Source of the DNA: Candidatus Bathyarchaeota archaeon
GTDB taxonomy: Archaea; Thermoproteota; Bathyarchaeia; Bathyarchaeales; Bathycorpusculaceae
Assembly: GCA_963772455.1 (NCBI GenBank)
Contig: CAVYXJ010000013.1
Location: 83,163 to 147,162, forward strand
Reading direction: 5' to 3'
Length of the DNA: 64,000 bases
Shown: piece after piece, positions 1-64,000 of the stretch
Layout of the letters: each line of letters opens with the position of its first letter
Position numbering within the stretch: position 1 is the stretch's first letter
Notes under the pieces: generated by a model
Told to the model about the DNA's origin: nothing
The model's input: only the letters and a program-made list of their open reading frames with translations
Database searches by the model: none
Translations under genes and position numbers: made by a program

Positions 1-2
1 TC

Positions 3-196
3 GGAAGCCGCATGCTCCACAAAAGGCTCAGACAGCTCGTTTTCCGGATGCGCGTACGTAAACGGAATTTTCCGCAAAGCAGGGCTTAATCTTTGCCCTT
101 GATTCCCCTAACGCGCGGGGCTCCTGCTTGGAGGTTTTATGTCATCGCTGTCGGGCTCTGCGGAAAAGCATGTGGCTTTCAAACGAAGTTGCGTTT
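3..196 (+). ncRNA. Unassigned structured RNA/ssDNA element with pseudoknot potential
   Basis: 14-bp helix 3-16/167-180 (2 G-U), helix 26-36/147-156 crossing helix 68-76/159-167, hairpins 42-46/63-67, 81-85/95-99, 105-108/117-120, 121-124/130-133, 181-185/192-196; followed by T-rich tract. Confidence 0.45.
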
Positions 197-245
197 CATC
201 AATCCCCTTTTTCATTTTTTATTATTATTAACGGAGGTGAATTAC

Positions 246-902
246 ATGAATAACAAAGTAGGAAAACTCATAAAGACAATATCAATCGATAACAAGCCAG
301 AACTTGTTCAGCATATTGAGAAACAATCGAATTTCAGCAACTACGTTCAAACACTCTTAGAGCAAGACCTTGCAAGACTTCACGCAACACAGCAACAAAA
401 ACAGACTGAAGCGAAAATAGAGCTAACAAAAGATGAATACCTCACATTCGAGCATTGTAAAAAATATTTCAGAGAATATGGCGGTATGACCTATGCAAAG
501 TACTTCCATTACTTCCCTGTGCAAATAAGCTCCGACCATCTGAATTGTTTATTGTTAGATGTTTATGATATTTGTAAAACGTATGCTCCAACAACCGCCG
601 AATACATTAAGCATATTAGAGAAAACGATGAAGACTTTGATATCTTCTACGATAAAATAAGTCGTTATTGGCAACAAGAAAATCCAATACCTGAAGACTG
701 GAAGAAAGAAATCATACCTGGAATGACATTGCATGAAGCACTTTCAAAGATTATACCTGAAGCTATCAAGCTAAAAGACAAAGATATTCCATTAACAATC
801 AAACGAATCAGCGAGATAGTGGGGTTAACCTATCAGCAAACATACACACAACTAATGCCACATATCAGACCTATTCTAAAAGAGCTACAGGTTGAAGTTT
901 AA
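246..902 (+). CDS. Hypothetical DNA-binding protein, N-terminal ribbon-helix-helix-like and C-terminal HTH-like segments
   Basis: GGAGGTGA RBS at 234-241 favours ATG 246; KTISID..PELVQHIEK..FSNYVQTLLEQDL RHH pattern; LTIKRISEIVGLTYQQTY HTH pattern. Confidence 0.6.
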   Translation: MNNKVGKLIKTISIDNKPELVQHIEKQSNFSNYVQTLLEQDLARLHATQQQKQTEAKIELTKDEYLTFEHCKKYFREYGGMTYAKYFHYFPVQISSDHLNCLLLDVYDICKTYAPTTAEYIKHIRENDEDFDIFYDKISRYWQQENPIPEDWKKEIIPGMTLHEALSKIIPEAIKLKDKDIPLTIKRISEIVGLTYQQTYTQLMPHIRPILKELQVEV

Positions 903-1720
903 TAATAATAAAAAAAAATAAACCCTTTCTTTTTTGTTAAACTAATCGAGGCAATCTTAACCTGATGTTTCCTTAACGTTAACATGAATAGTGAAGTCAG
1001 CGTTACCGCAGTAAACAGCGTTATAATTGCTAACAATGAAAACTCTGGAACAGTGGGAGTTGGCGTTGGATTGGGAGTGGGAGAAGCAGATGAAGTTTCA
1101 CCGATGGTTATTGTTTGTGTATCGCTCCAATCGCTTGTTTCACCGATAAAAGTCCATCCGCTTGGACTTGATTCAGAGTTATAGCTAATGTAGCCTATGA
1201 ATGCTTTAACTTGAAAATCAATTTGGGAGTCAGGTGGTAACGTTGGACCGAACCCATTCCATCCAGCCGATGAATAGTCTCCTTTATACGAAAAAACCGA
1301 ATACTCTGTTTTTAATTGGGCATCTTCTACCGTCAACATAGCATATTCATCATAGGGGTAATACTTCTGATGCCAGTCTTTTTCAAAATGTCCCTTCCAA
1401 TGAATCTCATAGTGAAGATAAACAGTCCTGTCCCCAATCTGTTCCTTGATTGTAAAAGGGGTGAATGGCTGATTCTTTACCGAAAGTTGAATGGTTCTTG
1501 ATTCAACATGCCGTCCAGCCTCGTTTATAACCTGTCCGTTGAAAGGGTTTACCGTTGAAGAAGGTGGAATATCATAAGAGGAGTCGATAAGGGTAACATT
1601 AAACTCAGGCACAGAGGGTTTAGGTATTGACTGAGCATATGCAGATTCAATCATTATCAGACTTGAAACTGCTAAGACAATAACAAGAAGTAACGAGAAC
1701 CCTTTGCCGATACTGCCCAT
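899..1720 (-). CDS. Secreted PEF-CTERM-type membrane-anchored surface protein (family A paralogue 1)
   Basis: Signal peptide ..AYAQSIPKPSVPEF; Pro/Thr linker PTPTVPEF + TM helix + basic tail RKH. Confidence 0.8.
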   Translation of the reverse strand: MGSIGKGFSLLLVIVLAVSSLIMIESAYAQSIPKPSVPEFNVTLIDSSYDIPPSSTVNPFNGQVINEAGRHVESRTIQLSVKNQPFTPFTIKEQIGDRTVYLHYEIHWKGHFEKDWHQKYYPYDEYAMLTVEDAQLKTEYSVFSYKGDYSSAGWNGFGPTLPPDSQIDFQVKAFIGYISYNSESSPSGWTFIGETSDWSDTQTITIGETSSASPTPNPTPTPTVPEFSLLAIITLFTAVTLTSLFMLTLRKHQVKIASISLTKKKGFIFFYYY

Positions 1721-1744
1721 ATCAAGTACTAAGAGAATAGAAGC

Positions 1745-1753
1745 GATAAAAGG
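1745..1753 (-). promoter_or_regulatory. TATA box of leaderless promoter
   Basis: CCTTTTATC on minus strand, 26 nt from ATG 1720, same spacing as other array genes. Confidence 0.55.
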
Positions 1754-2225
1754 TTTATTCCAAAAAACTATACTATTTCAATTCTCCTAATTTGATTCGC
1801 TTTGAGAGTTGTTGTACTTTTCGAGGTTGCTTCGTTGTTGGTATCGTAAATGTTGAGAAAGCTAAAAGCTGCAAATTCCATTAGAAATAGGTTTAAGATG
1901 GAAAAACTCCATTCTTTTGCTAATGTTCACCGCGTGGGTATCGTGGCAGATGAATGCTGTTTCATTGAACATGTTTGCAATTATCGAAGCTAAAATTTGA
2001 AGTAAACATTGAAACAAGGTAAAATATGCCTTAATTTTCAATTTTACAGAGAATTTTTACTCGATTTTCAACGAAAAAACATATTAAAAAGTCTGAAAAT
2101 TTAGGCAATTATACTTTTTTATACATAGATGAAAATGCAATTCGATAACATACTTTACTTATCGCAAACCTTCTTTGAAAACGACCGATCAACCACCCTC
2201 TGATCGCAACACAAAAAAAACTTAC

Positions 2226-2249
2226 TTTGTTAAAGTTAAGTTTATCAAG
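2226..2249. repeat. Imperfect palindrome, 9-bp arms with 6-bp spacer
   Basis: TTTGTTAAA-GTTAAG-TTTATCAAG (7/9 arm match); identical left arm at 933-941. Confidence 0.35.
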
Positions 2250-2281
2250 CTTTTCATTATAAATTTAGTTTATGCTTTTTC

Positions 2282-3226
2282 CTAAACGTTTGGTTTGTTT
2301 TGAGAGATGGTTTTTCGATGAGTTCTGTAAAACAGAAGATAGATAATAACTATAACTAATACGACAAATACGAATGGAACTATTAAGACAAAATTGTTGT
2401 CAGATACTTGAGAAGGCGTTGGCGTAGGGGTTTGCATCGGAGTTGGTAAAGGTTTTACTGAGGGCAAAGGCAAAAACGGTTCTGTCTTAATCAAATAAAT
2501 CCTTCCTGTTCGTGGATTATCGAATAAATTATATCCAACACCCAAAACAGCGAGTGCACCATTAGATGTTTCAATTATCGAAGAAATCTCAAGAGGAGCA
2601 GTGCCATCACCACCAGTGTAGGTCAGGTTTATTATCCATTGAGTGTTGTTATTTGAATCAGTTTTAATAAGGCTGCCTTGTTCTCCATAAACAAACCCGC
2701 TATCACTTGTTTGAACGAGAGTTGGAGCACTGCCTAAGTCTGGTACACTTGAATAATTTTGAATCCATTGGATGTTTCCTTGAGAATCTGTTTTAATTAA
2801 AGTAGGAGTGAATTCACGTGCCCCTCCGCCAATTAAAGCGGAAAACCAGCTTCCTGATAATTCATATCCTTCATCGCTTGTTTGGATAAATGTTGTTGCT
2901 CTAAAGTAACTGATGGTTTTATTCCATTGTAAATTGCCTGATGAATCAACTTTGTATAGGGTTGATGGTCTAATAGTGTACTGGTATGACCAACCCAAAT
3001 TCACGAAAACGTACCCTCCATCACTTGTTTGAATTAGGTTTGAAGTTGATTCAACATTAGTGTCGCCATAAGGACCAGAATCACCGTAATCTTTTTGCCA
3101 TTGTATAGTGGGAGCAGAAGTAAATGTGGTTGATTGGGCTTTCACGGTTGCAGGTTCAAGTGTAATTAAAGAAGTTAGGAACAACGCAACAAGAACCAAT
3201 GCAAAACTCTTGCTTTTCTTACCCAT
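2282..3226 (-). CDS. Secreted, C-terminally anchored protein with beta-propeller-like repeats
   Basis: Signal peptide; repeated IQTSDGGY / LxKxDSxGNxQW motifs; Pro/Thr linker, TM, basic tail. Confidence 0.75.
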   Translation of the reverse strand: MGKKSKSFALVLVALFLTSLITLEPATVKAQSTTFTSAPTIQWQKDYGDSGPYGDTNVESTSNLIQTSDGGYVFVNLGWSYQYTIRPSTLYKVDSSGNLQWNKTISYFRATTFIQTSDEGYELSGSWFSALIGGGAREFTPTLIKTDSQGNIQWIQNYSSVPDLGSAPTLVQTSDSGFVYGEQGSLIKTDSNNNTQWIINLTYTGGDGTAPLEISSIIETSNGALAVLGVGYNLFDNPRTGRIYLIKTEPFLPLPSVKPLPTPMQTPTPTPSQVSDNNFVLIVPFVFVVLVIVIIYLLFYRTHRKTISQNKPNV

Positions 3227-3248
3227 AGTAAGCTGATAGAACCATTTC

Positions 3249-3284
3249 AGATAAAAGACTTCTCGTTCAAGACTCTTGACTAAG
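3249..3284 (-). promoter_or_regulatory. Array promoter plus half junction motif
   Basis: CTTAGTCAAGAGTCTTGAACGAGAAGTCTTTTATCT (minus strand); 35/36 identical to 4992-5027; TATA 25 nt from ATG 3226. Confidence 0.7.
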
Positions 3285-3348
3285 CACTATTTGCGTTTTC
3301 TGTATGTATTATTTAGGCGAAGATGTCAGAGCATTCAGTAGATAAGTA

Positions 3349-4062
3349 TTAGGAATAGAAAATAACTTTGAGATATTTTTGCTCACTTTTTTTGTTCTTC
3401 AATTGCGATATAAGTGTAACAGTAATTATTGCTGCAGCAATTAGAAAAGCAACACCTATGTATAGATACAAATTATCCTTCTCCATTTGGGCAGTATAAG
3501 TTACCAAATACTCTTTAAAGTCAAAAACTTGTACGAATCCTCCATGTAGAAAAATTGCAGTATAGTAATTGCCTGATTCTGTAGCCCTAAAAGCTACTGC
3601 TCCATTCTTCCTTGCTACATTTGATGCCTCAAAATTAGTTCCATTTTTACTTGCCCATGCCGAGAAGTCAAAACTGTTATTGTTTAACTGAATAACAACT
3701 GATTTAAAGTTGGTAAATTGTTGCTCAGAAAAAATGAAGCCAGTTACGTAAATATCTGTGTCCCACTTAGCTTCTATGCCTTGTCCTGCGTGGAGAGATA
3801 TTGGTGGTAGATTGAGAAAATCAGTATTAGGTGGCTGAAATGGAGGATAATAATAGTTCCCATTTAGGTATGTGTTATTTACTGATGCTACTGGATTTGG
3901 GTAGTTTATGTTTGGAGTATCAGTTTGATAAGAACTCCTTATTGGAGCAGTATGTGGAGAAGCAAAGTTGAGAGAGATAAAAAATGCGCCCGTTAGAAGC
4001 AATATTAAGATAACTATTTTTACTATATTTCTAAGTCTGAATCTCTCTACCTTTGGCTTCAT
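3349..4062 (-). CDS. Membrane protein with two terminal TM helices and a glycosylated extracellular domain
   Basis: N- and C-terminal hydrophobic helices, several NxS/T sequons; start set at ATG 4062 by promoter spacing. Confidence 0.7.
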   Translation of the reverse strand: MKPKVERFRLRNIVKIVILILLLTGAFFISLNFASPHTAPIRSSYQTDTPNINYPNPVASVNNTYLNGNYYYPPFQPPNTDFLNLPPISLHAGQGIEAKWDTDIYVTGFIFSEQQFTNFKSVVIQLNNNSFDFSAWASKNGTNFEASNVARKNGAVAFRATESGNYYTAIFLHGGFVQVFDFKEYLVTYTAQMEKDNLYLYIGVAFLIAAAIITVTLISQLKNKKSEQKYLKVIFYS

Positions 4063-4088
4063 ATCCATATTCTGTAAGATGTTAGTCC

Positions 4089-4146
4089 ATAAAAGCCTTG
4101 CAGTAAACAATTCTTGACTGAGATTCGTAAAATTTCCTTTACTAAG
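4089..4146 (-). repeat. Full junction motif (4112-4146) plus TATA (4089-4095)
   Basis: Minus strand CTT-AGTAAAG-GAAA-TTTTACG-AATCTC-AGTCAAG-A, ungapped alignment to 5017-5051 and 7071-7105. Confidence 0.7.
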
Positions 4147-4968
4147 TTAAGTTTGTGTTTTTTGTGGTAGACCAACAAACCAGCAGATGACACCATAATA
4201 GTTCAGTAGCAGAGGAATTGTCCATAAGGGAAACTCTGGAACTGTCGGGGTGGGTGTCGATGATGTTATGGTTGGAGTTGGTGTTAAATTTGGTGAGGGT
4301 GAGGTTGAAGTGGAAGTTGGAAGAGGTTCAGGATAAATCAATGTTGGATATGGGGAATTATCAATACTGCTTGCAAAAACGTTTGCAGTATCACTTTGGT
4401 TAATTGTCACAGTAAGCGTATTGCTCCATCCACTATCTTGACCATTAATCACGGGATAGGGAAAAAGTGGTTGTATAACCCAGCTTTGGTAGCCAATCAT
4501 AGATATTACTTGAACATCAATCACTGAACCTTTAGAAAAATCTTGGTGGATAGTGAAATAGGTAAAAACAGAACTATAGTTTCTATTTAGGAAGCCCTCG
4601 TCTTCTCCGCCATAAAGATATTGCCAATATTCACCAAAGTGTCCCTTATAGCGGACATTGTAGAAGAAGTTAAGGTCACGTCTTGTACCATTGGGGTTTG
4701 TTAGTACAAACTGGTTGAAGGGTTGATTTTTGATTTTCCCTTCAATTTTTATATCGGTAATATGTCTGCTGGGAATAGTCGTTTGTTGCCCAGTATAGGG
4801 GTCTGTTTGGATTGTTGCAGTAGTATCATATGAATTATCAACCACTTGGATAGAAAACTGCGGAACAGATGGTTTAGGAATAGTTTGAGCATTGACGGAT
4901 TCTGTCAAAAATACAGAGAAGGCTAAGATAACTACAATTAGTACTGAGAAACCCTTGATACATTCCAT
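4147..4968 (-). CDS. PEF-CTERM-type surface protein (family A paralogue 2); +1 frameshift in TM anchor at ~4202
   Basis: MECIKGF..AQTIPKPSVPQF; PTPTVPEF; removing one A restores LLLTIMVSSAGLLVYHKKHKLNLVK matching its neighbour. Confidence 0.75.
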   Translation of the reverse strand: MECIKGFSVLIVVILAFSVFLTESVNAQTIPKPSVPQFSIQVVDNSYDTTATIQTDPYTGQQTTIPSRHITDIKIEGKIKNQPFNQFVLTNPNGTRRDLNFFYNVRYKGHFGEYWQYLYGGEDEGFLNRNYSSVFTYFTIHQDFSKGSVIDVQVISMIGYQSWVIQPLFPYPVINGQDSGWSNTLTVTINQSDTANVFASSIDNSPYPTLIYPEPLPTSTSTSPSPNLTPTPTITSSTPTPTVPEFPLWTIPLLLNYYGVICWFVGLPQKTQT

Positions 4969-5785
4969 GTTTAAGGTTAGGGTTGGTTTGTAGATAAAAG
5001 ACTTCTCGTACAAGACTCTTGACTAAGAGCAGTAAAACTTTCTTGACTAAGTTGTGTTTGTGTTTTTTGTGGTAGACCAACAAACCAGCTAACACCAGCG
5101 TTATTGTTAGTAGTAGCGGAATTGTCAATGAGGAAAACTCTGGAACGGTAGGAGTTGGCGTTGAATTAGGTGAGGGTGAAGTTGAAGTGGAAGTCTCAGG
5201 TATGGTTATTGTTTGTGTTTTACTCCAACCACTTGCTTCACCTGTAAAAACCCAAGGAGCCAAAGGTAGTTGCTGGTCTCTGAAGGAATTGCCTATCAAC
5301 GCTTCAACTTGAAAATCTGCTTGACTGCCTGAAGGAATACTCAAAATTCTTAGACTCGAATGCAAAGACTCTGCTCCCGACAAAGCGAATGAAATGATGG
5401 TACTTTGATTTCCTGAATCTTGACTTGGATATGCATCAGGACTAAAAAGCTCCTGCCAATCGGTTGAAGAATGTTCCTTCCAGCGAACATTATAGAAAAA
5501 TCCAATTCCAAAGGTATCATCAACATAAGGTTGATTCTTAATAATTATCTTTACGGCACTATATTCCATATGATATCCATTATCATTAGCTTCAAACAGT
5601 CCAGTGCTGGGATTAAGAGAGTAAGTTGGTGGTTTGTCAAAAGATGGACCTATTAACTCTAAGGTGAATTGCGGAACAGATGGTTTTGGTATTGTTTGAG
5701 CATTTACAGATTCAACCATCAGTAGACTTAGACTTGAGATAGCCATTGTTAAAATCAGAACTATTGCTAAATTCTTGCTATTCAT
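4874..5785 (-). CDS. PEF-CTERM-type surface protein (family A paralogue 3); reads through junction motif into the next gene
   Basis: AQTIPKPSVPQF..GEASGWSKTQTITIPE..PTPTVPEF, TM, HKKHKHNLVKKV; no stop until 4874. Confidence 0.75.
   Translation of the reverse strand: MNSKNLAIVLILTMAISSLSLLMVESVNAQTIPKPSVPQFTLELIGPSFDKPPTYSLNPSTGLFEANDNGYHMEYSAVKIIIKNQPYVDDTFGIGFFYNVRWKEHSSTDWQELFSPDAYPSQDSGNQSTIISFALSGAESLHSSLRILSIPSGSQADFQVEALIGNSFRDQQLPLAPWVFTGEASGWSKTQTITIPETSTSTSPSPNSTPTPTVPEFSSLTIPLLLTITLVLAGLLVYHKKHKHNLVKKVLLLLVKSLVREVFYLQTNPNLKHGMYQGFLSTNCSYLSLLCIFDRIRQCSNYS
4992..5051 (-). repeat. Full junction motif (5017-5051) plus BRE/TATA promoter
   Basis: Minus strand CTT-AGTCAAG-AAAG-TTTTACT-GCTCTT-AGTCAAG-A then GTCTTGTACGAGAAGTCTTTTATCT; TATA 26 nt from ATG 4968. 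Confidence 0.75.
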
Positions 5786-7022
5786 TGGTGGTCCTTCTAT
5801 GCTTGAGGTAAACTGCAGCTAAGAGTACAGGCACAAAGAATGTTAAAATTGCCAATACTGGAAACTCTGGAACGGTAGGTGTAGCTGTTGGTGACAAGGT
5901 AGGTGTTGGTTTAGGGGTTGTTGTAGGGGTTGAGGTGGGAATCGTTGGTGCTTCAGGGTTTGGTGCAGTTAAAAAGGGTGTGAAATTGACTGTACCTAAA
6001 TTGAAATCATTCTTTTTATCATGGATTGTTTGGCTTATCATTGCTGAATTGGTTGTTCCCCACCAATTATTAGTAGCATCCACATTTTCATTAGCTTCTG
6101 GAGCTAAGTGTATGTTTTCAGAGTTTCCGTAGATATTGTTGTTATTAATGCGTGGAGTAGGGTAGGCGATTATGCCAACTGTATTGTTAACTATTGTATT
6201 CTTTAGAATAATGCTATGGCTTGCCACTATTCCTTGATAGTTATTGATGACTATGTTTTCTTCAACCCTGCAAGAAGGACCTGATTTGATCCCAACTTTG
6301 CACCCATAGACTGTATTATTAGATAGAACATAGATGTCATGAAAACTGTTGTAAATAATGCCTATTTCTCCACCAATAACCGTGTTGTTTGAAATCGTGG
6401 AGGCATCATCGTCTGTATAAATTCCCCAATTAATGTTATGAACTACATTGCCTGAAATCGTTGCTGAAGACTTAAAAATTGACATCGTATCCCATTCGCC
6501 AAATATTTCATTGTTCGTAATTATAGTTGAACTATATTGACAGCTTATGTATCCTGTTATTGTGTTGTCGTTTATTTTTGGGGATGTGCCATTAATTTTT
6601 ATCCAGATTGATTTTAATATGGAGTTTTCTATTATGGAGCCTAATTGTGTGTTTTTGTTCCAGCTTGGGCTTGGATTCATAAATTCGATATATGATGCTC
6701 TATTATCGCCACCGTTGAAATTTACTTTTTCAGTGTTGCTGCCTTTTGCATTTATTGTGCCATTTACTAATAGGTAATGGTTGTTAAGGTTTACAGTGGC
6801 TCCAGAATCAATTGTTAATGTTGCTCCTTGACTTATGGCTACAGGACCTGCAAGATTGTATGGGCTGTTTGCTTTGGTCCAAGTTGTATCTGAGTTTATT
6901 ATCATACTGTTGATGGTAGTACCGTTTTGAGCTAATCCAAAAGGTGTAGTTCCAACAATTATTAAACTCGATACAGCCATAATTAGAACAAGGAATACTG
7001 CAAAACTCTTACTTACACCCAT
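5778..7022 (-). CDS. Right-handed beta-helix (NosD/PbH1-like) PEF-CTERM surface protein
   Basis: Repeated TISNNTV/IxNN motifs, NVDATNNWWG signature, PTVPEF + TM + KHRR. Confidence 0.8.
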   Translation of the reverse strand: MGVSKSFAVFLVLIMAVSSLIIVGTTPFGLAQNGTTINSMIINSDTTWTKANSPYNLAGPVAISQGATLTIDSGATVNLNNHYLLVNGTINAKGSNTEKVNFNGGDNRASYIEFMNPSPSWNKNTQLGSIIENSILKSIWIKINGTSPKINDNTITGYISCQYSSTIITNNEIFGEWDTMSIFKSSATISGNVVHNINWGIYTDDDASTISNNTVIGGEIGIIYNSFHDIYVLSNNTVYGCKVGIKSGPSCRVEENIVINNYQGIVASHSIILKNTIVNNTVGIIAYPTPRINNNNIYGNSENIHLAPEANENVDATNNWWGTTNSAMISQTIHDKKNDFNLGTVNFTPFLTAPNPEAPTIPTSTPTTTPKPTPTLSPTATPTVPEFPVLAILTFFVPVLLAAVYLKHRRTTNE

Positions 7023-7045
7023 AGTCAACTTATAGAACTCATTTT

Positions 7046-7105
7046 AGATAAAAGACTTCTCGTAAACGTCTATTGACTAAGCCAAGTCAAGGTTTCTTAA
7101 CTAAC
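7046..7105 (-). repeat. Leading junction motif (7071-7105) plus BRE/TATA promoter
   Basis: Minus strand GTT-AGTTAAG-AAAC-CTTGACT-TGGCTT-AGTCAAT-A; perfect TTGACT-N6-AGTCAA inverted repeat; TATA 26 nt from ATG 7022. Confidence 0.75.
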
Positions 7106-7189
7106 AAAAGGTAGACCTTCCACCTCGCCGCCATTCCTATAAAGGTGCATCCGGACAACAGACACGTGTAAAACGTGGAGGTCAACAAA

Positions 7190-7471
7190 ATGATAACACA
7201 AGTTAGTTCAACAATCGAGTTAAACCCTGAATTAGCGAATTTAGCCTATGAAATGGGTTTAAATGCGTCAAAAATCTGTGAAAACGCCCTTAAATCGGCA
7301 ATAAGGTGCCTTCAAGGCGTGAACTTGAATAAGTGTTTGGTGGACGAGCCGGGATTTGAACCCGCGACCTCCACGATGCCAACGTGGCGATCATGCCAGA
7401 CTGATCTACTCGCCCAAATTTATCTGGCTTCTGAAAGTTACCCCGCCTCATTTAATAAGCGTTTCTTATAG
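7190..7471 (+). CDS. CcdA-antitoxin-like RHH ORF reading antisense through tRNA-Ala; probable int(N) fragment of an SSV-type split integrase
   Basis: TATA ~7137, GGAGGT RBS 7177-7182; ELANLAYEMGLNASKICENALKSAI; continues in frame as LVDEPGFEPATS (antisense tRNA). Confidence 0.55.
   Translation: MITQVSSTIELNPELANLAYEMGLNASKICENALKSAIRCLQGVNLNKCLVDEPGFEPATSTMPTWRSCQTDLLAQIYLASESYPASFNKRFL
7338..7415 (-). tRNA. tRNA-Ala: tRNA-Ala(GGC), CCA encoded
   Basis: Acceptor GGGCGAG/CTCGTCC with G3:U70, anticodon arm CCACG-TTGGCAT-CGTGG, GTTCAAATC T-loop. Confidence 0.95.
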
Positions 7472-7671
7472 AGCCAAGGAAACCATCAAAAAACATTGTT
7501 GGAAAAACTTAGATGTTGTATCGACTGAAAGAAGTTAACTCTAAGCAATGAATTTTATTATTGCTTTTTTTTAGGGCTTTTTCGACATTAATTCCGGTTC
7601 CAAAGGTTTATGCGGCGTAGCTTTTTATAAGGCAAACGCAAATAGAAAAGCCAAGCAAGGTGCAAAAAGTA

Positions 7672-8724
7672 ATGCCTAAAGTTAAAGTTGCATTAATCGG
7701 CGTTGGAAACTGCGCCTCATCATTCGTTCAAGGCATCCAATACTATGGAAAACTTGAGAAACCACAAGACTGTTTTGGATTACGTAACCCAGTTCTAGCA
7801 GGTTTAAGTCCCAAAGACATCCAAGTAGTCGCGGCGTTTGATGTGGATGATCGCAAAGTCGGCAAAGATCTCTCTGAAGCGATTTTCGCCACCCCAAATA
7901 ATGCACCCAAAGTTTGTGATATCGCTCCAACAGGTGTTAAAGTCAGTAAAGGTCCATTGCTCGACGGTGTTGGAGATCAAACTAAAAAAATCGTTCAAGT
8001 CAGCAAGTTACCAGATGCAGACGCTGTTAAAGTTCTTAAAGCAGCAAGCGCAGAAATCCTGATTAATTTGCTTCCAAGTGGAGCCACAAAAGCATCCCAA
8101 TGGTACGCAGAACAAGCACTTGCTGCCGGCTGCGCTTTTGTTAATGCTACACCAAACTTTATAGCAAGCGACCTTACATGGGCTAAAAAGTTTGAGGCAG
8201 CAAAGCTTCCGCTTGTAGGCGACGACTTAGTTGATCAAGTCGGATCAACTGCCCTCCACAAGACGTTGCTTAAATTGCTCTCAGATAGTGGTGTTCGAAT
8301 TGACGAAACCTATCAGCTTGATGTGGGTGGAGGAACTGAATCCGTTGATACCATGGATCGATCACGCGATGCAAAACGTACAATAAAAACTGAATCAGTG
8401 GCAGCATCAATACCTTACAAAGCCGAAATAGTCGCAGGCTCAACCGACTATGTAGATTTCCTACAGAACAAACGTGATAGTTACTTTTGGATAAGCGGTG
8501 CCTACTTCTGCAATGCACCCATGAAAATCGACCTTAAATTCCAAACTGTGGACGCACCTAACGCTGGAAGCGTTCTCTTTGATGTAGTGCGAGCAGTAAA
8601 ATTGGCCTTGAACAAGAAACTCAACGGAGCAGTAGAGTCAGTTTGCGCTTACGGATTTAAGCGTCCACCGAAAATGGTGTCGCTTGAAGTTGCAGAAAAA
8701 GAATTCGCAAAATTCATAGCTTAG
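7672..8724 (+). CDS. ino1: myo-inositol-1-phosphate synthase
   Basis: VALIGVGNCASSFVQG, VAAFDVD..KVGKDLSEAI, GDDLVDQVG, DAPNAG. Confidence 0.9.
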   Translation: MPKVKVALIGVGNCASSFVQGIQYYGKLEKPQDCFGLRNPVLAGLSPKDIQVVAAFDVDDRKVGKDLSEAIFATPNNAPKVCDIAPTGVKVSKGPLLDGVGDQTKKIVQVSKLPDADAVKVLKAASAEILINLLPSGATKASQWYAEQALAAGCAFVNATPNFIASDLTWAKKFEAAKLPLVGDDLVDQVGSTALHKTLLKLLSDSGVRIDETYQLDVGGGTESVDTMDRSRDAKRTIKTESVAASIPYKAEIVAGSTDYVDFLQNKRDSYFWISGAYFCNAPMKIDLKFQTVDAPNAGSVLFDVVRAVKLALNKKLNGAVESVCAYGFKRPPKMVSLEVAEKEFAKFIA

Positions 8725-8727
8725 ACG

Positions 8728-9849
8728 CTAAAGCTTTTCCAACGCGTCAACTATTTTCTCTTTTATCCCATTCTGTTTTAGCGTATCTTTTAGTATGTTT
8801 ATAGTCTTTACAGGTGTTGGGTCAACTCCGCGCACCACGGCTAAGTAGACGCTTATAAAATCACCGACAAGTATGGTTGAGAGCATCTTTGCCAAAGAGC
8901 TTTTGCCCTGCACTTCCAAGTCAAACATTATAAAACCCGCTTTTTCCATGATTTGCTTAGTGATTTCAATTCGACTCTCAATTTCCACCGGTTCATCGGC
9001 ATCACGGATGAATATTACTGAGAACCATTTGCACTGTTCACCCCTGCCTTCCCAACCAACAATCTCATTATGATCCAGTTCTGGGAAATATTCCCATTTG
9101 GCTGCAGATTTGCTGTTCTCGTTAAACTGCTGCTTAAACCGCTGGGCAACACCGCGGTAGAACCCAAACCCGTAAACTACGGGCGTAGATTCATCGATGT
9201 ATTGGGCAACGTTTTTTGCAAAGTTCTCATTCGTTGGCTTTTGAGGCGAGTTGTCATCACTGATTTTTTCAAGAAGACTAAACGCTTCGTTTAGCTCTTG
9301 AGTCACGCCTTTAACTAACCTTGCTTTCTCCATGTAAACCAGAAGCGGCACAAGCATATACGGCAAGGCTGCACGCGGAGGCATTCCAGCGGGAACCTGC
9401 AGGTGGGGCACTTTGTGCTTCTGAGCGTACTTGATGAGTGCGCCGCCACTGCTAATGCAGTAAATCATGCATTTGCGTTTGAGGGCATCGAGAAAGCTGC
9501 TCAGAGTTTCTTCGGTGTCGCCCGAATAACTCGTGATGAAAACCAGCGTTTTCTTGTTCGCGTACGCTGGCAACTTGTATTCTCTGCTAATCTCGATAGG
9601 TACGGTTAACTGGGTTTTTGCCCAGTCTTTAAGTAAGTCGCCGCCGATGGCTGAACCGCCCAAACCTGCCACTACAATATTGCTGGGCTTGGGGTAATCC
9701 ACAATAATTCTGTCGGCGATTTTTGCGGCTTCGCGGTAATGTTTAGAAGCGTTAACAGAAAAATTCAGCATACCGCTTTTATCGACTGCATTTATTCTTT
9801 CAACGTTATCTAAAAGCGCTGTTGGCAACTTGGGTCCTCCAAATAACAC
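8728..9849 (-). CDS. pgi: Bifunctional phosphoglucose/phosphomannose isomerase
   Basis: SIS domain GLGGSAIGGD, SYSGDTEETL, QFNENSK, PELDHNEIVG. Confidence 0.9.
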   Translation of the reverse strand: MLFGGPKLPTALLDNVERINAVDKSGMLNFSVNASKHYREAAKIADRIIVDYPKPSNIVVAGLGGSAIGGDLLKDWAKTQLTVPIEISREYKLPAYANKKTLVFITSYSGDTEETLSSFLDALKRKCMIYCISSGGALIKYAQKHKVPHLQVPAGMPPRAALPYMLVPLLVYMEKARLVKGVTQELNEAFSLLEKISDDNSPQKPTNENFAKNVAQYIDESTPVVYGFGFYRGVAQRFKQQFNENSKSAAKWEYFPELDHNEIVGWEGRGEQCKWFSVIFIRDADEPVEIESRIEITKQIMEKAGFIMFDLEVQGKSSLAKMLSTILVGDFISVYLAVVRGVDPTPVKTINILKDTLKQNGIKEKIVDALEKL

Positions 9850-9918
9850 GCAGTTTTATATCTCATCCCTGCCTTTTAAGCACACCGCAGACAAGTAAGC
9901 GTTGAGGGAAAGGGCAGC

Positions 9919-10770
9919 ATGAATAGAAAGAAACTTTCGATCGCAATTCCGGCATCTACAATATCTGACACTCCGCATCCAAGGGAGAAAACAGCTAAAA
10001 TCGGGTTGATTGGGCGGGCAGCGGCGATTTTTCGAGTGGATGAAATAATAGTTTACCCCGACAACAACGAGGTGGACCAGCGTAGGCACCTAGATTATAT
10101 TGCTCTTATACTCAACTACTTGGAAACCCCTCAGTACCTTCGAAAGGCGCTCTTCAAACTTGATCCGGATTTGGAGTTTGCGGGAATTCTGCCTCCATTA
10201 CGTACTCCGCATCATCCTTTGAGCGGTAAAACTAAGCATTTGCAAGTTGGCGAGTATCGTGAAGGCTTGATTTTGTCTGAGGTTAAAGAGGGGTTAGTTG
10301 TGGATATTGGTGTTCAGCAACCAGCTCTTTTGAGACAAAAACAGTTTGCCGTTGGCAACCGCTTAACCCTGCAAATTGTTAATGTTGGCAAACAGATTGA
10401 AGTTCAAGCTGCAAACCGCGAGGATGTTCCACAATATTGGGGTTATAACGTTCGCGTTGAGAAGCGTTCTTTTGGTCAATTAATGTTTGATAGGGATTTT
10501 GATTTGAAAATTGCTACGGCAAAGATAGGTGACAATTTCATTGATGTTGCCAACAAAATAAATGCGAAATGGCGGAGCAGCCAAAATGTCTTAGTAGCGT
10601 TTGGTGCGCCAACCCGAGGATTACATGAAATCGCCGAAGATGAAGGCTTAAAACTGGGAAGCATCGCAGATTTTGTGGTTAACATGGTGCCTAATCAAGG
10701 AACTTTGACCGTTCGCACAGAAGAGGCGCTTTTTGCTTCCTTAGCCATTCTAAACATACATTTCAACTGA
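9919..10770 (+). CDS. SPOUT-family RNA methyltransferase (DUF171/C9orf114-like)
   Basis: IARAAAIFRVDEI-like motif, YLETPQYLRK, PPLRTPHH, NQGTLTVRTEEA. Confidence 0.85.
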   Translation: MNRKKLSIAIPASTISDTPHPREKTAKIGLIGRAAAIFRVDEIIVYPDNNEVDQRRHLDYIALILNYLETPQYLRKALFKLDPDLEFAGILPPLRTPHHPLSGKTKHLQVGEYREGLILSEVKEGLVVDIGVQQPALLRQKQFAVGNRLTLQIVNVGKQIEVQAANREDVPQYWGYNVRVEKRSFGQLMFDRDFDLKIATAKIGDNFIDVANKINAKWRSSQNVLVAFGAPTRGLHEIAEDEGLKLGSIADFVVNMVPNQGTLTVRTEEALFASLAILNIHFN

Positions 10771-10842
10771 CGTTTTTTACTCTAAGTTTTTTAGATGTTT
10801 TGGCTAAAGGCATAAAAGCCTCTTTTGTTTATTGTGGAGTCT

Positions 10843-11962
10843 ATGCCCTCTCTTGACCTTGCCATGCCAACTGCGCTTTTGATTGTAGTGATCGTTGCCA
10901 TGTTCTTAAATAAGCGAGCTGAAGGTAAATTGGCGGCGACAGTCGAGCAGAAAGAATTCAAGACCCGAGACATCATTCTTCTAGTTATCTTCATAGCAAT
11001 TGCAATTTCAGTGATCGCTGTCACTTCAATGCTAAACCTAGGAGAAATCTTCCCAAACATCCTCATGATAGTTTTCCTATCCTCCTACACTATGCTCCTA
11101 TTTACCTTTGCACTCGTTTTCTCCAACCTGACCAGAATTCGGGTGCAATTACTCTCAACAGGATTCGGAATCATAAGCTTGATTGCAGGGGTAGCTAGCC
11201 TTCTTGGTCAGCTGGCTGATGCCTATACAATCTATAGAGCAATTGCGTTTTTTGTGCTCACAGCATTATGCTTCGGAGTAGTAGTTTATGAACAAAAAAA
11301 TGTTATCTCAAAGACACGGTGGTATTTGGCTGCTCAACCACCAGCAATATTTGTCTTACTTGTTCGCATTCTTCAATGTTGCATATGGAGGGACTGTCAG
11401 CGTTTGGTTCCCAATCCTAATGGATGTATTCGGATTCACATTCGCTATTTTAATCATAATGTATCTTTCATCCATGTTTAACTGGAAAACAGTGGGAATT
11501 TTTGCAGTGCTACTAACTATACTAGATGTCATACTGGTCTTTAGTGGACCAATGGTGACAGCGGCACGCACATTCACTGGACTGGGTCTTCCAGTTCTGG
11601 TTTACCTGCCAAACTTCCCAGTTATACTAAACCAAGCAGGCGAAATTGGACTCCGCGGGCTAGGCCTTGGCGACTTCTTCTTTGCGGGGATTCTCGCCGT
11701 CCAAACATTCAAGCAGTTCGGCAAAAGAACCGGAATCATAACGGCTGTTGCAATGGCTTTAGCTTTTGGAATTTGGGAAGCCTTTTTACCTGAAATAACA
11801 AAGTATTTCAATATAGGAGGTTTCCCTGCGACTGTGTGCATCATTACCGGTTGGTTACCAATCGTCGCATGGAAACTGCTAACTACAAGAAACCAACCTA
11901 AATCCATTCCACTTGTTGAACAAACCGGGCAACCAGTCGAGCCGCCACCAAATTCCCAATAA
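10843..11962 (+). CDS. Presenilin/signal-peptide-peptidase family GxGD intramembrane aspartyl protease; +1 frameshift at ~11360
   Basis: Multi-TM; TILDVILV and GLGLGDFF catalytic motifs, FPAT (PAL-like); CTTG->CTG restores one ORF. Confidence 0.7.
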
Positions 11963-12056
11963 ATTTATCACATCACAATTAAAAAAAACGCTAATTTTAA
12001 TATAAAGTAAAATATTTTTGGGAAAAAATAAAATATAAAATAAAGTAAGGCTTATT

Positions 12057-12374
12057 TTACCCGAATAGGGCGCCTAATCCTTCTAGTGCTGCATCTTCCT
12101 TGGCTTTCTCTTCTTCAGCTTTCTTCTTCTTGTCTTCTGGTGCGGCTGCTGCTGGTTTTGCTTCTCCTGCTGGAGCGATTGGAGCTGCTGCCATCATAGC
12201 TGGTGCGGCTTTGATTGCTTCTTCAATGTTTACTTCACTGAGTGATGCAACGAGTGCCTTTACTTGTATAGGGTCAACGGTGACGCCTGCTGCTGTGAGA
12301 ACTTTTGTTACTGATTCTTCGTTAATTTCTTTTCCTGCCTTGTGAAGGAGCATTGCTGCGTAAATATTTTCCAT
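12057..12374 (-). CDS. rpl12: Ribosomal stalk protein P1/L12p
   Basis: [24 protein letters not shown], Ala-rich hinge, GLGALFG end. Confidence 0.95.
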
Positions 12375-12649
12375 ACTTTTTCACCTCTCAATTGCACTAT
12401 TTTTAACTTTTTTATTGGTCTGATCCGCTTCGAATTTGAAGCTGATCGTTACCTGAAATGGCAGTTTTATCCGCCGTTTTCTTGCCGTTTAACAGAATAC
12501 CCGATGCCTTATGAACCTTTCGTACATGCATTATACAAGTCTAAAGTCATATTTTTCGTTATAGATTCAAAATAAAATATTGTGAGTCACCAATAACATT
12601 ATCTTGAAGAACAAACCACAAATGCGCATAGCTTGCAGGTCATGAGACA

Positions 12650-13621
12650 ATGGGAAACATTACAGTAGCCATCCTAGGACCAGTAGATTACGGCAGTAAC
12701 CTTGCCAAAAAAGGAACATCAACAGATATAACTCTCTATAACCTAAAAAAAGGCGAAGACACCGTAACCTTCATCGAACCCACAAGATACCCTGAACGAT
12801 TGGCGCCATTGTTCTATGCTTGTGCCTTGGCAAAAAAAGCCATAGTTGTCGTAGATGAGATAAACGCCACTTTTGGCGAGCAACTTGTAATGCTTCAATG
12901 CAGCGACATAAAAACTGGTTATATAATCCTGAGGAACTATGTTCCGAAAGAAAAAATTGAAGCGCTCATAAAAGGAACAAACTTGGAAAAATTTGAAATC
13001 ATAGCGGATGACCCAAACGTTCTACGTGAAAAACTGTTGGTGGAAGCTTCCCAACACAAACCAGTTGAACTTCAAGCTGGACAGCAAGCAATCGGATCGG
13101 TGCCGGTAGATCATGCTTTCAACGTTAAAGGCGTTGGAGTAGTAATTCTCGGAATCGTGGTTTACGGTGTAGTTCAGAAGCATGCAACACTCAATGTTCT
13201 TCCAGCCATCAAAACCGCCCAGGTCCGTTCCATCCAAAAACACGACGAAGAATTCGACCTTGCATGGGAAGGCGACCGCGTTGGATTAGCTTTAAAAAAT
13301 GTTGAAGTGGAAAACTTGGATCGCGGAACCGTCTTAACAAATGACCCTGCAATCAAAACTTCAACTACATTAAACACGCAGGCAACGCTTGTCAAATATT
13401 GGCAAACACCCATCAAGCCAGGCATGGTTATGCATGTTGGTCACTGGACGCAGTTCATAACCGCAAAAGTAGACACTGTATCTGACGCAGGCGACTGGAA
13501 AAAACCGACCCTAACCTTAACGCTTGATAAACCACTCGTCCACCGCCCAAACGATAAAGCTGTACTGATGTATTTGGAAGGAGCTAAACTTCGTATAGCT
13601 GGAACCATAGATCTGCTATAG
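12650..13621 (+). CDS. SelB-II / EF-Tu domain II-III protein with degenerate G domain
   Basis: KKGTSTDIT, VDHAFNVKGVGVVILG, VRSIQKHD, GDRVGLALK; no GxxxxGKT. Confidence 0.8.
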   Translation: MGNITVAILGPVDYGSNLAKKGTSTDITLYNLKKGEDTVTFIEPTRYPERLAPLFYACALAKKAIVVVDEINATFGEQLVMLQCSDIKTGYIILRNYVPKEKIEALIKGTNLEKFEIIADDPNVLREKLLVEASQHKPVELQAGQQAIGSVPVDHAFNVKGVGVVILGIVVYGVVQKHATLNVLPAIKTAQVRSIQKHDEEFDLAWEGDRVGLALKNVEVENLDRGTVLTNDPAIKTSTTLNTQATLVKYWQTPIKPGMVMHVGHWTQFITAKVDTVSDAGDWKKPTLTLTLDKPLVHRPNDKAVLMYLEGAKLRIAGTIDLL

Positions 13622-13715
13622 GTCCTATTCAAGTCTCCAAAGCAGCAAGACAAAAAGTCGTTTGGATAAACCTATTTATCTACTTTTTTAGTATTTTTCT
13701 AAGAGGTATCTTATT

Positions 13716-14234
13716 TTGGCGCTACGTGTTTTCGAAATTGTCGATAAGTTAAGAATACGAGTTACGCGTTTGTTGAGGCGAAGAAGACGAGAAATCAACA
13801 TAGACGTCTTTGCAAATCCTGAGAAATACCTGATTTGCTTGCCGATTGAAAAACTCGTAGCCGACACAAAAGTCGACCCGGAAGCTATAGAGATGTATAA
13901 GAAGAAGATTCAAAACGGAGAGAAAATTGCGCCTTTAATCGTAATTAAACATCCAAAATTTGAGGAATACGCAGTTCTGGACGGTCACCATCGATACTAT
14001 GCTCTTTTAGAAACAGGCACGAAAATGGTCAATTGCGCCCTCGCAGGAGATTTCTCAAGCGTAATTTTTTATATGACTGAACACGGTTATTTTCAACCAA
14101 AACCAGAAACCAAAGAAGAAAATCAAAAGAAGATTATACACTTGCATGAAAATGTCCAAGATTTTCTTCAAAATTTCCTAAAAGACCCAAATAAACTAAA
14201 AACGCCAAAGAGAGAAAACAAACCTGACACTTAA
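13716..14234 (+). CDS. ParB/sulfiredoxin N-terminal-fold protein
   Basis: PLIVIKH..YAVLDGHHRYYAL. Confidence 0.7.
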   Translation: MALRVFEIVDKLRIRVTRLLRRRRREINIDVFANPEKYLICLPIEKLVADTKVDPEAIEMYKKKIQNGEKIAPLIVIKHPKFEEYAVLDGHHRYYALLETGTKMVNCALAGDFSSVIFYMTEHGYFQPKPETKEENQKKIIHLHENVQDFLQNFLKDPNKLKTPKRENKPDT

Positions 14235-14464
14235 TTAACGAATTTACCTATGAATTAATATTTTTTGTTAGCACCTTTAGCGGAAAAGAAGACGTGCCTT
14301 TTTCGCCGATTGCAAAAGTATGGATGAATTCATGGAAATTCTCAGAAAAACAGTGGAAGAAACGAAAACGGCGAAAAAGAAAAACTGGAATCGCTACAGA
14401 GACTTCAGCGGTTTGTTCCAGTAGACACAAATTCTTAAAGCAAGCTGTCACAAATAGGTTTACT

Positions 14465-15067
14465 ATGTCTGAGATACGAAATTTTGTTTACCAGAGGATA
14501 GGGGCAGCCTCCGGAATAATATCGCCTATAGTTGCATTCGTCTGCATCCTGACCGCGATTGCATCCTACCCTACATTCAGTTGGACAAACAACGCCTTAA
14601 GCGATTTAGGTGTAGTTTCAGGCATAACTTCTTCTCTTTTCAACTTTGGGCTCCTTGCCAGTGGAATTTTAGCCTTCAACTTTTCAATATTCGGCTTATT
14701 CACTTACTCAGGGAGAAGTGGTGTTGGAAAAATAGGTTCAGCAGTCTTTGCAGCTGCAACCCTAGCACTAATTGGCATCAGTGTCTTTAACGAGAATTTT
14801 TCTCCAGTACACTATATTGTTTCCGTAGCGTTCTTCACATTGGCGCCGATTGCTCTTTTCATCTTAACTTTTGGTTTTTGGCTCAATCACCAACGCGAAA
14901 CAGCGGTTTTCACTGTCGCGGTTGGGGTTGCGGCAGCATTGCCATGGCTTCTGTTATTCGCATTTAATTATGTACCTAACGTAGCAATTCCCGAGTTCTT
15001 ATCTGCTCTTGCTATTTCAGTCTGGGCAATGTTGCTCGGCAAAAAGATGTTAAGCCCTAAAGTTTGA
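14465..15067 (+). CDS. DUF998-like membrane protein
   Basis: FSWTNNALSDLG, FNFGLL, HYIVSVAFF; six TM segments. Confidence 0.75.
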   Translation: MSEIRNFVYQRIGAASGIISPIVAFVCILTAIASYPTFSWTNNALSDLGVVSGITSSLFNFGLLASGILAFNFSIFGLFTYSGRSGVGKIGSAVFAAATLALIGISVFNENFSPVHYIVSVAFFTLAPIALFILTFGFWLNHQRETAVFTVAVGVAAALPWLLLFAFNYVPNVAIPEFLSALAISVWAMLLGKKMLSPKV

Positions 15068-16058
15068 TGGCGTCAACGTACATTTGTGCACAGCAAAAAG
15101 ACGAAAAATCCGTATTGTAACCCCTTCTTTTTGCGTATTCAACTCCTTCTTCACTTGGGAACGCAATGGCGTCAACTCCCGCTTTCAATGCTAAAACGTC
15201 AGCTTCTGCTCGGCTTCTACCTTTAGGACGCATGCATCCTAAAATAAGGGGGGTTTCCGGAAACATTAGCCTTGCCAACGCAGCAACTTTAGATATATCG
15301 ACTGGTTTGGGGGGCGGTGTTTTTGCCATAGCTGTTCCAAGGATAGGCATGAACGCAATTATCACAAGCGCAGATGGCTTAATCTTCTGTATCATTTGGA
15401 GCGCCTGAATTTCCCCGTCGAGTTTGCCATCGTTTAACCCAACGATAACGTGGGGAACGATGTTTAATTTTGCTTCTTGAAGCACCTTGAGTGAATTGGC
15501 GTAATCTTTGATTGTTACTTTGAGGTTGTATATTTTCTCTACTGTTTCAGCTGAGCCAATAACATCGATTAAAGCGGCGTCAATGCAAGCTTTCTTGAGT
15601 GCGACAGCAGTTTCCTGCTTGACTATGCCTGTGTGAACAAAGACTGTTAAGCTGAGTTCCTGCTTAAGTCGCCCAAGTACAGGTACAAAATCGTTTAAAG
15701 GCACTGAGCCGTCCGGTAAGCATCCGCCACTGACAAGGCACCCTTTAGCGCCGTTTTTCTTCAATTTCAACCCTAAATCAAATAGCCCATCGGGGGTCAT
15801 TGCCGACTGCATTGTTTCAAGGACTTTGCCTCCGCAATGTTTGCAATTCAACGCGCAGGCGTTGCCAGTTATTGATATTGTCGGGAATGAGTTTGTTGAA
15901 GAGCAATAATGTTTGGTTTTGTAGTAGGTGAAGCTGGGAGCGTAAAAACGAATAGTGTTTTGCCTTGGTTTGAGGCTTTCTGAATCCAGTAGAGCGCGAA
16001 ATTCAGTTTCGTTTAGGCTCCAAAGAGCTCCTGGAGAAAGATTTTGCATATTTTTCAA
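15057..16058 (-). CDS. Radical SAM protein (biotin-synthase-related, COG1856-like)
   Basis: ISITGNACALNCKHCGG (CxxxCxxC), GCLVSGG, VPHVIVGL. Confidence 0.85.
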   Translation of the reverse strand: MKNMQNLSPGALWSLNETEFRALLDSESLKPRQNTIRFYAPSFTYYKTKHYCSSTNSFPTISITGNACALNCKHCGGKVLETMQSAMTPDGLFDLGLKLKKNGAKGCLVSGGCLPDGSVPLNDFVPVLGRLKQELSLTVFVHTGIVKQETAVALKKACIDAALIDVIGSAETVEKIYNLKVTIKDYANSLKVLQEAKLNIVPHVIVGLNDGKLDGEIQALQMIQKIKPSALVIIAFMPILGTAMAKTPPPKPVDISKVAALARLMFPETPLILGCMRPKGRSRAEADVLALKAGVDAIAFPSEEGVEYAKRRGYNTDFSSFCCAQMYVDAIKL

Positions 16059-16176
16059 ACGTAAGAATTCTTTGTCTAGCTTAATAGGTTATTCAAATTT
16101 CAAAGTGATACATAACTACTCGAAAAAGTTCTGAATCAGTTAAAAAAAAGAAAAGTTCAAGGCCGCTTTGGAACGC

Positions 16177-18972
16177 TTAAGTGTGATCGTGTTTGCTTAG
16201 GTCTTCAGCTTTTTTGCCGAATCGTCTTGAGATAAACTTACGAATTTCTTCTGCAAAGACAACTATCAATGCCAGTGAGATTAGGTATATCCAATCTGTG
16301 AAGCCAAGCGCGGTTGTTCCAAAGACATGTTGCATTACCGGTACGTATATCAGGACTGCTAGAATTGAGATTTGTGACACTATGCCTGCGATTATCCATT
16401 TGTTGGTTTTGAGGCTGGTTCTAAAAATGGATTGTTTGCTGGTTCGACAGGCTAAGACGTTTCCTGCTTGCGCCACTACTATACCCGCGAACATCATAGT
16501 GACACCTTTGAGGTAGAGTGGGTTTGGTGTTATTCCTTTTACTCCAAATTGCCAGTCGCTGGGTACAGGCATTCCAATTTGCCATCCGCCTGCGGCCCAA
16601 GCGTTTAGGCATCCAATCATTGCGCCTACAGCAATGATTACTCCGATGAACACTGAGCGGATAAGGACTCTGCGCGTAAACAACCTTTCTTTGATGCTTC
16701 GTGGCGGTTCCTGCATGATTCCTGCTTCTGGGGGTTCACGGCTCAACGCTAAGCTGGGAATAACTTCTATTGCTAAATCGATGGCTAACACTTGGACGAC
16801 GAGTAGCGGCAGAGGAATACCCAATGCTGCATAGAGAACGAACGGAATGAGTTCTGCCCAGTTATGGCTGAACACGTAGACAATGAATTTGCGTATATTC
16901 TCGTAAATTGCCCTGCCGGACTCAACTGCTTTAACGATTGATGCAAAACTGTCATTGAGTAGCACAATGTCTGCGGCTTCCCTTGCAACATCCGTGCCGG
17001 AAGCACCCATGGCTACACCGATGTTGGCTTCCTTAAGTGAAGGCGCATCGTTTGCTCCATCCCCAGTAACTGCAACTATTTCGCCACTTCCCTTGAGAAC
17101 TTTAACTATCCGAAGCTTCTGTTCAGGGGCAACCCGAGCGAAAATCACATTACCTTTCTTGACTTCGTCAACTATGGCTTTGTCACTTAAGTCATCAAGG
17201 TCAACGCCCCGTATAACTTGCGCAAAGTCCTTTTCAACTATGCCGACTTCTTGAGCTATGGCTTGTGCGGTTGGACCATAATCACCTGTGATGATGACAG
17301 TTTTTATTCCGGCTTGTTTAGCTTTTTGAACAGCGTTTTTCACTTCTTTTCTCGGTGGGTCGCGCATTCCTGCTAAACCGACAAAAATAAGGTCTTTTTC
17401 GGTTTCTTCATCCTTCTTATAATCGCCTTTTGGAATTTGTTTGTACGCAACCGCTATAACACGTAGACCTTCATTGGCAAATTCATGGATTCTTGTCTCT
17501 ATCCAATCCATATTTTCTTGAGTTAAATCTTCTACTTTACCATCCACAAAAATTTTGTTGCATAAATCCAAAATGTTTCTTGGGGCACCTTTGGTATAAA
17601 TCAAAACATTGCCATTTAATGAGTGGACCGTGCTCATTCGTTTTCGCTCAAAACTGAATGGCAAAATGTCAATAGTAGGTTTCTCAGCGATTAGTTCTTC
17701 AATGCTTTGACCATATTTCAAAGCTGCAACCAGAAGTGCTCCATCGGTTGGGTCACCAATGACGCTCCAATTTTTGTTGCGGTCAGTGGGCGGATCAATT
17801 TTAGCGCCATTGCAAAGGGCAGCAATTTCAAGAAGTTTATCTAGAGATTTTGTTTCTCCTTCTTTGAGAGGTTGGCCGTTTATTGAGAAGTCGCCTGCTG
17901 GCATATAGCCCAAGCCTGAAACTTCGATAATTCTGTCTTTTACCCAGAGTTTGTTAACGGTCATTTCGCCCTTGGTGATTGTGCCTGTTTTGTCTGTGCA
18001 AATTACGGTGACGCTGCCCAACGTTTGCACTGCTGACAAGCGTTTGACAAGAACGTGTTGTTTAACCATCTTCAGTACGTTGATGGCTAATGCGCTTGAA
18101 ACTGTAACCTGCAAACCTTCAGGCACACAGCAAACCATGACACCGATCATGAAAAGAATACTATTTGCAGGAGGAACATTCAAGAAAATAAGACTAACAA
18201 TAAAGAAGGCTGTCCCAACAACTACAGCGATAATAAAGTCATACTTGGCGGTCAAGGCAATTTCTTTTTGCAGAGGGCTATCTTCTTCTTTAATCGTCTG
18301 AGTTAAACTGGCGATTTTCCCAAACTGCGTTTCCATGCCTGTAGCGTAAACAACAGCTTTTCCCTGACCCTTAGCCACGCTTGTGCTCATAAAAACAAGG
18401 TCAGGTGCATACAAGTATGCCTTCTCAACTATTTTTACTGGTTCAGCAACCCGCGGTTGTGGCTCAGATTCCCCAGTTAAAGGTACGTTATTTGTCCATA
18501 AATCAAAAACTTCTAGCAAACGTGCATCTGCGGGTACACGGTCGCCTTCTTCCAATTGAACGATATCTCCAGGAACAATCTCTCTTACAGAGATTTTCTT
18601 AAGTTCGCCATCTCGGAAAACTTTGGCGTATTCGGGCATCCAGCTCTTGAGGGTTTCCATGGCTTTTTCTGCACGCGCTTCCTGGAAGATGCTAACAAAA
18701 ATGTTGACGAAAACAACTGCAAGAATGATTAAAGCTAGTTCTGGGCTTCCACTAAAATATGATAAGCCAGCTGCAACAATTAGTAAGATTCCGAACAAAT
18801 CCTTAAGGTTGCGGATAAACTTGTAAATGAATGGAACTTGCCTTTTTTCGGATAACTTGTTGTAACCGTATTTTTTGAGCCGTAGCTTAGCTTCTTGACT
18901 GGTTAATCCGTTTTCTGATGTGTTTAAGTCGTTAAAAACCTCGTTAATCGGCAAAGAAGCAGCTTTTTCCAA
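16177..18972 (-). CDS. Type II cation-transporting P-type ATPase
   Basis: TGES, CVPEGL, ICTDKTGT, KGAP, DPPR, TGDGANDAPSL. Confidence 0.95.
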   Translation of the reverse strand: MEKAASLPINEVFNDLNTSENGLTSQEAKLRLKKYGYNKLSEKRQVPFIYKFIRNLKDLFGILLIVAAGLSYFSGSPELALIILAVVFVNIFVSIFQEARAEKAMETLKSWMPEYAKVFRDGELKKISVREIVPGDIVQLEEGDRVPADARLLEVFDLWTNNVPLTGESEPQPRVAEPVKIVEKAYLYAPDLVFMSTSVAKGQGKAVVYATGMETQFGKIASLTQTIKEEDSPLQKEIALTAKYDFIIAVVVGTAFFIVSLIFLNVPPANSILFMIGVMVCCVPEGLQVTVSSALAINVLKMVKQHVLVKRLSAVQTLGSVTVICTDKTGTITKGEMTVNKLWVKDRIIEVSGLGYMPAGDFSINGQPLKEGETKSLDKLLEIAALCNGAKIDPPTDRNKNWSVIGDPTDGALLVAALKYGQSIEELIAEKPTIDILPFSFERKRMSTVHSLNGNVLIYTKGAPRNILDLCNKIFVDGKVEDLTQENMDWIETRIHEFANEGLRVIAVAYKQIPKGDYKKDEETEKDLIFVGLAGMRDPPRKEVKNAVQKAKQAGIKTVIITGDYGPTAQAIAQEVGIVEKDFAQVIRGVDLDDLSDKAIVDEVKKGNVIFARVAPEQKLRIVKVLKGSGEIVAVTGDGANDAPSLKEANIGVAMGASGTDVAREAADIVLLNDSFASIVKAVESGRAIYENIRKFIVYVFSHNWAELIPFVLYAALGIPLPLLVVQVLAIDLAIEVIPSLALSREPPEAGIMQEPPRSIKERLFTRRVLIRSVFIGVIIAVGAMIGCLNAWAAGGWQIGMPVPSDWQFGVKGITPNPLYLKGVTMMFAGIVVAQAGNVLACRTSKQSIFRTSLKTNKWIIAGIVSQISILAVLIYVPVMQHVFGTTALGFTDWIYLISLALIVVFAEEIRKFISRRFGKKAEDLSKHDHT

Positions 18973-19326
18973 TTTTATTCCGCCAAAACCCCAAGAATAT
19001 TGCTAGTTAATAACAACCTCGACAATAAGTGAAGATGAAAGGTGCTAAGGACTCTTTATGTAATATGTTATTTTCCTGAGCATCATTTGGATGATACATT
19101 CATATCCTCATCGTTTTAAACTTCATCGTCAATTTTGATGGTTTAATTTTAGGTAATTTGTTGGTTGTTGCTTTTAAACTAATCGTAGTTGAAATAGTTT
19201 TCAACCAAAAAGAAATCAAAGATAATGGTGTATTGTATGCAGAGCGTTTCTTGGTCAATTAATATTTTCTTCTCCTTTAACTTCGAATTATTTGTCCAAT
19301 AGGAAATAAAATAGATTTATTCTTTT

Positions 19327-19365
19327 TTGCGAATTAGCCTTAACCAACTTGCGAATTAACCTAAA
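19327..19365. repeat. Tandem direct repeat with 22-bp period in divergent intergenic region
   Basis: TTGCGAATTAGCCTTAA / TTGCGAATTAACCTAAA. Confidence 0.5.
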
Positions 19366-19610
19366 GACAGACAATAGAACAATATTCGATAAAAATTAAT
19401 GCATAATTTTGGGAAAAACCAAGACAAAATTTACTCGATACAGCATTTTTAGTATTAATATTTTCAGAAAAATCATTCCATAAAGTTAATAGGCTACAAA
19501 CTCACTTTCCATGTAGTTTACCATTTCATGAGAGAGTAAATAATGCTTCAAATACCTAAAATACAGATCTTTCAAGTGAAAAATTCAAATAAATTGGAGA
19601 TAGATTAATT

Positions 19611-21827
19611 ATGGCGCGTTATAGGCAAACAGACGAAATTGTAAAACTGATGGAAACCCCCATTTTCGTACGCAACACCAGCATCATCGCTCACGTTGAC
19701 CATGGAAAAACAACCCTGGCTGACAGCCTTCTGGCAGCTGCAGGTATCATCAGTACCCAAACAGCAGGACAGAAACTGTTCCTAGACTCATGGGACCTTG
19801 AGCAGAAACGTCAAATGACTGTCTTTGCTTCAAACGTCAGCTTAGTCCACACTTATCAAGAAAAAGATTACTTAATCAACCTAATCGACACACCTGGTCA
19901 CATCGACTTTTCAGGAGCTGTGACAAGAAGTCTGCGAGCAGTTGATGGGGCACTCGTAGTTGTTGATGCAGTTGAAGGACCAATGACCCAGACCGAAACC
20001 GTTCTAATGCAGGCCCTAAGAGAACGCGTAAAGCCAATTCTATTTATCAACAAAGTTGACCGTTTGATTAAAGAAATTAAACTAACCCCTCAAGAAATCC
20101 AAAAGAAATTTGCAAAAATTCTCCTAAGAGTTAACACTTTAATAGAGAAATATGCACCTGCCGAGCACAAGAAAGACTGGCAAGTAACCATTGAAGATAG
20201 TCGTGTAGCCTTTGGATCAGCTCTTCACAAATGGGGTTTAAATCTTGATCATATGCGAATGAAGAAAGTTACCTTCCAAGACATCATCGACGCTTACACA
20301 GGCGACCCAATTGAAGTCGGTAGAAAAGTGGATGAACTCAGTAAACGAGCTCCCTTGCCAGAACCAATCTTGGACATGTTCGTTAAACATCTTCCAAACC
20401 CGTATGAAGCACAGCCCTATCGGCAACCTCAGATTTGGCCAGGAGATGTTTCCAGCAAAACAGGTCAAGGAATGGCAAAAGTTGATCCTAAGGCACCGTT
20501 GCTCATGTGTATCTCAACAATTGAAGTAGATCCACACAGCGGAACAGTTGCAATCGGCAGAATATTCAGCGGTGCAATCGAAAGAGGCAAAACCGTTCAG
20601 CTTTTAAGCAGCAATCAAAAAGGCACCATTCAACAAGTATTCATGAGTATGGCGACTGATCGTGTTCTCATTGACCGGGTTCCAGCAGGTAACATCGGAG
20701 CAATTTCCGGATTACCATCTATCCATGTAGGTGAAACCATCGCTGAAGAAGGCGAAGAAGTACATTCTTTCGAAGGCTTAAACTACGTTTCTGACCCAGT
20801 CGTTACCGTAGCCGTTGAACCAGAAGACGTCAAAGACTTACCCTTATTCGATAAAGTCATGCACAAACTGACTACAGAAGACCCCAACTTACACTTCATC
20901 ATGAACAAAGAAAGCGGAGAATTTCTCTTATCAGGAATGGGTGAGCTCCACCTTGAAATTACTGCTTACCGAATGCAGGAAGCTGGATTAAAAGTTAAAC
21001 TCAGCAAGCCAATTGTCATTTTCAGGGAAACTATCAGCCACGATTACAGGGGACCAGCAATCATGGGTAAAAGCCCCAATAAACACAACAAACTCTGGAT
21101 TACCATAGACAAATTGTCTGACGAAGTTATCGAGGCAATTAAGTCCGAAAAAATCACTGACATGCAAAGCAGGGACGAACGAACTAAAACTTTGCGCGCA
21201 CTTGGTTGGGCACCAGACGAAGCCAAAGGAGCAGTAGCAGTTGAAGAAAACTGCATACTCTGCAACCGAATCCGTGGACGCCAATACGTAGAAGAAATCA
21301 TCGACCACATAAAAACAGGATTCCGCGAAGCAGTACACACTTCACCACTCGCCAAGGAACCAGCTTACGGATTAAAAATTAACCTTGAAGACATCGTTCT
21401 ACATGAAGACCCAGTTCACAGAGGTCCCGCACAAGCTATACCAATGACTTGGAGACCAATCTACTGCGCTATACTCCTGAGCGATCCAAAACTACTTGAA
21501 CCATTAATGAGTTTCGAATGCAAAGTTCCAAGCGAATACGTCAGCGCCGTCATCACAATGCTAAACAAACGCCGCGGAAAAATCCTAGACATGCCCTCAG
21601 AAGATGACATAATCACCGTTAAAGCAGAAATGCCAGTTTCAGAAAGCTTCGGCATAGCTGACGAATTGCGCGGTTCAACTTCAGGCAGAGCATTTTGGGC
21701 AACACAGTTCAGTCGTTGGGCATATGTTCCAGAACAAATGCAAGCTGATACCATCAAGAAGATCCGTGAACGCAGAGGACTACCATTAGTTCCGCCAAAG
21801 CCAGAAGAATACTTCGAGAAAGAATAA
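19611..21827 (+). CDS. fusA: Elongation factor 2 (divergent, probably the aEF-2 paralogue)
   Basis: AHVDHGKTT, DTPGH, NKVD, HEDPVHRGPAQ; switch I RQMTV instead of RGITI; no rpS12/rpS7 neighbours. Confidence 0.85.
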   Translation: MARYRQTDEIVKLMETPIFVRNTSIIAHVDHGKTTLADSLLAAAGIISTQTAGQKLFLDSWDLEQKRQMTVFASNVSLVHTYQEKDYLINLIDTPGHIDFSGAVTRSLRAVDGALVVVDAVEGPMTQTETVLMQALRERVKPILFINKVDRLIKEIKLTPQEIQKKFAKILLRVNTLIEKYAPAEHKKDWQVTIEDSRVAFGSALHKWGLNLDHMRMKKVTFQDIIDAYTGDPIEVGRKVDELSKRAPLPEPILDMFVKHLPNPYEAQPYRQPQIWPGDVSSKTGQGMAKVDPKAPLLMCISTIEVDPHSGTVAIGRIFSGAIERGKTVQLLSSNQKGTIQQVFMSMATDRVLIDRVPAGNIGAISGLPSIHVGETIAEEGEEVHSFEGLNYVSDPVVTVAVEPEDVKDLPLFDKVMHKLTTEDPNLHFIMNKESGEFLLSGMGELHLEITAYRMQEAGLKVKLSKPIVIFRETISHDYRGPAIMGKSPNKHNKLWITIDKLSDEVIEAIKSEKITDMQSRDERTKTLRALGWAPDEAKGAVAVEENCILCNRIRGRQYVEEIIDHIKTGFREAVHTSPLAKEPAYGLKINLEDIVLHEDPVHRGPAQAIPMTWRPIYCAILLSDPKLLEPLMSFECKVPSEYVSAVITMLNKRRGKILDMPSEDDIITVKAEMPVSESFGIADELRGSTSGRAFWATQFSRWAYVPEQMQADTIKKIRERRGLPLVPPKPEEYFEKE

Positions 21828-21946
21828 TCTTCTTTCTAAAATTTTTATTTTTTTATTTTTATAAAAAAAAGTTTTTCTTTCTAAATCTATAAAATTGCTT
21901 GTTTTTTTGGAGTAAGGCTTTAATCCACATTTTGAATTAAGGTTCA

Positions 21947-22543
21947 GTGAAGAATATGATTATTGGAATTTGCGGGAGCCCACGTAAACAAGCAACAGAA
22001 TATGTTCTTGAACAAGCCCTTGCAATGTTGCAGGAAAAGGGGTTAGAAACTAAATTATGGTCAGTTCATGGAAAATGGGTTGACTACTGCGCACACTGCG
22101 ATTATTGTCTAAAAAACAAGGAATGCATAGTCCAAGATGATGTGCAGGAACTCTACGCCCTTCTCACAGGAGCCCAAGGAATCATTTTTGCATCCCCCGT
22201 CTACAACGGCGGAGTAAGCGCCCAAACAAAAGCAGTTATGGATAGAATGCGGGCGGCGGTTGCTTCGGACAAGAATTTTTTCAAAGGCAAAATAGGCATG
22301 GGCATCGTAACAGGTGGCGACAGGAATGGCGGCCAAGAATTTGCGCTCATGCAGATTCACAATTTCTTCATTATAAATGGGATGATCCCTGTTGGCGGCG
22401 GATTTTTTGGCGCTAACTTAGGCGCAACATTTTGGAGCAAAGACACACTGGAAGGTGTCAAGCTGGATGAGGAAGGGTTTAGAAGCCTAAAAAAAACCAC
22501 TAAACGCTTCGCAGAATATGTTGACATTTACATTAAAAAGTAA
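21947..22543 (+). CDS. Iron-sulfur flavoprotein / NADPH-dependent FMN reductase family
   Basis: GSPRK, CAHCDYC..C (Cx2Cx2Cx5C), ASPVYNG, GGDRNGGQE. Confidence 0.85.
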   Translation: MKNMIIGICGSPRKQATEYVLEQALAMLQEKGLETKLWSVHGKWVDYCAHCDYCLKNKECIVQDDVQELYALLTGAQGIIFASPVYNGGVSAQTKAVMDRMRAAVASDKNFFKGKIGMGIVTGGDRNGGQEFALMQIHNFFIINGMIPVGGGFFGANLGATFWSKDTLEGVKLDEEGFRSLKKTTKRFAEYVDIYIKK

Positions 22544-22554
22544 GGTGAATTATT

Positions 22555-23139
22555 ATGGCCGAAGTTAAAGTTAAGAAACGTAAGGTTGCTTGGGGTATCA
22601 CTGGTGCAGGAGATAAAATCCAAGAAATCATCGAAACCATGAAGGACTTAAAAAAGCAGTCAGAAGACATTTTGGAGATTGACGTTTTCATCTCGAAGGC
22701 AGGAGAAACTATGCTCAAATTCTACCGTTTAGACGAGGAGTTAAAGAACAACTTTACCAAAGTTACGGTTGAAATGAACTCAAACTCGCCTTTCTTGGCA
22801 GGTATGGTGCAAAGTGGCAAGTACGAATTTCTTTTGATTATGCCAGCTTCCTCAAACACTGTAGCAAAACTGGTTAACGGCATAGGAGATACATTGCTTA
22901 CAAACTCGGCGTTAATGAGTCTCAAAGCATTCGTGCCTGTTTGGGTTATGCCAGTAGATTTCAAAGAAAGCATCGTTTATACCAAACTGCCCAATGGCAA
23001 AGAAATGAAACTGCGAGTACGCAAAGAAGAGGCAGACCAAGTACGCAAACTGGAACAAACTGAGGATGTTCGTGTGTTCGAGAACCCAGCGAAGGTACAT
23101 GAAGGTTTTTTGGAGTGGCTAAAAACTATTAAGGCGTAA
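22555..23139 (+). CDS. afpA: Archaeoflavoprotein AfpA
   Basis: KRKVAWGITGAGD, PASSNTVAKLVNGIGDTL, TKLPNGK. Confidence 0.8.
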   Translation: MAEVKVKKRKVAWGITGAGDKIQEIIETMKDLKKQSEDILEIDVFISKAGETMLKFYRLDEELKNNFTKVTVEMNSNSPFLAGMVQSGKYEFLLIMPASSNTVAKLVNGIGDTLLTNSALMSLKAFVPVWVMPVDFKESIVYTKLPNGKEMKLRVRKEEADQVRKLEQTEDVRVFENPAKVHEGFLEWLKTIKA

Positions 23140-23174
23140 GGAACAGCCTATCAACTTTCAATTAAATCCTTAAA

Positions 23175-23927
23175 TTAAGTAGGATTTGGGAGACTGCTTT
23201 TTTTATTGAATTTATTTGATACAATTTGATAGATAACAATTGCAGAGTAAAACCCATATGAAAGCAAAAGAACTGGGCGATATATTGCGTACTTAAGGTC
23301 ACTGACCACAAATCCAACATTGTTATTTAGTGACCAAACTGTGTTTGGTCGAAAATGAAAGCAGTAAGGTTCATAGACGCCAATCACTTTGAGGCCTTTT
23401 TTCTCTATCCATGATTTGATAAATCCATCTTCATAAGTGTGAAGATGAGCTGGGATTTTTATATCATCAACGGTCTTTCGGCGAATCAAAAGGTCGTGAG
23501 TTCCGCCTCGTTGTTCAAATATTTTTAGTGTCATTCTTTCGAAAAGTCTTAATATTTTTGCTCCTTTTAGAACCGACCATATTTCAATTCCCCAGATTGC
23601 GCCGACATCTTCTTTAACAAATTTTTGTGCTTTAGCAAACCAGTTCTTTGACAATATAACGTCGCTGTCTACAAACATGAACCATTCAGTACTTACTAGT
23701 TGAATTGCTGTCTGTCTGGCTTTGCCTCTGGTCCCTTTTTCTTGAACAAATTTTACGTTTCCGTATCTTTCTTGAAATTCGTTTAATATTTTCTCCGTCG
23801 CATCGGTGGAGAATCCGTCAACAACAATTAGGTTTTTGACAGGCACGTTGTTATAAACTGAGTTTATGCATTCTTTTAGCATTCTTGCGCTATTCTTTGT
23901 AAGAATTGCAACGTCAATAGCTTCCAT
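23175..23927 (-). CDS. Glycosyltransferase family 2
   Basis: VVDGFSTDAT, RGKARQ, FMFVDSD (DxD). Confidence 0.85.
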   Translation of the reverse strand: MEAIDVAILTKNSARMLKECINSVYNNVPVKNLIVVDGFSTDATEKILNEFQERYGNVKFVQEKGTRGKARQTAIQLVSTEWFMFVDSDVILSKNWFAKAQKFVKEDVGAIWGIEIWSVLKGAKILRLFERMTLKIFEQRGGTHDLLIRRKTVDDIKIPAHLHTYEDGFIKSWIEKKGLKVIGVYEPYCFHFRPNTVWSLNNNVGFVVSDLKYAIYRPVLLLSYGFYSAIVIYQIVSNKFNKKSSLPNPT

Positions 23928-24354
23928 GTTATTGGAGACTCCTTCGATATTTGTGAAGGGTTCCTTCAGCGAGAAGCATAAAAAATTCAGGGTTTTCAAG
24001 ATCTGAAACAAATAATTGAACCGGAATGCCTCTCATTAATTCAACCCTTTCGCTGAAGTGTTCCCAAATTGTAAGAGCTATATTTAAACAAACAGTATAA
24101 CCCCTTGAGATTAACTTGAAATGTTTCTTTTTCTTTTGATAACTGCTTAGAAACAGCCTTGTAAAATCAAAAAATTATTCCTTAATGGTTTCAATGTGCT
24201 ACAATTTCGCAAAAGACTTTGAAATGAACTAATGAAATTCCATGTAGTCGTTATACTTGCACCAAATGGAACAATTATTAAATTATTTGTAACGTGAAAG
24301 TCGCAAAATATAAAAATCATGCGCAAATAGAAAATGCTCCTCAGGGTGACCTCA

Positions 24355-24690
24355 ATGAACTTCTGTCCAGAATGCGGAGGAATACTTCAAGTCATCAAAA
24401 AAGGTGCTCCTTCACTCAGATGTCCAAAATGTAAATATCAAAAACAACTAAAACCAGAAGAAAGAAAACAGAAAATTAGCATACAATGCGGTAAATCTGC
24501 AGAAATTGCGGTCATCGACAAAAAAGCAGCATCCCTAAGGCAAATGCCCATAGTTAATATTGTTTGCTTAACATGCGGCCACACCCAAAGCGAAACTTGG
24601 AACGTGGAAGCTGCAGACGAAACCATACACTCGACTATTACCTTCTTTAGGTGCACAAAATGTGGAGCAACAAGAAGAGAGTCAGGATGA
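24355..24690 (+). CDS. TFS/RpoM-like transcription factor paralogue
   Basis: Two Zn ribbons (CPECG..CPKC; CLTCG..CTKCG) with acidic ADE hairpin. Confidence 0.8.
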   Translation: MNFCPECGGILQVIKKGAPSLRCPKCKYQKQLKPEERKQKISIQCGKSAEIAVIDKKAASLRQMPIVNIVCLTCGHTQSETWNVEAADETIHSTITFFRCTKCGATRRESG

Positions 24691-25006
24691 TTCAACAATG
24701 AAAGACTATTGCAACTAAATGTGAGAAATTTCTTCCTTTTAGTGATGGAAAATTATAACTAAAAGTTACCTTGGAAGTTTTTTTAAATTCCATTAATTTA
24801 ATCGATTTTTTTAATTTTTGGTGAGAAAGCTGGATTTAAACCGACTACCTTTACCAAGAGGGAACAAAGTGTCACGAGCATTGGTTCAGTTTCTGTCTTT
24901 TCATTGGGGTTGGACCCTGAATTCCATGATGAATTTAAGAAGATTCCTACATTAATCCAATGTCTTTTTATAATTCTGTAATGTATGTTTTTAAAAGAAA
25001 ATGTTT

Positions 25007-25146
25007 GGGGTTGTAGTATAGCCAGGTAGTACGGCGGGCTCCAGAAAGCATTGATTGCTTGACCCGTATGGGGATGACGAAATTCTGGAGCGGTCTACTT
25101 TGGGGAAACCCGTTGGTCATCGGTTCAAATCCGATCAGCCCCACCA
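25007..25146 (+). tRNA. tRNA-Trp: tRNA-Trp(CCA) with 63-nt canonical (37/38) intron at 25045-25107
   Basis: GGGGTTG/CAGCCCC acceptor, CTCCAG|intron|ACCCGT, BHB with central CTCC/GGGG helix, encoded CCA. Confidence 0.92.
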
Positions 25147-25368
25147 TCTTTTATTTCAAGTATTAAAAAGAAAACAAAAACAGTATTATTTGATAATGTG
25201 AGTAAAGAGAGAAAGTGAACTCATTTTTAACTAAAGTTTCAAACTGTAGCTTTCTTTGCCTTATCGTAATGTATGCATAAACTATTGAATAACTCTGAGA
25301 ACCTTTGCCCTCTCGCTTTTTTGCTGCATAAATACTCCAAATTTTTTTCTTTCTTTTTGTTAATTCAG

Positions 25369-25788
25369 TTATCGGAACAACTTCCATTCTGTTCGCAATA
25401 AGATACTCAGAATAACGATACTTGCACAATTAACTATTATGCCAAATGTCAAAATTCCAACAACCATGCTGGTTATGAATGCAGCAATGGCGGTTAGGCA
25501 TATTGCGTAAAATCCCACTTTTCTCCACATGAGAAGTGCTATGATTGAGCATATGCTAATTATTGTGTAAATTATAAAAAGAGGTATTGACCAAAGCGGA
25601 GAACCACCAAAGAAGCCATCAAAAAATGAGAAAAGAATTGCTCCCAAGGGGAAGAAAAGTAAACGTATACTAGGTACTTGTGAGAGCAGAAATATCATAT
25701 TTCCAAGCAGAATTATTACAAGCCAAAAAGTTAACCCTCCGTCACGTTTTTTGGGCTGGTTTGGCTGGTTTTCTGACATACTTTTCAA
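25369..25788 (-). CDS. Hypothetical four-TM membrane protein
   Basis: 139-aa ORF, four hydrophobic segments, LxxWRKxGFY pattern. Confidence 0.65.
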   Translation of the reverse strand: MKSMSENQPNQPKKRDGGLTFWLVIILLGNMIFLLSQVPSIRLLFFPLGAILFSFFDGFFGGSPLWSIPLFIIYTIISICSIIALLMWRKVGFYAICLTAIAAFITSMVVGILTFGIIVNCASIVILSILLRTEWKLFR

Positions 25789-26298
25789 TTTGTTTGGTTT
25801 TAGCTTTAAGTTTTGCCTTTTGACCTTGATTTTCTGCCTTTCCTAGTGAATTCAACCGATTCCATAACTCGAAAAGTTCCCATTTAATCGGTAGTATGTG
25901 TGCCCATCATTTAACTTATTCTTGGGTGTTGTCCTGACTCTGTTTTTGCTTAGAGAACTGTTCTGAACGGCTCCTCTATAATTAGCAATAAAAGCGCAGC
26001 GGAATTTCTTTATCATAGGTTGCAAAACAGCCTTTCTTTCCAAATGGGTGTTTCCATTTTTTGTAGATTGCCGTTGTTTCGTTTATGCTTCTTACGAGGT
26101 ATCCTGTGCTTTTCCTTAAGTGGCTTTTCCAGAAAAATTTTGTGGCGAGTAAACATTTTTTTCTGGCGCTTAGTCAATATTTGTCTAGACTACGACCCAC
26201 CCTGCTATTCAGTGTGCAAATAAGTAACCTGCAACAACAAAATATTTCATTAACGTATCCGTACTTTGGAATAAGGCAAGACAAAAAACCGTGGGCAA

Positions 26299-26640
26299 CT
26301 ATTTGATTGCTATTAACTCGAATTTCTTGAATTGAGATCCTGATTGCTTCATAACTTGTAAGCTATGACGAAGTTTAGTGTCCTTCAACGATAGTTCAGT
26401 TAGCTCTCTTTCAAGATCTCCGCTAAGATCGGCAGTATATACTTTGATGGTGGCAAGGTAAATCTTCGCTTTCTTTATTTTATCCAAATCCAGATCGCTT
26501 TGTGCATCAAGACAAAATGGAACCCCTTCATCGATGTTTTGGGCATCAAGGTGGTGTTCTTGTTTGTTTACTTTCATGACGCGAATTCTCCTCTGAACAG
26601 TTTCAGCAAACTTCCAATCCGGACTTGACATACTTATCAC
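26299..26640 (-). CDS. Hypothetical protein
   Basis: 113-aa ORF preceded by GGGGTGA RBS-like sequence. Confidence 0.6.
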   Translation of the reverse strand: MISMSSPDWKFAETVQRRIRVMKVNKQEHHLDAQNIDEGVPFCLDAQSDLDLDKIKKAKIYLATIKVYTADLSGDLERELTELSLKDTKLRHSLQVMKQSGSQFKKFELIAIK

Positions 26641-26872
26641 CCCTTTTAGCTACATCCTTACATTTTACCTTAACTACATATTTTATTAAGAAAACAACAA
26701 TAATTAAAAATAAGCAACTTGTTCCATAAAATACGTTGAAGAGAATTCAATTCTACTGTTAAAAGTGATGGTTTCAGATCAACAAAACAAAGATCTTTAA
26801 AAAGCTGTGAATCTTCCTTTTTTCAATAAAAAAAACAGAAGGTATATATGGGATAATTGAACATTAGGGTTG

Positions 26873-26995
26873 GGTTTGCCGGTCAAAGGACTCGGGTTCC
26901 ACCTGATCCCATTCCGAACTCAGAAGTTAAACCGTGTTCCGTTTCCAGCTGTAGTGTGGTCTTAGGCCACGTGAACCTGGGAAAGCTGGCAACCT
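26873..26995 (+). rRNA. rrf: 5S rRNA (unlinked)
   Basis: GATCCCATTCCGAACTCAGAAGTTAA core, terminal helix GCCGG/CTGGC, TATA (TATATAT) ~25 nt upstream. Confidence 0.92.
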
Positions 26996-27065
26996 ACTTC
27001 TTATTAATTTCAATATAGAATTCAACGTGATTTGGCATAGCTTTATAACTTACTTTTAATAGTTT

Positions 27066-28196
27066 TTGGAGAAGTGGTGTCTTAAAGTGAGTCTTATTCC
27101 CGGAAGCGATTCAATTACACAGATTATTAGTTTGCTATCATACGTGTTCTTCATAGTTTTAATTTTCTATGGTCAACGTATTCAAATGTATGTAATGATC
27201 CGCGAGGTTGAAAACAGTCTCCATAAACTGCGGCACATAAAAGAAGAAGGCAGAAAAACCGCTATAGAAACATTAAAAGAAATAGGCAAACCTACAGCCG
27301 ATCCCTCAGCCCGTGTAGACCGCTACCTAGAATACTTTACAATCGGACCCCAAAACATGGATCCTGCCGGGATAGTGAACAAGCTTGATCATATCCTAGA
27401 CGTACGCGACGAACGACTAAAAGAAGAAGTCAGACTAATGGCACCTGCCGCCCAGAACGACGAAGTGCAAATCAACAACCTTGAAAACACCCTCGAAGCG
27501 GCAATGGCGCTTAACTTCATCTACAAAGTCGTGCGCCATTACTATATACAAGGCAAAAAAACCCTAAGCCTATACGTAATAATGCAACTTCAAATGATCT
27601 TGCCCATGGTTATGAAAGAGGCTGAAGCATATTCAAGCGCTCTCAAAGCATTCGCATATGGGCAACCAATAGGAGATGGTGCTGGACCTTTGGTGGCAGG
27701 AAAACTCATGCATGGTTACGAAATTCGTAAACTACCCAAAGACTGTGTAATGGCAACAGTCCCAATAGAAGGACGAACTGCCCTGGTTATCAAAGCAGAA
27801 GGCCCCGGCGGAAACGTAGGCAAACCTGGCGAGGCAGTTGAAGCAGTAATCGAAGAAAACGAAGGCAAAATCGGTCTTCTAATCATGATCGACGCAGGCT
27901 TAAAACTTGAAGGAGAACTCGTAGGCGAAGTCTCAGAAGGCATTGGTGCAGCAATCGGCGGACCAGGCGTAGATGCATACAAAATTGAAGAAAAACTAAC
28001 AAAATACAAGATCCGCAACTACGCAGTAATAGTCAAAGAAGATATCGGCGACGCAGTATCTCCAATGCGCAAAGAAATACACGATGCAACCGACAAAGTC
28101 ATCGAACGAGTTAAAGGCGTTATCTTGGAACGAACCAAAGAAGGTGACAAAGTCATAATCGTTGGCGTCGGCAACTCAATCGGAGTTGGACAATAA
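27066..28196 (+). CDS. DUF1512 family protein
   Basis: DPAGIVNKLDHILD, QPIGDGAGPLVA, KAEGPGGNVG, IVGVGNSIGVGQ. Confidence 0.8.
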   Translation: MEKWCLKVSLIPGSDSITQIISLLSYVFFIVLIFYGQRIQMYVMIREVENSLHKLRHIKEEGRKTAIETLKEIGKPTADPSARVDRYLEYFTIGPQNMDPAGIVNKLDHILDVRDERLKEEVRLMAPAAQNDEVQINNLENTLEAAMALNFIYKVVRHYYIQGKKTLSLYVIMQLQMILPMVMKEAEAYSSALKAFAYGQPIGDGAGPLVAGKLMHGYEIRKLPKDCVMATVPIEGRTALVIKAEGPGGNVGKPGEAVEAVIEENEGKIGLLIMIDAGLKLEGELVGEVSEGIGAAIGGPGVDAYKIEEKLTKYKIRNYAVIVKEDIGDAVSPMRKEIHDATDKVIERVKGVILERTKEGDKVIIVGVGNSIGVGQ

Positions 28197-28636
28197 TGAG
28201 GATGAAAAACATGACACAAAACCAAACACAAGCAACAGCGCCAGCAAGCAAAAAAATCTCCACCTACCTCACCATGATTGTTCTAATAGTCATGGCATTA
28301 GCTGTAACAGCACTTTTCATTGCATTCGAAACATACGTGGCAGGCGATCAGATAGCTGCAGGCGTCTTAGCAGGCATAGGAATAATCGCATTGGTACTTT
28401 CATTGTTCTTACTCTACCAATCAAAGCTGCAATCAGCACAAGTAAAAATCGAAGTTCCCAAAGTAATGACAACAATCGAATGCAAATGCGGCAGCAAAAC
28501 AGTGCGAGAATTCCAGCGAGGCGACTACGTATACAAAGAACTTGACATTCCATGCCAAAAATGCCCTACAACAAAACAAATGATAACCGGAATCTACAAA
28601 GAAGTCAAAGAAAAAGAAAAAACCTTCAACGTCTAA
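28196..28636 (+). CDS. Two-TM protein with C-terminal Zn-ribbon
   Basis: Two TM helices; TIECKCG..REFQRGDYV..CQKC..ITGIY. Confidence 0.7.
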   Translation: MRMKNMTQNQTQATAPASKKISTYLTMIVLIVMALAVTALFIAFETYVAGDQIAAGVLAGIGIIALVLSLFLLYQSKLQSAQVKIEVPKVMTTIECKCGSKTVREFQRGDYVYKELDIPCQKCPTTKQMITGIYKEVKEKEKTFNV

Positions 28637-28669
28637 TTTTCCTTTTTTAATTTTAATTAACTCTATTTT

Positions 28670-29572
28670 CTAAGTTAAAACTTCGCAACCATCATCTTTT
28701 ATTAATATTGTATGCTCAGCTTGAGCAACAGGTTTCTCGCTTGCTTCAACAAAAACTGGGTACCCCATGATTGCTTTTGAATCGAATAATTCTTTGAAAG
28801 CTGCTTTATGTTGTTCTTGAGGGATTACGCCTATGAGCCAGCGTTCGGCAAATGGTAGCGTTCTAAAATTAGTTTCGATGTGTTTTAACATTTTTTTTGC
28901 TGAGTCAGTTTTCACTGATTTAGATTTTAATAAGCGGTAAATGGTCTTTTGTGGGCCATCATCGACTCTGCCAATTGCATCTGGAACAGTAACGAATGGT
29001 TCAATTGCATAGACTTCACCCGATTTTACTTTGTATGGTGAAAATCCAGCAACATTAGGAATTGAAGTTCCAGCATGAATGAGGTATCGTCCAACCGAGT
29101 GACCCGTTAAGTTGCTAATGGGTTTAAATCCGCGGTTTTTTATGGTTGTCTCGATCAACGCCCCAATTTTACTAAGCATCATGTCACCATGAATGTTGTC
29201 GATAGCCGTTTTCAAAGCAAGTTCGGCAGTGTTTGCCAAACTTCTACCCTCTGAACTAAAACAAGCTGTAAATGCTGTGTCAGTAACGTAACCATCTACT
29301 TGGACACCTAAATCTACCTTAACTGTGGAGCCTTCAGGAATCAACGACTTATCTCCGGGAGGTGAAGTGTAATGTGCAGCAACTTCATTTATACTCACAT
29401 TGCAAGGAAAAGCAGGTTTTCCACCCTTAGCGCGAATTAGTCCTTCAACTTTCTCGCAGACATCAATGATTGGCATATTCTCTTTTACTTGGCTTCGCAT
29501 TTCCTCGCGAGTTTCGCGCAGAATTTTGCCTGATTTGCGAAATGTTTCAAGTTCTTCCTTGTCGTACGGCAT
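28670..29572 (-). CDS. map: Methionine aminopeptidase type II
   Basis: AFPCNVSINEVAAHYT, DLGVQVDGYVTD, LTGHS, AIEPF, AEHT. Confidence 0.95.
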   Translation of the reverse strand: MPYDKEELETFRKSGKILRETREEMRSQVKENMPIIDVCEKVEGLIRAKGGKPAFPCNVSINEVAAHYTSPPGDKSLIPEGSTVKVDLGVQVDGYVTDTAFTACFSSEGRSLANTAELALKTAIDNIHGDMMLSKIGALIETTIKNRGFKPISNLTGHSVGRYLIHAGTSIPNVAGFSPYKVKSGEVYAIEPFVTVPDAIGRVDDGPQKTIYRLLKSKSVKTDSAKKMLKHIETNFRTLPFAERWLIGVIPQEQHKAAFKELFDSKAIMGYPVFVEASEKPVAQAEHTILIKDDGCEVLT

Positions 29573-29831
29573 TGAATTTCACTTGATTCTGAATTTGGTT
29601 AATGCACTGCATGCTTAAATGGGTAACCACTCTTTGCAAACGAATGGTTTTGTTTTCTTAAGAAATTAAGATTGAATCAACTTTTGTAAAATGTTACTTA
29701 TTCTTTTACTTCTTTGAATGTAACAGTTGTTTCTTTCGGTATTGTTTTCTGTGTTATTGTGTATTTTTTGTTTTTTTTGTTTGTCATGAGCAAGTAAACA
29801 TTGGATCGTGCTTTATAAGTTGTGTTTTATA

Positions 29832-30386
29832 TCAGGATTTGTAAAGTTTAGGATCCAATAGAGCGAAATTGTTTCCACCCGTGTGGTAGATTATTCGGGT
29901 TTTTTTTAGGTCATAGCCGCTTTCAGTGAATGCGCCCATATCAGCGTATGCTTCGAGGATTTTGCCCACAAATATTGTATGATCGCCTGTTGTCGTTTGG
30001 CTATCTACTTCACATTCGAGGTGGGCTATGCATTCGCGGATGGCTGGTGCTTTGACTTGTTTTGCTGGCATCTGTGTTAAACTAGTTTTTTTGAATTTGT
30101 CGAAGCTTCTGCCTGTTAGCGAGCCACAAGCGTAGACTGCCTGCAGGATTTCGAGAGTTGGGATGTTAACGATAAATTCTCCCGATTCTTCGATTAAAGA
30201 GTGGCTGTGGCGGGTTGGTGCGAGGCTTATAGCTAGGAGCGGCGGTTTAAGTGAGGTTGGCATTGCCCATGCAACAGTTGTAATGTTTGGTTTGTTAGTT
30301 TTTCCAACACATGAAATCAACACTGTGTGCATAGGATGAAGAAGCCTGAAAGCCGATGCTATGTTAACTTGAGTTTTAGCCGACAC
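29832..30386 (-). CDS. Flavin reductase-like (flavoredoxin) protein
   Basis: NITTVAW, GEFIVNIP, GRSFDKF, GDHTIFVGKI. Confidence 0.88.
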   Translation of the reverse strand: MSAKTQVNIASAFRLLHPMHTVLISCVGKTNKPNITTVAWAMPTSLKPPLLAISLAPTRHSHSLIEESGEFIVNIPTLEILQAVYACGSLTGRSFDKFKKTSLTQMPAKQVKAPAIRECIAHLECEVDSQTTTGDHTIFVGKILEAYADMGAFTESGYDLKKTRIIYHTGGNNFALLDPKLYKS

Positions 30387-30640
30387 CTAAACCACCTTTA
30401 CAATCTTCAGTTATTATGTTTGCCAAACTTATACTTTCTTTCTTTAATATGAAGAAATGTCTATTTTGGGATTATTGTTAAACGTCACGTTAAAAACCAT
30501 TATCTATCTGAAGATAGCAACAATGAACCACAGTGCCTTAAGAGTTTGAGACTAAATTTGCTTTTTTTAAAAAAAAATATTAACTTCAGAACCCATAAGA
30601 AAAATAAATTTAAAGTTCTTATTCCAATCTTCTGGCGTTA

Positions 30641-31261
30641 TCAAACCAATAGTTGCTGCAGGACAGTTAAAGTTCCATATCTTCCCAAACTTAAGAGATT
30701 GTCGCCTTTGAAAGTTCGCACTGATGCACCCTTAATCTGAACCAAATCACCAACAGAGGGTAAGCTTGCCTGTTCACCCCAAAGACAAATCTTAACTTTC
30801 CCAGTTTCATCAGTCACCCACAAATTAGTCACCTTTACTCTGCTTCCATACTGGGTATTTACTATTTTTGGTTCTTCTATCTCAAAAACTTCTGCTTTTA
30901 AATTGATCTTTTTCATTCCACGCCGCAGGTTTTGGATAAAAATTAAGTCGACTCCAAGATTTTGCTTAGACATTTGACGACGTATTTTGTCAGTGTCCAA
31001 CCAACTTTCGAAACTTATGTTTTTCCTAAGGAGAAACGTTTCTTCAACTCGGAACTGCATTATAACTTTGTTAACTTTTGTAATTAGAAAAACTGCTTGA
31101 TGATTTATGATGCCGCGGTATTCGATTGTTAGGTCTCCACATGTGGATTTTCGAAGTGCCCTGGCTGAAATTAATGCTTGGTAGAGTTCTGATAGGTACA
31201 GATTATATTTTACGGATAGAAATGCTAGGTGCTCGATTATTATTGGTTCTTTATAGTTCAT
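30641..31261 (-). CDS. OB-fold (SSB/RPA-like) protein with unknown N-terminal domain
   Basis: C-terminal DETGKVKICLWGEQ..GDLVQIKGA..FKG..LSLGRYG. Confidence 0.75.
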   Translation of the reverse strand: MNYKEPIIIEHLAFLSVKYNLYLSELYQALISARALRKSTCGDLTIEYRGIINHQAVFLITKVNKVIMQFRVEETFLLRKNISFESWLDTDKIRRQMSKQNLGVDLIFIQNLRRGMKKINLKAEVFEIEEPKIVNTQYGSRVKVTNLWVTDETGKVKICLWGEQASLPSVGDLVQIKGASVRTFKGDNLLSLGRYGTLTVLQQLLV

Positions 31262-31435
31262 TGTTTTTGCTCCATGGATTTTGCCAGAACGTCTTGAAAA
31301 AGCGGTAAGGTTAGCGCCAGTGATTCTTCTTCTTGAAAAATTTCCGACAAATCAACTATAAAGGCTTGTGGAGTATATAGGGATAATAAAATATTGGGAG
31401 GTTTTTTCCATGCTTTTCTAAATTTTATAGGTTTA

Positions 31436-32542
31436 TTACCTTTTTACGTGGTATTGCTGGATTACGTCTTTAGCTTTTTCTCGTCGCTGTTGGTGTTGCC
31501 CGAGGAATATGTTGAGTTTTTCAGCTATGTCTTTTTTGCATTCACCGCAGAGCATTTCCCCACCTCTACATTTACGTTCGCGTTCAACAAGTTTTACTAT
31601 GTCTTCTTCAAAAAGGAAAAAGTAGTATTGGAAAATGCTGCAGACACCCGGATCAGCGCCTTCTTTACGCTGTTCCGCCGCCGTACCTTTGCCACCTGTG
31701 AATGCATTCCAGATCTTCTTTTTGACTACGTCAGGCTGATCCATGGTAAATATGCTAGTTTCTGGCTGAGAAGCGCTCATTTTTCCCCCTGCACCAAGAC
31801 CTGGTAGGAAGCGGCAATGAATTTGTGCGGGTTTGTAGTAGCCAAGTTTTTGAGCAACGTCCCGGGTTACTCTCCAATAGGGGTCTTGGTCGATGGCGGC
31901 CGGAATCAGTGCTGGTACGTTTTCGCCTGTGAGTTTTTTGTGGAGAAAACAAGGTGCAGCTTGGATGGCTGGCCAGAAAACCCAGCCGATGTTAGTGCTA
32001 TCTTGGAAGCCGAAACTGCTGCGGGCAGTGCTGTAGGTTATGCGTTTGGCTATTTCGAGTGTTATATCATATAGTAAGTCGATATCTTCTGAATCATAAA
32101 TGATGAAAGTATCTTCAGGTTTAAATCCTAACGCGATAAGGTCCAAGGCATTTTCGTACGCCCATTTGCGGGTTTGCTTAAGGTTTGCGTTATCACTGAT
32201 TAAGAATTTTTCATCGTCTGTTAATTGAAAATAGAGCCGTGTTTTGAATTTTTGTTGAATATGAAGGCTGAATATCCAAGGAACCAAATGTCCAATGTGG
32301 ACGGGTCCAGATGGTCCTCTGCCAGTGTACAAAACAAATTTTATGCCTTTATCGTAGAGGTCAAGAACAGTGTCGAGATCTCGATGACTGAAAAAAATTT
32401 TTCGTTCAAGCTGAAGGTGGAGCTTACCAGTTTTGTTTTCCACTCGCTTGAGAAGTTCTGGAGATAAAGGTTGGGTACCGAATTCTTTTACGAGACGTTC
32501 GTAGTCTACTTTGCCCTTTACTTCCCAGGGAGTAACTACCAT
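31436..32542 (-). CDS. trpS: Tryptophanyl-tRNA synthetase
   Basis: VTPWEV, YTGRGPSG..HIGH, AIDQDPYWR, KMSAS. Confidence 0.95.
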   Translation of the reverse strand: MVVTPWEVKGKVDYERLVKEFGTQPLSPELLKRVENKTGKLHLQLERKIFFSHRDLDTVLDLYDKGIKFVLYTGRGPSGPVHIGHLVPWIFSLHIQQKFKTRLYFQLTDDEKFLISDNANLKQTRKWAYENALDLIALGFKPEDTFIIYDSEDIDLLYDITLEIAKRITYSTARSSFGFQDSTNIGWVFWPAIQAAPCFLHKKLTGENVPALIPAAIDQDPYWRVTRDVAQKLGYYKPAQIHCRFLPGLGAGGKMSASQPETSIFTMDQPDVVKKKIWNAFTGGKGTAAEQRKEGADPGVCSIFQYYFFLFEEDIVKLVERERKCRGGEMLCGECKKDIAEKLNIFLGQHQQRREKAKDVIQQYHVKR

Positions 32543-32825
32543 TTCTCCATTGTTTTCTTCAGCATTCGCCGTTTATGTTCACCAGTGCTTTTAATGAGAA
32601 ACGGTGTTTTGACATATATGCTTTTTTCGGTAGAAAACTTTAGTCAAAAACATTGCTGAAAACTCTAAAGTGGGTCAAAGGTCGTATTGACGAATGACCC
32701 ACTAAGCATTGAAAAACAAAAATGCGAACCTTGGTCAAGAAAGATGAAGTTATCTTGTTTGCTTGTTTTTTACAAAATGGTCGAAGGCAAAAATCTAACA
32801 AAAGAAAAACAAAGTGAAAAAGGAT

Positions 32826-33791
32826 TTAGGCAGATTCGCATTTCTGCAAAAGTCGTTGCCAACGTAGATCAGTAGTACTTTGGATTTCATCGATTATGTG
32901 CTGGTTCTGAGGCGTGAATAGGTGTCTGAACCTGCCTTGTCCTTCAAGGTACGCTTTCACTGGTTTCTTTTTCTGCGGTGCTAGAGCAATTAATTTGCTG
33001 GGTATTGAAAGTTGTCGTTTGCCGTTTACTGCTTCCCAGATTGGAAAAACACATGACTCAACGGAAAGCTTGGAGTACTCCATGGTTTTTGCTGGTTCGC
33101 TTCTCCAGCCTCTTGGGCAAGGAGCAAAAATATGTAGAAATGCTGGACCTTCAACTTCCAAGCCTTTACGGACTTTAGTTAGCATGTCTTTCCAATAGTA
33201 AGGTGTCGCGGTAGCAACATACTCCATTTCATGAGCTAACATTATTTCGGTGATAGGTTTTTTCTTTTCTAACTTGCCAGGATTGACTGAACCAGCTGGG
33301 GTTGTGGTTGTTGCTGCGCCAACAGGTGTTGAACTGCTTCTTTGGATACCAGTATTCATGTATCCTTCGTTGTCATAGAGGATAAAGAGGAAGTCATGTC
33401 CACGTTCCACAGCGCCAGACAATGCTTGCAAGCCAATGTCGTAGGTTCCGCCGTCGCCAGCTAAAGCAATTATATCTATGTGCTCTTGTTTGATTTTGCC
33501 TTTTTTACGCATTGCTTTTATGGCTGCGTCAATGCCTGAAGCGTTTGCAGCGGCATTTTCAAAAGCGGTATGAAGCCAAGGTATTGCCCAAGACGAGTAT
33601 GGGTAAATGGAGCCAACTATTTCCATACAACCTGTTGCTTGAGTCACAATTGTTGGTCCACGTGTTGCTTTCATGACCATTCTAAGCATTGCTGCTGGAC
33701 CGCAGCCTGCACATGCTCTGTGGCCTGACAAGAAAAGGTCTGGTTTGAGTGCAATATCTTTAGATGTAAATTTCCATTCTTGTGTTGTCAT
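32826..33791 (-). CDS. porB: Pyruvate:ferredoxin oxidoreductase beta subunit
   Basis: GHRACAGCG, GDGGTYDIG..YDNEGYMNTG, APCPRGW. Confidence 0.92.
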   Translation of the reverse strand: MTTQEWKFTSKDIALKPDLFLSGHRACAGCGPAAMLRMVMKATRGPTIVTQATGCMEIVGSIYPYSSWAIPWLHTAFENAAANASGIDAAIKAMRKKGKIKQEHIDIIALAGDGGTYDIGLQALSGAVERGHDFLFILYDNEGYMNTGIQRSSSTPVGAATTTTPAGSVNPGKLEKKKPITEIMLAHEMEYVATATPYYWKDMLTKVRKGLEVEGPAFLHIFAPCPRGWRSEPAKTMEYSKLSVESCVFPIWEAVNGKRQLSIPSKLIALAPQKKKPVKAYLEGQGRFRHLFTPQNQHIIDEIQSTTDLRWQRLLQKCESA

Positions 33792-33804
33792 TTTTTTTCC
33801 TCCT

Positions 33805-35038
33805 TTACTCTCTTAATCCTAAATAATGCACTTGGTTTTCCACTTGACCGGTTTTAGCTATTTTTGTTAAATCTTCGAAGACGCGTCTTAGGTCTTTTGG
33901 ACTATAATCTCTGCCGCCTAATCCAAAAATGTAATTTACTATTATTGGGCGTTGTTTTATATCGTAGAGTGCATTTCTGACTTCGTTGAAAACTGCAGCG
34001 CCCAAACCACCTGGACTCATGCTTTTATCCATAACTGCAACAGCTTTAATGTTTTTCAGTGCATTTCTGTAGGTCTTCTGTCGGTAGCGGCCTAAAGGTG
34101 CGCAAACGTAGAACTCCAGCTTTCACACCTTCTTCTCTCAACTGGTCAACTATTACCTTTAGTGTTCCAGCGGTTGAACCTATGCAGACAATTGCGATTT
34201 CTGCGTCTTCAAGCTTGTATTCATCGATAAGTCCGTTTCCGTAGCTTCTGCCGCTGATTTTAGCATATTCAATATTGACCTCTTGTATCTTTTTTAATGC
34301 GTTACGCATGCCTTCTTCTTGTTGACGCTTAAACTCGAAATAGTAGTTCTGTAAAGCGTTGGGACCCATCGTCATGGGGTTTTCAGGGTCAAGTTTGAAA
34401 GGAACGGTTTTTCCTTCGTGGGTAAGTACCATTGGAAATTGACGTTCGCCAACGAACTTTTTGATTTCGTCTTCTGAGAGCACATCTACTCTTTCAAGAG
34501 TGTGACTGATTGTAAAGCCATCTAAACCCACGATTATCGGCAATGATACGCCAACATCTTCAGCTATTTTGAAGGCTTGAACAATTGAGTCGTAGGCTTC
34601 TTGTGCATTTTCAACATAAATGTGAATCCATCCACTGTCTCGTTCGGCCATACTGTCGGAGTGGTCACCGTGAATGTTTAGCGGTGCAGAAAGCGCACGA
34701 TTAGCTACTGCCATTACTACTGGTGCTCGTGAACCCGATGTCACAAAAAGCATTTCATGCATTAACGCTAATCCTGCTGAGGCGCTTGCAGTAAAAGTTC
34801 TTGCTCCTGTTGCAGATGCTGCAAGGCAAGCTGTCATAGCACTGTGTTCTGATTCAGTGCAGACAAATTCAGTTAGCACTTCCCCGTTGGCGACGTATTC
34901 ACTGAATTTTTCAACAATAATTGTTTGGGGAGTGATTGGGTAAGCTGCAACCACGTCAACGTCGCATTGTTTAACCGCGAAGGCAACTGCTTCGTCACCA
35001 TTCATTGCCATTGTTTCTTGTTTTGGTTTTTGCGTCAT
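33805..35038 (-). CDS. porA: Pyruvate:ferredoxin oxidoreductase alpha subunit; +1 frameshift at ~34065
   Basis: AYPITPQT, ESEHSAM, NRALSAP; C-terminal MDKS..GLGGRD in adjacent frame. Confidence 0.9.
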
Positions 35039-35041
35039 TTC

Positions 35042-35326
35042 TTATTCCTCGGGCATTTTCATTGTTATCGCTTTTGCTTGGCATTCGTTAGCGCATATTC
35101 CGCAGCCTTTGCAGTAATTGTAGTCAATCTCAACTTTGCCCATTTCGGGACGCCATTTTATTGCACCCTCAGGGCAAACCATTACACATGTCAGGCAGAT
35201 AGTGCATTTCTCTAGGTCGCGAATAGGCATGTAAGTTTTCCAGTCTCCAGTCATGAATCCTATGCTGGATTTCGGGGGAACGCCGGCTATGGATATTTCT
35301 TTCCAAGTTTTTTCTTTACTACTCAT
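35042..35326 (-). CDS. porD: Pyruvate:ferredoxin oxidoreductase delta subunit
   Basis: TGDWKT, two CxxCxxCxxxC(P) motifs. Confidence 0.9.
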   Translation of the reverse strand: MSSKEKTWKEISIAGVPPKSSIGFMTGDWKTYMPIRDLEKCTICLTCVMVCPEGAIKWRPEMGKVEIDYNYCKGCGICANECQAKAITMKMPEE

Positions 35327-35886
35327 TCAACTTTTGCCTCCTTGTAAGCTTCCTTAATAACTGCAAAGTTTTTCTCAGCCAAATCAGGTCGGAAACGACC
35401 CTTCAGGGTTTTCTCAATACCTTCCAAAGTAACTATGCCAGTGGCTTTAGCAACAACACCCAAAAGTGCGGTGTTTGTTATTGGAGCACCCAAAATTCTA
35501 AGAGCAATTTCGGTTGCTGGGACCGTCCAAACTTTGCCTTTAGTAACCCCGAGGTTTTTCTTTAAAACTGCAGGTTCTTCACTGGAGTTAATAATTAGAG
35601 AATCGTCATCTCGGTTTAATCCAGAAGTAACATGGACGGATTTAAGTAAGGTGTTGTCTAAAACAATGACAACGTCTGGGTTATAGATCGCACAATGTAA
35701 TCTTATTGGTTCAGTGCTTATTCTTGTAAAAGCAGTTACTGGGGCACCCATTCGTTCAGGCCCAAATTCTGGGAAAGATTGAATGTATTTGCCTTCGTCA
35801 AGGGCTGTTCGAGCCAAAAGTTCGCTGGCTGTCCAAGCGCCTTGCCCGCCTCTACCATGCCACCTAAACTCCATCATAGTTTTCAA
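35323..35886 (-). CDS. porC: Pyruvate:ferredoxin oxidoreductase gamma subunit
   Basis: WHGRGGQGAWT, FPEFGPERMGAP. Confidence 0.92.
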   Translation of the reverse strand: MKTMMEFRWHGRGGQGAWTASELLARTALDEGKYIQSFPEFGPERMGAPVTAFTRISTEPIRLHCAIYNPDVVIVLDNTLLKSVHVTSGLNRDDDSLIINSSEEPAVLKKNLGVTKGKVWTVPATEIALRILGAPITNTALLGVVAKATGIVTLEGIEKTLKGRFRPDLAEKNFAVIKEAYKEAKVE

Positions 35887-36164
35887 AACTTATTCCCCTC
35901 GCTAAGTCTTTTCTAGCTAAATTGACGCATACCTTGATATACATTTTTGTGTCGAAACGCAAAAACACTTCAATTTAATGTAAAAATAACAAGAGGTTAA
36001 ATTGACATAAAAACCGTCAACACCACCGCTTAAAGGGTCAAAAAGTTTATCGATTTGAACATTTTCCTTTTTCATTTGAGCAATAAAGTTATATTTTACT
36101 ATTGACTGACTAGATTTTTGGTTCAAGAGGCTGTTTTTGATATGACTAAAATGGGGAACAGCAA

Positions 36165-37628
36165 GTGCCAGATGTGATTTTAACCGCAGACAGAACATTA
36201 ATGAGCAATTATCATAGCAACGAATTTCTAGGATTCGGAACCTGCGCTCCCCCAAACTTTCTTCCAGAATGGCTCTACAGCTACCTTTTCTTTCCACCAA
36301 TAAAAACAACCAAGGGTCAACCCTTAACTGCCCCGTATGGTTTGAGAAAGACTGAAGCTCAACTTCTAAAAGAAGGTTTTACAGTTGAAACAATAAGCCC
36401 AAACCACATAGGAAACAGCCTGAAAGAAACAAAGGTGCTGGGCATTCATGCTATGGACCCTTTTGGTTTAGGTCCAGCTTCAACAACCCTCGCATTTATA
36501 TTCAAAAAAGAACCCTACCTTGCAAAACATTTTCAAGCATTACTAAAAAGCCCAGCTATTAAGAAGGCTAAACAAAACGGATTAAAAATCATTGTTGGTG
36601 GACCTGGCGCCTGGCAGTTTCAATATCGAGAGAACGCTACTAATGAGTTAGGTATTGACTGCATCGTTGAAGGGGAAGCAGAAAACATATTGGGAAAACT
36701 ATTCAGGTCAGCTATTGAAGGGCAAGAACTTCCCAGTCACTACGAAGTCGGCGTTGGTGAGGTTCCATGTTTGGAAGAAATCCCAGACATCGTTTCACCA
36801 TCTATTAACGGTTTAATTGAGATTGGAAGAGGCTGTTGTCGAGGATGCCAATTCTGCAACGTTACTCAAAGACCCTTAAGGTGGTACCCAATTGAAAAAA
36901 TAGATCGCGAATTAAACGTTAATCTTAATTCAGGAAAAGTATCTGCTGTTTGCCTCCATTCAGAAGATGTTATGCTTTATGGATCAAACAATACAACATC
37001 TAATTATGATAAACTTGTAGAATTGCACGAATTAGTTATGAAGAAAGTAGATAGCTTAAGCTGGAGCCATTGCTCGCTTGCAGCTGTTGCATCTTCACCT
37101 AAGCTTTTTTCGAAGTTATCAGAAATTATTTTGGAGAAACAGACTTGGTGGGGCGCCGAGGTAGGTATAGAAACTGGTTCTCCTGAAGTGGCTAAAAAAA
37201 TTATGCCTGCAAAGGCTCATCCATTTAAGGCTGAAGATTGGCATGACGTGGTCGTTAATGGAATGGGTTTAATGCATGATAACAAGTTGGTTCCTGCTTG
37301 TACCTTGATTGTCGGATTACCTGATGAACAAGAAGAAGATGTTATAAAAACAATGGATTTAGTTGCCGACTTAAAAGATATGCGAAGCCTTATTGTTCCC
37401 TTATTTTTCGTGCCTCTTGGAAAATTGAAGAGCGAAGACTGGTTTACAAATACTCAACTAAACAAGTTACACAAACAGCTTCTGTTACAATGTGTTGAAC
37501 ACGACTTTCACTGGGTTGATAACTTGCTTGACTGGACTTTTTCTGGCAAATGGTATTCTCGAATAATGAAGGATTTCTACAAGGGTTTCTCAGCTATTGC
37601 AAAGCATAAAGTTAGGCAAATAGAATAA
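36165..37628 (+). CDS. B12-binding-type radical SAM protein
   Basis: APYGLRK, IIVGGPGAWQ, EIGRGCCRGCQFC, GIETGS. Confidence 0.85.
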   Translation: MPDVILTADRTLMSNYHSNEFLGFGTCAPPNFLPEWLYSYLFFPPIKTTKGQPLTAPYGLRKTEAQLLKEGFTVETISPNHIGNSLKETKVLGIHAMDPFGLGPASTTLAFIFKKEPYLAKHFQALLKSPAIKKAKQNGLKIIVGGPGAWQFQYRENATNELGIDCIVEGEAENILGKLFRSAIEGQELPSHYEVGVGEVPCLEEIPDIVSPSINGLIEIGRGCCRGCQFCNVTQRPLRWYPIEKIDRELNVNLNSGKVSAVCLHSEDVMLYGSNNTTSNYDKLVELHELVMKKVDSLSWSHCSLAAVASSPKLFSKLSEIILEKQTWWGAEVGIETGSPEVAKKIMPAKAHPFKAEDWHDVVVNGMGLMHDNKLVPACTLIVGLPDEQEEDVIKTMDLVADLKDMRSLIVPLFFVPLGKLKSEDWFTNTQLNKLHKQLLLQCVEHDFHWVDNLLDWTFSGKWYSRIMKDFYKGFSAIAKHKVRQIE

Positions 37629-37695
37629 ACATTTTTAAAACAACTAAATTTAAATACTCTTGTTGAACTGAAAGAGGAAGAAGAACCAGTGGGTT

Positions 37696-37772
37696 GCCGC
37701 TGTTGCATAGCCCGGTAGTGCGACTGACTGTTAATCAGTAGGTCAAAGGTTCGAGTCCTTTCAGCGGCGCCA
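37696..37772 (+). tRNA. tRNA-Asn: tRNA-Asn(GTT), CCA encoded
   Basis: GCCGCTG/CAGCGGC acceptor, ACTGA-CTGTTAA-TCAGT anticodon arm, GTTCGAGTC. Confidence 0.95.
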
Positions 37773-38105
37773 ATCTCCATCTACTTTCATACTGAATTTA
37801 CCGCTTTTTTCCTTTTTATTTCAGATGTTTCAAAATATTTGCTACTAAAGCATTTTGTGGTGCAAGGTTAAAAATGGTTGTAGTCTAGTTTGGTCTAGGC
37901 TTCGATGGCGTTAACTCCATTTCACTTCTGACTTTCTTCAAAAACTTTGTTTTCTTTTGAAATTAGGTGTGAATAAGGTTGTTTTTTTTTAAATGGTCTG
38001 TTGCTTGTTGTAGTGGCGAGGCTACAGCACGACTTTATATCTTCAATCGTCACTCTTAATATTGATTAGATTCAGTTTTGAACTGTTCTAAAGAGGTGAA
38101 ATATT

Positions 38106-38420
38106 TTGAACAGAAAAATCTTCCATGGAGCCATTCTCGAAAGTATCCTACTCGACCTCATAAGCGAAACATCCGAACGCGGCCTACACGGCTACGCCAT
38201 CTTGAAGGCAGTGGATAAAAAATTCGGAATACACTTGGGCGCATCAACTATATACCCTGAACTTAAGCGTTTGGAGAAACATGGGCTTATTGGTTCAAGT
38301 TGGGAGTTCGTTCTGGGAAAAGCTCGAAGGCAATATCGAATTACGAGGAAAGGGAGGAGTCTGCTTATGGCATATTTTGTGGAGTTAAAAGCTGTTATCC
38401 CAGTTTTTGTTACCTGCTAA
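38106..38420 (+). CDS. PadR-family transcriptional regulator
   Basis: LHGYAIL..STIYPELKRLEKHGLI..W..RRQYRITRKG. Confidence 0.85.
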   Translation: MNRKIFHGAILESILLDLISETSERGLHGYAILKAVDKKFGIHLGASTIYPELKRLEKHGLIGSSWEFVLGKARRQYRITRKGRSLLMAYFVELKAVIPVFVTC

Positions 38421-38818
38421 ACTGAAGGCTGTTTAGTTGCATTGAATGAATAAGATTATCTGTTTCTAAATTTTGAAGATTTGCAGAAACATACTGTATG
38501 GAAACAGTTATGCGTTTTCGGCTAAAGATGCTTCTTATTTCGTTGTTTATTTTTGAATCGTTTATGCCTTTACTTGCATGCACAAAACGATGCTGATCAG
38601 GCGAAGAGTGACTGTTTGGTGTTAGGGTCATACATTCTGATGTTATGCTGTTTTATGAGGTCTGCTTTGACGATCAAGTTTTGGACTAGTTTGCGTAGAT
38701 GTTTTGCGGTTATGGATTTTGTTTTGCGTCTCATTTCGTCTCGGATTAGGGTGATTCGCCAATTAGTTCTTCGAGCGGCATTTTGAGTGTTCCTTTTCCT
38801 CTGCGCTATATGGAACAA
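38410..38818 (-). CDS. Hypothetical basic protein split by a +1 frameshift at ~38604
   Basis: Two overlapping short ORFs joinable by removing one T; no recognisable family. Confidence 0.35.
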
Positions 38819-38859
38819 AAAAGTTAAATTCTAAAAACACCTTGGTTGCATGATTTCAC

Positions 38860-39483
38860 ATGCCTTATTGCGAAAACTGTGGACACCAATTAAATCCAAA
38901 CGCTAATTTCTGCGGAAACTGCGGAAACCAACAAAAACAGCAAGTCCAACATTTTCCACCTCCCCCTCCACCACCTACATTTATGCCTCAAATTGAACAA
39001 GTCAAGACATTAAACTCAATTAGTCAAGTTGGCACTGAACAAATTTTAAGCTTTATTATTGCTCAAAAATCAAAGAGATTCGGAAATGCAGACTATTACA
39101 CGGGCATTCTAACTAATCAACAGCTAATTTTTGTTCCAATTACTAAAGAGATACTCAAAGAAATCTCTGAAATATCAAAGCAGCAGGCGAAAAGAAAACA
39201 AGGTCCAGAACCGATAACATATCCCTATCAACAAAGATACCTCTCAATGTCGCCTTCGGCAATATTGGCTAGTATTCCAGGTTGCATCGTAATTCAACAT
39301 AGTTCTATCCAGGAAGTCAACTTGGCAGTAGTTGGCTCGATTGGCGATGGATATTCAGATACCAATGAGTATGAATTGAAAATTACTTCTAGTTTGGGAA
39401 ATTATGTTTTTCAAATGACTAAAAGAGACGAATATGCTAGCAGGCTAAAGCAAATCTACCAAAATAAGTTAAGATTGCGGTAA
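38860..39483 (+). CDS. Zinc-ribbon domain protein with poly-Pro linker
   Basis: YCENCGHQLNPNANFCGNCG; PPPPPPP; C-terminal PH-like beta domain. Confidence 0.75.
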   Translation: MPYCENCGHQLNPNANFCGNCGNQQKQQVQHFPPPPPPPTFMPQIEQVKTLNSISQVGTEQILSFIIAQKSKRFGNADYYTGILTNQQLIFVPITKEILKEISEISKQQAKRKQGPEPITYPYQQRYLSMSPSAILASIPGCIVIQHSSIQEVNLAVVGSIGDGYSDTNEYELKITSSLGNYVFQMTKRDEYASRLKQIYQNKLRLR

Positions 39484-39633
39484 GTCAAAAAAATTCTCGT
39501 TTGAGCCTTTAGATCTTAACCCGCAAAGTCCAGCTGCTATTCAAGAGGTTCAAAAATTTTTCTTAATTTTAGAACGAAATTTCTGCAATACGGTTATATA
39601 ATTGCGCAAGTTAGCTTCTTTGAGGTTGTTGTT

Positions 39634-40005
39634 TTGTCTGAAGTTACTTGGAATAAACCTGTCTTATGCATTTTTAAAGAACGTGACGTTAACCCTGAAG
39701 TTGATCCCTTCGTTGTTGTCAAAGCAAAAAAGCTAACGATAAATAAAAGCGCAGAAGCAAAGTATTCTGGCAGCATAACGGATTTTTTCACTCTAATGGG
39801 CGACGCTGACTACTTAACAACAAAAGAAGGTTTAGCTGATCACTATGTTATATGCTGGTTTGACGATACCGAGCCCGATACAACTAAAGATTTGAGGCGA
39901 ATGAGGGGTGTCTCGTTCAAAGCCAAAGCCACCTGCGTAATAAATGAAAGCGGAAAAAGAACATATAATGCTACTTTTAACGCTGTGCATGCTAAACTTA
40001 AATGA
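39634..40005 (+). CDS. Hypothetical protein
   Basis: 123-aa ORF with normal composition; start uncertain. Confidence 0.6.
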   Translation: MSEVTWNKPVLCIFKERDVNPEVDPFVVVKAKKLTINKSAEAKYSGSITDFFTLMGDADYLTTKEGLADHYVICWFDDTEPDTTKDLRRMRGVSFKAKATCVINESGKRTYNATFNAVHAKLK

Positions 40006-40165
40006 CTAATTTTTATTCACCTAACTTTATTAGGTAACCAATTACCGTTCTTTTACAATTACAATTTAACATCCTAACTGATGAGTTAATGGTGAATTTT
40101 ACAAAGTTTTTTAACCTACTCTTAAATATAACAGGATAAATTTCTATTGGGTAAGGTTGTAGGCC

Positions 40166-40567
40166 ATGGTGGAGCAAATATTAAGTGCTACTCTAATCAC
40201 TGGTAGAACGATAGATCAAGGCGTAGGAAAAGAGATGGGGAAAGGCTCCAAAGAATACTTTGATAGTAGTTCAGTTTGCTTCATAGATAAATCTGACATG
40301 CTAAAACTTGGTATAAAAAGCGGAACAAATGTTCAAGTGACCTCTAAGTACGGTTCTGTCATCGTTAAAGCAGTAAAATTTCCAAGCGGAATCACACCTG
40401 GAATGGTTTTTATACCATGCGGTTTGTGGGCAAATGCAATATGTGGCGACGAAACTTTCGGAATGGGCATGCCTATTTTTAAGGGGTTTCCAGTTGAAGT
40501 CAAAGCTGCCCCAAATGAAGCTGTCTTAACCCTTGATGAGCTTCTAATGAAAGAATATGGACGGTAA
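40166..40567 (+). CDS. fwdD: Formylmethanofuran dehydrogenase subunit D
   Basis: LITGRTIDQG, GMVFIPCGLWAN, GMPIFKG. Confidence 0.9.
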   Translation: MVEQILSATLITGRTIDQGVGKEMGKGSKEYFDSSSVCFIDKSDMLKLGIKSGTNVQVTSKYGSVIVKAVKFPSGITPGMVFIPCGLWANAICGDETFGMGMPIFKGFPVEVKAAPNEAVLTLDELLMKEYGR

Positions 40568-40572
40568 TTATT

Positions 40573-42132
40573 ATGAAAGAAATAAAATCCGTTGTTTGTC
40601 CAATATGCGGCTGCTTATGTGATGATTTGGAAGTTACTGTGGAAAATAACGAAATTGTAAAAATGAAAAATGGCTGTGCTCAATGTGAAGCCAAAATGGT
40701 TCACGGGTACAAAAGCGATGAAAGAATTCTAAAACCAATGATAAGAAAAGACGGCAAGTTAGTTCCTGTTTCCATGGATGAAGCCGTTCACAAAGCAGCT
40801 CAAATTCTCACCGACGCAAAGTATCCACTTCTATTCGGCTGGAGCAGCTCAACTAGCGAAGCGCAGCGAGTGGGTGTAGAATTAGCTGAAGAATTAGGCT
40901 CAGCATTAGATAACTGCTGCAGCGTTTGTCATGGACCATCAGTTATGGCTGAACAAGAAATCGGTATCCCTTCATGTACTCTTGGACAAATTAGACACCG
41001 TGCAGACCTAGTAATTTACTGGGCATGCGACCCATGGGCTTCACACCCAAGACACCTTGAAAGATACACCAGTTTTACTGAAGGTCGCTTTGAAGGTAGC
41101 CAATGGAAAAATTACATGCAAAAGTTGAAGGGTGAGGCAAGCATGAAAAAGGTGGACGCTGCTTCAAAACTAATAACGGGCAGCACTATTCCTACTTTTC
41201 GTTCAAAGGCATGTGCTATCGATTCTCCCAACGCTCCACCTCAAACAATGCAGAAAGATGGACGTAAATTAATTGTTGTTGACGTAAGAAAAACAATAAC
41301 AGCAGAAGCAGCTGATTATTTCCTTCAGGTAGAACCAAACAAAGATTATGAAATACTAGACTCCATGAGATGTTTAATAGCTGACCAAGAACTGGATGTT
41401 GACAAGGTTGGTGGTGTTCCAGTTGAATATCTTAAAGAAGTTACAGACGCAATGGTAAATTGCGATTTTGGCGTCATTTTCTTTGGTCTAGGCTTAACTC
41501 AAAGCGCAGGCAGATTCAGAAACATTGAAATAGCAATCGCAATGACACGTGACCTTAACAGAAAAACCAAGTTCGTTATTTCACCCATGCGTGGACATTT
41601 CAACGTGACTGGTGCAAACATAGTTTTCGCTTGGCAAACAGGCTATCCATATGCACTTGATTTCTCACAAGGATATCCACAATACAACCCTGGAGAATTC
41701 ACAGCAATTGATTTACTCAATCGCGGCGACAACGATGCGACCCTAGTTATTTCCTCAGATCCAGGTGCAAACTTCCCAAAGGGAGCAATGCAAAAAATGA
41801 TGCAGCACCCGATAATCACAATCAACCCAGACATGAACGCAATCTCAAGACTTGGCGATGTAGTGTTTCCAACTCAGTGGTGCGGAATAGAATACGAGGG
41901 AACCGCTTACCGCATGGATCTAGTACCAATAATGCTCCATAAAGTTGTTGAGCCACCAAAAGGCATTCTAAACGACGAAGAACTATTAAAGAAAATACTA
42001 GACGAAGTTCGAGCAATCAAAGCTAAAAATCCAGAAACAGAAACTAAAGCCGAACTCAAAGCACGCAACAAACTAGCACCCAGGATCGAAATTAAACAAA
42101 GAAAGAAAACAAAAAAAGCAGAGGTTGCTTAA
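40573..42132 (+). CDS. fwdB: Formylmethanofuran dehydrogenase subunit B
   Basis: CPICGCLCDD, SVCHGPS (Cys ligand), RHRADLVIYW, PMRGHFNV. Confidence 0.92.
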   Translation: MKEIKSVVCPICGCLCDDLEVTVENNEIVKMKNGCAQCEAKMVHGYKSDERILKPMIRKDGKLVPVSMDEAVHKAAQILTDAKYPLLFGWSSSTSEAQRVGVELAEELGSALDNCCSVCHGPSVMAEQEIGIPSCTLGQIRHRADLVIYWACDPWASHPRHLERYTSFTEGRFEGSQWKNYMQKLKGEASMKKVDAASKLITGSTIPTFRSKACAIDSPNAPPQTMQKDGRKLIVVDVRKTITAEAADYFLQVEPNKDYEILDSMRCLIADQELDVDKVGGVPVEYLKEVTDAMVNCDFGVIFFGLGLTQSAGRFRNIEIAIAMTRDLNRKTKFVISPMRGHFNVTGANIVFAWQTGYPYALDFSQGYPQYNPGEFTAIDLLNRGDNDATLVISSDPGANFPKGAMQKMMQHPIITINPDMNAISRLGDVVFPTQWCGIEYEGTAYRMDLVPIMLHKVVEPPKGILNDEELLKKILDEVRAIKAKNPETETKAELKARNKLAPRIEIKQRKKTKKAEVA

Positions 42133-43830
42133 ATGACTGAACTACTAATAAAAAACGGCTTCGTCTTTGACCCTATTAACAAGATTAACGGGGAAAAAAT
42201 GGACATAGCCATCAAAGACGGCAAAATCGTCCAAAAAGTCAAAAGCAAAGCCCAAGTAATTGATGCCTCAGGCTTGACTGTCATGCCGGGCGGCGTTGAC
42301 ATTCATACCCACATTGCAGGTGGGGAAGTTAACACCGGCAGAATAATTCGCCCAGATGACCATATAAAAGACGTGGAGCGCAAAACAGTCATGACTCGCA
42401 GCGGCACAGGCTACTCAATTCCCTCCACTTTTACAACTGGTTACCGTTATTCTCGTATGGGATATACAACCGTTATGAATCCATCAATGGCTCCACTCCA
42501 AGCTAAACATACCCATGAAGAATTAAATGACATACCATTGCTAGACAAAGCTACTTACCCGCTTCTTGGCGACTGGTGGTTTGTTTTAGAAAACCTAGCA
42601 AAAGGCAAAATTGAAGAATGCGCTAAACATGTCGCTTGGATGCTAGATATAACCAAAGGGTACGCAATAAAAATAGTTAATCCCGGAGGCTTGGAATCTT
42701 GGGGTTTTGGACACAACGTCCACAGCATCGACGATCAAGTGCCTAACTTCTGCATTACCCCACGCGAAATCATAACAGGCTTAGCCAGAGTTAACGCTAT
42801 GCTCAACCTGCCTCATTCTATACATCTTCACACCAACAACCTTGGATTACCAGGCAACTACACAACTACCCTAGAATCAATGAAGGCACTAGAAAGTGTA
42901 CCTTACAACGGTAAACCAGTTGGCCATATTACCCACTTGCAATTCGCTAGTTTTGCTGGCGATGGCTGGGCACACTTCCAATCAGCCTCAGAAGAAATCT
43001 CAAGTTACATCAACGCCCACAACCACTTGACTTTTGACATGGGACAAATAATATTCACAGACACAACAACTATGACTGCTGATGGACCCTTCGAATTTTC
43101 ACTCTACGAGTTAGGCGGCCATAACAAATGGGTTAACAGCGACATTGAAACCGAAACCAGTGGAGGAATAATACCCTTCACATACAAGAAAAAAAGCCCA
43201 GTTAACGCTTTACAATGGTCCATCGGGTTAGAATTAGCCTTACTCATAAAAGACCCATGGAAAATGTTCATGTCGACCGACCACCCCAACGCTGGACCTT
43301 TCTTTGCCTACCCAAGAGTACTCGCTTGGCTCTACAGCAAGAAAGCACGCGAAATAACTCTGAAACACTGTCACAAGAAAGCTCAGAAAAAGAGTTTGCT
43401 TCCATCAATCGATCGTGAAATGTCACTATATGAAATAGCAATTATGACCCGTGCAGGACAAGCCAAAGCCTTGGGACTCACCAACAAGGGTCAACTCGGC
43501 GTAGGTGCAGACGCAGATGTTGCGATCTATAACATTAACCCCGAAAAACTCGACATAGCTCAACAGTTCAAGGTTGCACGCAAAGCCTTCAAACACGCAA
43601 CTTACACAATTAAAGATGGCACAATCGTCGTTAAAGACGGCGAAGTAGTAAACAACCAAACGCCGGGTAGAACCATGTGGCTTGATGTGCAAACAAAGGA
43701 TCCATGTGTGATTGACGATGAAATGAAACGCAAATTCAAACAATACTGGACAGTTGAATATGACAATTACCCAGTGTTCGAGCATTACCTCCATGTTCCA
43801 CAGAAACTAACCGTAAAGGCAAGTGTCTAA
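42133..43830 (+). CDS. fwdA: Formylmethanofuran dehydrogenase subunit A
   Basis: GGVDIHTHIAG, IHLHTNNLG, STDHPNAGPF. Confidence 0.95.
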   Translation: MTELLIKNGFVFDPINKINGEKMDIAIKDGKIVQKVKSKAQVIDASGLTVMPGGVDIHTHIAGGEVNTGRIIRPDDHIKDVERKTVMTRSGTGYSIPSTFTTGYRYSRMGYTTVMNPSMAPLQAKHTHEELNDIPLLDKATYPLLGDWWFVLENLAKGKIEECAKHVAWMLDITKGYAIKIVNPGGLESWGFGHNVHSIDDQVPNFCITPREIITGLARVNAMLNLPHSIHLHTNNLGLPGNYTTTLESMKALESVPYNGKPVGHITHLQFASFAGDGWAHFQSASEEISSYINAHNHLTFDMGQIIFTDTTTMTADGPFEFSLYELGGHNKWVNSDIETETSGGIIPFTYKKKSPVNALQWSIGLELALLIKDPWKMFMSTDHPNAGPFFAYPRVLAWLYSKKAREITLKHCHKKAQKKSLLPSIDREMSLYEIAIMTRAGQAKALGLTNKGQLGVGADADVAIYNINPEKLDIAQQFKVARKAFKHATYTIKDGTIVVKDGEVVNNQTPGRTMWLDVQTKDPCVIDDEMKRKFKQYWTVEYDNYPVFEHYLHVPQKLTVKASV

Positions 43831-43831
43831 A

Positions 43832-44644
43832 ATGATAATTCTAATACCAAAACGAAAATTTGAGGTTCCCGTTCAAGCAGCTTGCATTAGCCCAGATGTA
43901 TTCAGGGGTAAAGATATTGCTGAAATAGCAAACATGCCTATAACCGAAGGAAATCGTAACTTAAAACTTGGCGACCTCTTCGAAATCCAAGAAGACAAAC
44001 TTGAAACACCATTCATCACCATTAATGGCGATGTTAGCAAAGTCAAACGAATCGGTTCAGCAATGAAAACTGGTGAAATTCTCGTCAACGGTGATGTAGG
44101 AATGCATACAGGGGAAAAAATGTCTGGAGGCAAAATCATAGTAAACGGTAACATTGGCGGTTGGTCGGGCAATGACATGAAAGGTGGTCTAATCGAAGTG
44201 CATGGAGATGCAGGCGACTACTTAGCTTCCCCATACCGTGGCACTAGTACAGGTATGAAAGGAGGCGTAATAATTGTTGACGGCAAAGTTGGAAGCGACT
44301 CAGGATGCTACTTGCACGGTGGCGTTCTCAAAATCAAGGGTGGAGCAGGTAGGTTCTTGGGTTACCATATGAGTGACGGGGTAATCTTGGTTGATAAGGC
44401 AGTTGATATTCGTCCTGGTGCATGTATGACTGGTGGCAAAATCGTTATCACAGGCACAGTTGACGAAGTAATGCCAACTTTCACGATCGACAGCGTTAAA
44501 CCTAAAGTCAAAATTGACGATACAACATCAGCGGCGGGACCATTCTATGTGTTCCTAGGTGACTTAGCTGAACATGGCACAGGCAAAATATTCGTTTCAA
44601 AAGCCAACAATCCACAAATGAAATTCTACGAAAAATACCTTTGA
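43832..44644 (+). CDS. fwdC: Formylmethanofuran dehydrogenase subunit C
   Basis: GxGxxMxGG beta-helix repeats, ASPYRG..GMKGG, GDLAEHGTG. Confidence 0.92.
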   Translation: MIILIPKRKFEVPVQAACISPDVFRGKDIAEIANMPITEGNRNLKLGDLFEIQEDKLETPFITINGDVSKVKRIGSAMKTGEILVNGDVGMHTGEKMSGGKIIVNGNIGGWSGNDMKGGLIEVHGDAGDYLASPYRGTSTGMKGGVIIVDGKVGSDSGCYLHGGVLKIKGGAGRFLGYHMSDGVILVDKAVDIRPGACMTGGKIVITGTVDEVMPTFTIDSVKPKVKIDDTTSAAGPFYVFLGDLAEHGTGKIFVSKANNPQMKFYEKYL

Positions 44645-44734
44645 ATAGGCTACTAAAGAATTAGCCTTTTCTTTTATTTTACTTCATTTTCAAAGCCCAA
44701 TTATCCCGATGAATTGATCAGTCAAGTGCTAACT

Positions 44735-44761
44735 TAGCCGAATGCCTTATGAAGTCGGCTA
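44735..44761. repeat. Inverted repeat (7-bp stem, 13-nt loop) between fwdC and fdhD
   Basis: TAGCCGA..TCGGCTA. Confidence 0.4.
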
Positions 44762-44783
44762 GATTCAAAACTCACTAAGCAGA

Positions 44784-45578
44784 GTGAATGTTATGCGCCA
44801 AGTTGACATGACTAGGCTTGACTTATCCACGGGAAAAGCAGAAAAAACAACTGATTACGTGGCTGAAGAGGTTCCCCTACAAATCACCATAAACTCAGCC
44901 TATGCTTTTGTCATTTGGTGTTCTCCCTCACAATTCAAAGAACTCGCAGTCGGCTACTTGCTATCTGAGGATATTCTTAGTTCTGTTGATGAAATCCAAG
45001 AGTTAATCTCTAACGAAGCAAAGAATAGTTGCCAAATTACGATAAAGGCATGTGTGGATTTGGATGAACGAATGAAAAATATGCGGCAAAGTACACGCAT
45101 AATTCCCCTTATAAAAGCAAGCACATCACCCTATCAACATGACCAGAAAATTCCCACGGTAAAATCCAAACTCACAATTAAAGCACAAACCATACTTGAC
45201 GCAATCGACCAAATCAACAACTTAGCAAAGGGATTCAAAGAAACAGGTGGACTACACGACTCAGCCATCTTCCAAGCAGACGGCAAAATGGTGGCTTTCT
45301 CAGAAGATGTCGGCAGACATAACACTGTTGACAAAGTCATAGGTGCGGCTTCGCTATCAAAAGCTGATTTTAACCAAAGCTTCATGATAATCACAGGGCG
45401 AGTACCGGGCGATATGATTTATAAAGCTGCAAAAGTTGGTTTACCCATAGTTGCTTCAGTAGCAGCGGTTCTCAACTCAGGAATTTCTTCGGCCAAAAAA
45501 GCCAATATCACTTTGATTGGATTTGTACGTGGAAAACGAATGAATATTTACACTTGCGCAGAAAGGATTACTTGGTAG
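44784..45578 (+). CDS. fdhD: Formate dehydrogenase accessory sulfurtransferase
   Basis: VAEEVPL, TGGLHDSA, EDVGRHNTVDK, TGRVPGDM. Confidence 0.9.
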   Translation: MNVMRQVDMTRLDLSTGKAEKTTDYVAEEVPLQITINSAYAFVIWCSPSQFKELAVGYLLSEDILSSVDEIQELISNEAKNSCQITIKACVDLDERMKNMRQSTRIIPLIKASTSPYQHDQKIPTVKSKLTIKAQTILDAIDQINNLAKGFKETGGLHDSAIFQADGKMVAFSEDVGRHNTVDKVIGAASLSKADFNQSFMIITGRVPGDMIYKAAKVGLPIVASVAAVLNSGISSAKKANITLIGFVRGKRMNIYTCAERITW

Positions 45579-46856
45579 GTGCCTGCAGTGAATAGACCTG
45601 ACATTAAAAGATTGCCAAAACGCTCAAACCCAATGGATGCACAAAAGCAACTTCTTGACGCCGTCCACTCAAACTTAAATCCGAGCGAAATGGTGCAGTT
45701 GCAGAAAGCTTTAGGCAGAGTTTTAGCTCAAGATGCTATTTCAACTGTTAACATTCCTAACTACGACAAAACTTTCATTGACGGCTACGCAATCAACTCG
45801 CAAGATACTAAGGCAGCCTCAACTACAAAACCTGCAGCCTTCAAAGTTGTCGGAAAATTATTTCCAGCAGATTACCCAACCGCATTTGAAGCTGCTCATG
45901 GTGAAGCAGTTTATGTTGCATGTGGAGCTCCAATACCCAAAGGTGCGGATTCAACAGTAAAAGTTGAGGAAACAAGGTTAAACGGCGACAAAATCGAAGT
46001 TATTCGCGAAATCACTTCAGGCGAAGGCATAATACCGCTTGGAGACGACATGAAAAAAGGCGATTTAATTCTCAAGAAGGGGCAGGTCCTAAGACCGCAG
46101 GATATTGGGGTATTAGCTTCACTGGGGATGATCATTGCTGAAGTTGCTAAAAAGCCAAAAATCGCCATTATTTCGGGCGGAGACGAACTGATCAAGCAAG
46201 CCAGCAAAGACCCAGCCAAAATCGCCAATAATTATGCCCTTGTTGTTGCTGGTTTGGCTTCCGAATTAGGGGCTGAAGCGGAAATGGTTGGGATAATGGC
46301 CGATGATTTTGAAAAAGTTACTGCAAAAATCGCTGAAGAGATTGCGGATTCAGATATCGTGGTTACAATAGGCGGGACATCAGTTGGGGTGAAAGATTTT
46401 GTTCCTGATGCTGTCAATGCGCTTGGCGATCCTGGAGTGGTTGTTCAAGGTGTTTCGTTAAGGCCAGGTGCAGTTTCAGGCTTCGGAATAGTCTGTGGCA
46501 AGCCGGTGATTATGTTGCCCGGGCATATTGGTTCTTGTATAGCTGGGTTCTACCTTTTTGTCGCGCCCTTAATTAGCCACTACCTCGGGGATAACGGCGA
46601 TGGTGTGCTTCCAAAACTGAGCGCTGAGTTAGCTGAAGATCTGGAGACTGGTCCACAATTTCGATTCCAACTCACCCACCTAAAACAGTTTGAGGGCAAA
46701 CTGTTAGCTGAACAAGTTGAAGGCGGATCAAGCGCATTAACAACTATCGTCAAATCAAACGGTTATACTATAGTGCCGCCGCATACGAGACTCGCGAAAG
46801 GGAGTCGCGTAGAAGTTTACTTATTTGGCAAACTGGAACTTACTCAAATCATTTAA
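45579..46856 (+). CDS. moeA: Molybdopterin molybdenumtransferase
   Basis: ALGRVLAQD, IDGYAI, GGTSVG..DFV, LRPG, LPGH. Confidence 0.88.
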   Translation: MPAVNRPDIKRLPKRSNPMDAQKQLLDAVHSNLNPSEMVQLQKALGRVLAQDAISTVNIPNYDKTFIDGYAINSQDTKAASTTKPAAFKVVGKLFPADYPTAFEAAHGEAVYVACGAPIPKGADSTVKVEETRLNGDKIEVIREITSGEGIIPLGDDMKKGDLILKKGQVLRPQDIGVLASLGMIIAEVAKKPKIAIISGGDELIKQASKDPAKIANNYALVVAGLASELGAEAEMVGIMADDFEKVTAKIAEEIADSDIVVTIGGTSVGVKDFVPDAVNALGDPGVVVQGVSLRPGAVSGFGIVCGKPVIMLPGHIGSCIAGFYLFVAPLISHYLGDNGDGVLPKLSAELAEDLETGPQFRFQLTHLKQFEGKLLAEQVEGGSSALTTIVKSNGYTIVPPHTRLAKGSRVEVYLFGKLELTQII

Positions 46857-47942
46857 GAAACCTTGGGTGGATACCTGTGAACGTGACCGTCTTTTCCCAT
46901 AACCCACGATTCACACCATGCCTTATCAGCGAATGCACGTTCAGCCAGAAGCAGACAACGGTTGCTTTCGAAAATTTTTGACTCGACACGGTAGTTATTT
47001 GCAGCTCGTAGATAAGCTTCTTTTCCTGCAAAATCTAACGTCGCAGCCAGTTCCGATTCCGTTTGTTTTTGTGATAGAGTAAACAAAGCTTCTCCTTGGT
47101 TTTCTTCAGCTACCCCGCTCCAAAAAAACGAATCACAAGCTTCCAAGTCGCTGGCACATTTAGCAAAGGTTTTTTGCGCTTCCAAAAGGTTGTTTTCTTG
47201 GAGCAATTTGGCTCCTTTTCTGAGAAGCTGCAAATCAGAAACCGAAAATACGCCCATGTTTAGGTGTACATTTTCTTTTACTGGTCCATATGAACGGCGG
47301 GTTTGCAGACGAGTTAGGTCTTCTTTTGAGTTTATGTTAATGAAGCTCTTTAGTTCCGGGTCGAGTGCTTTTATTTCGTTTACTGGAGAAATCAGCAAGG
47401 TTTTGCTGGCTCCTCGTGGAATATCATCTGAGCGAGGCCGTTTCAGTTGGCATAGTGTATCCGTGATTTCTAAACTACTTTGGCGTTCCAAGAACCATTA
47501 TAAGGGTTTCAAGTCTGCCGTTAGGCCACATTGGAACAACCACATCAGACTCTTCCGCTTCATTAAACATATATTCAGCAACTTTGGGCTGCAAAAAAGG
47601 CATATCGCAAGGCAAAGTTAAGCAATAATCCGCTTGAACAGCTCTTAAACCTGACATGATTGCCACGTTTGGGCCACTTATGTGGCTAATTTTTTCGTCA
47701 ATAACAATCCTGACGTTTTTAATGGCATATTGTTCTAAAGTTTTAGTATATTTCGCTTTTCGTTCCTCATCGTTTACACACACAACGATTTCATCGACAA
47801 TGTCCTTGACGTTTTCCATAGCGTGGATTAAAAGAGGTTTACCGTTGAGTTCAGCTAGGGCTTTATCTCGCCAGATTGCATCTATTGTTTGGAATCTGCG
47901 AGCTTTTCCCCCTGCCAAAATGAGTGCAGCCCGTTTAGCCAT
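46853..47942 (-). CDS. mobA: Molybdenum cofactor guanylyltransferase with C-terminal extension; +1 frameshift at ~47490
   Basis: ILAGGKARRF..DKAL, PCDMPF; FININSKEDL in the next frame. Confidence 0.8.
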
Positions 47943-47951
47943 CACGTTTCC

Positions 47952-48611
47952 TCAGTTAACGGTTTTTGTGCTTGCTTTACCTAATTGTTCTTTTATAAGC
48001 GTGATTAGTTTTTGGCCCTCTTCAGGAATCTTGATTATCGGTATATTTCCATAAGATGTATTGGTTGCGTTTGTGGCTGCAATACCTGTAATCGCAATGA
48101 TTGGCTCAACTGTTCCCTGCAACGTTTCTTCGAGTCCTTCTCTGTTTTTCGCTGTAATAATTTTGGGCACATCAACTCTTTTAGCTATTAAGCTGTGGAA
48201 GCCTTCAATGAATACGATATCGAGTTTCTCTTGTTCCAAAAGAGCGATTATTTGGTTTAAATCGTTGAGTGCCATCTCGGTTTTTTTGATGATGTCTATT
48301 TCTTCAGGTGAAATGGCAACAATGACTTTGGAGCCTGCCTTTGCATAACGCCAAGTGTTGGTTCCTTCTTTATCCATCGTGAAGCCTTTGTGGTGGACAT
48401 GCTTTATTGAGCCGATTTGGTAGCCTTCAGCTGACAGATGAGAAATAAGGTACTCTAAAGTAACTGTTTTTCCTGAACCGCTAACGCCAACAGCGGCTAT
48501 AACTAAAACCGTAAAGTCGCACACTCCGCATGGAATCAAGTTGCTTGGCTTTTTATAAATAATGCTCAAGCTGTTTGCTTTCTGCGGTAGTTTTCTTAAA
48601 GATAGCGCCAA
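47952..48611 (-). CDS. mobB: Molybdopterin-guanine dinucleotide biosynthesis protein B (copy 1; true start likely near 48510)
   Basis: VGVSGSGKT, IKHVHH, GTNTWRY..AG, IEGFH. Confidence 0.85.
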   Translation of the reverse strand: MALSLRKLPQKANSLSIIYKKPSNLIPCGVCDFTVLVIAAVGVSGSGKTVTLEYLISHLSAEGYQIGSIKHVHHKGFTMDKEGTNTWRYAKAGSKVIVAISPEEIDIIKKTEMALNDLNQIIALLEQEKLDIVFIEGFHSLIAKRVDVPKIITAKNREGLEETLQGTVEPIIAITGIAATNATNTSYGNIPIIKIPEEGQKLITLIKEQLGKASTKTVN

Positions 48612-48673
48612 CCGCTGGTTGTCATTAAACCATATATGGCTGTTTTAAGATAAAAACAGTTCAGGTGTAGTTA

Positions 48674-49184
48674 GTGCCAAAGCTTGTAGCGGTTGTCGGT
48701 GGGAAGCATTCTGGAAAAACCACTGTGATTGAGCATTTGATAGTTGAGCTCAAGCGTCGTGGGTACCGAGTGGGAGCTGTTAAGGAGATGGTTCGGATTC
48801 CAACGTTGGATACGCCAGCAACCGAAACCGACAGGTACAGCATTGCAGGAGCAGAAACGATAGTTGCCGTTCCAAGAGACGAAACTGTGGTTTTCATCAA
48901 AAGAAGATTGAACATAGAAGAAATCGTGCCTTTCCTAGAAGGGTTAGATTATGTTGTTTTAGAAGGCTTTGAGTCAGAAAAAATGCTTCCTAAAATAATC
49001 GCAGCAAAAACCGCTGATGAAGCAAAAAGCTATTATGATCCTCTCTACCATCGCCGTTTCAGGAATAATAACTGAATCAGACATCGAAACCAAAAAAGCG
49101 GCTGCCATAAAAGTTCCAATATTCAATTTGACTGAAACTGAAGCCTTGACTGATTTGATTGAGAAAAAAGCTATTGAAATGTAG
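48674..49184 (+). CDS. mobB: MobB copy 2; +1 frameshift at ~49046
   Basis: GGKHSGKTT, ETDRYSIAGA, VLEGF; corrected C-terminus TIAVSGII..LIEKKAIEM. Confidence 0.8.
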
Positions 49185-49185
49185 C

Positions 49186-49690
49186 TTAACGGACTTCGAT
49201 TGCTACTACGCCTCTGACCCATCTTTGTGCAAATTGATCGCTGCCTATTATGAGTCGCAGTGGTCCTTCACCATCATCTTTTAGCGCTGTCAAGGGTGAG
49301 CCGTTTCTTTGGTAGGCTATGATAGTGTTTTGGTTCATTGCATCTTGGATACTTATGGTCGTTCCGTAGCCGTCTGAAGCTTGAATGTATACGGAGGTGG
49401 CACTTGTCAAGGATGATGGCTTGGGCAAGTAATTCTGGAAGTTGAACGCCGGTGTAATTGTAAACACCGTTGTCTGATGGTCTGCTGCTAGACGACAATG
49501 TAACTTGTACAGTTGTTGATGGTTGTGTTTTGAGTTGGCTAAGTGTCAGTGTTGTTGGGTTGTTTACTTTTCCCTTAATCTGTAAGACATCAGTTTGCGT
49601 TGTTTCTGGACGCGTATAATAATATAGCGGCACTGCTGCGATAATCAAAAAAATAAAGAAGACAAAAACAATTTTTGAGGCTTTCTTCAA
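49186..49690 (-). CDS. Membrane-anchored sulfite-oxidase-fold (molybdopterin-binding-like) protein without Cys; +1 frameshift at ~49409
   Basis: N-terminal TM; LQIKGKV..LTLSQL, YTGVQL, ASDGY, IIAYQRNG, GPLRLI, RWVRGV. Confidence 0.7.
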
Positions 49691-49701
49691 GCAAAAACGC
49701 C

Positions 49702-50628
49702 TTAGGTTACTGTAACTCCTGAAACCCACCTAACCCAATATTGACCCCACTTAAAATCTTCCGTTGGAACAACAAGGCGGTAAGGTTGACCGTTAACAGG
49801 TGTTAGGTAAGCGCCGTTTTCTTGGTATCCAATCAAGATACCAAGGTCTTTGGCTTGCTGGATCGTGTATTCTCGGCTGTAACCGTCAATTGCTAACACA
49901 GTGACTTTGCTGGCGCCTTCTGAGACACCGCTGGCTTGCAGAATACTCCAAAGACTCACACCAGTCCACTCAGAAGTTCTTTGGGGTTCTCCACCTGGAG
50001 CAAGCGCTGCCTGCACAGTTATGGGTTCATAATTTGCTAAGTTGTTGCCTGTTAATACAAGTGGGTTAGAGACTGCCCCTGTAAAGTTGATTGTCCACGG
50101 TTGCAAACGGATTTCACTTACGCTTTTAACATTAAAGTTTGATGCTAACCCTGGAGTTATTAGTTTTAGTGGTCCTTCAGAAATATCAGTTATCCAGTTT
50201 CCATTCTTGGCAAACGCCAAAATTATTTCTTCACCTGAATACTGTGTGCTGTTGTAGGCTTGATAGGTGTTTATTGTTTTGTTGAAGCCATCAGATGCAA
50301 TTACGTTGATAAAGCCTGCATCCCATGAGGCACCGATGTGGTTGAGAAGCTGGAGCATTGTTACTCCGATGTAATTGGCTGTTTCGCCTTTAATTGTGCT
50401 TGTTACGTTTGTCAAGGGCATCTGGGTAAGGTCATCTATAGTCACGGTTTTTTCTGATGCAATGTCACCTGTGATTTTGAGTTGAACCTGCGGTGGATTA
50501 CCACTAGGTAAACCTAAATTGCTTTTTTGAGCTGGACCGCCTGTTAAATAATAAATGGATGCTGTTAATGCAATAATAACTACAGCTAATGTTGAAACCG
50601 CTAAAACGATTTTTCTGGTTTTATTCAA
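49702..50628 (-). CDS. Membrane-anchored protein with two tandem sulfite-oxidase-fold domains, no Cys
   Basis: N-terminal TM; two copies of xTGV.L / A.DG[FY] / NG..GP[LY][KR]L; NxS/T sequons. Confidence 0.75.
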   Translation of the reverse strand: MNKTRKIVLAVSTLAVVIIALTASIYYLTGGPAQKSNLGLPSGNPPQVQLKITGDIASEKTVTIDDLTQMPLTNVTSTIKGETANYIGVTMLQLLNHIGASWDAGFINVIASDGFNKTINTYQAYNSTQYSGEEIILAFAKNGNWITDISEGPLKLITPGLASNFNVKSVSEIRLQPWTINFTGAVSNPLVLTGNNLANYEPITVQAALAPGGEPQRTSEWTGVSLWSILQASGVSEGASKVTVLAIDGYSREYTIQQAKDLGILIGYQENGAYLTPVNGQPYRLVVPTEDFKWGQYWVRWVSGVTVT

Positions 50629-51259
50629 TTTTTTTTCCTCCGAAACCGATTTTTCCTACTCTAAATAGAAGCATGTTAGCGATGAATCCTCCAATGCAAC
50701 CGCTTATTGCTGCAACAACACTCAAAAATGAGAGCACCCCCAAAGGCAAAAACAGAACTAATGCTCCCACTGAAATGGTTCCGACAACATTAGCTATTGC
50801 TGCGGCACCGATGCAACAGGCTGAACAGCAGGCTTTATGCTTTGAAATCAAAAAGAAAGCGTCGATTGCTAAGCCAGGGGCAAGATAGATGACAAATGAG
50901 AGGAGACCGAAGTTGCCGAATGGAAGCAGCAGACTAATGAAGGCTTGTGTTAAGGAGACCATTGAGGCAGCCCCGATTTTACGTACAAGACCAAACGCCA
51001 TTACTGGCCACATCATGTATAATCCTCCGGCTACAGCACCAGTTGGGACGTACAGTGGTCCTGTTATAGCGGCGACGAGTGGGTGGATAACATTTTTTGT
51101 TGCTAAGCCAAGGCTTGCGAAGAGTGCCATTAGGACTAAGTCTGTGGTAGCGATTTTTAGGGTGCCTTTTGCCAAGTTTTGGTGTGGTTGATTCATGCAA
51201 AACTCCGATGTTATCACTTTGTAACATCGATAAAATAAACCTATCGTTAAAAAAAACAA
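50621..51259 (-). CDS. ECF transporter S-component (YkoE/MptD-like)
   Basis: TTDLVLMALFASL (AxxxA-like), ~6 TM, RKIGAASMV, LAPGLAID. Confidence 0.65.
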   Translation of the reverse strand: MFFLTIGLFYRCYKVITSEFCMNQPHQNLAKGTLKIATTDLVLMALFASLGLATKNVIHPLVAAITGPLYVPTGAVAGGLYMMWPVMAFGLVRKIGAASMVSLTQAFISLLLPFGNFGLLSFVIYLAPGLAIDAFFLISKHKACCSACCIGAAAIANVVGTISVGALVLFLPLGVLSFLSVVAAISGCIGGFIANMLLFRVGKIGFGGKKIE

Positions 51260-51270
51260 ACAAAACCAAA

Positions 51271-51600
51271 TTATGAAAGTTCCATTACAACGCCATCAAG
51301 TTTTAACTGAGCGTTCCGGTATCTTTTCACCAAATCTTTGCCAAAATCCGTAACCTCCGAAGAACCACCACCCTTTGCCCCACCGCGAACCCGAGTAACC
51401 AAAGACTCACCTAACCTCTCCTCAGCCAAAGTTAGTCTATGCAAAGCATACCGATAAGACATCTTCAACTCATTAGCAGCCTCTAAAACAGAATGCCGTT
51501 TATCAATTTCTTCGAGCAATTCAGCTAAACCATTTCCAAAAACTGCTTCGCCTTTATCGTTAACCATCCAAAGCTTAATCGCAAAACCTAAAGCGCACAA
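51271..51600 (-). CDS. modE: ModE-type winged-helix regulator (DNA-binding domain only)
   Basis: VFGNGLAELLEEI..SVLEAANELKMSYRYA..RGGAKGGGSSEVT. Confidence 0.8.
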   Translation of the reverse strand: MCALGFAIKLWMVNDKGEAVFGNGLAELLEEIDKRHSVLEAANELKMSYRYALHRLTLAEERLGESLVTRVRGGAKGGGSSEVTDFGKDLVKRYRNAQLKLDGVVMELS

Positions 51601-51746
51601 TTGTTGCTCACCGCTTGTAGTTAGGGGAGTTGAAGGGAATTAAGCTTAATGCCTGTTTTGTGAGATTGATGGTTTCTATTATCTATTTTTTATTGCAGGT
51701 TGTTGGAGCGTTGTGTTTAGTAAATCATAACGCTTTTATAAATGTG

Positions 51747-51770
51747 ATATATACAATATATACTGTATAT
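51747..51770. promoter_or_regulatory. Candidate operator between divergent modE and nfnAB operons
   Basis: ATATATAC-A-ATATATAC direct repeat overlapping palindrome ATATAC-T-GTATAT. Confidence 0.4.
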
Positions 51771-51810
51771 TTTTAACATATTTTGTACAGGTTAAGTGGA
51801 GAAGCGGAAA

Positions 51811-52698
51811 ATGGAAAGCAACAAACAAAACCAAGAAAATGCAAATACCTACAAAATCCTCCAAAAACAGCAACTAAACCCACAAGTAAAACTTTTAAAA
51901 ATCCATGCGCCAAACATAGCCCAAAAAGCCCAACCCGGACAATTCGTTATCCTGAAAGCACACCAAAACAGCGAACGTATTCCCCTAACCTTAGCCTGCT
52001 GGGATAAACACGCCGGCACAATTACCCTCATTTTCCAAGAAGTGGGATACTCAACAATCGAACTGGGCAAACTCGAAATTGGCAACAGAATAGAAAACCT
52101 CGCCGGTCCCCTGGGAAAACCCAGTGACATCCAAAGATACGGCAAAGTCGCAGTTGTATGCGGAGGAGTCGGAACTGCCGTTGCGTATCCAATCGCTAAA
52201 GCCCTCAAAGAGGCCAAAAACTGCGTTGTAACCATCATGGGCGCAAGAAACCAAGACCTCTTCATATTAACTCCCGAAATGATATCCGTGTCAAATGAAT
52301 TCTACTTCACCACCGACGACGGCGCAAAAGGAACAAAAGGCTTCGTCACAGACGTTCTCAAAACCCTGCTCGGAGAAGGCTACAAATTTGACGTTGTCTT
52401 CGCGGTCGGTCCTCCAATAATGATGAGTGCAGTCGCCGAAGTCACACGACCTTTTGGCATAAAAACAATCGTAAGTTTAAACCCCATTATGGTTGACGGC
52501 ATGGGCATGTGCGGAGCTTGCCGAGTATCAGTCGGCGAAACGATCCAATTTGCATGTGTAGATGGTCCAGAATTCGACGCCCACAAAGTTAATTTCAGAG
52601 AACTCGTTCAGCGGCTCAAGAGTTACTCAACAGAAGAAAAAGTCACCACTCAATGTAACGTTTTGGAAGGAGGCAATTGTAAATGTCACAACCAATGA
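51811..52698 (+). CDS. nfnA: Electron-bifurcating transhydrogenase small subunit (NfnA/SudB)
   Basis: ERIPLT, GGVGTA, DGMGMCGACRV..CVDGPEF. Confidence 0.88.
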   Translation: MESNKQNQENANTYKILQKQQLNPQVKLLKIHAPNIAQKAQPGQFVILKAHQNSERIPLTLACWDKHAGTITLIFQEVGYSTIELGKLEIGNRIENLAGPLGKPSDIQRYGKVAVVCGGVGTAVAYPIAKALKEAKNCVVTIMGARNQDLFILTPEMISVSNEFYFTTDDGAKGTKGFVTDVLKTLLGEGYKFDVVFAVGPPIMMSAVAEVTRPFGIKTIVSLNPIMVDGMGMCGACRVSVGETIQFACVDGPEFDAHKVNFRELVQRLKSYSTEEKVTTQCNVLEGGNCKCHNQ

Positions 52699-54143
52699 AC
52701 ACCTCTAGAAATCGTTGGCAAGCTGTTGATGCAGCAAAACAAGACCCCAGGGCACGGGCGAAAAATTTTGGAGAAGTCCTACTGGGGTATTCCGAGAAAC
52801 AAGCCTTGGTTGAAGCTTCGCGGTGTTTAACATGCTCCACAGCCCAATGCGTTTTGGGTTGTCCAGTTGGCGTTGACATTCCCGCCTTTATTAAATCCAT
52901 AAAAGAAAGAAAATACAGCGAAGCCATTGCGAAAATAAGAGAAAAAAACAGTTTACCCGCAATTTGCGGTAGAGTTTGCCCGCAAGAAGAACAATGCCAA
53001 AAAAACTGCATTATGGGCAGAAAAGGCGACTCCGTTTCGATTGGTCGACTTGAACGATTTGCTGCAGATTTAGAGCTGGAAAAAGGCCAACGGTCCCATG
53101 GTAAAGTGCCTTTGAACGGCAAAAAAGTAGCAGTAGTCGGGGCAGGTCCTGCTGGCTTAACTGTTGCGGCGAATTTAGCTAAACTTGGGTATAAAGTTGT
53201 GATTTACGAAGCACTGCATGTTGCGGGCGGCGTTTTGGTCTATGGTATCCCAGAGTTTCGGTTGCCTAAACACGTTGTTCAAGCAGAAGTGAACTACGTT
53301 AGGAGTTTAGGCGTTGAATTGCAGACTGACGCGTTAATCGGCAGATTATTCACCGTGAAGGAACTGCTGGCAAACGGGTTCGAAGCGGTTTTCATAGGCA
53401 CAGGCGCAGGTCTACCAAAATTCATGGGAATACCCGGAGAAAACCTCTGCGGAATCTACTCCGCCAACGAATTCTTAATCCGCGTTAACCTAATGAAATC
53501 CTACCAGTTCCCAGAATATAAAACACCAATCCACATAGGTAAAAAAGTAGCAGTCATCGGTGGTGGGAACGTCGCTTTAGATTCAGCCCGTTGCGCGTTG
53601 CGATTGGGCGCTGAAAGAGTCGTCATTGTTTATAGACGGTCAAGGGACGAAATGCCAGCACGTGAAGAGGAAATCAGCAACGCTGAAGAAGAAGGTATAA
53701 TCTTCAAGTATCTTGCTTGCCCCACCCAGTTCATTGCAGACGACAAAGGCCAAATTAAAGGCATGGAATACGTCACTATGAAACTCAGTGAACCCGACGC
53801 GTCAGGCAGAAGTAAACCCCTACCCATCAAAGGCTCTGAAGCAATTTTGGACGTTGACACTGTAATCGTCGCAATAGGACGTACCCCAAACCCCATAATC
53901 CAATCCACAACCGAAGGCCTAAAAACCCTAATTGGCGGCATCATAGAAATCAACCGAAAAACTGGGCAAACTAGCCTTGAAGCAGTCTACGCAGGCGGCG
54001 ACATAGCCACGGGAGAAGCAACCGTTATCAGCGCGATGGGTTCAGGAACAATAGCAGCCAAAAGCATCGACGACCACTTAAAGAATAAACCTCAAAAAGA
54101 AAGAGAAATAGAACGCGAAATGCCTAAAAGCAAAGTGATTTGA
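52683..54143 (+). CDS. nfnB: Electron-bifurcating transhydrogenase large subunit (NfnB/SudA, GltD-like)
   Basis: RCLTC..CVLGCP, CGRVCPQEEQC, GAGPAG, GGGNVALD, GGDIATG. Confidence 0.88.
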   Translation: MSQPMNTSRNRWQAVDAAKQDPRARAKNFGEVLLGYSEKQALVEASRCLTCSTAQCVLGCPVGVDIPAFIKSIKERKYSEAIAKIREKNSLPAICGRVCPQEEQCQKNCIMGRKGDSVSIGRLERFAADLELEKGQRSHGKVPLNGKKVAVVGAGPAGLTVAANLAKLGYKVVIYEALHVAGGVLVYGIPEFRLPKHVVQAEVNYVRSLGVELQTDALIGRLFTVKELLANGFEAVFIGTGAGLPKFMGIPGENLCGIYSANEFLIRVNLMKSYQFPEYKTPIHIGKKVAVIGGGNVALDSARCALRLGAERVVIVYRRSRDEMPAREEEISNAEEEGIIFKYLACPTQFIADDKGQIKGMEYVTMKLSEPDASGRSKPLPIKGSEAILDVDTVIVAIGRTPNPIIQSTTEGLKTLIGGIIEINRKTGQTSLEAVYAGGDIATGEATVISAMGSGTIAAKSIDDHLKNKPQKEREIEREMPKSKVI

Positions 54144-54147
54144 AGTT

Positions 54148-55206
54148 TTATTTTTCTTTTTTTGTTTCTTCATGCTCAATGCCCGATTCAGGGTTGGGCG
54201 TTTTAAAGGCGCGGTTCACTGTCATTTCAGCCATGCTAAATGCGCAATGACAGATTCTTTTTATGTCATCACGGGTTGAGCATATGCCGCACACTAAGTC
54301 AGAGCTTTTTGGGGGACCAGTGAAGGATTTTGTGGCTATTTCTACTTCGGCTTTGTCCATTTTTTGGCGGTACTTCATTATTTCAACTGCGGCGTCTATG
54401 TCTTTGGCGAAGAAGGCGGCGATTCCTTTATTGAAAAGATCCAGGACTTCTCTTCCTGTAGTAATCATAATCGCCAACACATTGTCGGGAATCTTTTGTT
54501 TTGCGCCGTTTAGCATAATGATGTGGCGGGAGATGTCGGCTGCATAGTCAGCTGCATATTCCATCCGGTAAACTAGAATTTGATGATCCATACAATCGAG
54601 CGGATCAACATGTAACTCTTTGGCCAGAGTCGGATTTTGGGCTGCGTCGCGCAGGATTCGCAGGATGAAGAATGCAAAATGATCCACGTCTTCGTCGAGA
54701 GTCATGACCGACTTAGCCAGTTCTATATCTCCGGTTTGCAACGCGTTAATAGCGCTTTCAACCATCGACGAGGCGATGAGGTGCATACGTTGTACGGCCT
54801 GCTCTAGGGAAGCCTTCGACTCGTCCATGAGGCTTTGGATGTAAACGCATTTTGAATCTGCTTCCATGACTCTCATGTAGAGCCTTCCAGCCATATGCCG
54901 AATTGCTTTCGTTTGATTTACTGTAAAAATTTTTCCTGAGGTAAGTATTATGCCTGAGTAGCCATTGAGGAAGGCACCCAAGATTTTCTGTTTTATGAGA
55001 AGGTCTTCTTCGTTTTGTCCTATGCTCAAAGTTATTTCTTTGGGCTCGGCTTTTTTGAAGGCTCCGGGGTAAATCACGAGTGAGCGGTCCCGTTGAATGG
55101 TGAATGAGACGGAGTCGCCTTTTTCCAAGTCGTTTAATTGCATCCATTCTGGGGGAAGAGAAATAACTGAAGAGGATTTCCCTAAGGACATGATTTTTCG
55201 TTCCAT
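54148..55206 (-). CDS. AbrB/SpoVT-PhoU phosphate-uptake-regulator-type protein
   Basis: MERKIMSLGKSS..ISLPPEW; LDEDVD, EYAADYAADI PhoU repeats. Confidence 0.85.
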   Translation of the reverse strand: MERKIMSLGKSSSVISLPPEWMQLNDLEKGDSVSFTIQRDRSLVIYPGAFKKAEPKEITLSIGQNEEDLLIKQKILGAFLNGYSGIILTSGKIFTVNQTKAIRHMAGRLYMRVMEADSKCVYIQSLMDESKASLEQAVQRMHLIASSMVESAINALQTGDIELAKSVMTLDEDVDHFAFFILRILRDAAQNPTLAKELHVDPLDCMDHQILVYRMEYAADYAADISRHIIMLNGAKQKIPDNVLAIMITTGREVLDLFNKGIAAFFAKDIDAAVEIMKYRQKMDKAEVEIATKSFTGPPKSSDLVCGICSTRDDIKRICHCAFSMAEMTVNRAFKTPNPESGIEHEETKKEK

Positions 55207-55360
55207 ATGTTTTCCCTGCTTGGCAGTATTAACAGTACATACTCTATTTACTAAATATATATTATACTTGTGAAACCTGTTTGTCAAAGGTATCTTTAAC
55301 AACTGTTTTTCAGCAAATCAATTGCAAGAAAATGCCAGTACCGACTTTCCTCTTAAGGAT

Positions 55361-56380
55361 TTATACCTCGATAACCTTCGCGTTACTAAGCACGTTAACG
55401 TTACCATTGCCCTTTGTGATGTAGCCAACTTCGAAATGCCTGACTTTCCGCTTGTCCAATTCGCTCAATAAATCATCGGCGTCCTCTTTGGCTATGGCTA
55501 TTAGCATTCCACCTGCCGTTTCCTTAGCTTCACCTTGCAACAAGGGGTAACCAAAAATTTCAGTTAAAACGGGCGTGCCACGAATTACCGCCAACTGGTC
55601 AATAACGACGTCCACTTTCCCAAGTCCTGCCATATTGGCAGCGTGCCCTTTCAACCCAAAACCAGTCACGTCTGTCGCGGCGTGAACGGGAACTTTCTGC
55701 ATAGCTTCAGCGACCGGTTTGTTTGAGGTAATCATTACTTCAATAGCTTCAGCGACAGCCTCTTCAATTAACACTTCAGAAACTTCTTTTAGTACTTCTC
55801 TGCCCTCTTCTTCCTTACGCAAACGATAAGCAGCCATCGCAGGCGCAATCCCAAGAGGTTTAGTCAAAAACAAACGGTCACCAACCTGAGCCCCTTTTGT
55901 ATAGACAATTTTCTCAATTTCGCTAACAGCAGTTGCCGCCCCTCCAATAATAGGCCAGGGATTCCTGATTGTATGTCCACCAACAACAGGTGCACCCATT
56001 TCGCGGCAGAAATCTCCAAACCCCTTTAGCATTCCTACTGCCAATTCGTCTGGCATGTTTTCGGGAAACGCCATAATAGACAGAACACTGACAATGTTTG
56101 TGACTGCCAAAGCGTAGATGTCACTTGTCACGTTGCTACCTGCGATTCTACCTTGGATTTCAGGTTCGTCAACCATGGGCGTGAAAAAATCAAGCGTATT
56201 TAGTACGGCAAGGTTGTCTGTGATTTTAACGACGCTGGAGTTTTCCCATGGACCAGCCAATACATCTGAATTAAAACTCTCTGTTAAACCTGCGTTATCG
56301 AGCAATCCGCCGAGTTGATACTGTGGAAGTTTGCAACTGCAACCGTGAACTGGAACAACTTTTGTTAATCTGTAAGTCAA
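55361..56380 (-). CDS. selD: Selenophosphate synthetase (SelD/SelD-like), Cys form
   Basis: HGCSCKL, DFFTPMVD, GGHT, LTKPLG, ATDVTGFGL, ETAGGMLI. Confidence 0.88.
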   Translation of the reverse strand: MTYRLTKVVPVHGCSCKLPQYQLGGLLDNAGLTESFNSDVLAGPWENSSVVKITDNLAVLNTLDFFTPMVDEPEIQGRIAGSNVTSDIYALAVTNIVSVLSIMAFPENMPDELAVGMLKGFGDFCREMGAPVVGGHTIRNPWPIIGGAATAVSEIEKIVYTKGAQVGDRLFLTKPLGIAPAMAAYRLRKEEEGREVLKEVSEVLIEEAVAEAIEVMITSNKPVAEAMQKVPVHAATDVTGFGLKGHAANMAGLGKVDVVIDQLAVIRGTPVLTEIFGYPLLQGEAKETAGGMLIAIAKEDADDLLSELDKRKVRHFEVGYITKGNGNVNVLSNAKVIEV

Positions 56381-56479
56381 ATTTCATTTGCTCCAATTGT
56401 CGATATTATTCCAAATAGCACAGGGATTTATAGGTATAAAAATATTCAAACCAAAAAAAATGGAAAAGAAGAGTTTTGG

Positions 56480-57770
56480 TTACTTTCTTTTTTCTTGGAT
56501 TATTTCAAGGAATGCTTCAATTCTGGTTTTTATCTGCTCGGAATCACCCATTGCATAGTCAGTTTCAATCTTTAGCATCGGCAAACTTATCGCCTTTAAT
56601 GCACGGTCTACTTTGACGCCTTCAACGTTGTAGTCGTGGCAGTTCTGCAACGTGTAATAGATTACGCCTTCTGCTTTGAATTGCTTAGCCAGCTCTATTA
56701 CACTTTTTATGCGTGCATCGTTGGGTGTGAAGCATGCACAGGGTATCTGGCTGTATTTTTCAACCATAGCCCAGAGCAAATCGTTTAAGCTGTCACCTTT
56801 CGGTTCAACCAAGTTAGTAAAGTAACGTGTGCCTACGCAACTCTCCTCAACAATCACTGAAGCACCAGCCGCTTGAGCGATGCTGTGGACTTTCCAATTG
56901 GGAATCGCCATAGGGCAGCCAGAAATCATAACTCTTGGCGCATCTTTCGCTGTGACACCTATGCCTTTGTGTACCCGTTCGTCAAGTTCGTCGCAGAGTT
57001 CGTTGACTTTTGTGGTGAAGCGTTTTACGTCGTCGTTGAAGCTGATTTGGAAAATCAGTAACGCATCTAATCCGCTGATGGGCGATGGGTTGTTGGCGCG
57101 CAAGTCGGATAAACGTTTGAGGGCTTTTCGTTTGTTGTTGATTAATTCGATGGATTCTTTTAGTTTTTCGGCGGTTATTTTGTTGCCTGTAACTTCTTCA
57201 AGTTTGGTTTTGAATGCTTCAAGTTCTTTGTACCAGAATTCTTTGCCTTGTCGTGTATCTGGTTTATGAGGAACCTCTAAAACATAGGTTGGAATAAGTT
57301 CGTTTAGTAGTTCGTAAACTTTCTTTTTGCCATCGCAGGTTGTTTCTCCAACCACAAGGTCGCTTGACTGAAAGTAGGGGCAAGTTTTGTTTAGTCTAAA
57401 GCCGTAGAACGATTTTATCAAGGGGCAGAGGTTTCTTGGCAAAATTGCTTCTGCGTCTGGAACTGAGAAGTCTGCTCCACCGCACAACCCAACCATGGTT
57501 GCGTCTGCCGCGTAAGCTAGTCTCTTCTGGCGCGTAAATGCAGAATGCACCAATGACTTTTTTGCCTTTTGCTCTGAGGTCGTTGAGTTCTTTGATTCGT
57601 AACCCGTGGATTTCTGAGACGACAAAGTCGAAGTAACCCATTCCTTTAGGTCGGTTCTTCTGTGTTAGGTATAAGGCTCCGTAGTATTGTCCTAAGATGC
57701 CAAGGAGTTGGTTATGTTTTTCAATATCCATTCCGAGAGATTTCCACATTTCTACATATTTTTCTGCCAT
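56480..57770 (-). CDS. Double-cubane-cluster protein (DCCP, 2-hydroxyacyl-CoA dehydratase superfamily); +1 frameshift at ~57521
   Basis: EIHGLRIKEL, FCIYAPEE, GLCGG, NLCPLIKS, ETTCDGKKK, SGCP, EESCVG, PCACF, QNCH. Confidence 0.8.
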
Positions 57771-57854
57771 AGCAATCACATGCCAATGATGAGCGTATTG
57801 AAAATTCTAATTATTAAAATTATTGATAAATATTATTAGAAATATTGATTGAGG

Positions 57855-58089
57855 CTAGCGTTTTTTAACTAAAACCTTAAACTCAGCGGCAGACTTCGAA
57901 TGCTTCAACCACTTCATGACCATTATTCTTAACCCAACGCTGAATGTTATCAAACTCCAACTCACCCTCACCAACAACCTCCAACAACTGTCCAGCAACC
58001 ATCGTCTCAAGCTTACGCTTCGTAAACACCACTGGCATGGGACACATTTTGCCCTTAACATCCAACTTTTCAATTTCCAAAAACGTCAC
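57855..58089 (-). CDS. tusA: TusA/SirA-family sulfur carrier; +1 frameshift at ~57900
   Basis: LDVKGKMCPMPVV (CPxP), DNIQRWVKNNGH. Confidence 0.85.
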
Positions 58090-58439
58090 TAGAACACTAT
58101 TACTTTGTCACTATTAACTGTCCATTCAACGAGTTCATGAACAGTCGCGATTTTTACCCCGTCGAAGAGGTCGGCTTGATTTAAGCCACGTGCTTCAACG
58201 CAGACCACGCAGGCTTTAACTTCGACACCGCCTTGAATGAGATTTTCAAGATTTTGGCCGTAGTTGATTAAGCCTTGAGCGGGTTTTTGACCTTTTTTTG
58301 CGAGGTAGACACCGTTTTCGAACAGCCAGATTTTTACTTTGTGGCCTTCTATGTCGCAGGTTGCGGCGAATCGTAGAGCTGACATTGCGCGTTCTTTTGC
58401 GTATGGGGCTTCGTTTATTATTATTGTGAAGGTGACCAT
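58089..58439 (-). CDS. DsrE-family sulfur relay protein
   Basis: NEAPY..ALRFA, LFENGVY, ACVVCVEARG, SDKVIVF. Confidence 0.85.
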   Translation of the reverse strand: MVTFTIIINEAPYAKERAMSALRFAATCDIEGHKVKIWLFENGVYLAKKGQKPAQGLINYGQNLENLIQGGVEVKACVVCVEARGLNQADLFDGVKIATVHELVEWTVNSDKVIVF

Positions 58440-58559
58440 ATCATCCAACCTTAATTTTCCTGATAGAGAATTATTAAAAAAACTAATATAAGCATTTTCT
58501 AAAACAAAAAGCAAATATCACAACAACCTCTAAGAAGCTTACACAGAGGCACAAAATTC

Positions 58560-59494
58560 GTGGACACCATAAGGTTCGATTACCTCAACACCTTCCTCAC
58601 AGTTGCCAGAACACGCAGCTTCTCAGTGGCAGCTAAAGAACTTAAAACCAGCCAAGGCACAGTAAGCCACCATGTAGCCGCATTAGAAGAGTATTTTGAC
58701 GCTGAACTCTTCAAACGCACAGCAAATGGCGTAGAAGTTACCGAAGCCGGAGCCACCCTAAAAGAAACCGCGGAAAAAATACTTCAGCAAGCCCAAGATG
58801 CAAAAACCAAAATCTCCATGGCAAAACATAATTTGTCAGGTACTATAAGAATTGCTGCAAGCACCATCCCAGAAGAACATATAATCCCAAGTTTAACCGC
58901 TGAATTCCAAAAAAAATATCCAGACGTAAAATTCAGGATAAAAGCAGAAGATAGCCTAAACAGCCTAAGAAGCCTACAAGCTAACGACGCTGATTTTGCG
59001 GCTGTGGGTACAATTTGGGGTTTTGAAGAAAAATTCAGTTATCTCCAGATTGGTGAAGAGCAATTGGTTCTCATTGTGCCTTGTAACCACCAGTTAGCCA
59101 AACATAAAATTGTCAATCTAAACACGATCTTAACTTTCCCATTCGTAAGTCGTGAAGAAACTTCTGGAACAAGACTGGAAATCGAGCAGTTTACTGGAAC
59201 AAAACAATCTCCATTCCCAGCAGTTGCGGGTGACGTTGGAGCTTGGAAGCACAGAATCAGTAATAACAGCTGTTTCAGAAGGCAGAGGCATAAGCATAAT
59301 CTCCTCAATCGCCGCAACAAAAGCCCAAGCAGCAGGTTTGGCTGAAAATAGTTGCAATTGAAGAAGCAAAAAACTGTCGAAAACTCTACATCGTCAGACC
59401 AAAAAAGTCTCTTCTAAAGACATCTGAGGCTTTCTGGGAATTCTGCAAAAAATACAAATTCAAAAACGAAGCAATTACCTGCTCTTCAACTTAA
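58560..59494 (+). CDS. LysR-family regulator; +1 frameshifts at ~59191 and ~59340
   Basis: SFSVAAKEL..SQGTVSHHV..LEEYF..LFKR; AASTIP; REETSGTR; GSTESV..AVSEG. Confidence 0.85.
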
Positions 59495-59501
59495 AACTAT
59501 T

Positions 59502-59825
59502 TTACTCTTCGTCAAGTTTAACCCAGATTTTTCCCGATTCAACCTTCCACTTAAACATGACTAGCTTCATTGACGGTGCGTCTTCGTACTCTCCAGTTTC
59601 CAAGCTGAAGCGCCAATCATGGCAAGGACAAATAATTACCAATCCATCAAGAGATCCGCCTAAAAAGCCACATGCCATATGGGGACAACGGTTATCGATA
59701 ACAAAAATTTTTCCTTGTTGCTTAATGAACAAAAGTGGTATACCCTCAAAAGGTACAAGCTTCATTTTACCTTCTTCCAATTCATTTTCATCTAAAACAG
59801 GTACAAATTCTTCTTGATTATCCAT
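59502..59825 (-). CDS. Rieske [2Fe-2S] ferredoxin
   Basis: RCPHMAC..ICPCHDWRF. Confidence 0.9.
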   Translation of the reverse strand: MDNQEEFVPVLDENELEEGKMKLVPFEGIPLLFIKQQGKIFVIDNRCPHMACGFLGGSLDGLVIICPCHDWRFSLETGEYEDAPSMKLVMFKWKVESGKIWVKLDEE

Positions 59826-60031
59826 TTCTATTTTCTCCTAAACGATGCCTAATTTCCAATATGTATTTGGCGTTGGTATTATTTTAGGAGAACTGCTAAG
59901 TTACTGATAATTGGAAAGCAAGAATATAGCTCTCCAACAACCACAACAACCAAACAAAAATAGCTAAACTCAAAAACCAAAAAATATACATAAACAAACT
60001 TAATTGGTTGAACACTCTACATTTTAAAACA

Positions 60032-60873
60032 ATGTTCCAAATCAAATTAATGCGCCCTAAAGATTTCGTTTTTGCTGCAGAATTAGCGAATACTATGAAT
60101 TGGAATATGGCAATCGAAGATTTTCAATTCTTGACTTATCTTGAACCAGGCGGCTGTTTTGTCCTTTTTGATGATTCGCAACCCATTGGCATTGCCACAT
60201 GCAATAGTTATGGCAAAGTCGGTTGGTTTGGGAATCTCATAGTCAAAGAAGAATATCGAAGCAAAGGCGCTGGAAGCCAACTTGTGAAACACGCAATCGA
60301 CTATTTACATGGCAAAGGTGTTGAAACCATCGGATTATACGCTTACCCAAACCTCGTTCAATTCTACAGTAACTTGGGCTTTCGATATGATGAAGATTTT
60401 TCTGTACTACATGCACCAGCTCTCAAAGTCAATGTCCGCTGAAGCTCTGTCCAGCGATAGGAGCTAAAAATATCCAGCAAATAGCGCGGTTTGACTGTAG
60501 ATGCTTCGGTGGTGATAGAAGAAAACTTCTTGAATCAATCATCCTTGAACAAGGCAACTTGAGCTATTACGTTTCTAAGGATGCCGAGATAACTGGATAC
60601 GTGGCCGCTACAGTTTACGGGACAATGGCTTGGGTTGGACCCTTGGTGTGCCAAGAAGGCAGCGTTGACGCCGTTATTACGCTGATTAAAGCGGTTCTAA
60701 GCAAGTTAACTGGTTTGAGTGTTTACGTAGCATTGCCTAAAAAAGAGATTACTATCATATCCACTCTTTCTTTGGCAGGCTTTAAAGAAGATTTTTCTGT
60801 TGCAAGAATGTTTTTAGGACCAAGTATCGCAAAAAATTGTATATACTTGGCTGAATCTCTAGAACGAGGATAA
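60032..60873 (+). CDS. GNAT acetyltransferase with second degenerate GNAT-like domain; +1 frameshifts at ~60426 and ~60450
   Basis: GWFGNLIVKEEYRSKGAG..YSNLGF; DCRCFGGDRRKLL; WVGPLV. Confidence 0.8.
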
Positions 60874-60875
60874 TT

Positions 60876-62237
60876 ATGGAAGATTATTGCAGACTTTTAC
60901 TTGAGGATTTTTTGAAAACTTCCTTTCCAACCGTCAAGGTTCTAGTTGATGGCGCCATTGCCTCAAAGGGACAGAATAGCAATCGGAAAGTTACTTTGTT
61001 TCGATATGTTAATGGAAAAAAAATTTCATTTACTTTCTCAGATAGCCGATTCTATTTACGAGGTTCAGTTGAATATACTAACCCGCAATTAACGGTGGAG
61101 GAAGTTCAAGGAATTATAGGAACACGACTGCTTGAAACCTGCGCTAATTACTTCTACGAACACGGTTTGCGTGAGCCAAATGACAGTGACATAGTTACTC
61201 TTTCAGAGTTGCTTAAGAAACCAACGCAAGGATTCATCGTACCTTTTCTACTAAACACTGATGATGTAGAAGCTGACCGATACTCGATGAATCCACTCAA
61301 ACAATCAATCGTTGACAGCGGGCAGAGTGCTTTTCCAGCGGCAAATGTTAAAACAAGCGAACTAAAAATTGACGAAGCTTACTGTAAAAAGTACGATGGA
61401 AGCTTAATTTCCCAAAAAGAAGCAGAGCTAATCAAAGAAAGCCTGACAGAAAGTAATGGTTCGTACCTTGACTTAGTAGATTCCGTCAAATATAGTCAAC
61501 TGAAAGATTTGTCAGTATTCTTCGGAATGGATCTCTCACTTTTCACTTTGCGAATGCCGATATCACCTCTGAAAACAGAAACTAAAGATGGATTGTTACA
61601 TTACATAATCAAAGAAAGCAATCACGACTACTCGTCTATAGAAGAGGCATACACGTGTATGGGTCGCAGTTTAAAAAACCGCACAACTCTTCTGACGATA
61701 CCGCATTCTCCTAAAGGATTCGGTTCCAAACGTGCAGCTCGCGGAAAATTACACTTTGAAAACGGCAGATTACTTGATGCAACCATAAAATACAAAACTA
61801 CTCAACTCTACCCAAACGCCATGGATCCTCAAGACATAGCAGTTGCAGTATGTGAAGACAGCTTCTCAGTACCCGGTGAAAAACTTTCAGATTACAGTTA
61901 TTCTGAAACACCTTCTTCACCACAGTTCTTCTTGTATTCGATAGGTTCCCCCGAGGATGCAACATTATGGCATGGAATTGGTGCATTTGCTGCTCCTCAA
62001 TTACTTCAGAGTTATCGCTCTGGACGAATAGCCTGCAGAGAAGGAAAATTAATTAAAAATTTGACTGAAAAATACAATATCAAAATAGATGTTCCCCTAC
62101 AATTTAACCTTGCACCCGAAGGCATATGGAGCCATCCAATACACCGCAACATTGACGCAAGCATTGGCAGCGTACAAGACCTTCCAGATTTGGCGCATCG
62201 AGGAATGAGACTTGAATATCTTCCAACGTTTAAGTAG
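60876..62237 (+). CDS. Hypothetical 453-aa protein
   Basis: Long intact ORF co-oriented with GNAT gene; no family recognised. Confidence 0.75.
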   Translation: MEDYCRLLLEDFLKTSFPTVKVLVDGAIASKGQNSNRKVTLFRYVNGKKISFTFSDSRFYLRGSVEYTNPQLTVEEVQGIIGTRLLETCANYFYEHGLREPNDSDIVTLSELLKKPTQGFIVPFLLNTDDVEADRYSMNPLKQSIVDSGQSAFPAANVKTSELKIDEAYCKKYDGSLISQKEAELIKESLTESNGSYLDLVDSVKYSQLKDLSVFFGMDLSLFTLRMPISPLKTETKDGLLHYIIKESNHDYSSIEEAYTCMGRSLKNRTTLLTIPHSPKGFGSKRAARGKLHFENGRLLDATIKYKTTQLYPNAMDPQDIAVAVCEDSFSVPGEKLSDYSYSETPSSPQFFLYSIGSPEDATLWHGIGAFAAPQLLQSYRSGRIACREGKLIKNLTEKYNIKIDVPLQFNLAPEGIWSHPIHRNIDASIGSVQDLPDLAHRGMRLEYLPTFK

Positions 62238-62252
62238 GAGCAGATTTGCAAT

Positions 62253-62780
62253 TTGACAGCAATAGAATATGCTTTTTTTAAAATCTTGCGGTTGTTTAGA
62301 AAACTCCCTTTTAACATAATAAGTATAGGAAGCCGTAAAGTAATTTTTTCTGAGTACTTCAAAGATTTTGAAAATGTTGAGGCGGTAAAGGGCATTTTTG
62401 GAGATAAGACTCATGAAGTTTTAAGTCATCTTACAGTCGAGATTAGTTGGATTATGGGTTACATGTTCGTAGATGGTTCAGACGGGCATTTGGTTATAAG
62501 CAAAGGTTATCTTAACGAGGGTGACAAAACCGACATTTACCTTGATTTAATTCATGAATTGTGCCATGTTAAACAGTTTATGGAAGGGCGTGAACTTTTC
62601 GACCCACGCTATGATTATGTGGAACGCCCAACGGAAATTGAAGCTTACCGCTACTGTATTCAAGAAGCAAGAAGAATCGGACTTAGCGAAGAGAGAATTT
62701 GTTGCTATCTGAAGACTGAATGGATGAATGACCCCGATTTCAAACGGTTGGCAAAATCTGTAGGCGTCTCATGTTTTTAA
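62253..62780 (+). CDS. Hypothetical HExxH (zincin-like) protein
   Basis: LIHELCHVKQ..PTEIEAY. Confidence 0.7.
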   Translation: MTAIEYAFFKILRLFRKLPFNIISIGSRKVIFSEYFKDFENVEAVKGIFGDKTHEVLSHLTVEISWIMGYMFVDGSDGHLVISKGYLNEGDKTDIYLDLIHELCHVKQFMEGRELFDPRYDYVERPTEIEAYRYCIQEARRIGLSEERICCYLKTEWMNDPDFKRLAKSVGVSCF

Positions 62781-63956
62781 TGCTTCAAGATAAACTTTGA
62801 GCATTTTTTGACTGCAGATCTCCCAAGTAAAGTTTTTGGAGACGAACAATTGTCCATTAGAACCCATTTTTTCTCTAAGCGCCTTATCGGTGAGAAGTTT
62901 TAGTAAAGCATCTGCCAATTCATCAGTGTTTCCCTGATTAACAAGTAAACCTGTTTCTTTATTCAGCACGGTTTCATTGACTCCGCCAATATCAAAAGCA
63001 ACCACGGGTTTAGCTGAAGCCTGTGCTTCCAGAAGAACAATTCCTTGTCCCTCCTGAATAGATGGCAAAACAAAAACATCTGCGCAATTGTAAACTTTTG
63101 GGAGCATGTCGTCTTTGAGGTTACCTATGAACCTGAAATTACCTGAAATGTTGGCGGATTTTACTGAATCATTCAATTGGTTTTTTAGTGGTCCTTCTCC
63201 AACAATCAAAAACTTTGTGTCAGATTGGACTTTGACTACTTTTTTAGCTGCTTCAACCAGAAAAGGGAGACCCTTCCGCGGAATCAGACTACCCACGAAT
63301 AATACGCATGGTTCATTGCCTAAACCAAATTGTTGCCTTACCGTTTTATTATCCATAGGCTTGAATTTTTCTATGTCAACACCGTTTGGAACAATCCGAA
63401 CCTTACTCTGCTCAATCCCATAATATTTCTGAATTTTTTCAAGGGAATAAGTGCTGATTGTAACAACTATTGTAGCGTCTTTGGCTGTTTCCTCTTCCAG
63501 TTTTGAGAGCTTTTCCATAAAATAGTTTGCAGCCCAGCCTCTAATCGAAGGATAGCCGTTTTTCTTTGCTTGCTCATATTCATCGGCCAGAACGCCATGA
63601 ATTGTATGGATGAATGGCTTCTTTATTCTCTGTTTCTTAAGTGATTTAGGAAATCCATATCCACTTACAGCGTGAGCTTCGTAGACATCCGCATTGATTG
63701 CGTTGGCTTTCTTGTTGAGGCTTCGGTTGAAAAACCAATTATCTACAGGGAAAAGAATATCTGTAGAATAACAAGGAACAAATTTCACTCCATTCATGCT
63801 GGTGGGATTTTTAAAACTAGCTTTAGTACCGCTATAAACCGTAATATCTGATTGGTTTTGTATCCGCTTGGTAGTTTCCATTATGCGTCGCTCAACACCC
63901 CCAAAATACAGATGAGGTGGTTGGGTATTGAAGACGGCTAGCGAAAACTTCTCCAT
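62769..63956 (-). CDS. Glycosyltransferase family 4
   Basis: GGVERR, VPNGVD, FVGSLIPRKG, EGQGIVLLEAQASAKPVV. Confidence 0.9.
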   Translation of the reverse strand: MEKFSLAVFNTQPPHLYFGGVERRIMETTKRIQNQSDITVYSGTKASFKNPTSMNGVKFVPCYSTDILFPVDNWFFNRSLNKKANAINADVYEAHAVSGYGFPKSLKKQRIKKPFIHTIHGVLADEYEQAKKNGYPSIRGWAANYFMEKLSKLEEETAKDATIVVTISTYSLEKIQKYYGIEQSKVRIVPNGVDIEKFKPMDNKTVRQQFGLGNEPCVLFVGSLIPRKGLPFLVEAAKKVVKVQSDTKFLIVGEGPLKNQLNDSVKSANISGNFRFIGNLKDDMLPKVYNCADVFVLPSIQEGQGIVLLEAQASAKPVVAFDIGGVNETVLNKETGLLVNQGNTDELADALLKLLTDKALREKMGSNGQLFVSKNFTWEICSQKMLKVYLEALKT

Positions 63957-64000
63957 GCGTTACATCTCGATTTACTGATAAGTGTGGTTTCAGATATAAG

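Follow-up and report, generated by a model that had tools for sequence, protein, structure and literature searches.

The + strand of the window carries a structured RNA domain of about 178 nt that had not been catalogued before. The window is the stretch of 64,000 nucleotides from a Candidatus Bathyarchaeota archaeon that was analyzed here. The fold consists of a closing helix (P1), a junction (J1/2), a second helix (P2) enclosing the hairpins P3 to P6, and an 8-bp long-range pseudoknot, and it is shown by covariation among homologues. The domain was shown to be an intercistronic part of the core operon of tyrosine-integrase elements in Bathyarchaeia; it does not constitute a gene of its own driven by a dedicated promoter. 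The domain represents a new RNA family that is listed in no RNA catalogue and is of a known general kind, namely the structured RNA motifs of mobile elements. The known distribution is narrow, with copies in two genera and on roughly a dozen contigs to date.

Structure of the RNA domain

The positions of all features are listed in Table 1, and all listed pairings were verified in the letters of the window. The models R1 and R2 match the window's own copy (L029:17000-17184) with 229 and 190 bits, respectively, and these matches span from one base before the window to position 184. A preliminary description of this DNA, made without homologues, had reported a 14-bp closing helix (3-16/167-180). 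Of this helix, 13 bp (3-15/168-180) were retained, and the remaining pair 16/167 competes with the pseudoknot. The other elements of the described fold, a second helix (26-36/147-156), a helix crossing it (68-76/159-167) and four hairpins, were recovered with slightly adjusted boundaries, and all of them are conserved.

Compensatory changes were found in 11 of the 13 base pairs of P1, and 98.4% of its cells are paired in the model-fitted alignment (91.6% in the structure-blind alignment). P2 shows compensatory changes in 8 of its 11 pairs and has 97.2% paired cells, and its wobble pair G25-U157 is invariant in all 10 sequences. The weakest helix under structure-blind alignment is P3. The pseudoknot, which was left out of the covariance model used for the searches, is paired in 98.6% of the cells of the model-fitted alignment and in 92% of those of the MAFFT alignment, and one of its pairs occurs as U-A, C-G and G-C across the sequences. 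As the 3′ strand of the pseudoknot is located between the 3′ strands of P2 and P1, these three helices can stack continuously.

The A-rich junction J1/2 is among the best-conserved single-stranded parts and is also found in the reduced variants described below. Further conserved positions are the loop of P6 (NGCU(C)U) and the sequences GGCU (119-122) and GCUUG (126-130). By eye, an alternative pairing was identified in the alignment between a CGG in the 3′ strand of the pseudoknot and a CCG in J1/2. It is conserved and is replaced by CGC:GCG in the copy of G333 (L230). This competing CCG:CGG pairing hints at two conformers.

Table 1. Features of the RNA domain, its surroundings and the genes that follow it in homologous loci. 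Positions without a contig name are window coordinates.
Feature	Position	Strand	Remarks
Whole structured RNA domain	3-180	+	First to last base of closing helix P1
P1, 5′ strand	3-15	+	Pairs with 168-180, 13 bp
J1/2, A-rich junction	16-24	+	UCCACAAAA; family consensus CCGAAAAA, then GG opening P2
P2, 5′ strand	25-36 (25-29 and 31-36, A30 bulged)	+	Pairs with 147-157
Hairpin P3	43-66 (43-46 with 63-66)	+	90% of cells paired; U-A to A-U flip in 4 of 10 sequences
Pseudoknot, 5′ strand UUUUCCGC	68-75	+	In the multiloop between P3 and P4; pairs with 160-167
Hairpin P4	81-99 (81-85 with 95-99)	+	4 of 5 pairs compensatory; loop length variable among homologues
Hairpin P5	105-120 (105-108 with 117-120)	+	C-G to U-A at two pairs; 97.5% of cells paired
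Hairpin P6	121-133 (121-124 with 130-133)	+	Directly abuts P5; 100% of cells paired; 2 pairs compensatory
P2, 3′ strand	147-157	+	Partner of 25-29 and 31-36
Pseudoknot, 3′ strand GCGGAAAA	160-167	+	Between the 3′ strands of P2 and P1
P1, 3′ strand	168-180	+	Partner of 3-15
Operator-like palindrome AAACGAAGTTGCGTTT	181-196		Family motif ACGNAGTTGCG, inverted repeat; outside the RNA
T-rich tract, then GGAGGTGA	203-240	+	Conserved before all ORF218 homologues
218-aa gene, N-terminal RHH-like region	246-902	+	phrog_14312, E = 1.3e-5
81-aa ORF, then 218-aa RHH gene	L032, L037; partial copies L034, L033
546-aa P-loop NTPase, C-terminal winged helix	L221
RHH proteins of another type, 213-261 aa	G260, L215, L222
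ORFs of 102-105 aa	L223, G333
Start cassette	L032:7681-7700, L221:~2150, L037, L034, L232:~2104		Absent from the window

Covariation, strand and coding capacity

The check by homologues and covariation that had been proposed in the preliminary description gave compensatory changes in 29 of the 49 base pairs of the model-fitted alignment (10 sequences), in which 95.8% of the cells are paired. This result was equalled by none of 500 shuffles. When the 3′ partners were slid by 1-3 columns, 39-54% of the cells were paired and 2-8 compensatory pairs were counted. Since the model-fitted alignment is fitted to the structure, the count was repeated with 11 sequences that had been aligned by MAFFT in a structure-blind manner, which resulted in 82.9% paired cells and 22 compensatory pairs (0 of 500 shuffles; slid controls 36-52%). 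Its conservation in the homologues, accompanied by compensatory changes, places the fold far outside what chance would produce.

Minimum-energy folding of the + strand likewise predicts P1, P2 and the hairpins (z = -3.3). Against dinucleotide shuffles, the own copy reached a z-score of -3.8, and its - strand folds less well. The sense fold was stabler than the antisense fold in all 12 copies compared, with z-scores between -2.1 and -6.3. An asymmetry was also found in the wobbles, with 46 G-U cells compared to 6 A-C cells, which points to the + strand and bears out what the preliminary description had read from the wobble pairs of the own copy. The GC content of the own copy is 53%, compared to 37.5% in the coding sequence preceding it (400 nt). 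Window positions 1 to 200 have 52-54% GC and the surroundings mostly 27-45%; each of the 10 copies measured is enriched in GC. For 42 of 45 pairs, nucleotide identity was higher in the RNA than in the final 400 nt of the neighboring coding sequence.

The copies are 178 to 200 nt in length, with length steps that are not multiples of three and stop codons in nearly all frames, so that the region is non-coding. In the own copy, the upstream ORF of 148 aa ends with a TAA 4 nt before window position 1, and P1 begins 6 nt after this stop codon. An extension of the structure beyond the 5′ end of the window, which had been considered, was therefore dropped. The element is thus a folded + strand nucleic acid and not a coding end. 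Folded single-stranded DNA of the same strand is formally an alternative, and RNA is the economical reading because the element sits in a string of co-oriented genes.

If the region had no function, being a GC-rich fold arisen by chance or the coding 3′ end of the gene before it, this would fit the decaying state of the own island. Against this, the upstream ORF ends before the element, the indels do not come in threes, stop codons occur in nearly all frames, and the compensatory pairs counted above are distributed across 10 sequences. This explanation is scarcely credible, and the coding end, which had been named as a possible refutation of the RNA, is contradicted by the same stop codons.

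Comparison with known RNA families

For the identification of known RNA families, 3 kb were compared with the covariance models of Rfam 15, which include RNase P, SRP RNA, riboswitches, ribozymes, HEARO/omega-RNA and int-alpA. There were zero matches at E ≤ 1, and at E ≤ 10 the matches were at chance level only (9-17 bits compared to cut-offs of 36-80 bits). No tRNA- or tmRNA-like gene was found by ARAGORN in L001 or in L029, and no K-turn, BHB intron or C/D-box features were found by eye. This agrees with the preliminary description, in which no known family had been recognized. Its proposal of a novel ncRNA of an integrated element was substantiated by the negative Rfam comparison, by the strong covariation and by the location inside a repeat-bounded island with a broken integrase.

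Homologues and distribution

A total of 11 full-length homologues and 2 probable reduced variants (about 105-111 nt) was identified in two genera of Bathyarchaeia and in metagenome contigs. A homologue of the 218-aa protein (ORF218) with 63% identity was found in G303, and the intergenic DNA before this gene folds alike, with many compensatory changes and a z-score of -5.8. Nine ORF218 homologues from a large protein collection led to further loci. The first covariance model was based on two sequences only (the own copy and L032), and the full-length homologues score between 33 and 220 bits with it. This two-sequence model matched the RNA over its full length in L031, L037 and L035 and in 5′-truncated form in L034, and it also detected the copies of G260 and L215. 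The copies in L221, L222 and L223 were reached via homologues of the upstream protein of about 295 aa, and a second model added the copy of G333 with 43 bits.

The reduced variants are located in G293 (L228:1353-1457, - strand) and G171 (L232:1973-2083, + strand) and have weak scores (E = 0.016 and 0.003, respectively). They keep P1, the CCGAAAAGG junction and P2, and contain a single inner hairpin without an evident pseudoknot partner. Both occupy the same position in the locus, behind distant ORF295 relatives, and for one of them a fold z-score of -4.5 was determined. G171 and G259, the genome with the L215 copy, belong to a second genus of the same family.

A BLAST search with 200 nt in the own genome and 60 relatives gave chance matches of 15-30 nt only, and model searches with strict filters, covering 150 genomes from the family and another 150 from the class, returned only the own copy. 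A DNA pattern scan of metagenome and genome collections yielded 4 true copies among 80 matches, and the loci examined from a pattern scan of viral contigs were all chance matches according to the model.

The conserved core operon and ORF295

The genes around the RNA follow a conserved core order: integrase, a divergent winged-helix gene, a Zn-ribbon ORF, ORF295, the RNA and the next gene. The preliminary description had tied the structure to the RHH gene behind it. The downstream gene was found to vary, and the constant neighbor is the upstream gene of about 295 aa (ORF295), which is present in all 13 loci. In every one of the 13 loci, full-length and reduced copies taken together, P1 begins 3-18 nt behind the stop codon of the ORF295-family gene. 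In the 30 nt upstream of the RNA, no conserved TATA-like box was found.

The predicted structure of ORF295 (pLDDT 86.5) is composed of long helices and one β-hairpin. A fold search against the PDB and viral models gave nothing below E = 0.02, and no family was assigned by Pfam or PHROGs. The ORF295 family is small, with 58 representative clusters (E ≤ 0.001) among 1.84 billion. One distant member, in G008 (L229), has no recognisable RNA behind it, and in L215 ORF295 is truncated and the RNA intact. Among viral contigs, no relative was found for ORF218, for the 148-aa C-terminal piece of ORF295 or for an intact ORF295 (P0011); the plasmid and phage collections held no relative of ORF295. A metagenome scan with the ORF295 alignment resulted in 600 pattern matches, of which 0 were confirmed.

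In the window's genome, the element is part of an island of about 10 kb, which is flanked by a direct repeat of 261 nt (89% identity) and lies next to tRNA-Ala. The repeat copies (L224:6145-6405 and 16123-16383, corresponding to window positions -2856 to -2596 and 7123-7383) are 9978 bp apart. The right copy overlaps an N-terminal integrase fragment and the 3′ part of tRNA-Ala(GGC) at window positions 7338-7415, the only tRNA nearby. The SSV-type tyrosine integrase is split into three ORFs (L029:14197-15332), the Zn-ribbon ORF (L029:15965-16100) looks frameshifted by eye when compared to G260, and the gene of about 295 aa (L029:16106-16996) contains one in-frame TGA, which divides it into pieces of 138 and 148 aa. 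Because of the broken integrase, the frameshifted Zn-ribbon ORF and the interrupted ORF295, the own copy is regarded as decaying. The RNA fold is intact despite this decay.

Downstream genes and translation start

The genes following the RNA belong to at least four unrelated kinds (Table 1). Of the 13 full or reduced copies, 11 have a Shine-Dalgarno sequence and a start codon within about 10-36 nt past the end of P1. The usual distance from the RNA to the conserved ribosome binding site and start codon is about 23 nt, and in 7 loci the start codon is found 19-20 nt after the end of the model. In the predicted ensembles the ribosome binding site is mostly unpaired, and it is unsequestered in either predicted conformer.

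A start cassette consisting of GGAG, 8 nt and AUG GUU AAA GCA UAC AG, which encodes MVKAYR, precedes the unrelated 81-aa and 546-aa proteins. The MVKAYR start was also found behind a reduced variant in the other genus. An origin of the 81-aa ORF by deletion within the gene of the 546-aa protein was rejected, as the common part in BLASTP comprises the first six residues only. Likewise, a function of the RNA as a readthrough or frameshift stimulator was rejected: the in-frame continuation is short and unconserved, and the indels are not in threes.

The preliminary description had listed a further hairpin at 181-196 and a T-rich tract as following the fold. The hairpin is not conserved as a structure, and in most homologues its motif is separated from the RNA by an additional ORF. 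Hairpin and tract were not counted as parts of the RNA and were assigned to the promoter/operator region of the RHH gene. The motif ACGNAGTTGCG was found about 40 nt upstream of RHH-type genes in nine cases (L032, L037, L033, L034, G303, L139, L222, L223 and L215), in most loci far from the RNA with an ORF or ORF remnant in between. From its sequence and placement, it is probably the operator of the RHH protein and promoter. The tract at 203-240 is the probable TATA region and ribosome binding site of the 218-aa gene and could double as an oligo-T terminator for the operon before it, judging by general knowledge of archaeal promoters and terminators. The intervening ORF is missing from the own copy and from L035, so that the RNA is directly followed by the RHH promoter there. 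The 218-aa gene has 9 homologues, and the one in L038 is without RNA or ORF295 in the sequenced upstream stretch.

Possible functions of the RNA

A tentative reading of the sequence data is that the RNA acts in cis on the mRNA of its own operon, as a folded leader or spacer that would set the expression of the downstream genes; this may be the case, and it is the reading preferred here. From the sequence we also infer its transcription, its ends and its processing. To terminate on ORF295, a ribosome would need to unwind the base of P1, and P1 would bring the ORF295 stop codon beside the next start site. In addition, the start region (SD-AUG-GUU-AAA-GCA-UAC-AG, MVKAYR) appears to travel with the RNA as the same cassette despite the different downstream proteins. 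It is the opening of P1 by the ribosome, the proximity of stop and start and this travelling cassette that suggest an action in cis. There is no obvious on/off mechanism, as the ribosome binding site is not visibly sequestered by the fold. Several observations speak against this reading. The seven-helix fold is more elaborate than simple translational coupling requires, and the strict linkage to ORF295 together with a changing downstream gene fits an RNA with a protein partner equally well. Moreover, the RNA is intact in the own copy and in L035 though the downstream ORF is deleted there, and the own island is decaying.

It is conceivable, albeit rather unlikely, that the element is a stable RNA acting in trans with ORF295. 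It would be cut from the operon transcript, with P1 shielding both ends, and would form an RNP with this lysine-rich helical protein for the maintenance, replication or mobility of the element. This is in line with its location next to an ORF295-family gene in 13 of 13 loci where the downstream gene changes, and with the intact fold where ORF295 is truncated (L215) or interrupted (own copy). Many protein-bound RNAs have folds closed by pairing of their 5′ and 3′ ends, and the complex fold found here is closed in the same way. As the confident all-helical model of ORF295 has no known fold relative, a new RNA-binding role is open to the protein. However, ORF295 has no known RNA-binding domain, a promoter or processing signal was not recognized, the distant relative in G008 (L229) is followed by no recognisable RNA, and such a role leaves unexplained why the following start codon lies at a short, conserved distance. 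Further still goes the idea that the RNA and ORF295 form a new RNP that is the functional heart of an undescribed kind of archaeal integrative element, for example by priming or licensing replication or by controlling excision, and that the RNA class has no bacterial or eukaryotic relative; we consider this speculative and improbable. A replication origin or priming structure, present as folded single-stranded DNA, as a primer or as an R-loop RNA, is quite improbable and would be proposed by analogy to the Sulfolobus plasmid pRN1, whose replication depends on a stem-loop of about 100 nt located 3′ of orf904 (Berkner et al., 2014; PMC4234260). Both structures are GC-rich and conserved, belong to an archaeal mobile element, lie immediately 3′ of a gene of the core operon and keep their structure more than their sequence. 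The element is found directly 3′ of ORF295 in all loci, and in L221 it is also directly 5′ of the 546-aa P-loop NTPase, which is weakly similar to helicase and clamp loaders; G-T wobbles are tolerated in folded single-stranded DNA too. The two structures have no sequence similarity, and unlike the single hairpin behind the primase-helicase of pRN1, the seven-helix fold with its multi-helix junction and pseudoknot is not a long hairpin and is followed by a ribosome binding site. In addition, ORF295 is without a replication-protein signature, a Rep/HUH, primase or helicase gene is absent from the conserved core, no iterons or AT-rich unwinding region were seen beside the element, and the element is located inside a transcription unit with tight spacing to stop and start codons.

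The architecture also resembles an aptamer, with a multi-helix junction closed by P1, a long-range pseudoknot and a clustering of conserved nucleotides in the junctions. Together with the ribosome binding site and start codon at a fixed distance and the conserved CCG:CGG alternative (CGC:GCG in L230), this would suit a riboswitch in which the pseudoknotted junction binds a small molecule and tunes the following gene. Such a function is very unlikely considering that the downstream genes are functionally unrelated and neither metabolic nor transport genes, so that no coherent function is apparent, that the element follows an ORF and not a promoter, that the ribosome binding site is accessible in both predicted conformers and that the reduced variants have no pseudoknot partner. 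A self-cleaving ribozyme separating the ORF295 message from the downstream message would be favored only by the intercistronic position and the compact pseudoknotted fold. No Rfam ribozyme family was matched even at E = 10 and no conserved bulged catalytic core was recognized, which makes this explanation extremely improbable.

Comparison with known systems

To our knowledge, very few archaeal structured RNA classes are known beyond housekeeping and guide RNAs, and almost none in archaeal mobile elements. The nearest precedents resemble the RNA in position or logic only, and each of them fails at least one of the defining features tested. In plasmids of the IncI-alpha and IncB type (repY-repZ), a leader ORF stops at a structured RNA that is remodelled by the passage of the ribosome, and a pseudoknot governs the translation of rep. 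This pseudoknot pairs directly with the ribosome binding region of rep and is opposed by an antisense RNA. Similarly, the upstream ORF stops at the base of the structure in the elements described here. In contrast to the plasmids, the 3′ strand of the pseudoknot is more than 25 nt away from the ribosome binding site, with the 3′ strand of P1 and about 10 nt in between, the fold is much larger, the host is archaeal and an antisense RNA is not known.

The omega-RNA of TnpB/IscB, the bridge RNA of IS110 and the pRNA of phi29 are RNAs of about 150-200 nt with several helices, often pseudoknotted, which are located beside one constant protein gene. The RNA is similar to them in size, in its multi-helix pseudoknotted fold and in its constant protein-gene neighbor. 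It differs in that the neighboring protein has no RuvC, DEDD or portal-associated features and that no guide-like variable segment was seen. Nearby, no gene of the TnpB, IscB or IS110 type was found; Pfam and PHROGs give tyrosine integrase, wHTH, Zn-ribbon and RHH proteins only.

Orphan structured RNA motifs of mobile elements have been identified by comparative genomics (Weinberg et al., 2010, 2017; PMC2864571, PMC5737381). Like these, the RNA is a covariation-supported orphan fold that travels with integrase-bearing elements. The motifs described there are bacterial, whereas the present RNA is archaeal and intercistronic and has no match in Rfam 15.

The RNA is a marker for the core that is conserved within a so far undescribed family of integrase elements of the Bathyarchaeia, which are an uncultured but abundant lineage. 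If the RNA controls the following module, as preferred here, or is a partner of ORF295, it would open a first way of studying how these elements control their own maintenance. Owing to its compact size (about 180 nt, and about 105 nt in the reduced form), it is suited for structure probing or cryo-EM.

Cargo and surroundings of the islands

In the related element L222:1-12888, defence-type cargo was found around the core, comprising a TIR-domain protein, a 1045-aa AAA_22 protein, a 1080-aa restriction-modification enzyme of the MmeI type and a DUF6602 protein. In the surroundings of the element in the window, many direct repeats of 40-160 nt were detected at L224:2800-5200 and 10000-14900 (about window positions 1000-5900 and the region upstream of the island). 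These repeats, with a spacing of about 9.6 kb, are common to the PEF-CTERM surface-protein genes on either side of the left boundary of the island, and they suggest duplicated or recombining cassette arrays.

Follow-up and report, generated by a model that had tools for sequence, protein, structure and literature searches.

Surface-protein genes set in tandem beside a fragment of an integrase gene, with a repeated motif at their boundaries, raise the question of whether that motif is a site of recombination or of gene regulation. The locus lies at the start of the window, a 64,000-nt stretch of the Candidatus Bathyarchaeota archaeon genome (GCA_963772455.1). An earlier note had proposed an integron-like system, in which a tyrosine recombinase would act at a tripartite motif to capture, excise, or shuffle surface-gene cassettes that bring their own promoters, and had named as its alternative an activator operator copied along with the promoter. 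The alternative proved the better reading, given the dispersal of the motif, its fixed spacing, and its conservation across the genus. Our analysis points, with good probability, to two separate things that overlap at this locus: a scattered operator-promoter of surface genes, and an array of such genes carried as cargo by tRNA-inserted SSV-type elements.

Motif copies and genes of the array

Three 35-nt copies of the motif (4112-4146, 5017-5051, and 7071-7105) and a half copy (3274-3284) were confirmed on the minus strand, which is the gene strand. The 11-mer CTTAGTCAAGA, with at most one mismatch, occurs seven times in the window, whereas 100 shuffles gave 1.11 on average and never as many as seven. 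The copies belong to a longer conserved block of 63 nt, present four times (3245-3307, 4083-4145, 4988-5050, and 7042-7104) at 71 to 100% identity and including the BRE/TATA element. Every block is followed directly by a minus-strand gene, in line with the described placement at gene boundaries next to BRE/TATA, and the end of the TATA box is 20 to 25 nt from the ATG. A motif at each gene unit, as had also been claimed, is found for the four blocks, but gene 899-1720 has a TATA box only, and gene 5785-4874, which overlaps the upstream gene by 8 nt and forms an operon with it, therefore lacks a separate promoter. The copy beside the integrase fragment (7071), previously taken for the best conserved, is outscored by the 5017 and 3274 copies (Table 1).

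Table 1. Features of the window at and around the array
Feature	Position	Strand	Basis
Right-hand ~7.3 kb of integrated element E2 (part of ~15.1-kb insertion)	1-7337		Empty-site comparison
Element-borne ORF, 218 aa from ATG at 246	246-902	+	
Surface-protein paralogue 1, 273 aa; own TATA, without operator	899-1720	-	DNA repeat families, upstream sequence
330-nt repeat R: 3' end of gene 2282-3226 and downstream noncoding DNA	2017-2343		
Secreted protein, 314 aa, C-terminal anchor, tail ...RKTISQNKPNV	2282-3226	-	
Predicted promoter: single (proximal) operator and BRE/TATA (the half copy)	3245-3284	-	PWM 47.6, block D1
Membrane protein, 239 aa; hydrophobic segments at N- and C-terminal ends	3349-4065	-	
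Predicted promoter: tandem operators (degenerate copy) and BRE/TATA	4083-4146	-	PWM 35.1
Surface-protein paralogue 2, 273 aa, PEF motif	4147-4968	-	
Surface-protein paralogue 3	4874-5785	-	
Predicted promoter: tandem operators and BRE/TATA; best match to genome-wide consensus	4988-5051	-	PWM 50.8
Parallel beta-helix surface protein, 414 aa, PEF motif and anchor	5778-7022	-	
Predicted promoter: tandem operators and BRE/TATA, divergent from int(N) promoter	7042-7105	-	PWM 45.7
int(N), SSV-type integrase N-terminal fragment, ~residues 1-73, CcdA/RHH-like	7190-7471	+	
tRNA-Ala(GGC), integration target	7338-7415	-	ARAGORN; Rfam RF00005, 52.6 bits
att core, 46 nt of tRNA 3' half	7338-7383		Repeated at C13:80522-80567, 1 mismatch

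That the array genes encode surface proteins holds. Their description as unrelated or diverged cargo fails for three paralogous genes (899-1720, 4147-4968, and the one starting at 5785), which have the DNA repeat families D2, D4, D8, and D11 in common. Paralogue 1 has a signal peptide, a Thr/Pro linker, and a PE-type C-terminal anchor. Paralogue 2 reads its anchor-tail nucleotides in a shifted frame relative to the canonical ...LLVYHKKHK tail, and its 336 homologues are all unnamed or hypothetical. The ORF of paralogue 3 is about 55 codons longer and runs through the next promoter because the usual TGA in the distal operator reads TTA. The TIGR03804 repeat of the beta-helix protein falls slightly under the cut-off; a paralogue in element E1 gives a strong NosD/Beta_helix match. 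For the secreted protein at 2282-3226, no Pfam or PDB relative was found. Repeat R has a second copy at the left edge of the insertion (C13:75571-75899, 88% identity), and the same ~80 nt also follow related genes in metagenome contigs. The ORF at 246-902, for which the ORF lister takes a TTG start (93-902), has no Pfam match and one weak PHROG match, to a family of unknown function.

Four of the window proteins have the Thr/Pro linker, PEF motif, hydrophobic helix, and basic tail that characterize the PEF-CTERM/archaeosortase system (TIGR03024), and the genome encodes exosortase/archaeosortase-family proteins (PF09721 homologues at C11 and C10). The TIGR03024 match of paralogue 3 (residues 214-242) is below the cut-off, at 13 bits versus 23, and many proteins encoded downstream of the motif across the genome have an anchor without the PEF motif.

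A predicted operator-promoter of surface genes

The motif can be read as two dyad-symmetric operators with the consensus AGTCAAGA-N4-TTTGAC, i.e., GTCAA-N6-TTGAC. The two are set 24 bp apart, so that half-sites alternate every 12 bp. The 24-bp direct-repeat period described earlier is real, as 15 of the 30 promoters in the genome have a distal AGTCAAGA at -24. A strong BRE/TATA element (CGAGAA-N3-TTTTAT) adjoins the proximal operator, and in operator promoters the TATA box is located 20 to 31 nt ahead of the ATG. The distance from the start of the proximal operator to the TATA box is 26 nt in 20 or more promoters, forming one sharp peak, and information content across the 30 promoters is high solely in the half-sites and the BRE/TATA element. 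Where genes stand in tandem, the distal operator extends over the final codons of the gene before it (as at 4988-5051) and over its stop codon; this overlap gives the motif its junction-like look.

In this genome, about 30 promoters, distributed over 11 contigs, have the same architecture. With at most one mismatch, the operator is present 57 times in the genome versus 5 to 11 times in shuffled genomes, and 36 of the 57 are promoter linked. The combined operator-plus-promoter pattern has 24 matches in this genome and is found in 20 of 24 congeners and in 1 of 16 genomes from other families; a reversed control pattern had no match in any of the 41 genomes. The architecture also appears in 22 metagenome contigs. 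The motif therefore stands upstream of many unlinked genes and is conserved across the genus, which is the outcome that the earlier note had said would count against its own proposal.

The downstream genes form a functional class. Signal-peptide-like ORFs follow the operators in 22 of 27 cases, versus 420 of 1,627 in the background, and ORFs with both a signal peptide and a C-terminal anchor in 14 of 27 versus 172 of 1,627 (odds ratio, 9.1; P = 1.7e-7). In other species and metagenome contigs, 31 of 35 downstream ORFs were signal-peptide-like. The predicted regulon of ~30 genes thus consists mostly of secreted proteins with a (PEF-CTERM-like) C-terminal anchor, along with one sugar epimerase.

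Dyad symmetry with a fixed position relative to BRE/TATA, and presence at many unlinked promoters of related genes with conservation across species, are features of archaeal operators. Ptr2 uses two upstream activator sites, and the tandem sites here resemble that arrangement. Palindromes just upstream of BRE/TATA are bound by the activators Tar (TK0271; TGGACA-N8-TGTCCA; PMC6737238) and TrmBL1 (the TGM motif; PMC4706686), and EarA is reported to act from an activator site upstream of BRE/TATA at the fla promoter (PMC5512572). Likewise, the sites described here are dyads directly before BRE/TATA at several unlinked promoters of a functional regulon. They differ in sequence (GTCAA-N6-TTGAC), in lineage (Bathyarchaeia), in a regulon made of secreted, anchored surface proteins, and in the overlap of the distal site with the preceding stop codon in tandem arrays. 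Judged from sequence, the motif is a predicted pair of transcription factor operators rather than a recombination site, and the regulon would be a previously undescribed archaeal activator regulon of an ordinary kind.

Most likely, a genus-wide DNA-binding protein would bind the operators as dimers and activate, or at least co-regulate, transcription. The location of the operator immediately upstream of the BRE suggests binding, and activation rather than repression. The one candidate for the regulator, a weak one, is encoded by a winged helix-turn-helix (wHTH) gene at C10:75486-76424. This gene has an operator of its own, which G011 and G001 also conserve, but its family was not found in G005, a genome with six motif matches.

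Alternatively, the motif might be part of an extended core promoter that a paralogous TFB/TBP variant, specialized for envelope genes, would recognize without any dedicated regulator. The BRE/TATA element is indeed conserved as strongly as the operator, but dyad symmetry and tandem 24-bp repeats typify dimeric regulators rather than TFB/TBP contacts, and operators are present at -35 and other offsets as well, which makes this explanation improbable. It is also conceivable that a protein of the element itself, either the RHH-like int(N) or the product of ORF 246-902, binds the motif as an arm-type or immunity site. The N terminus of int(N) is weakly CcdA/RHH-like, and its promoter diverges from a motif copy. 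However, many motif copies occur in genomes that lack an int(N) homologue, and the search for ORF 246-902 in 60 further genomes of the genus and in viral contigs found no homologue. As a general explanation, this phyletic distribution already refutes it, and we give it very little credence.

The array as cargo of SSV-type elements

The int(N)-like ORF does encode the N-terminal half of an SSV-type integrase whose gene is split. It lies in a 303-nt block, from position 7082 onward, made up of the divergent promoter region (with that part of the promoter at 7042-7105 which lies from 7082 on), the int(N) sequence, and 46 nt from the 3' half of tRNA-Ala. A second copy of the block, 88% identical, lies 10 kb leftward (contig C13:80265-80567). 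The repeat ends 46 nt inside the tRNA, and its left copy continues into a putative tyrosine-integrase catalytic domain spread by frameshifts over three frames. Over residues 1 to 73, int(N) has 84% protein identity with the beginning of the integrase ORF that starts at C13:80359; past the att site, the int(N) frame is merely antisense read-through of the tRNA. The catalytic region matches Pfam PF00589 and PF16795 below the cut-off and PHROG integrases with E values of 3e-6 and 4e-7, and inspection by eye shows the catalytic-type motifs TGLRRSE, LRVWF, and a terminal SY. Its two frameshifts may reflect decay or an error in the assembly of this metagenome-derived genome.

The actual att site of the integrase is the 46-nt piece of tRNA-Ala and not the motif. 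In the closest relative, G011 (87% flank identity), the tRNA-Ala gene lies ~245 nt from the orthologue of C13:74681-75320, and the site is empty there as well as in G001 and G019. The ~15.1 kb at C13:~75344-90499 is therefore an insertion at the tRNA-Ala 3' end, containing two tandem element remnants and the whole array. At its left end, neither an att copy nor int(C) was found, so E1 is a remnant whose history is a reconstruction. The same int(N) fragment adjoins tRNA-Ala in six other species, the same tRNA is occupied by other cargo in other species, and the gene content of the island differs among species.

An att site within the int ORF, an int gene split with the repeat ending at residue ~73, and a tRNA target with a 46-nt direct repeat (one mismatch) that is empty in relatives characterize these insertions as SSV type. 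SSV1-like integrases are split upon integration (PMC6563490), and the present element, which is small at ~10 kb and has no recognizable viral genes, resembles NitEve-E3 in these respects (PMC6563490). Known SSV-type elements differ from this arrangement, in which a hybrid int gene is rebuilt from two tandem copies, frameshifts interrupt int(C), both int(C) and attL are missing from the left element, and the cargo consists mostly of surface-protein genes under a host-wide operator-promoter. The SSV-type integrated elements at this locus thus carry surface-protein cargo. In the sequence of events that we infer, an SSV-type element would have entered the 3' half of tRNA-Ala(GGC) and split its int gene; int(N) would have stayed at 7190 beside the tRNA, and int(C), now frameshifted, would have ended up 10 kb leftward, joined to int(N) from a sister element that is older and truncated. 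The surface-protein genes of both remnants would be driven by the host's operator-promoter.

Possible recombination at the gene boundaries

The array does share with integrons its co-oriented gene units beside a tyrosine-recombinase gene fragment, with a repeat at unit boundaries. The inverted arms flank 4 to 6 bp, and homology between the window unit 4147-4968 and its 92%-identical copy in L088, which has another genomic context, starts within 1 to 2 nt of the outer edge of the motif. Against recombinase-driven capture stand the fixed distance between motif and TATA box and the ~30 dispersed promoters of single genes. Strand exchange by tyrosine recombinases requires matching overlap regions, and although arms of a core site are present, the spacers are unequal among the three copies (AAAG, AAAC, and GAAA in the 4-nt spacer; GCTCTT, TGGCTT, and AATCTC in the 6-nt spacer). 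Integron cassettes are mostly promoterless under a common Pc, whereas each unit with a motif copy has its own BRE/TATA. No motif was seen in the sequence 3' of the last array genes (899-1720 and 2282-3226), and no attC-like single-stranded hairpin was found when the three copies were folded on both strands (z = -1.04 to +0.85), so that attC-type hairpins at cassette 3' ends are missing both from the folds and by position. Instead of an intact IntI-type integrase at attI, the adjoining ORF covers residues 1 to 73 only, with the catalytic part 10 kb away; this broken recombinase belongs to another family and uses a tRNA att site. Genomes G001, G008, and G013 are rich in the motif (13 to 18 matches each), with no match to the window integrase. 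The integron-like reading is thus largely refuted already, and we consider it extremely improbable.

A different kind of exchange would be compatible with operator function. The shared modules (anchor tail, operators, promoter, 5' leader, and signal peptide) could serve as portable homology, with RadA-mediated recombination or gene conversion duplicating, deleting, and swapping surface-gene units between arrays and mobile elements. Junction blocks are 92 to 97% identical over 33 to 99 nt between units whose bodies cannot be aligned, and a 31-nt stretch coding for the anchor tail is identical in four copies, synonymous sites included; the identity of the junction blocks exceeds what operator constraint by itself would demand. 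Additionally, 4147-4968 and its L088 counterpart combine 92%-identical bodies with different tail modules, contig C24 has a gene with 90% identity to a member of a relative's tRNA-Ala island (L054), and the islands vary in content by species. However, these comparisons are between species (~85 to 92% identity) rather than strains, long-term duplication, loss, and transfer of the usual kind would look alike, and functional constraint on promoter, signal peptide, and anchor accounts for part of the conservation. We regard such exchange as possible, if unlikely. There is a small chance, in our estimate, that the junction module doubles as portable homology for exchange of surface units between chromosomal arrays and SSV-type elements at a tRNA-Ala hot spot; if true, Bathyarchaeia would possess a system of mobile cassettes, compatible with the regulon, for varying the cell surface.

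Significance

Bathyarchaeia are abundant sediment archaea, for which, to our knowledge, experimental genetics is almost absent. A sharply defined predicted operator-promoter that marks ~30 envelope genes per genome offers a handle on regulation of the cell surface and allows promoter-based prediction of the surface proteome. The analysis also removes a false lead, as there is no new integron-like recombination system at the array. SSV-type elements integrated at a tRNA carry part of the surface repertoire, and this part is not the same in related species, which suggests that the envelope is diversified by mobile DNA. Such diversification bears on virus-host and cell-cell interactions.

A probable operator pair upstream of surface-protein promoters

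Reading the sequence directly, we confirmed the repeated motif in the window: the three 35-nt copies and the half copy described in the earlier note are all present. Seven sites in the window match the core 11-mer with at most one mismatch; shuffled sequences average 1.11 such sites, and no shuffle out of 100 had as many as 7. A repeat finder placed the motif copies within a longer, 63-nt block that occurs four times in the window and includes the BRE/TATA.

Features of the window, with the two elements as read here and comparable loci in relatives (C13, contig CAVYXJ010000013.1; L071 and L033, loci extracted from relatives)
Feature	Coordinates	Strand	Remark
35-nt motif copies	4112-4146, 5017-5051, 7071-7105	minus	
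Motif half copy	3274-3284	minus	
63-nt block	3245-3307, 4083-4145, 4988-5050, 7042-7104		repeat finder
Array genes	899-1720, 2282-3226, 3349-4065, 4147-4968, 5785-4874, 5778-7022	minus	
ORF antisense through tRNA-Ala(GGC)	7190-7471	plus	
tRNA-Ala(GGC)	7338-7415		
Element E2	C13:80522-90545		int(C), ORFans, six surface genes, int(N)
Element E1			older, truncated; four surface genes and int(N) now fused to int(C) of E2
Same tRNA-Ala site in relatives	L071:2997-9234, L033:129-7694		other cargo

Across the whole genome, TATA-like hexamers downstream of the 9-mer TAGTCAAGA show a single sharply preferred spacing of 26 nt. A position weight matrix built from the proximal unit and the BRE/TATA matched 30 promoters across 11 contigs at a score of at least 24. 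Its column profile carries high information at AGTCAAGA, at TT.AC (four bases further on), and at CGAGAA-N3-TTTTAT, and nowhere else, so that the proximal unit is a dyad, GTCAA-N6-TTGAC. Of the 30 promoters, 15 have a further unit 24 bp upstream, 2 have it at -25, and 5 have it at -35. With up to one mismatch allowed, the dyad was found at 57 sites in the genome (5 to 11 in shuffled genomes), 36 of them promoter-linked.

What had been described as a tripartite motif consists of the distal dyad and, from the proximal dyad, its left half. With half-sites alternating at 12-bp intervals, the two arm pairings claimed for it, one inverted and one direct, both hold. Where units stand in tandem, the distal operator and the end of the gene before it overlap, which is why the motif resembles a junction; the canonical tail ...LLVYHKKHKHNLVKKV terminates on a TGA located within the TTTGAC half-site. 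In one window copy this TGA is replaced by TTA (5032-5034), so that the ORF from 5785 continues to 4874.

Binding to palindromes just upstream of BRE/TATA elements is known for archaeal activators. Tar, for example, is an activator with the palindrome TGGACA-N8-TGTCCA in this position (PMC6737238), and TrmBL1 activates when its TGM is located upstream (PMC4706686). On this basis we read the motif as a putative activator-type operator pair, inferring both binding and the sign of regulation. A literature search turned up no relevant account of a PEF-CTERM cis-element.

A putative surface-protein regulon

We take the motif to be a conserved operator-promoter shared by the genes of a putative surface-protein regulon. 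The promoters lead into 27 distinct ORFs, of which 22 start with a signal-peptide-like N terminus, versus 420 of 1,627 background ORFs, and 14 combine a signal peptide with a C-terminal anchor, versus 172 of 1,627 (odds ratio 9.1, p = 1.7e-7). Among the members that lack a signal peptide are a protein resembling sugar epimerases/dehydratases and one of 312 aa whose C terminus is a winged helix. The former is encoded by an NAD-dependent epimerase/dehydratase-like gene on contig C10 of the source genome (G000:C10:282758-283738; N terminus GGAGFIGS), and its operator-promoter hints at joint regulation of glycan synthesis and the surface proteins. The latter (G000:C10:75486-76424; L013:187-1125, minus strand) has a Cys-rich N terminus and an HTH_45 winged helix (E 1e-8). 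The operator-promoter lies upstream of its gene, and likewise upstream of the orthologues in the relatives G011 and G001. The protein is a candidate for the regulator, or for an autoregulated member of the regulon, but no member of its family was found in the genome of another relative, G005. The int(N) half of the integrase gene and the element ORF at 246-902 were also considered as the motif-binding protein and were rejected on phyletic distribution.

We searched 41 genomes for the operator plus promoter with up to two mismatches. The source genome had 24 matches, and 20 of the 24 further species of its genus also had matches, 18 at most in any one genome; among other families of the order, only 1 of 16 genomes had matches. 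The reversed pattern gave no match in any of the 41 genomes. An exact search with the 32-nt promoter retrieved 22 metagenome contigs, and 31 of 35 downstream ORFs from the metagenome contigs and other species' loci were signal-peptide-like. Two small contigs of the source genome, C16 (8.5 kb) and C24 (7.5 kb), carry mainly surface-protein genes with the operator-promoter. Such arrays probably break assembly, and hence their true number and context are underestimated.

This reading largely replaces the integron-like interpretation of the earlier note, in which the motif was a recombination site. The motif occurs upstream of many unlinked genes, the kind of finding that the earlier note had itself named as counting against its interpretation. 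A recombination site was rejected because the motif is dispersed genome-wide at a fixed spacing to the TATA box, because the spacers of the three copies are unlike one another, and because no motif lies 3' of the terminal genes of the array. It was also rejected on the evidence of three relatives (G001, G008, and G013) with 13 to 18 motif matches, in which nothing matched the integrase that neighbors the array. As single-stranded DNA, the motif folds no better than shuffles, and no hairpin was found.

The array is cargo of an SSV-type element

The int(N) assignment of the ORF beside the array was borne out: the ORF is truly the int(N) of an SSV-type element, and the left copy of a repeated block continues into integrase-like sequence. 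Window 7082-7383 recurs at C13:80265-80567 (303 nt, 88% identity); the repeat stops 46 nt inside the tRNA, and the two 46-nt att copies are identical at all but one base. Beyond the att, the ORF of the left copy matches PHROG integrases (E 3e-6 and 4e-7), as well as Pfam PF00589 and PF16795, both below cut-off. The integrase-like sequence past the left att is split among three frames, where TGLRRSE (Box-I-like), LRVWF, and a terminal SY can be made out. The arrangement is the SSV1-like one, with the int gene split upon integration (PMC6563490).

In the closest relative, G011, in which the flanking inositol-phosphate synthase gene is 87% identical, tRNA-Ala lies ~245 nt from the orthologue of C13:74681-75320, i.e., the site is empty, and it is also empty in G001 and G019. 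Given these empty sites, ~15.1 kb is an insertion (C13:~75344-90499; in the window, everything left of 7338). We read the insertion as two tandem elements, E1 and E2, and the surface-gene array is cargo of an SSV-type element. The attL and int(C) of E1 were sought and not found. The element ORF at 246-902 is absent from 60 of 60 congeners, and no viral relatives of it were found. Upstream of this ORF is a GC-rich stretch (window 3-196), with no Rfam match at gathering thresholds. Two copies of a degenerate tRNA-anticodon-arm-like fragment, CACGTGGGTATCGTGGCAG, were seen, one at the insertion's left edge (G000:C13:75470-75512) and the other in the 560-nt non-coding gap 1721-2281 (window 1925-1960). 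The fragment runs opposite to tRNA-Ala and may be what is left of an old att belonging to another element.

A tRNA-Ala hot spot with modular cargo

The tRNA-Ala site is an integration hot spot. Fragments of int(N) adjoin tRNA-Ala in G002, G056, G023, G054, G015, and G071, with different cargo in each; that of G002 again includes three anchored surface proteins with operator-like sites. A metagenome contig has toxin-antitoxin and TIR genes at the same site. One of the two loci L071 and L033 bears a MazE/PIN pair, an int-like ORF with a CcdA-like N terminus, and a TIR-domain (CAP12-PCTIR) gene, and the other bears a different PF00589 integrase, an HNH endonuclease, and a TrmB-like regulator. G022 carries, at the same tRNA, an integrase unrelated to that of the source genome. 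In G073, an int(C)-like remnant adjoins another tRNA-Ala (CGC), with the relative orientation reversed, which supports an int fragment next to a tRNA and not an identical att geometry. For close-strain comparison, no exact protein match was found. G071 matches int(N) plus the tRNA at 97%, is only 84 to 89% identical overall, and has two copies of the locus; on the contig of P0003, the flank gene is 92% identical.

Among the cargo proteins, the 273-aa family and the 314-aa protein had no match in Pfam, NCBIfam, or PDB sequence searches, and the 336 homologues of the 4147-4968 protein are all hypothetical. In gene 4147-4968, the canonical anchor-tail nucleotides (...AGLLVYHKKHK; window 4147-4215) are read one frame off, giving ...ICWFVGLPQKTQT without the basic tail; this copy may be decaying, or there may be an assembly indel.

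Junction blocks are 92 to 97% identical between units with unalignable gene bodies. L088, a contig from another organism (ENA ERZ25039459 contig_36081), carries a unit 92% identical to window 4232-5050. The homology begins where the distal operator has its outer edge, and the unit ends in the other tail type (...SQNKPNV), after which comes the sequence of R, the 330-nt repeat at window 2017-2343. At L088:8877-10825, a Cas1-family gene (344 aa, PF01867) ends 8 nt before the operator-promoter of a surface gene with 92% identity to window 4147-4968. Many small ORFs, ParB_N, and a NosD-like gene that has an operator are also on this contig, which may represent a casposon-like or other mobile context. 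In L054, the island of a relative, the left flank is shared (88% identity) and the surface genes differ, one being 90% identical to a gene on C24. Taken together, the junction blocks, the L088 unit, and the L054 island would fit an exchange of self-promoted units through homologous recombination, as judged from comparisons between species.

Follow-up and report, generated by a model that had tools for sequence, protein, structure and literature searches.

The question raised by this locus, a 64-kb stretch of DNA from a Bathyarchaeia MAG, referred to here as the window, is whether the 35-bp motif repeated along an array of surface-protein genes is a recombination site by which genes are captured, or a part of the promoters from which they are read. 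The array lies divergent from an integrase-like ORF, and the preliminary description favoured an integron-like capture system, with an operator copied along with the promoter as the alternative. Our analysis supports that alternative, and we regard it as likely that the motif is the operator of envelope-regulon promoters and that the array is the cargo of an element inserted at a tRNA-Ala gene.

The pattern AGTHAAG-N4-YTTKACK-N6-AGTCAAK has three exact matches in the window, all on the minus strand (4113–4143, 5018–5048 and 7072–7102), where none is expected by chance (100 shuffles), and a half copy, TTAGTCAAGA, is found at 3274–3283. The three full copies and the half copy reported earlier are therefore confirmed, each lying 5' of a minus-strand gene before a BRE/TATA promoter, with the TATA-like CTTTTAT 27 nt past the proximal arm and the ATG at +53 to +58. 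The motif had been described as tripartite; the arms and the 24-bp period are present, but there are four arms, as the right arm of the proximal dyad had been overlooked (TTGTACG, GTTTACT, GTTTACG or TTGAACG, after the last arm). The unit consists of two tandem imperfect palindromes, AGTCAAG-N4-YTTKACK, with dyad starts 24 bp apart; the promoter-proximal dyad abuts the BRE/TATA, and the ideal distal site is the 22-bp palindrome TTAGTCAAGAAAGTTTGACTAA. The inverted pair of middle and last arms around a 6-bp spacer, which had been taken as the core, is not constant genome-wide; it is the 4-bp-spaced dyad that is constant, while the distance from distal to proximal dyad varies. We scored copies with a position weight matrix (PWM) covering the proximal dyad and BRE/TATA, taking more than 18 bits as a strong copy and reversed sequence as the control, and the array contains four promoter modules:

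7047–7105, minus strand: module of the first array gene, divergent from int(N), PWM score 42.7
4993–5051, minus strand: best copy, with two exact TTAGTCAAGA arms, PWM score 51.0
4088–4146, minus strand: distal dyad, proximal dyad and BRE/TATA, PWM score 28.6
3250–3283, minus strand: proximal dyad and BRE/TATA only (the half copy), PWM score 49.5, ATG at +57

The best-conserved copy does not adjoin int(N), as had been proposed, since the score there (42.7) is below those of the copies at 5017–5051 and 3250–3283.

The motif is not confined to the array. The 10-mer TTAGTCAAGA occurs exactly 35 times in the 2.45-Mb genome, and the PWM finds 34 strong copies on 11 contigs compared to none in the reversed-sequence control, with 27 of the 34 outside the island on C13 (the contig of the window) and spread over ten other contigs. 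Every copy stands 5' of a gene and keeps a constant distance to the BRE/TATA, including single copies before lone genes, and the ATG is mostly at +53 to +68. A second dyad lies upstream in 27 of the 34 matches, beyond the region covered by the PWM, with a 24-bp period in 15 matches and 35 bp in five. The downstream proteins have hydrophobic N-termini and C-terminal anchors, with domains including PQQ and Kelch propellers, NosD beta-helix, Ig-like, lectin and collagen, and further products include a PMT glycosyltransferase and a sugar epimerase.

In the consensus of the genome copies, the half-sites and TATA are conserved and the spacers vary. About seven promoters form a subgroup with 75–85% identity, spacers included, before unrelated genes (near-identical 33-nt modules at C12:106291, C13:77070, 78274, 86445 and 88188, and C24:876 and 2986), with a promoter identity of 0.73–0.85 when the gene bodies are no more alike than the shuffled baseline (0.58). 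Copying contributes to the likeness within the subgroup besides selection, and the subgroup is the evidence for a motif without function of its own, spread as a promoter and signal-peptide "head" that was duplicated or gene-converted among surface paralogues. We consider this improbable for the motif as a whole, as the mean promoter identity over all 231 pairs is only 0.64 against the 0.58 baseline and conservation is concentrated in the half-sites, which are dyad-symmetric, and the TATA. The motif is also found before non-paralogous genes, such as those for the sugar epimerase and a winged-helix (wHTH) regulator, and is kept in related species with different spacers.

When we expanded our comparison to congeneric genomes, which represent different species and not strains (~86% identity in the flanks), the strict pattern was present in 18 of 24 species, with no control matches, and was dispersed over closed chromosomes. 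These copies nearly always precede the start codon for a secreted or anchored protein by ~57 nt, the ORFs likewise beginning with signal-like segments, and the operators at syntenic promoters of our genome (G000) and G011 are identical or near-identical. A tandem operator also precedes the gene for a winged-helix regulator in at least 15 species (G000, G011, G001, G056 and 11 more). In G000 this is a 312-aa multi-winged-helix protein (C10:75486–76424; HTH_45, E 1.2e-8; marginal TrmB-domain match only, E 0.013), and the presence of the operator in its own promoter in many species tentatively suggests it as the best candidate for the regulator acting on the motif. Searches of five other motif-carrying genomes (G003, G005, G007, G014 and G015) found no operator-bearing orthologue.

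The array itself consists of the following features:

246–902, plus strand: element gene, 218 aa, ribbon-helix-helix-like N-terminus (sole match phrog_14312, residues 7–57, E 1.3e-5; no Pfam match)
899–1720, minus strand: surface protein A3, 273 aa, with signal peptide, SIPKPSVPEF family, PT linker and VPEF anchor (from the translation)
2041–2281: conserved non-coding segment at the far end of the variable array, ~90% identical to L011:12434–12675
2282–3226, minus strand: surface protein, 314 aa, with signal peptide, repetitive beta-rich body, C-terminal TM anchor and RKxISQNKPNV tail
3349–4068, minus strand: membrane or surface protein, 239 aa, with N- and C-terminal TM segments
4147–4968, minus strand: surface protein A2, 273 aa, C-terminal anchor out of frame relative to its paralogue
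4874–5785, minus strand: surface protein A1, ORF running through the downstream promoter
5778–7022, minus strand: surface protein, 414 aa, first array gene, with parallel beta-helix repeats (TIGR03804, E 8e-4; paralogues match NosD/Beta_helix) and VPEF anchor

The identification of the array genes as surface-protein genes holds, on the basis of signal peptides, Pro/Thr linkers and VPEF-type C-terminal anchors. The claim of one motif per unit boundary holds in part: the copies are on the 5' sides of genes, but the first unit is an operon in which 5778–7022 overlaps the gene that starts at 5785 and no motif separates the two, and the last gene, A3, has its own TATA but no operator (no PWM match upstream). 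The A1 ORF reads through because codon 5033–5035, which falls inside the distal dyad arm TTTGACT, is TTA where the homologues, ending in HKKHKHNLVKKV, have TGA. At the C-terminus, several array proteins have a PT-rich linker followed by V-P-E-F, a hydrophobic helix and a basic tail, and in this resemble substrates of the PEF-CTERM/archaeosortase sorting system (TIGR03024), reportedly described by Haft et al. in 2012. The genome encodes exosortase/archaeosortase-family proteins; however, the TIGR03024 score is below the cutoff (13 vs 23 bits), and other array members have a plain TM anchor and the RKxISQNKPNV tail with no PEF.

The following features mark the mobile element around the array and its target:

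7190–7383, plus strand: int(N), N-terminal fragment of an SSV-type tyrosine integrase, running into att, 88% DNA identity to L011:17103–17405
7334–7383: attR, 50-nt repeat over the 3' 46 nt of tRNA-Ala, 49/50 identical to C13:80518–80567
7338–7415, minus strand: tRNA-Ala(GGC), the integration target (ARAGORN; Rfam 52.6 bits)
1–7383: element E2, right-hand 7.4 kb in the window, the whole being G000 C13:80518–90545 (10.0 kb)

The divergent ORF is, as suspected, a real integrase fragment, sharing 87.9% amino acid identity over 66 residues with the start of an integrase that lies 10 kb further left. A 50-nt copy of the 3' half of tRNA-Ala forms the end of each, and the left copy is 100% identical to the G011 tRNA. 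The pieces of this integrase match PF00589 and PF16795, and an intact homologue in L024 (350 aa) matches the phrog_5127 integrase (3e-18) and a XerA model (4.9e-13), relative to which the G000 integrase has two 1-bp insertions that may be decay or assembly errors. E2, whose left 2.6 kb (att and int(C)) lies outside the window at L011:17356–20000, is flanked by the 50-nt att repeats and has a GC content of 37.7% compared to 40–42% in the flanks. The tRNA-Ala site is empty in G011, G001 and G012, and comparison with the closest relative, whose site is empty, shows an insertion of 15.1 kb in G000 at the tRNA-Ala(GGC) 3' end, which is made up of E2 and an older 5-kb remnant of the same family, E1. 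A third att copy was not found at the left end of the insertion, from which we infer that E1 is a truncated remnant. The array can therefore be regarded as mobile-element cargo absent from close relatives. At least 12 further Bathyarchaeia MAGs carry integrases of this family at tRNA-Ala, with differing cargo, and in three species a resident int(N) precedes int(C), giving back a full-length reading frame.

This setting includes what can be said for an integron-like system, in which a tyrosine recombinase would capture, excise or reorder self-promoted surface cassettes via the motif: the array points away from an actual integrase fragment, two related modules (2017–7383 and L011:12409–17405) have ~88% identical ends with homology at the junctions only and different genes inside, and different cargo lies between ends of this kind in G002 and G056 (the first 130 nt of the segment at 2041–2281 is 78–79% identical to segments 4–5 kb from tRNA-Ala in G002, G023 and G056). 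In bacterial integrons (IntI, attI and attC), cassettes are promoterless and attC is located at the 3' end. Like these, the array is built of short units of one gene each that all point the same way, next to and divergent from the gene for a tyrosine recombinase, with an imperfect inverted repeat between units, but here the repeat is 5' of the genes, fused to their own promoter and dispersed genome-wide, and the recombinase does not resemble IntI and has a tRNA as its target. The site that this integrase uses is the 3' half of tRNA-Ala, a sequence within the int ORF that is unlike the motif. There are only three tyrosine-recombinase matches in the whole genome and a homologue of this integrase, frameshifted in G000, only on C13, whereas most strong motif copies are on other contigs, upstream of many unlinked genes. 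The lock to BRE/TATA, the lone genes, the conservation at orthologous promoters including that of the regulator, and the inconstant 6-bp-spaced pair also argue against such a system, which we find scarcely credible. The motif is most likely a transcription-factor binding site in many surface-gene promoters and not a recombination site.

The elements are better compared with SSV1, pTN3, pT26-2 and TKV, which share a tyrosine recombinase with a PF16795-type domain (PMC8371274, PMC7253208). What defines suicidal integrases is that att lies within the int ORF, so that int is split into int(N) and int(C) (PMC8371274), and as in other SSV-type (type I) elements, att here corresponds to a tRNA 3' half, with int(N) by the tRNA and int(C) at the far end; integration more than once or in tandem at a single tRNA is also shared (PMC8371274, PMC7253208). 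Such an integrase would have inserted both E1 and E2. These elements differ in having a mesophilic soil or peat Bathyarchaeia genus as host, a surface-gene array under a host regulon as cargo, and, in the three species noted above, the restored reading frame. Bathyarchaeota are absent from a 2021 review, in which Sulfolobales, Thermococcales, Archaeoglobales and Methanosarcinales are listed (PMC8371274).

We propose that the module, one or two imperfect palindromes AGTCAAG-N4-CTTGAC(K), would act as the upstream operator of cell-envelope regulon promoters in this genus, with the proximal dyad ending right at a purine-rich BRE followed by the TATA (CTTTTAT). A dimeric DNA-binding protein would bind each dyad, cooperatively where there are two, and with the ATG ~29 nt after the TATA-box start, the mRNAs would be leaderless or nearly so. 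For TFB-RF1 (PMC5937170) and TrmBL1 (PMC4706686), palindromes lying immediately upstream of BRE/TATA are activating sites, and as the sites here are also upstream, the bound protein is most likely, judging by site position, an activator helping TFB/TBP to bind. A repressor blocking TFB/TBP from the BRE-abutting proximal site until a signal frees the promoter is possible but doubtful: the right arm of the proximal dyad is 0–2 nt from the BRE and steric interference could occur, the BRE (CGAAAA or CGAGAA) is not obviously weak against the VRAAA consensus (PMC5937170), and a candidate regulator gene that repressed itself would be nothing unusual, but tested archaeal sites upstream of BRE/TATA activate and those over or downstream of TATA repress (PMC4706686, PMC5937170), and the further-upstream second dyad fits cooperative recruitment. 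The fixed register with BRE/TATA in all copies might also mean that the block is an extended core promoter, recognized by an alternative TFB/TBP paralogue specialized for envelope genes; this is very improbable, as dyad symmetry, tandem spacings of 24, 35 and ~45 bp and copies with no distal dyad are typical of dimeric regulators and not of general factors.

The proposed activator would have a close parallel in TFB-RF1/TRBM of the Thermococcales, where a palindrome is also found clade-wide at a conserved distance upstream of BRE and TATA and the regulator's operon carries its own site (PMC5937170), as does the candidate's promoter here. The TFB-RF1 site is TCTGAANTTCAGA (PMC5937170) compared to GTCAAG-N4-CTTGAC here, usually in two dyads, and the putative regulon is larger (at least 30 promoters per genome) and directed to envelope proteins; the likeness seen is one of site layout. 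TrmB/TrmBL1 with the TGM motif similarly represents a global archaeal regulator with a palindromic motif, activation being predicted where the motif is upstream of BRE/TATA and repression where it is downstream (PMC4706686, PMC4158304), but all copies here are upstream, the targets are surface proteins instead of sugar metabolism, and the candidate's TrmB-domain match is marginal.

As the array lies within a tRNA-Ala insertion flanked by a split int and att, we interpret it as the cargo of SSV-type integrase elements using host regulon promoters. With these promoters, the cargo genes would be expressed together with the host's own surface proteins.

The degenerate pattern used in the preliminary description to define the 35-bp repeat matches the 64-kb window exactly three times (4113-4143, 5018-5048 and 7072-7102, all on the minus strand), and the number expected by chance from 100 dinucleotide-preserving shuffles is 0. 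The shorter 10-mer TTAGTCAAGA, allowing up to one mismatch, occurs six times within 3274-7104, again always on the minus strand. The three full copies and the half copy that had been reported are therefore real and lie far above chance, and each precedes a BRE/TATA promoter. Every copy is located 5' of a gene with the TATA box 27 nt and the ATG ~57 nt further on, and when read along the minus strand the order at each array copy is the motif, a purine-rich BRE-like stretch, CTTTTAT, and an ATG at +53 to +58.

The motif is better described as two dyads, of which the proximal one (AGTCAAG-N4-YTTKACG) abuts the core promoter and the distal one (AGTCAAG-N4-YTTKACT) lies upstream. The symmetry, AGTCAAG-N4-CTTGACT, is often complete at the distal site, where the ideal form is the 22-bp palindrome TTAGTCAAGAAAGTTTGACTAA. 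The three arms recognised earlier do exist, the first and middle arms making up the distal dyad and the last (AGTCAAK) the left half of the proximal dyad, but the right half of the proximal dyad, which touches the BRE, had been missed; the half copy (3274-3283) is a proximal dyad with no distal partner. The inverted pair with a 6-bp spacer that had been taken as the unit spans two dyads, and as the distance between these varies it is not a conserved unit; what is constant is the 4-bp spacer within each dyad (among the 34 copies found in the genome, the period between proximal and distal dyads is 24 bp in 15, 35 bp in five and another value in seven, with the distal dyad absent from the remaining seven). 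The copy next to the integrase fragment is also not the best conserved, as had been thought, with a position weight matrix (PWM) score of 42.7 compared to 51.0 and 49.5 for other copies.

We expanded the comparison to the whole genome (G000, an assembly of 2.45 Mb in 24 contigs in which the window is C13:83163-147162), where the exact 10-mer occurs 35 times and a PWM of the proximal dyad plus BRE/TATA finds 34 matches above 18 bits, with none in the reversed-sequence control. These matches are spread over 11 contigs, with seven at this locus and 27 on ten other contigs. Aligning all copies gives the proximal-part consensus TTAGTCAAGA aac.TttACGA.AA..CTTTTAT, and the form TTAGTCAAGAaac.TttACGA.AA..CTTTTAT is kept in the 34 copies, most with their ATG at +53 to +68, placing the motif in a fixed register with the core promoter. 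The TATA-to-ATG distance suggests that the transcripts are leaderless or have very short leaders. The callable ORFs behind the motif almost always have a signal-like start and often a trans-membrane anchor with a basic tail, and their Pfam domains include PQQ and Kelch propellers, NosD beta-helices, Ig-like, lectin and collagen domains, a PMT-type glycosyltransferase fused to a propeller, and an NAD-dependent sugar epimerase. Together these genes look like an envelope regulon.

A strict 33-nt pattern (with no more than two mismatches) is present in 18 of 24 other species of the genus and in one of 16 genomes from elsewhere in the same order, while the backwards control gave 0 in every genome. 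In closed genomes the sites are scattered over the chromosome, each callable downstream ORF at ten sampled loci of relatives has a hydrophobic N-terminus, and in the closest relative (G011) three sites lie at positions corresponding to G000 sites, with sequences that are identical or nearly so. We note that two strong operator/promoter modules on another contig (C5:63236-63268, minus strand, and C5:110620-110652, plus strand) have near-identical sites in G011 and are not followed by an ATG-started ORF of at least 50 aa within 120 nt; these possibly serve genes that begin at a codon other than ATG, or non-coding RNAs. Further surface-gene arrays with the same promoter module and anchor-tail/operator junctions are found at C12:103169-107220 and on the short contigs C16 (8.5 kb) and C24 (7.5 kb), which consist almost wholly of them, and the repeated junctions probably break the assembly at these two contigs.

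The motif has the features expected of an operator, namely dyad symmetry, a fixed register with the core promoter, placement before many unlinked but functionally related genes, and conservation at orthologous promoters. The alternative offered in the preliminary description, that of an operator copied along with its promoter, is therefore the better supported one, as the motif precedes many unlinked genes, is locked to promoters and occurs genus-wide. In the archaeal cases that have been tested (TFB-RF1, PMC5937170; TrmBL1, PMC4706686), a palindrome placed directly before BRE/TATA has an activating effect, and by analogy a factor bound at the predicted operator would probably activate the envelope genes. 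On the position of the motif we consider activation the more likely mode, with repression by the bound factor as the main rival.

Among the genes behind the motif is a non-secreted one, encoding a 312-aa winged-helix (wHTH) protein (G000:C10:75486-76424) which matches HTH_45 (E 1.2e-8) and, more weakly, ArsR-, MarR- and TrmB-type models. We propose this protein as a lead, the candidate regulator of the motif promoters. Its orthologues in G011 (68% identity) and G001, another comparison species (61-62%), have the same tandem operator ~118 nt before the ATG, and the tandem operator is also found upstream of the wHTH gene in a copy from G056 and before members of the paralogue group in G012, G013, G020, G022, G045, G054, G024, G053, G051, G055 and G017, so that the operator lies upstream of a wHTH gene in at least 15 species. 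In several motif-bearing genomes our searches found no operator-bearing orthologue of the 312-aa protein, and a PDB sequence search with it returned no match. A comparison across species of motif counts with the presence of an operator-bearing orthologue was set aside, as the grouping was partly circular, the genomes are incomplete, and G005 and G007 were exceptions. A second paralogue group (G000:C7:401967-402890 and orthologues L060-L086) has a different conserved palindrome, ATGACGCGTGTCAT, ~75 nt upstream of the start, which fits a family of self-regulating DNA-binding proteins and suggests a separate operator for each paralogue.

In the window, six long ORFs lie between 899 and 7028, all on the minus strand, and the array products begin with a hydrophobic, signal-like stretch, most of them having a Pro/Thr-rich linker and a C-terminal anchor as well.

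C-terminal anchors of array proteins, from translations
899-1720, minus strand: anchor ...PTPTVPEF + helix + basic tail
2282-3226, minus strand: anchor TM helix + RKxISQNKPNV
4147-4968, minus strand: anchor ...PTPTVPEF + helix + basic tail
4874-5785, minus strand: anchor ...PTPTVPEF + helix + basic tail
5778-7022, minus strand: anchor ...PTPTVPEF + helix + basic tail

Three of the array genes are paralogues of one family (SIPKPSVPEF), and one array protein has parallel beta-helix repeats, with relatives in the neighbouring array matching NosD/Beta_helix strongly. No significant Pfam or NCBIfam family was found for the SIPKPSVPEF-family proteins, the 239-aa protein or the 314-aa protein. VPEF followed by a helix and K/R/H is visible in four proteins, the best TIGR03024 score being 13 bits, below the 23-bit cutoff; the genome has two PF09721 (exosortase/archaeosortase family) matches, at C11:89815-90327 (84.5 bits) and C10:119378-120175 (46.3 bits), and our literature search found no paper tying Bathyarchaeia to archaeosortase or PEF-CTERM. 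Gene 5778-7022 and the gene starting at 5785 overlap and have one common promoter, and gene 899-1720 has a TATA box and no operator. In homologues of ORF 4874-5785 the last anchor-tail codons (...HKKHKHNLVKKV) are encoded by the distal operator of the next gene, with the TGA stop inside the operator arm TTTGACT; in the window this arm is TTTTAC and the stop (5033-5035, minus strand) is lost, so that the ORF reads on for ~50 codons, crossing the next promoter and entering the gene behind it. In gene 4147-4968 the C-terminal anchor (4147-4230, minus strand) is in a different frame from that of its paralogue (…LLLNYYGVICWFVGLPQKTQT vs …LLLTITLVLAGLLVYHKKHKHN) with the DNA similar, so that either the gene is decaying or the assembly has an indel here. 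An exact-protein look-up for strain variants gave no record for the 314-aa protein and found the 414-aa protein only on one 1.9-kb contig.

The ORF diverging from the array, at 7190-7383 (plus strand), had been described as resembling an integrase fragment and is a true integrase N-terminus, int(N), with 88% identity to the first 66 residues of a neighbouring tyrosine recombinase. This is found immediately left of the window (L011, C13:63163-83162) in three consecutive frame pieces at L011:17197-18332 (PF00589 E 1.6e-4, PF16795 E 3.6e-4), and the DNA match to its start (88%, window 7082-7383) ends inside tRNA-Ala(GGC) at 7338-7415. The match finishes with a 50-nt block that has a single difference (49 of 50 positions identical), which is the 3' half of the tRNA-Ala and lies within the integrase reading frame (L011:17356-17405, 100% identical to the G011 tRNA). 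SSV-type or "suicidal" integrases carry att within their own gene and are split into int(N) and int(C) on integration (PMC8371274; PMC7253208), and an att in the integrase ORF together with a split gene is the signature of this type. Here int(N) adjoins the tRNA, int(C) is at the other end, att forms direct repeats, and the site is empty in relatives. An intact 350-aa homologue (L024:10004-11056) matches phrog_5127 at 3e-18, and relative to it the G000 integrase has two 1-bp insertions (L011:17655 and 17893), neither in a long homopolymer, making it either a pseudogene or an assembly error. A CcdA-like match (E 0.003) on a small ORF had suggested an antitoxin, which we rejected as the ORF is the integrase N-terminus.

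These results do not support integron-like capture at the motif, as every defining integron feature that could be tested is missing and the motif is fixed to promoters and found before single genes genus-wide. The adjacent recombinase gene is an SSV-type fragment with att in its own ORF and is not of the IntI type; its intact homologue scores 49 bits on the XerA/integron-integrase model against a cutoff of 220, and its own site, the tRNA-Ala 3' half, is unrelated to the motif. Integron cassettes are promoterless with a 3' attC, whereas here the motif lies on the 5' side of genes and every unit comes with a promoter, and the 4-bp dyad spacer differs from the 6-8 bp between inverted arms of a tyrosine-recombinase core site. 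The sites are not confined to the array but dispersed, and the presence of 27 of the 34 strong copies on ten other contigs corresponds to one part of what was named beforehand as evidence against a recombination site, a motif upstream of many unlinked genes. Outside C13, G000 has no other copy of this integrase family, and tyrosine-recombinase matches in the whole genome total three. We judge it extremely improbable that the operator also serves for site-specific recombination.

The insertion can be defined by comparison with G011, in which the flanks are collinear with 86-87% identity (left, L011:10839-12180; right, window 7323-8808) and separated by 243 bp, compared to 15,142 bp in G000. The tRNA-Ala site is also empty in G001 and G012, and the insertion has a GC content of 37.5% against 40-42% in the flanks. 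It consists of an integrated element (E2) and an older remnant (E1) of the same family, and the latter has left a second int(N), 88% identical, ahead of int(C); no third att copy, which would mark the left end of the remnant, was found in the contig. At least 12 other Bathyarchaeia MAGs have this integrase family at the corresponding tRNA, flanked by the same host genes; most of them retain an int(N) remnant only, and the cargo differs.

Elements at tRNA-Ala and their cargo
E2, 10.0 kb att to att: int(C), four small genes, RHH-like gene, six surface genes, int(N)
E1, older remnant, ~5 kb: four other surface-protein genes and int(N'), no left att
G002/L026, beside int(N): three other surface-protein genes
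L035, beside int(N): one surface-protein gene with operator
G056/L031, beside int(N): ATPase and small genes
L029, L030 and L032, beside int(N): other genes

Loci L024 and L025 have the same layout as G000, int(N')-att-int(C)...int(N)-att/tRNA, and as their junction is an intact 350-aa ORF, integration next to an int(N) remnant already in place re-creates the complete integrase frame. In three species (L024:10004-11056, L025:9971-11026 and L011:17197-18332) a resident and slightly different int(N) plus att precedes int(C), giving a chimeric full-length frame that might allow this type of integrase to escape its "suicide". The gene at window 246-902 (plus strand) has an RHH-like N-terminus (phrog_14312, E 1.3e-5) and shares its last 4 nt with the convergent gene 899-1720. 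Among the element genes PHROGs matched only the integrase and this short RHH-like segment, which is too little to class the element as a virus or a plasmid.

The two array modules in G000 have ends that are ~88% identical (window 2017-2343 with L011:12409-12737, and int(N) plus att) and hold different genes between them, with only the junctions alike; the same kind of ends enclosing different genes is also seen across species. In a subgroup of promoters the sequence is 75-85% identical before unrelated gene bodies. The pattern points, with modest probability, to ordinary recombination that copies or exchanges junction/promoter modules. Where the cargo is surface genes, a conserved junction module of anchor-tail codons, operator, BRE/TATA and signal-peptide codons connects the units, and this module could provide portable homology for swapping surface-protein genes between element and chromosome. 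Such cassette exchange would use homologous rather than site-specific recombination, and a swapped gene would automatically come under the host envelope regulon. In this reading, which we consider rather unlikely, the region from the non-coding segment at 2041-2281 to int(N)/tRNA-Ala would be a hypervariable cargo bay of a Bathyarchaeia integrative-element family. The non-coding segment, at the far end of the variable cargo, is ~230 bp and ~90% identical between window 2041-2281 and L011:12434-12675, and its first 130 nt are found with 78-79% identity in G002, G023 and G056, 4-5 kb from tRNA-Ala. Across the window Rfam recognised nothing but tRNAs and 5S rRNA, with no match in the junctions or the 560-bp gap at 1721-2281; the matches include 5S rRNA at 26875-26994 and a 137-nt tRNA at 25007-25143 (51 bits), not called by ARAGORN, which probably contains an intron.

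The locus is a combination, in a little-studied lineage, of two known kinds of system, a predicted transcription factor regulon operator and a suicidal-integrase element, and neither part is a new kind of mechanism. The point of interest is that mobile cargo genes bear the promoter of the host regulon. Bathyarchaeia are abundant and uncultured, with gene regulation and a cell surface that are barely known, and the predicted cis-element, found at 30 or more promoters per genome and conserved in the genus, defines a putative envelope regulon with a candidate regulator. The range of SSV-type integrases is extended to mesophilic soil and peat Bathyarchaeia, with tRNA-Ala(GGC) as a recurrent hot spot, and elements carrying surface genes already fitted with the regulon promoter are a plausible route to rapid change of the cell surface.

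Follow-up and report, generated by a model that had tools for sequence, protein, structure and literature searches.

The window analysed here, a stretch of 64,000 nt from a Candidatus Bathyarchaeota archaeon, contains a row of surface-protein genes separated by copies of a short repeated motif and divergent from an integrase-like ORF, which raises the question of whether the motif is a site at which genes are captured or a site from which they are regulated. A preliminary description read the row as an integron-like cassette array with the motif as its recombination site, and named as the alternative an operator that had been copied along with the promoter. The evidence favours the alternative: the motif is probably the operator of a cell-envelope regulon, carried by surface-protein genes that are the cargo of tandem integrated elements at a tRNA-Ala gene.

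The copies first described, three full and one half, are real. The pattern AGTHAAG-N17-AGTCAAK is matched exactly at 4113-4143, 5018-5048 and 7072-7102, in all three cases on the minus strand, and with one mismatch it is matched five times against a shuffle mean of 0.16, with none of 100 shuffles reaching five; the arm CTTAGTCAAGA is seen again at 3274-3284 as the half copy. Since every gene of the array is likewise on the minus strand, each copy stands 5′ of a gene. The placement directly upstream of a TATA box and near an ATG was also borne out, as each copy has one TTTTAT box (7048-7053, 4994-4999, 4089-4094 and 3251-3256) and the ATGs of the motif-bearing genes (7022, 4968, 4068 and 3226) follow 20–25 nt downstream of the box. 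Of the 35-bp tripartite unit that had been proposed, the arms stood and the extent did not. The three arms are followed by a degenerate fourth, TKTACG, showing that the motif is two 22-bp dyads, 24 bp apart centre to centre, and thus that the half copy marks a promoter that lacks the distal dyad. The full unit is a promoter module of about 58 bp, i.e., two dyads TTAGTCAAG-N4-CTTGACTAA with a centre spacing of 24 bp, then 7–8 bp and the TATA box, in which the four arms recur with a 12-bp period. The proximal dyad is degenerate (...TTTACGA), and its end lies 7–8 bp upstream of TTTTAT, at the expected BRE position. The window holds four such modules:

7048..7105, minus strand: module P1, promoter of gene 5778-7022; distal dyad 7083-7104, proximal dyad 7059-7080, TATA 7048-7053; PWM score 40.6.
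4994..5051, minus strand: module P2, promoter of gene 4147-4968; distal dyad 5029-5050, proximal dyad 5005-5026, TATA 4994-4999; PWM score 48.0.
4089..4146, minus strand: module P3, promoter of gene 3349-4068; distal dyad 4124-4145, proximal dyad 4100-4121, TATA 4089-4094; PWM score 43.0.
3251..3284, minus strand: module P4, promoter of gene 2282-3226; proximal dyad only, with TATA 3251-3256.

P1 is placed in the divergent intergenic region common to gene 5778-7022 and the integrase fragment, int(N)′, and a surface gene, an operator and int(N) are arranged alike at L016 ~12220-12375 and in G067:C11. The copy beside the fragment had been called the best conserved; the scores contradict this, P2 (5017-5051) scoring higher. 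The distal dyad of P2 has TTTTAC in place of TTTGAC as its inverted arm. The genes of the array are as follows:

5778..7022, minus strand: secreted parallel beta-helix protein, 414 aa, with signal peptide, PT-rich linker and VPEF + TM + basic tail; TIGR03804 repeat, E 8e-4.
4874..5785, minus strand: member of a secreted family of ~260 aa with no Pfam match; PEF-CTERM TIGR03024, E 0.095, below the cut-off.
4147..4968, minus strand: member of the same ~260-aa family, with its C-terminal anchor in a different frame from that of its paralogues.
3349..4068, minus strand: membrane or secreted protein, 239 aa, with hydrophobic segments at both termini and no family assignment.
2282..3226, minus strand: secreted repeat protein, 314 aa, with a C-terminal TM segment and the tail ...ISQNKPNV.
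899..1720, minus strand: member of the ~260-aa secreted family, with VPEF + TM + basic tail and its own TATA box.

The cargo between the motif copies is thus as diverse as had been described. No motif was found upstream of gene 899-1720, although it has its own TATA box; its 844 homologues are all unnamed or hypothetical, one of them in a Bathyarchaeia MAG. The gene running from 5785 to 5033 is without a promoter of its own and is probably co-transcribed with gene 5778-7022, whose stop its start overlaps by 8 nt. A comparison of the window sequence with paralogue tails indicates that its TGA stop, which lies in an operator arm, has mutated to TTA (5035-5033), so that the ORF continues through P2 to 4874.

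The module is not confined to this locus. In this genome, 10 full double copies are found on C4, C10, C12, C13, C23 and C24, all gene-oriented and in register with TTTTAT; 37 matches reach a PWM score of at least 12, compared with 3–4 in shuffled genomes, and the proximal dyad with TATA gives 22 matches on 11 contigs, compared with one in the reversed genome. Of 18 congeners, 11 have the double pattern, and none of 12 genomes from other genera in the same order does; the middle arm of the pattern, left unspecified, is nearly always TTGACT. The proximal dyad with TATA gives 106 chromosomally scattered matches in 33 of 61 congeners (none with the reversed pattern; 28 of the 61 hold no match to the strict pattern), although these site counts are not independent, since many targets are paralogues or carry junction modules inherited by duplication. 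In a 29-genome alignment with one site per genome, the unforced distal dyad is conserved; the sequence farther upstream, and that downstream of the TATA box, is not.

A hydrophobic, signal-like N-terminus was found in all 28 downstream ORFs sampled in congeners, versus 22% of all ORFs of at least 200 aa. The target families are unrelated (NosD/beta-helix, Big_7 and Pfam-less families), and one target is a cytoplasmic operon of an epimerase and a glycosyltransferase. A 66% homologue adjoining enolase and ribosomal protein S2 has retained the module; an 81% homologue has another promoter. The ATG stands 23–25 nt after the TATA box of the module, as it does in 18 of the 28 congener targets, and this spacing suggests leaderless mRNA.

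The motif is thus most likely a transcription-factor docking site in secreted-protein promoters across this Bathyarchaeia genus rather than a recombination site, the labels "operator" and "activator" being used here on the basis of position and conservation. A putative dimeric DNA-binding regulator would bind both dyads and, as these lie just upstream of BRE/TATA, would most likely activate by aiding TFB/TBP recruitment. Secreted and anchored proteins and at least one glycan-synthesis operon of this genus would in this way be co-regulated as a cell-envelope regulon, and the membership of the window's genes in that regulon would account for its several copies.

Archaeal activators typically bind just upstream of the BRE, e.g., EarA, which controls a cell-surface structure through four 6-bp sites in the Methanococcus maripaludis fla promoter (PMC5512572), and TrmBL1 activates from upstream sites and represses from downstream ones (PMC4706686). 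Like the EarA boxes and the TrmBL1 TGM palindrome of Pyrococcus, the only two known motifs compared, the module places short hexamers or dyads immediately upstream of BRE/TATA. However, the sequence TTAGTCAAG-N4-CTTGACTAA differs from both, the putative operator comprises two dyads phased at 24 bp, the regulon, with as many as 10 strict matches in a genome, is large and targets secreted proteins, and the module is confined, among the genomes sampled, to one Bathyarchaeia genus. Ptr2 of M. jannaschii is another archaeal upstream activator.

The array genes probably multiplied as units, each with a conserved junction that begins at the anchor-coding 3′ end, spans operator and promoter and closes with the signal-peptide start. 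Such junctions could also, besides any regulatory role, act as portable stretches of homology at which homologous recombination swaps central domains and shuttles genes between chromosomal arrays and integrated elements, thereby varying the surface. A 99-bp stretch at P2 is 93% identical to C13:77035-77133 with unrelated gene bodies on both sides; gene order and content vary between relatives, the arrays in G055 and G067 differing although the modules are kept; and gene 2282-3226 and its promoter match G055:C3:122820-123881, a different locus, at 92% identity along 1060 bp, against a baseline of 76–87%. Other module combinations joined on short metagenome contigs are weak evidence, as the joints have sides of 21–37 nt at 90% likeness and possibly come from other organisms, and shared constraints of secretion and anchoring also predict conserved ends. 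This reading is unlikely, if the best placed of the alternatives.

Somewhat more doubtful still is the view that the module is a passive hitch-hiker, i.e., the promoter of one expanding paralogous family, alike through recent duplication or gene conversion and recognised by no sequence-specific regulator. Junction modules of 60–330 bp at 80–100% identity are the sole DNA common to the array genes and loci on C5, C6, C12, C16, C21 and C24, and identical 31-mers, spacers included, occur five times in G000, eight times in G055 and four times in G067, so copying by descent or conversion has acted there besides selection. However, across the 29 genomes the spacers and every flank vary while the dyad arms are conserved, the genes behind the module code for non-homologous proteins and include the epimerase operon, and dyad symmetry with a fixed 24-bp phasing is unexpected for neutral promoter DNA.

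The DNA around the array is a separate matter. The whole array is cargo of mobile DNA that a self-splitting archaeal integrase placed at tRNA-Ala, and the following features belong to it:

7190..7383, plus strand: int(N)′, N-terminal fragment of an SSV-type ("suicidal") integrase, with a CcdA/RHH-like N-terminus followed by the antisense of the tRNA-Ala 3′ part.
7334..7383, unstranded: att core (attR), ~50 bp, made up of 4 nt and the 3′ 46 nt of tRNA-Ala, common to the left copy (C13:80518-80567), the right copy and congener empty sites.
7338..7415, minus strand: tRNA-Ala(GGC), the integration target.
1..7299, unstranded: window part of element E2 (C13:80568-90461), delimited from direct repeats and empty sites.
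246..902, plus strand: element ORF, 218 aa, RHH-like, its N-terminus resembling phrog_14312 (E 1.3e-5).
2017..2343, unstranded: repeat segment, mostly non-coding, 88% identical to C13:75571-75899, the left end of the insertion.

As had been suspected, the divergent ORF is truly a fragment of a tyrosine integrase: aligned over 70 aa, it is 88.6% identical to the N-terminal 70 aa encoded by the int gene at C13:80359. The ORF (7175/7190-7471) reaches 7471 only by read-through of the tRNA. The int pieces match PF00589, PF16795 and PHROG integrases; the CcdA match of int(N)′ is weak, and full-length relatives join CcdA-like, SAM-like and Phage_integrase domains. Database relatives include many fragments ending near residue 72 or starting near residue 57, as well as intact proteins with integrase domains. 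A full int copy, 2.7 kb left of the window, is frameshifted twice, for which an assembly error is the other possible cause. The int(N) and tRNA core form a direct repeat of 84 bp, extended to ~300 bp. G011, G012 and G055 have an empty site, where ~15.1 kb including the whole array is absent relative to G000, and two haplotypes, one occupied and one with an int(N) scar, were found in G067. Among 60 congeners, relatives of the integrase were found in no more than 6, and most of these are fragments; at L106 a related integrase has a different tRNA segment at the same position.

The left 2.6 kb of E2 lies outside the window (L016 12569-15163) and holds the frameshifted int(C) and small ORFs; surface-protein genes make up ~60% of E2, in which no replication or capsid genes were recognised. 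The present state resembles two tandem related elements, E1, with its left part lost, and E2; the Int(N) of E1 would be fused to the now-frameshifted Int(C) of E2, with the solitary Int(N)′ adjoining the tRNA. The repeat at 2017..2343 ties E1 to the inner part of E2 by its sequence. Neither an att core nor Int(C) was found at the left end of E1, so this history is a reconstruction.

In archaeal elements with SSV-type integrases, such as SSV1 and the pT26-2 family, att sits inside the int ORF and matches a tRNA gene's 3′ part, int is divided into Int(N) and Int(C) on integration, and hybrid int genes arise where tandem elements meet (PMC7253208, PMC8371274). The element here shares the first two features and, on the reconstruction above, the third. 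PMC7253208 describes SSV-type integrases in hyperthermophilic archaea, whereas this genome is a soil or sediment Bathyarchaeia MAG; a CcdA/RHH-like N-terminus and the large share of surface-protein genes with a host-wide putative operator also set the element apart.

The integron-like proposal thus keeps mobile, strain-variable DNA and loses the motif as the recombination site of a capture system. As in integrons (IntI, attI, attC), a real recombinase fragment is divergent from diverse same-strand genes with an imperfect inverted repeat recurring at their boundaries, and, as in Flp/FRT, two inverted arms flank a short (6-bp) spacer with a third, direct-repeat arm; relatives also differ in gene content at the locus. 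Tyrosine-recombinase core sites that capture, excise or reshuffle self-promoted surface-gene cassettes could be imagined. However, the repeats here stand 5′ of genes, each "cassette" with its own promoter, and keep a fixed distance from TATA and ATG in over 100 promoters of 33 genomes, most without a relative of this integrase; G001 has seven dispersed copies and no match to the window's integrase, and module arrays in G055 have neither integrase nor tRNA nearby. The single-strand folds of the motif copies are no better than those of shuffles (z −1.2 to +1.0), with no attC-like hairpin, and the SSV-type integrase recombines at the ~50-bp tRNA segment within its own gene. Flp uses 13-bp arms around 8 bp, compared with four arms at a 12-bp period in promoter register here, and no Flp-like enzyme is present. 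The motif precedes many unlinked genes on 11 contigs of this genome, and the capture reading, now very improbable, is already refuted in large part. Equally improbable are arm-type sites bound by the integrase's RHH-like N-terminal domain or by the RHH-like ORF 246-902 for complex assembly or control of the int promoter: the operator lies 32 nt from the TATA-like box of int (7137-7144) in E2, a juxtaposition that recurs in E1 and G067:C11, and the integrase family has the CcdA/RHH-like N-terminus, but the motif is much commoner than the integrase and is tied genus-wide to secreted-protein promoters, and at L106, the locus of an intact relative, no such dyad lies near the int gene.

With the motif read as a host operator, the locus can be set beside tRNA-linked genomic islands with cell-surface genes, which are known in many bacteria and haloarchaea. 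In these too, DNA that varies between strains sits at a tRNA gene, brings an integrase and has surface-protein genes as cargo; the present locus differs in that its integrase is self-splitting and its cargo promoters bear the host genus' own putative regulon operator.

A tripartite 35-bp motif, present in three copies and a half copy beside a divergent ORF resembling the N-terminus of an integrase, had been read in the preliminary description as the recombination site of an integron-like cassette array. The existence of the motif was borne out. Exact matches to its pattern lie at 4113-4143, 5018-5048 and 7072-7102, all on the minus strand, and the five matches found at one mismatch were reached by 0 of 100 shuffles (mean, 0.16 matches). 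Alignment of five upstream regions showed a conserved stretch after each copy, ending in TTTTAT and followed by an ATG after 20-25 nt. The 35-bp motif is thus real, but the true unit is larger, namely two dyads plus a TATA box. A degenerate, inverted fourth arm (TKTACG) follows the third, and the full element comprises two 22-bp dyads (TTAGTCAAG-N4-CTTGACTAA), 24 bp centre to centre, with 7-8 bp between the proximal dyad and TATA, which is the expected place of the BRE. The arm CTTAGTCAAGA is present again at 3274-3284, the half copy; the sequence is there, but it belongs to a promoter with the proximal dyad only. The four promoter modules of the window, each having a separate TTTTAT box with an ATG 20-25 nt away, are as follows.

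7048-7105, minus strand, promoter module P1
4994-5051, minus strand, promoter module P2
4089-4146, minus strand, promoter module P3
3251-3284, minus strand, promoter module P4

No dyad is found at gene 899-1720. Gene 5785->5033 lacks a separate promoter, its start overlapping the stop before it by 8 nt. The one-mismatch matches at 26148-26178 (plus strand) and 15594-15624 (minus strand) both fall under the threshold of the position weight matrix (PWM).

The module was then sought in the 24 contigs of the source genome, G000. The full double pattern occurs at 10 sites on six contigs, all of them gene-oriented and sharing one register relative to TTTTAT and ATG; the PWM finds 37 sites at a score of at least 12, compared with 3-4 in shuffled genomes, and the proximal dyad with TATA finds 22 sites on 11 contigs, compared with 1 in the reversed genome. 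The double pattern extends to 11 of 18 other species of the genus and to 0 of 12 genomes from other genera of the order, and its middle arm, which the pattern leaves unspecified, almost always reads TTGACT in the genus scan. For the proximal dyad with TATA, 33 of 61 congeneric genomes contain 106 matches in all (0 for the reversed-pattern control), and in well-assembled congeners these are spread across megabases. When one site per genome was aligned for 29 genomes, the distal dyad was conserved without having been forced, the spacers diverged, and no conservation was seen further upstream or downstream of TATA.

The genes that follow the module in congeners are coherent in kind: a hydrophobic N-terminus is present in 28/28 downstream ORFs versus 22% of all ORFs of at least 200 aa, with the ATG 23-25 nt past TATA in 18 of the 28, and these signal-like targets span several protein families. 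The module is kept at a 66% homologue adjoining enolase and ribosomal protein S2, and an 81% homologue has a different promoter. In the source genome, the genes for an NAD-dependent epimerase and a GT4-like glycosyltransferase form an operon behind an operator promoter, next to the gene for a DegT-like aminotransferase (C10:281540-285012). Both targets are cytoplasmic glycan enzymes non-homologous to the other targets, and genes of glycan synthesis thus appear to be part of the regulon. The best double operator of this genome (C10:419394-419650; PWM 50.4) has a TATA-like box and no long ORF within ~400 nt; a 41-aa Cys-rich ORF (MQKKGCIFCAICHQ...) begins ~95 nt past that box, upstream of a proteasome beta-subunit gene.

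The evidence favours reading the motif as the operator portion of a secretome promoter shared across the genus. As expected of a regulon, it is over-represented and gene-oriented, holds a fixed position relative to BRE/TATA, conserves its recognition bases and has coherent, partly non-homologous targets. The symmetry of the dyads, whose arms are 9 bp long, points to a dimeric regulator, and the presence of two dyads to cooperative binding. In archaea, regulators binding just upstream of the BRE generally activate by recruiting TFB/TBP, and on this rule the module would be an activator-dependent promoter of a cell-envelope regulon, its regulator aiding TFB/TBP recruitment from directly upstream of the BRE. 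Analogous cases are EarA, whose four 6-bp sites adjoin the fla operon BRE on its upstream side (PMC5512572), and TrmBL1, an activator when bound upstream and a repressor when bound downstream (PMC4706686). We infer that the dyads are bound, that the effect is activating and that the transcripts are leaderless. No candidate regulator was recognised by eye among the 18 ORFs listed downstream of sites in the source genome.

Within the array, every long ORF from 899 to 7028 sits on the minus strand, and the encoded proteins begin with signal-peptide-like segments, contain PT-rich linkers and end in VPEF, transmembrane and basic tails. Tails of the VPEF-hydrophobic-basic type are seen in genes 899-1720, 4874-5785 and 5778-7022, the last of which also matches parallel beta-helix repeats. 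The best model match, PEF-CTERM TIGR03024, is sub-threshold (E 0.095, 13 bits versus a cut-off of 23), and exosortase/archaeosortase PF09721 is found above cut-off in the source genome at C11:89815-90327 and C10:119378-120175. The protein encoded at 899-1720 has 844 homologues, all unnamed or hypothetical, one of them from a Bathyarchaeia MAG; by a flanking core gene, the window falls among Candidatus Bathyarchaeota/Bathyarchaeia MAGs of soil, bog and fen origin. Where the genes stand in tandem, the distal dyad extends over the last codons of the gene upstream (…N-L-V-K-K-V-stop), with the TGA stop lying inside the inverted arm TTTGAC, i.e., the distal operator encodes the tail; such overlaps are located at 5033-5053 and at 11272-11292 of locus L016. 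In the copy at 5017-5051 the arm is TTTTAC and TGA is replaced by TTA (5035-5033), so that ORF 5785->4874 reads through the promoter and gains ~53 residues from the operator, the TATA box and the start of the next gene. The 3′ anchor-coding end of gene 4147-4968 (4147-4230) is DNA-homologous to its paralogues in another reading frame, ending ...GLPQKTQT where they end ...GLLVYHKKHKH, which suggests decay or a variant anchor. A congeneric locus (L097, G055:C4:714000-733900) holds ~ten tandem surface-protein genes that have the junction modules of the array; a possibly transposase-like ORF (by eye) lies at one end, and neither integrase nor tRNA is present.

The divergent ORF of the preliminary description proved to be a genuine integrase fragment: starting from 7175/7190, it is 88.6% identical over 70 aa to the N-terminus of a second, left integrase copy. 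The features concerned, on the window and on contig C13 of the source genome, are listed here, with E1 and E2 denoting two putative integrated elements in tandem and Int(N), Int(C) and Int(N)′ the N-terminal, C-terminal and right-hand N-terminal integrase fragments.

7338-7415, minus strand, tRNA-Ala
C13:80359-81494 (L016 12360-13495), left of the window, full-length left integrase gene with two +1 frameshifts
C13:80568-90461, element E2, comprising Int(C), four small ORFs, six surface genes and Int(N)′
C13:75343-80483, element E1, comprising four surface genes and Int(N), its left part lost

A segment at 7300-7383, made up of 38 nt and the 3′ 46 nt of tRNA-Ala, is repeated at C13:80484-80567, 2.7 kb left of the window. 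At lower identity this direct repeat reaches ~300 bp, taking in the int promoter and the first ~70 codons, and the att core itself is repeated at C13:80518-80567 and 7334-7383. Integrase residues ~50-66 are the translated antisense of the 3′ 46 nt of tRNA-Ala. The left copy runs on into a tyrosine-recombinase body broken by the frameshifts (near L016 12820-12836 and 13073-13092), which point either to a pseudogene or to an error in the assembly. Pieces of L016 12820-13495 match PF00589 (E 1.6e-4), PF16795, "archaeal phage integrase" (E 3.6e-4), and a PHROG integrase (4e-7), under the Pfam cut-offs, and the relatives P0134 and P0214 have integrase domains above cut-off. A PDB sequence search with the integrase pieces gave only a weak XerA match (E 0.05).

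When the N-terminal 158 aa were searched against 1.8 billion representatives, three kinds of match were obtained: dozens of 60-130-aa proteins covering residues 1-72 only, others that begin at ~residue 57 and hold the catalytic domain, and a few intact 280-380-aa proteins with a CcdA-like N-terminus followed by SAM-like and Phage_integrase domains. This split-fragment pattern is the signature of the "suicidal" SSV-type integrases, whose genes contain the att site and are therefore cut in two on integration (PMC7253208). Here, Int(N)′ occupies the right end (7190-7383), and Int(C) is found immediately within the left repeat, where it is joined to a second Int(N) in the manner of a tandem junction. 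An intact relative, P0128 (L106 5562-6527), is 36% identical over the aligned N-terminal part; at the same N-terminal position it has, in antisense, the 3′ end of another tRNA, which fits the target-site switching described for suicidal integrases.

Comparison with congeners indicates inserted DNA at this tRNA. In G011, a flank homologous to C13:75061-75342 is followed by tRNA-Ala after 242 bp, and G012 and G055 are also empty (gap of 77-260 bp across the three genomes), compared with 15.1 kb in the source genome; no dyad occurs within 16 kb left of tRNA-Ala in any of 8 congeners. G067 has two haplotype contigs at the site. In one (L104, C9:79800-98000), only an Int(N) scar adjoins the tRNA; in the other (L105, C11:1-1700), a beta-helix surface gene, the operator and Int(N) abut tRNA-Ala, 89% identical to 7042-7472. 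These are either two strains in one bin or a site polymorphism. An element with this integrase brought the array to tRNA-Ala, and the simplest history is two related elements in tandem. The left end of E1 (C13:75571-75899) is 88% identical to 2017-2343; this duplicated ~330-bp segment, part of 1721-2343 in the window, is mostly non-coding, lies downstream of "...QNKPNV" genes, and its last ~100 bp recur on C5, C6, C11 and C12. The GC content of the island (0.32-0.40) is not distinct from that of the G000 contigs (0.37-0.41). No capsid or replication genes were recognised in the elements, IMG/VR held no relatives of ORF 246-902 or the integrase C-piece, and Rfam found only tRNA over 1-9000.

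These observations bear on the integron- or FRT-like reading, in which the motif is itself the recombination site. The proximity to an integrase fragment that favoured it is real; however, the integrase appears to act on the tRNA core, not the motif, and the motif is promoter-registered and genome-wide. Whereas IntI sits beside attI, here an SSV-type integrase has att within its own ORF at tRNA-Ala; whereas attC lies at the 3′ end of cassettes, here the copies are 5′ of genes; and whereas integron cassettes are promoterless and share the common Pc promoter, here each "cassette" has its own. Integron sites are confined to the array by the integrase, in contrast to the occurrence of this module on 11 contigs here and in 33 of 61 congeners. 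Weak matches to the integrase occur in 6 of 60 congeners, and the repeat is common in genomes in which no relative was found; arrays in G055 carry identical modules with no integrase or tRNA. Single-stranded folds of the three copies on both strands gave z of -1.23 to +0.96 versus shuffles, i.e., no attC-like hairpin. The motif lies upstream of many unlinked genes, which is largely the outcome set beforehand as refuting an integron. Distribution, promoter register, lack of a hairpin fold and the integrase's own tRNA att lead us to reject this reading, and the case cautions that a recombination-site-like repeat next to a genuine integrase fragment can be a promoter element. A MITE-like mobile repeat is also excluded: only the dyad arms and TATA are conserved, the flanks are unrelated, and all copies are phased to the start of a gene for a secreted protein. 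A terminator or a coding constraint of the upstream tail fails because the module also occurs without a co-oriented upstream gene (7048-7105, C10:283831).

Bathyarchaeia are abundant and largely uncultured, and to our knowledge little is known of their gene regulation. A genus-wide secretome promoter would make the regulated secretome predictable, provide bait DNA with which to look for the regulator, and supply a naturally occurring promoter/operator pair on which genetic tools could be built. The locus extends the suicidal SSV-type integrases to a soil/sediment lineage, and its elements carry surface-protein genes under apparent host regulation. This is relevant to surface diversity among strains and may be so to the interplay of virus and host. 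The layout in which a surface gene, the operator and int(N) follow one another occurs in three cases (E1, E2 and G067:C11). It is conceivable, though we think it improbable, that the tRNA-Ala insertions form a family of self-splitting-integrase elements with a surface gene on the secretome operator of the host genus as conserved cargo, the shared modules enabling homologous exchange of genes between element-borne and chromosomal arrays; if so, the elements would be mobile, host-regulated vehicles to change the cell coat of Bathyarchaeia.

By BLAST, the island and the source genome have almost only 60-330-bp junction modules in common, spanning anchor tail, operator, promoter and signal-peptide start, and the gene bodies differ. 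Such modules could mediate homologous exchange, a weaker, homology-driven form of the "shuffling" of the preliminary description. Public reads comprised four freshwater-sediment runs holding at most 8% of the sampled words, as short Logan contigs only, in which all candidate joints have 21-37-nt sides at repeated modules. In one contig of depth 4.4 (L052 16465->6493), the right int(N)′ is continuous with the left core, which fits an excised circle, a free element or an E1|E2 junction variant equally well. The segment 2224-3283 (gene 2282-3226 and its promoter) is 92% identical to a copy at an unrelated, integrase-free locus (G055:C3:122820-123881), compared with 76-87% for flanking core genes, and the 92% identity may reflect recent transfer or strong constraint.
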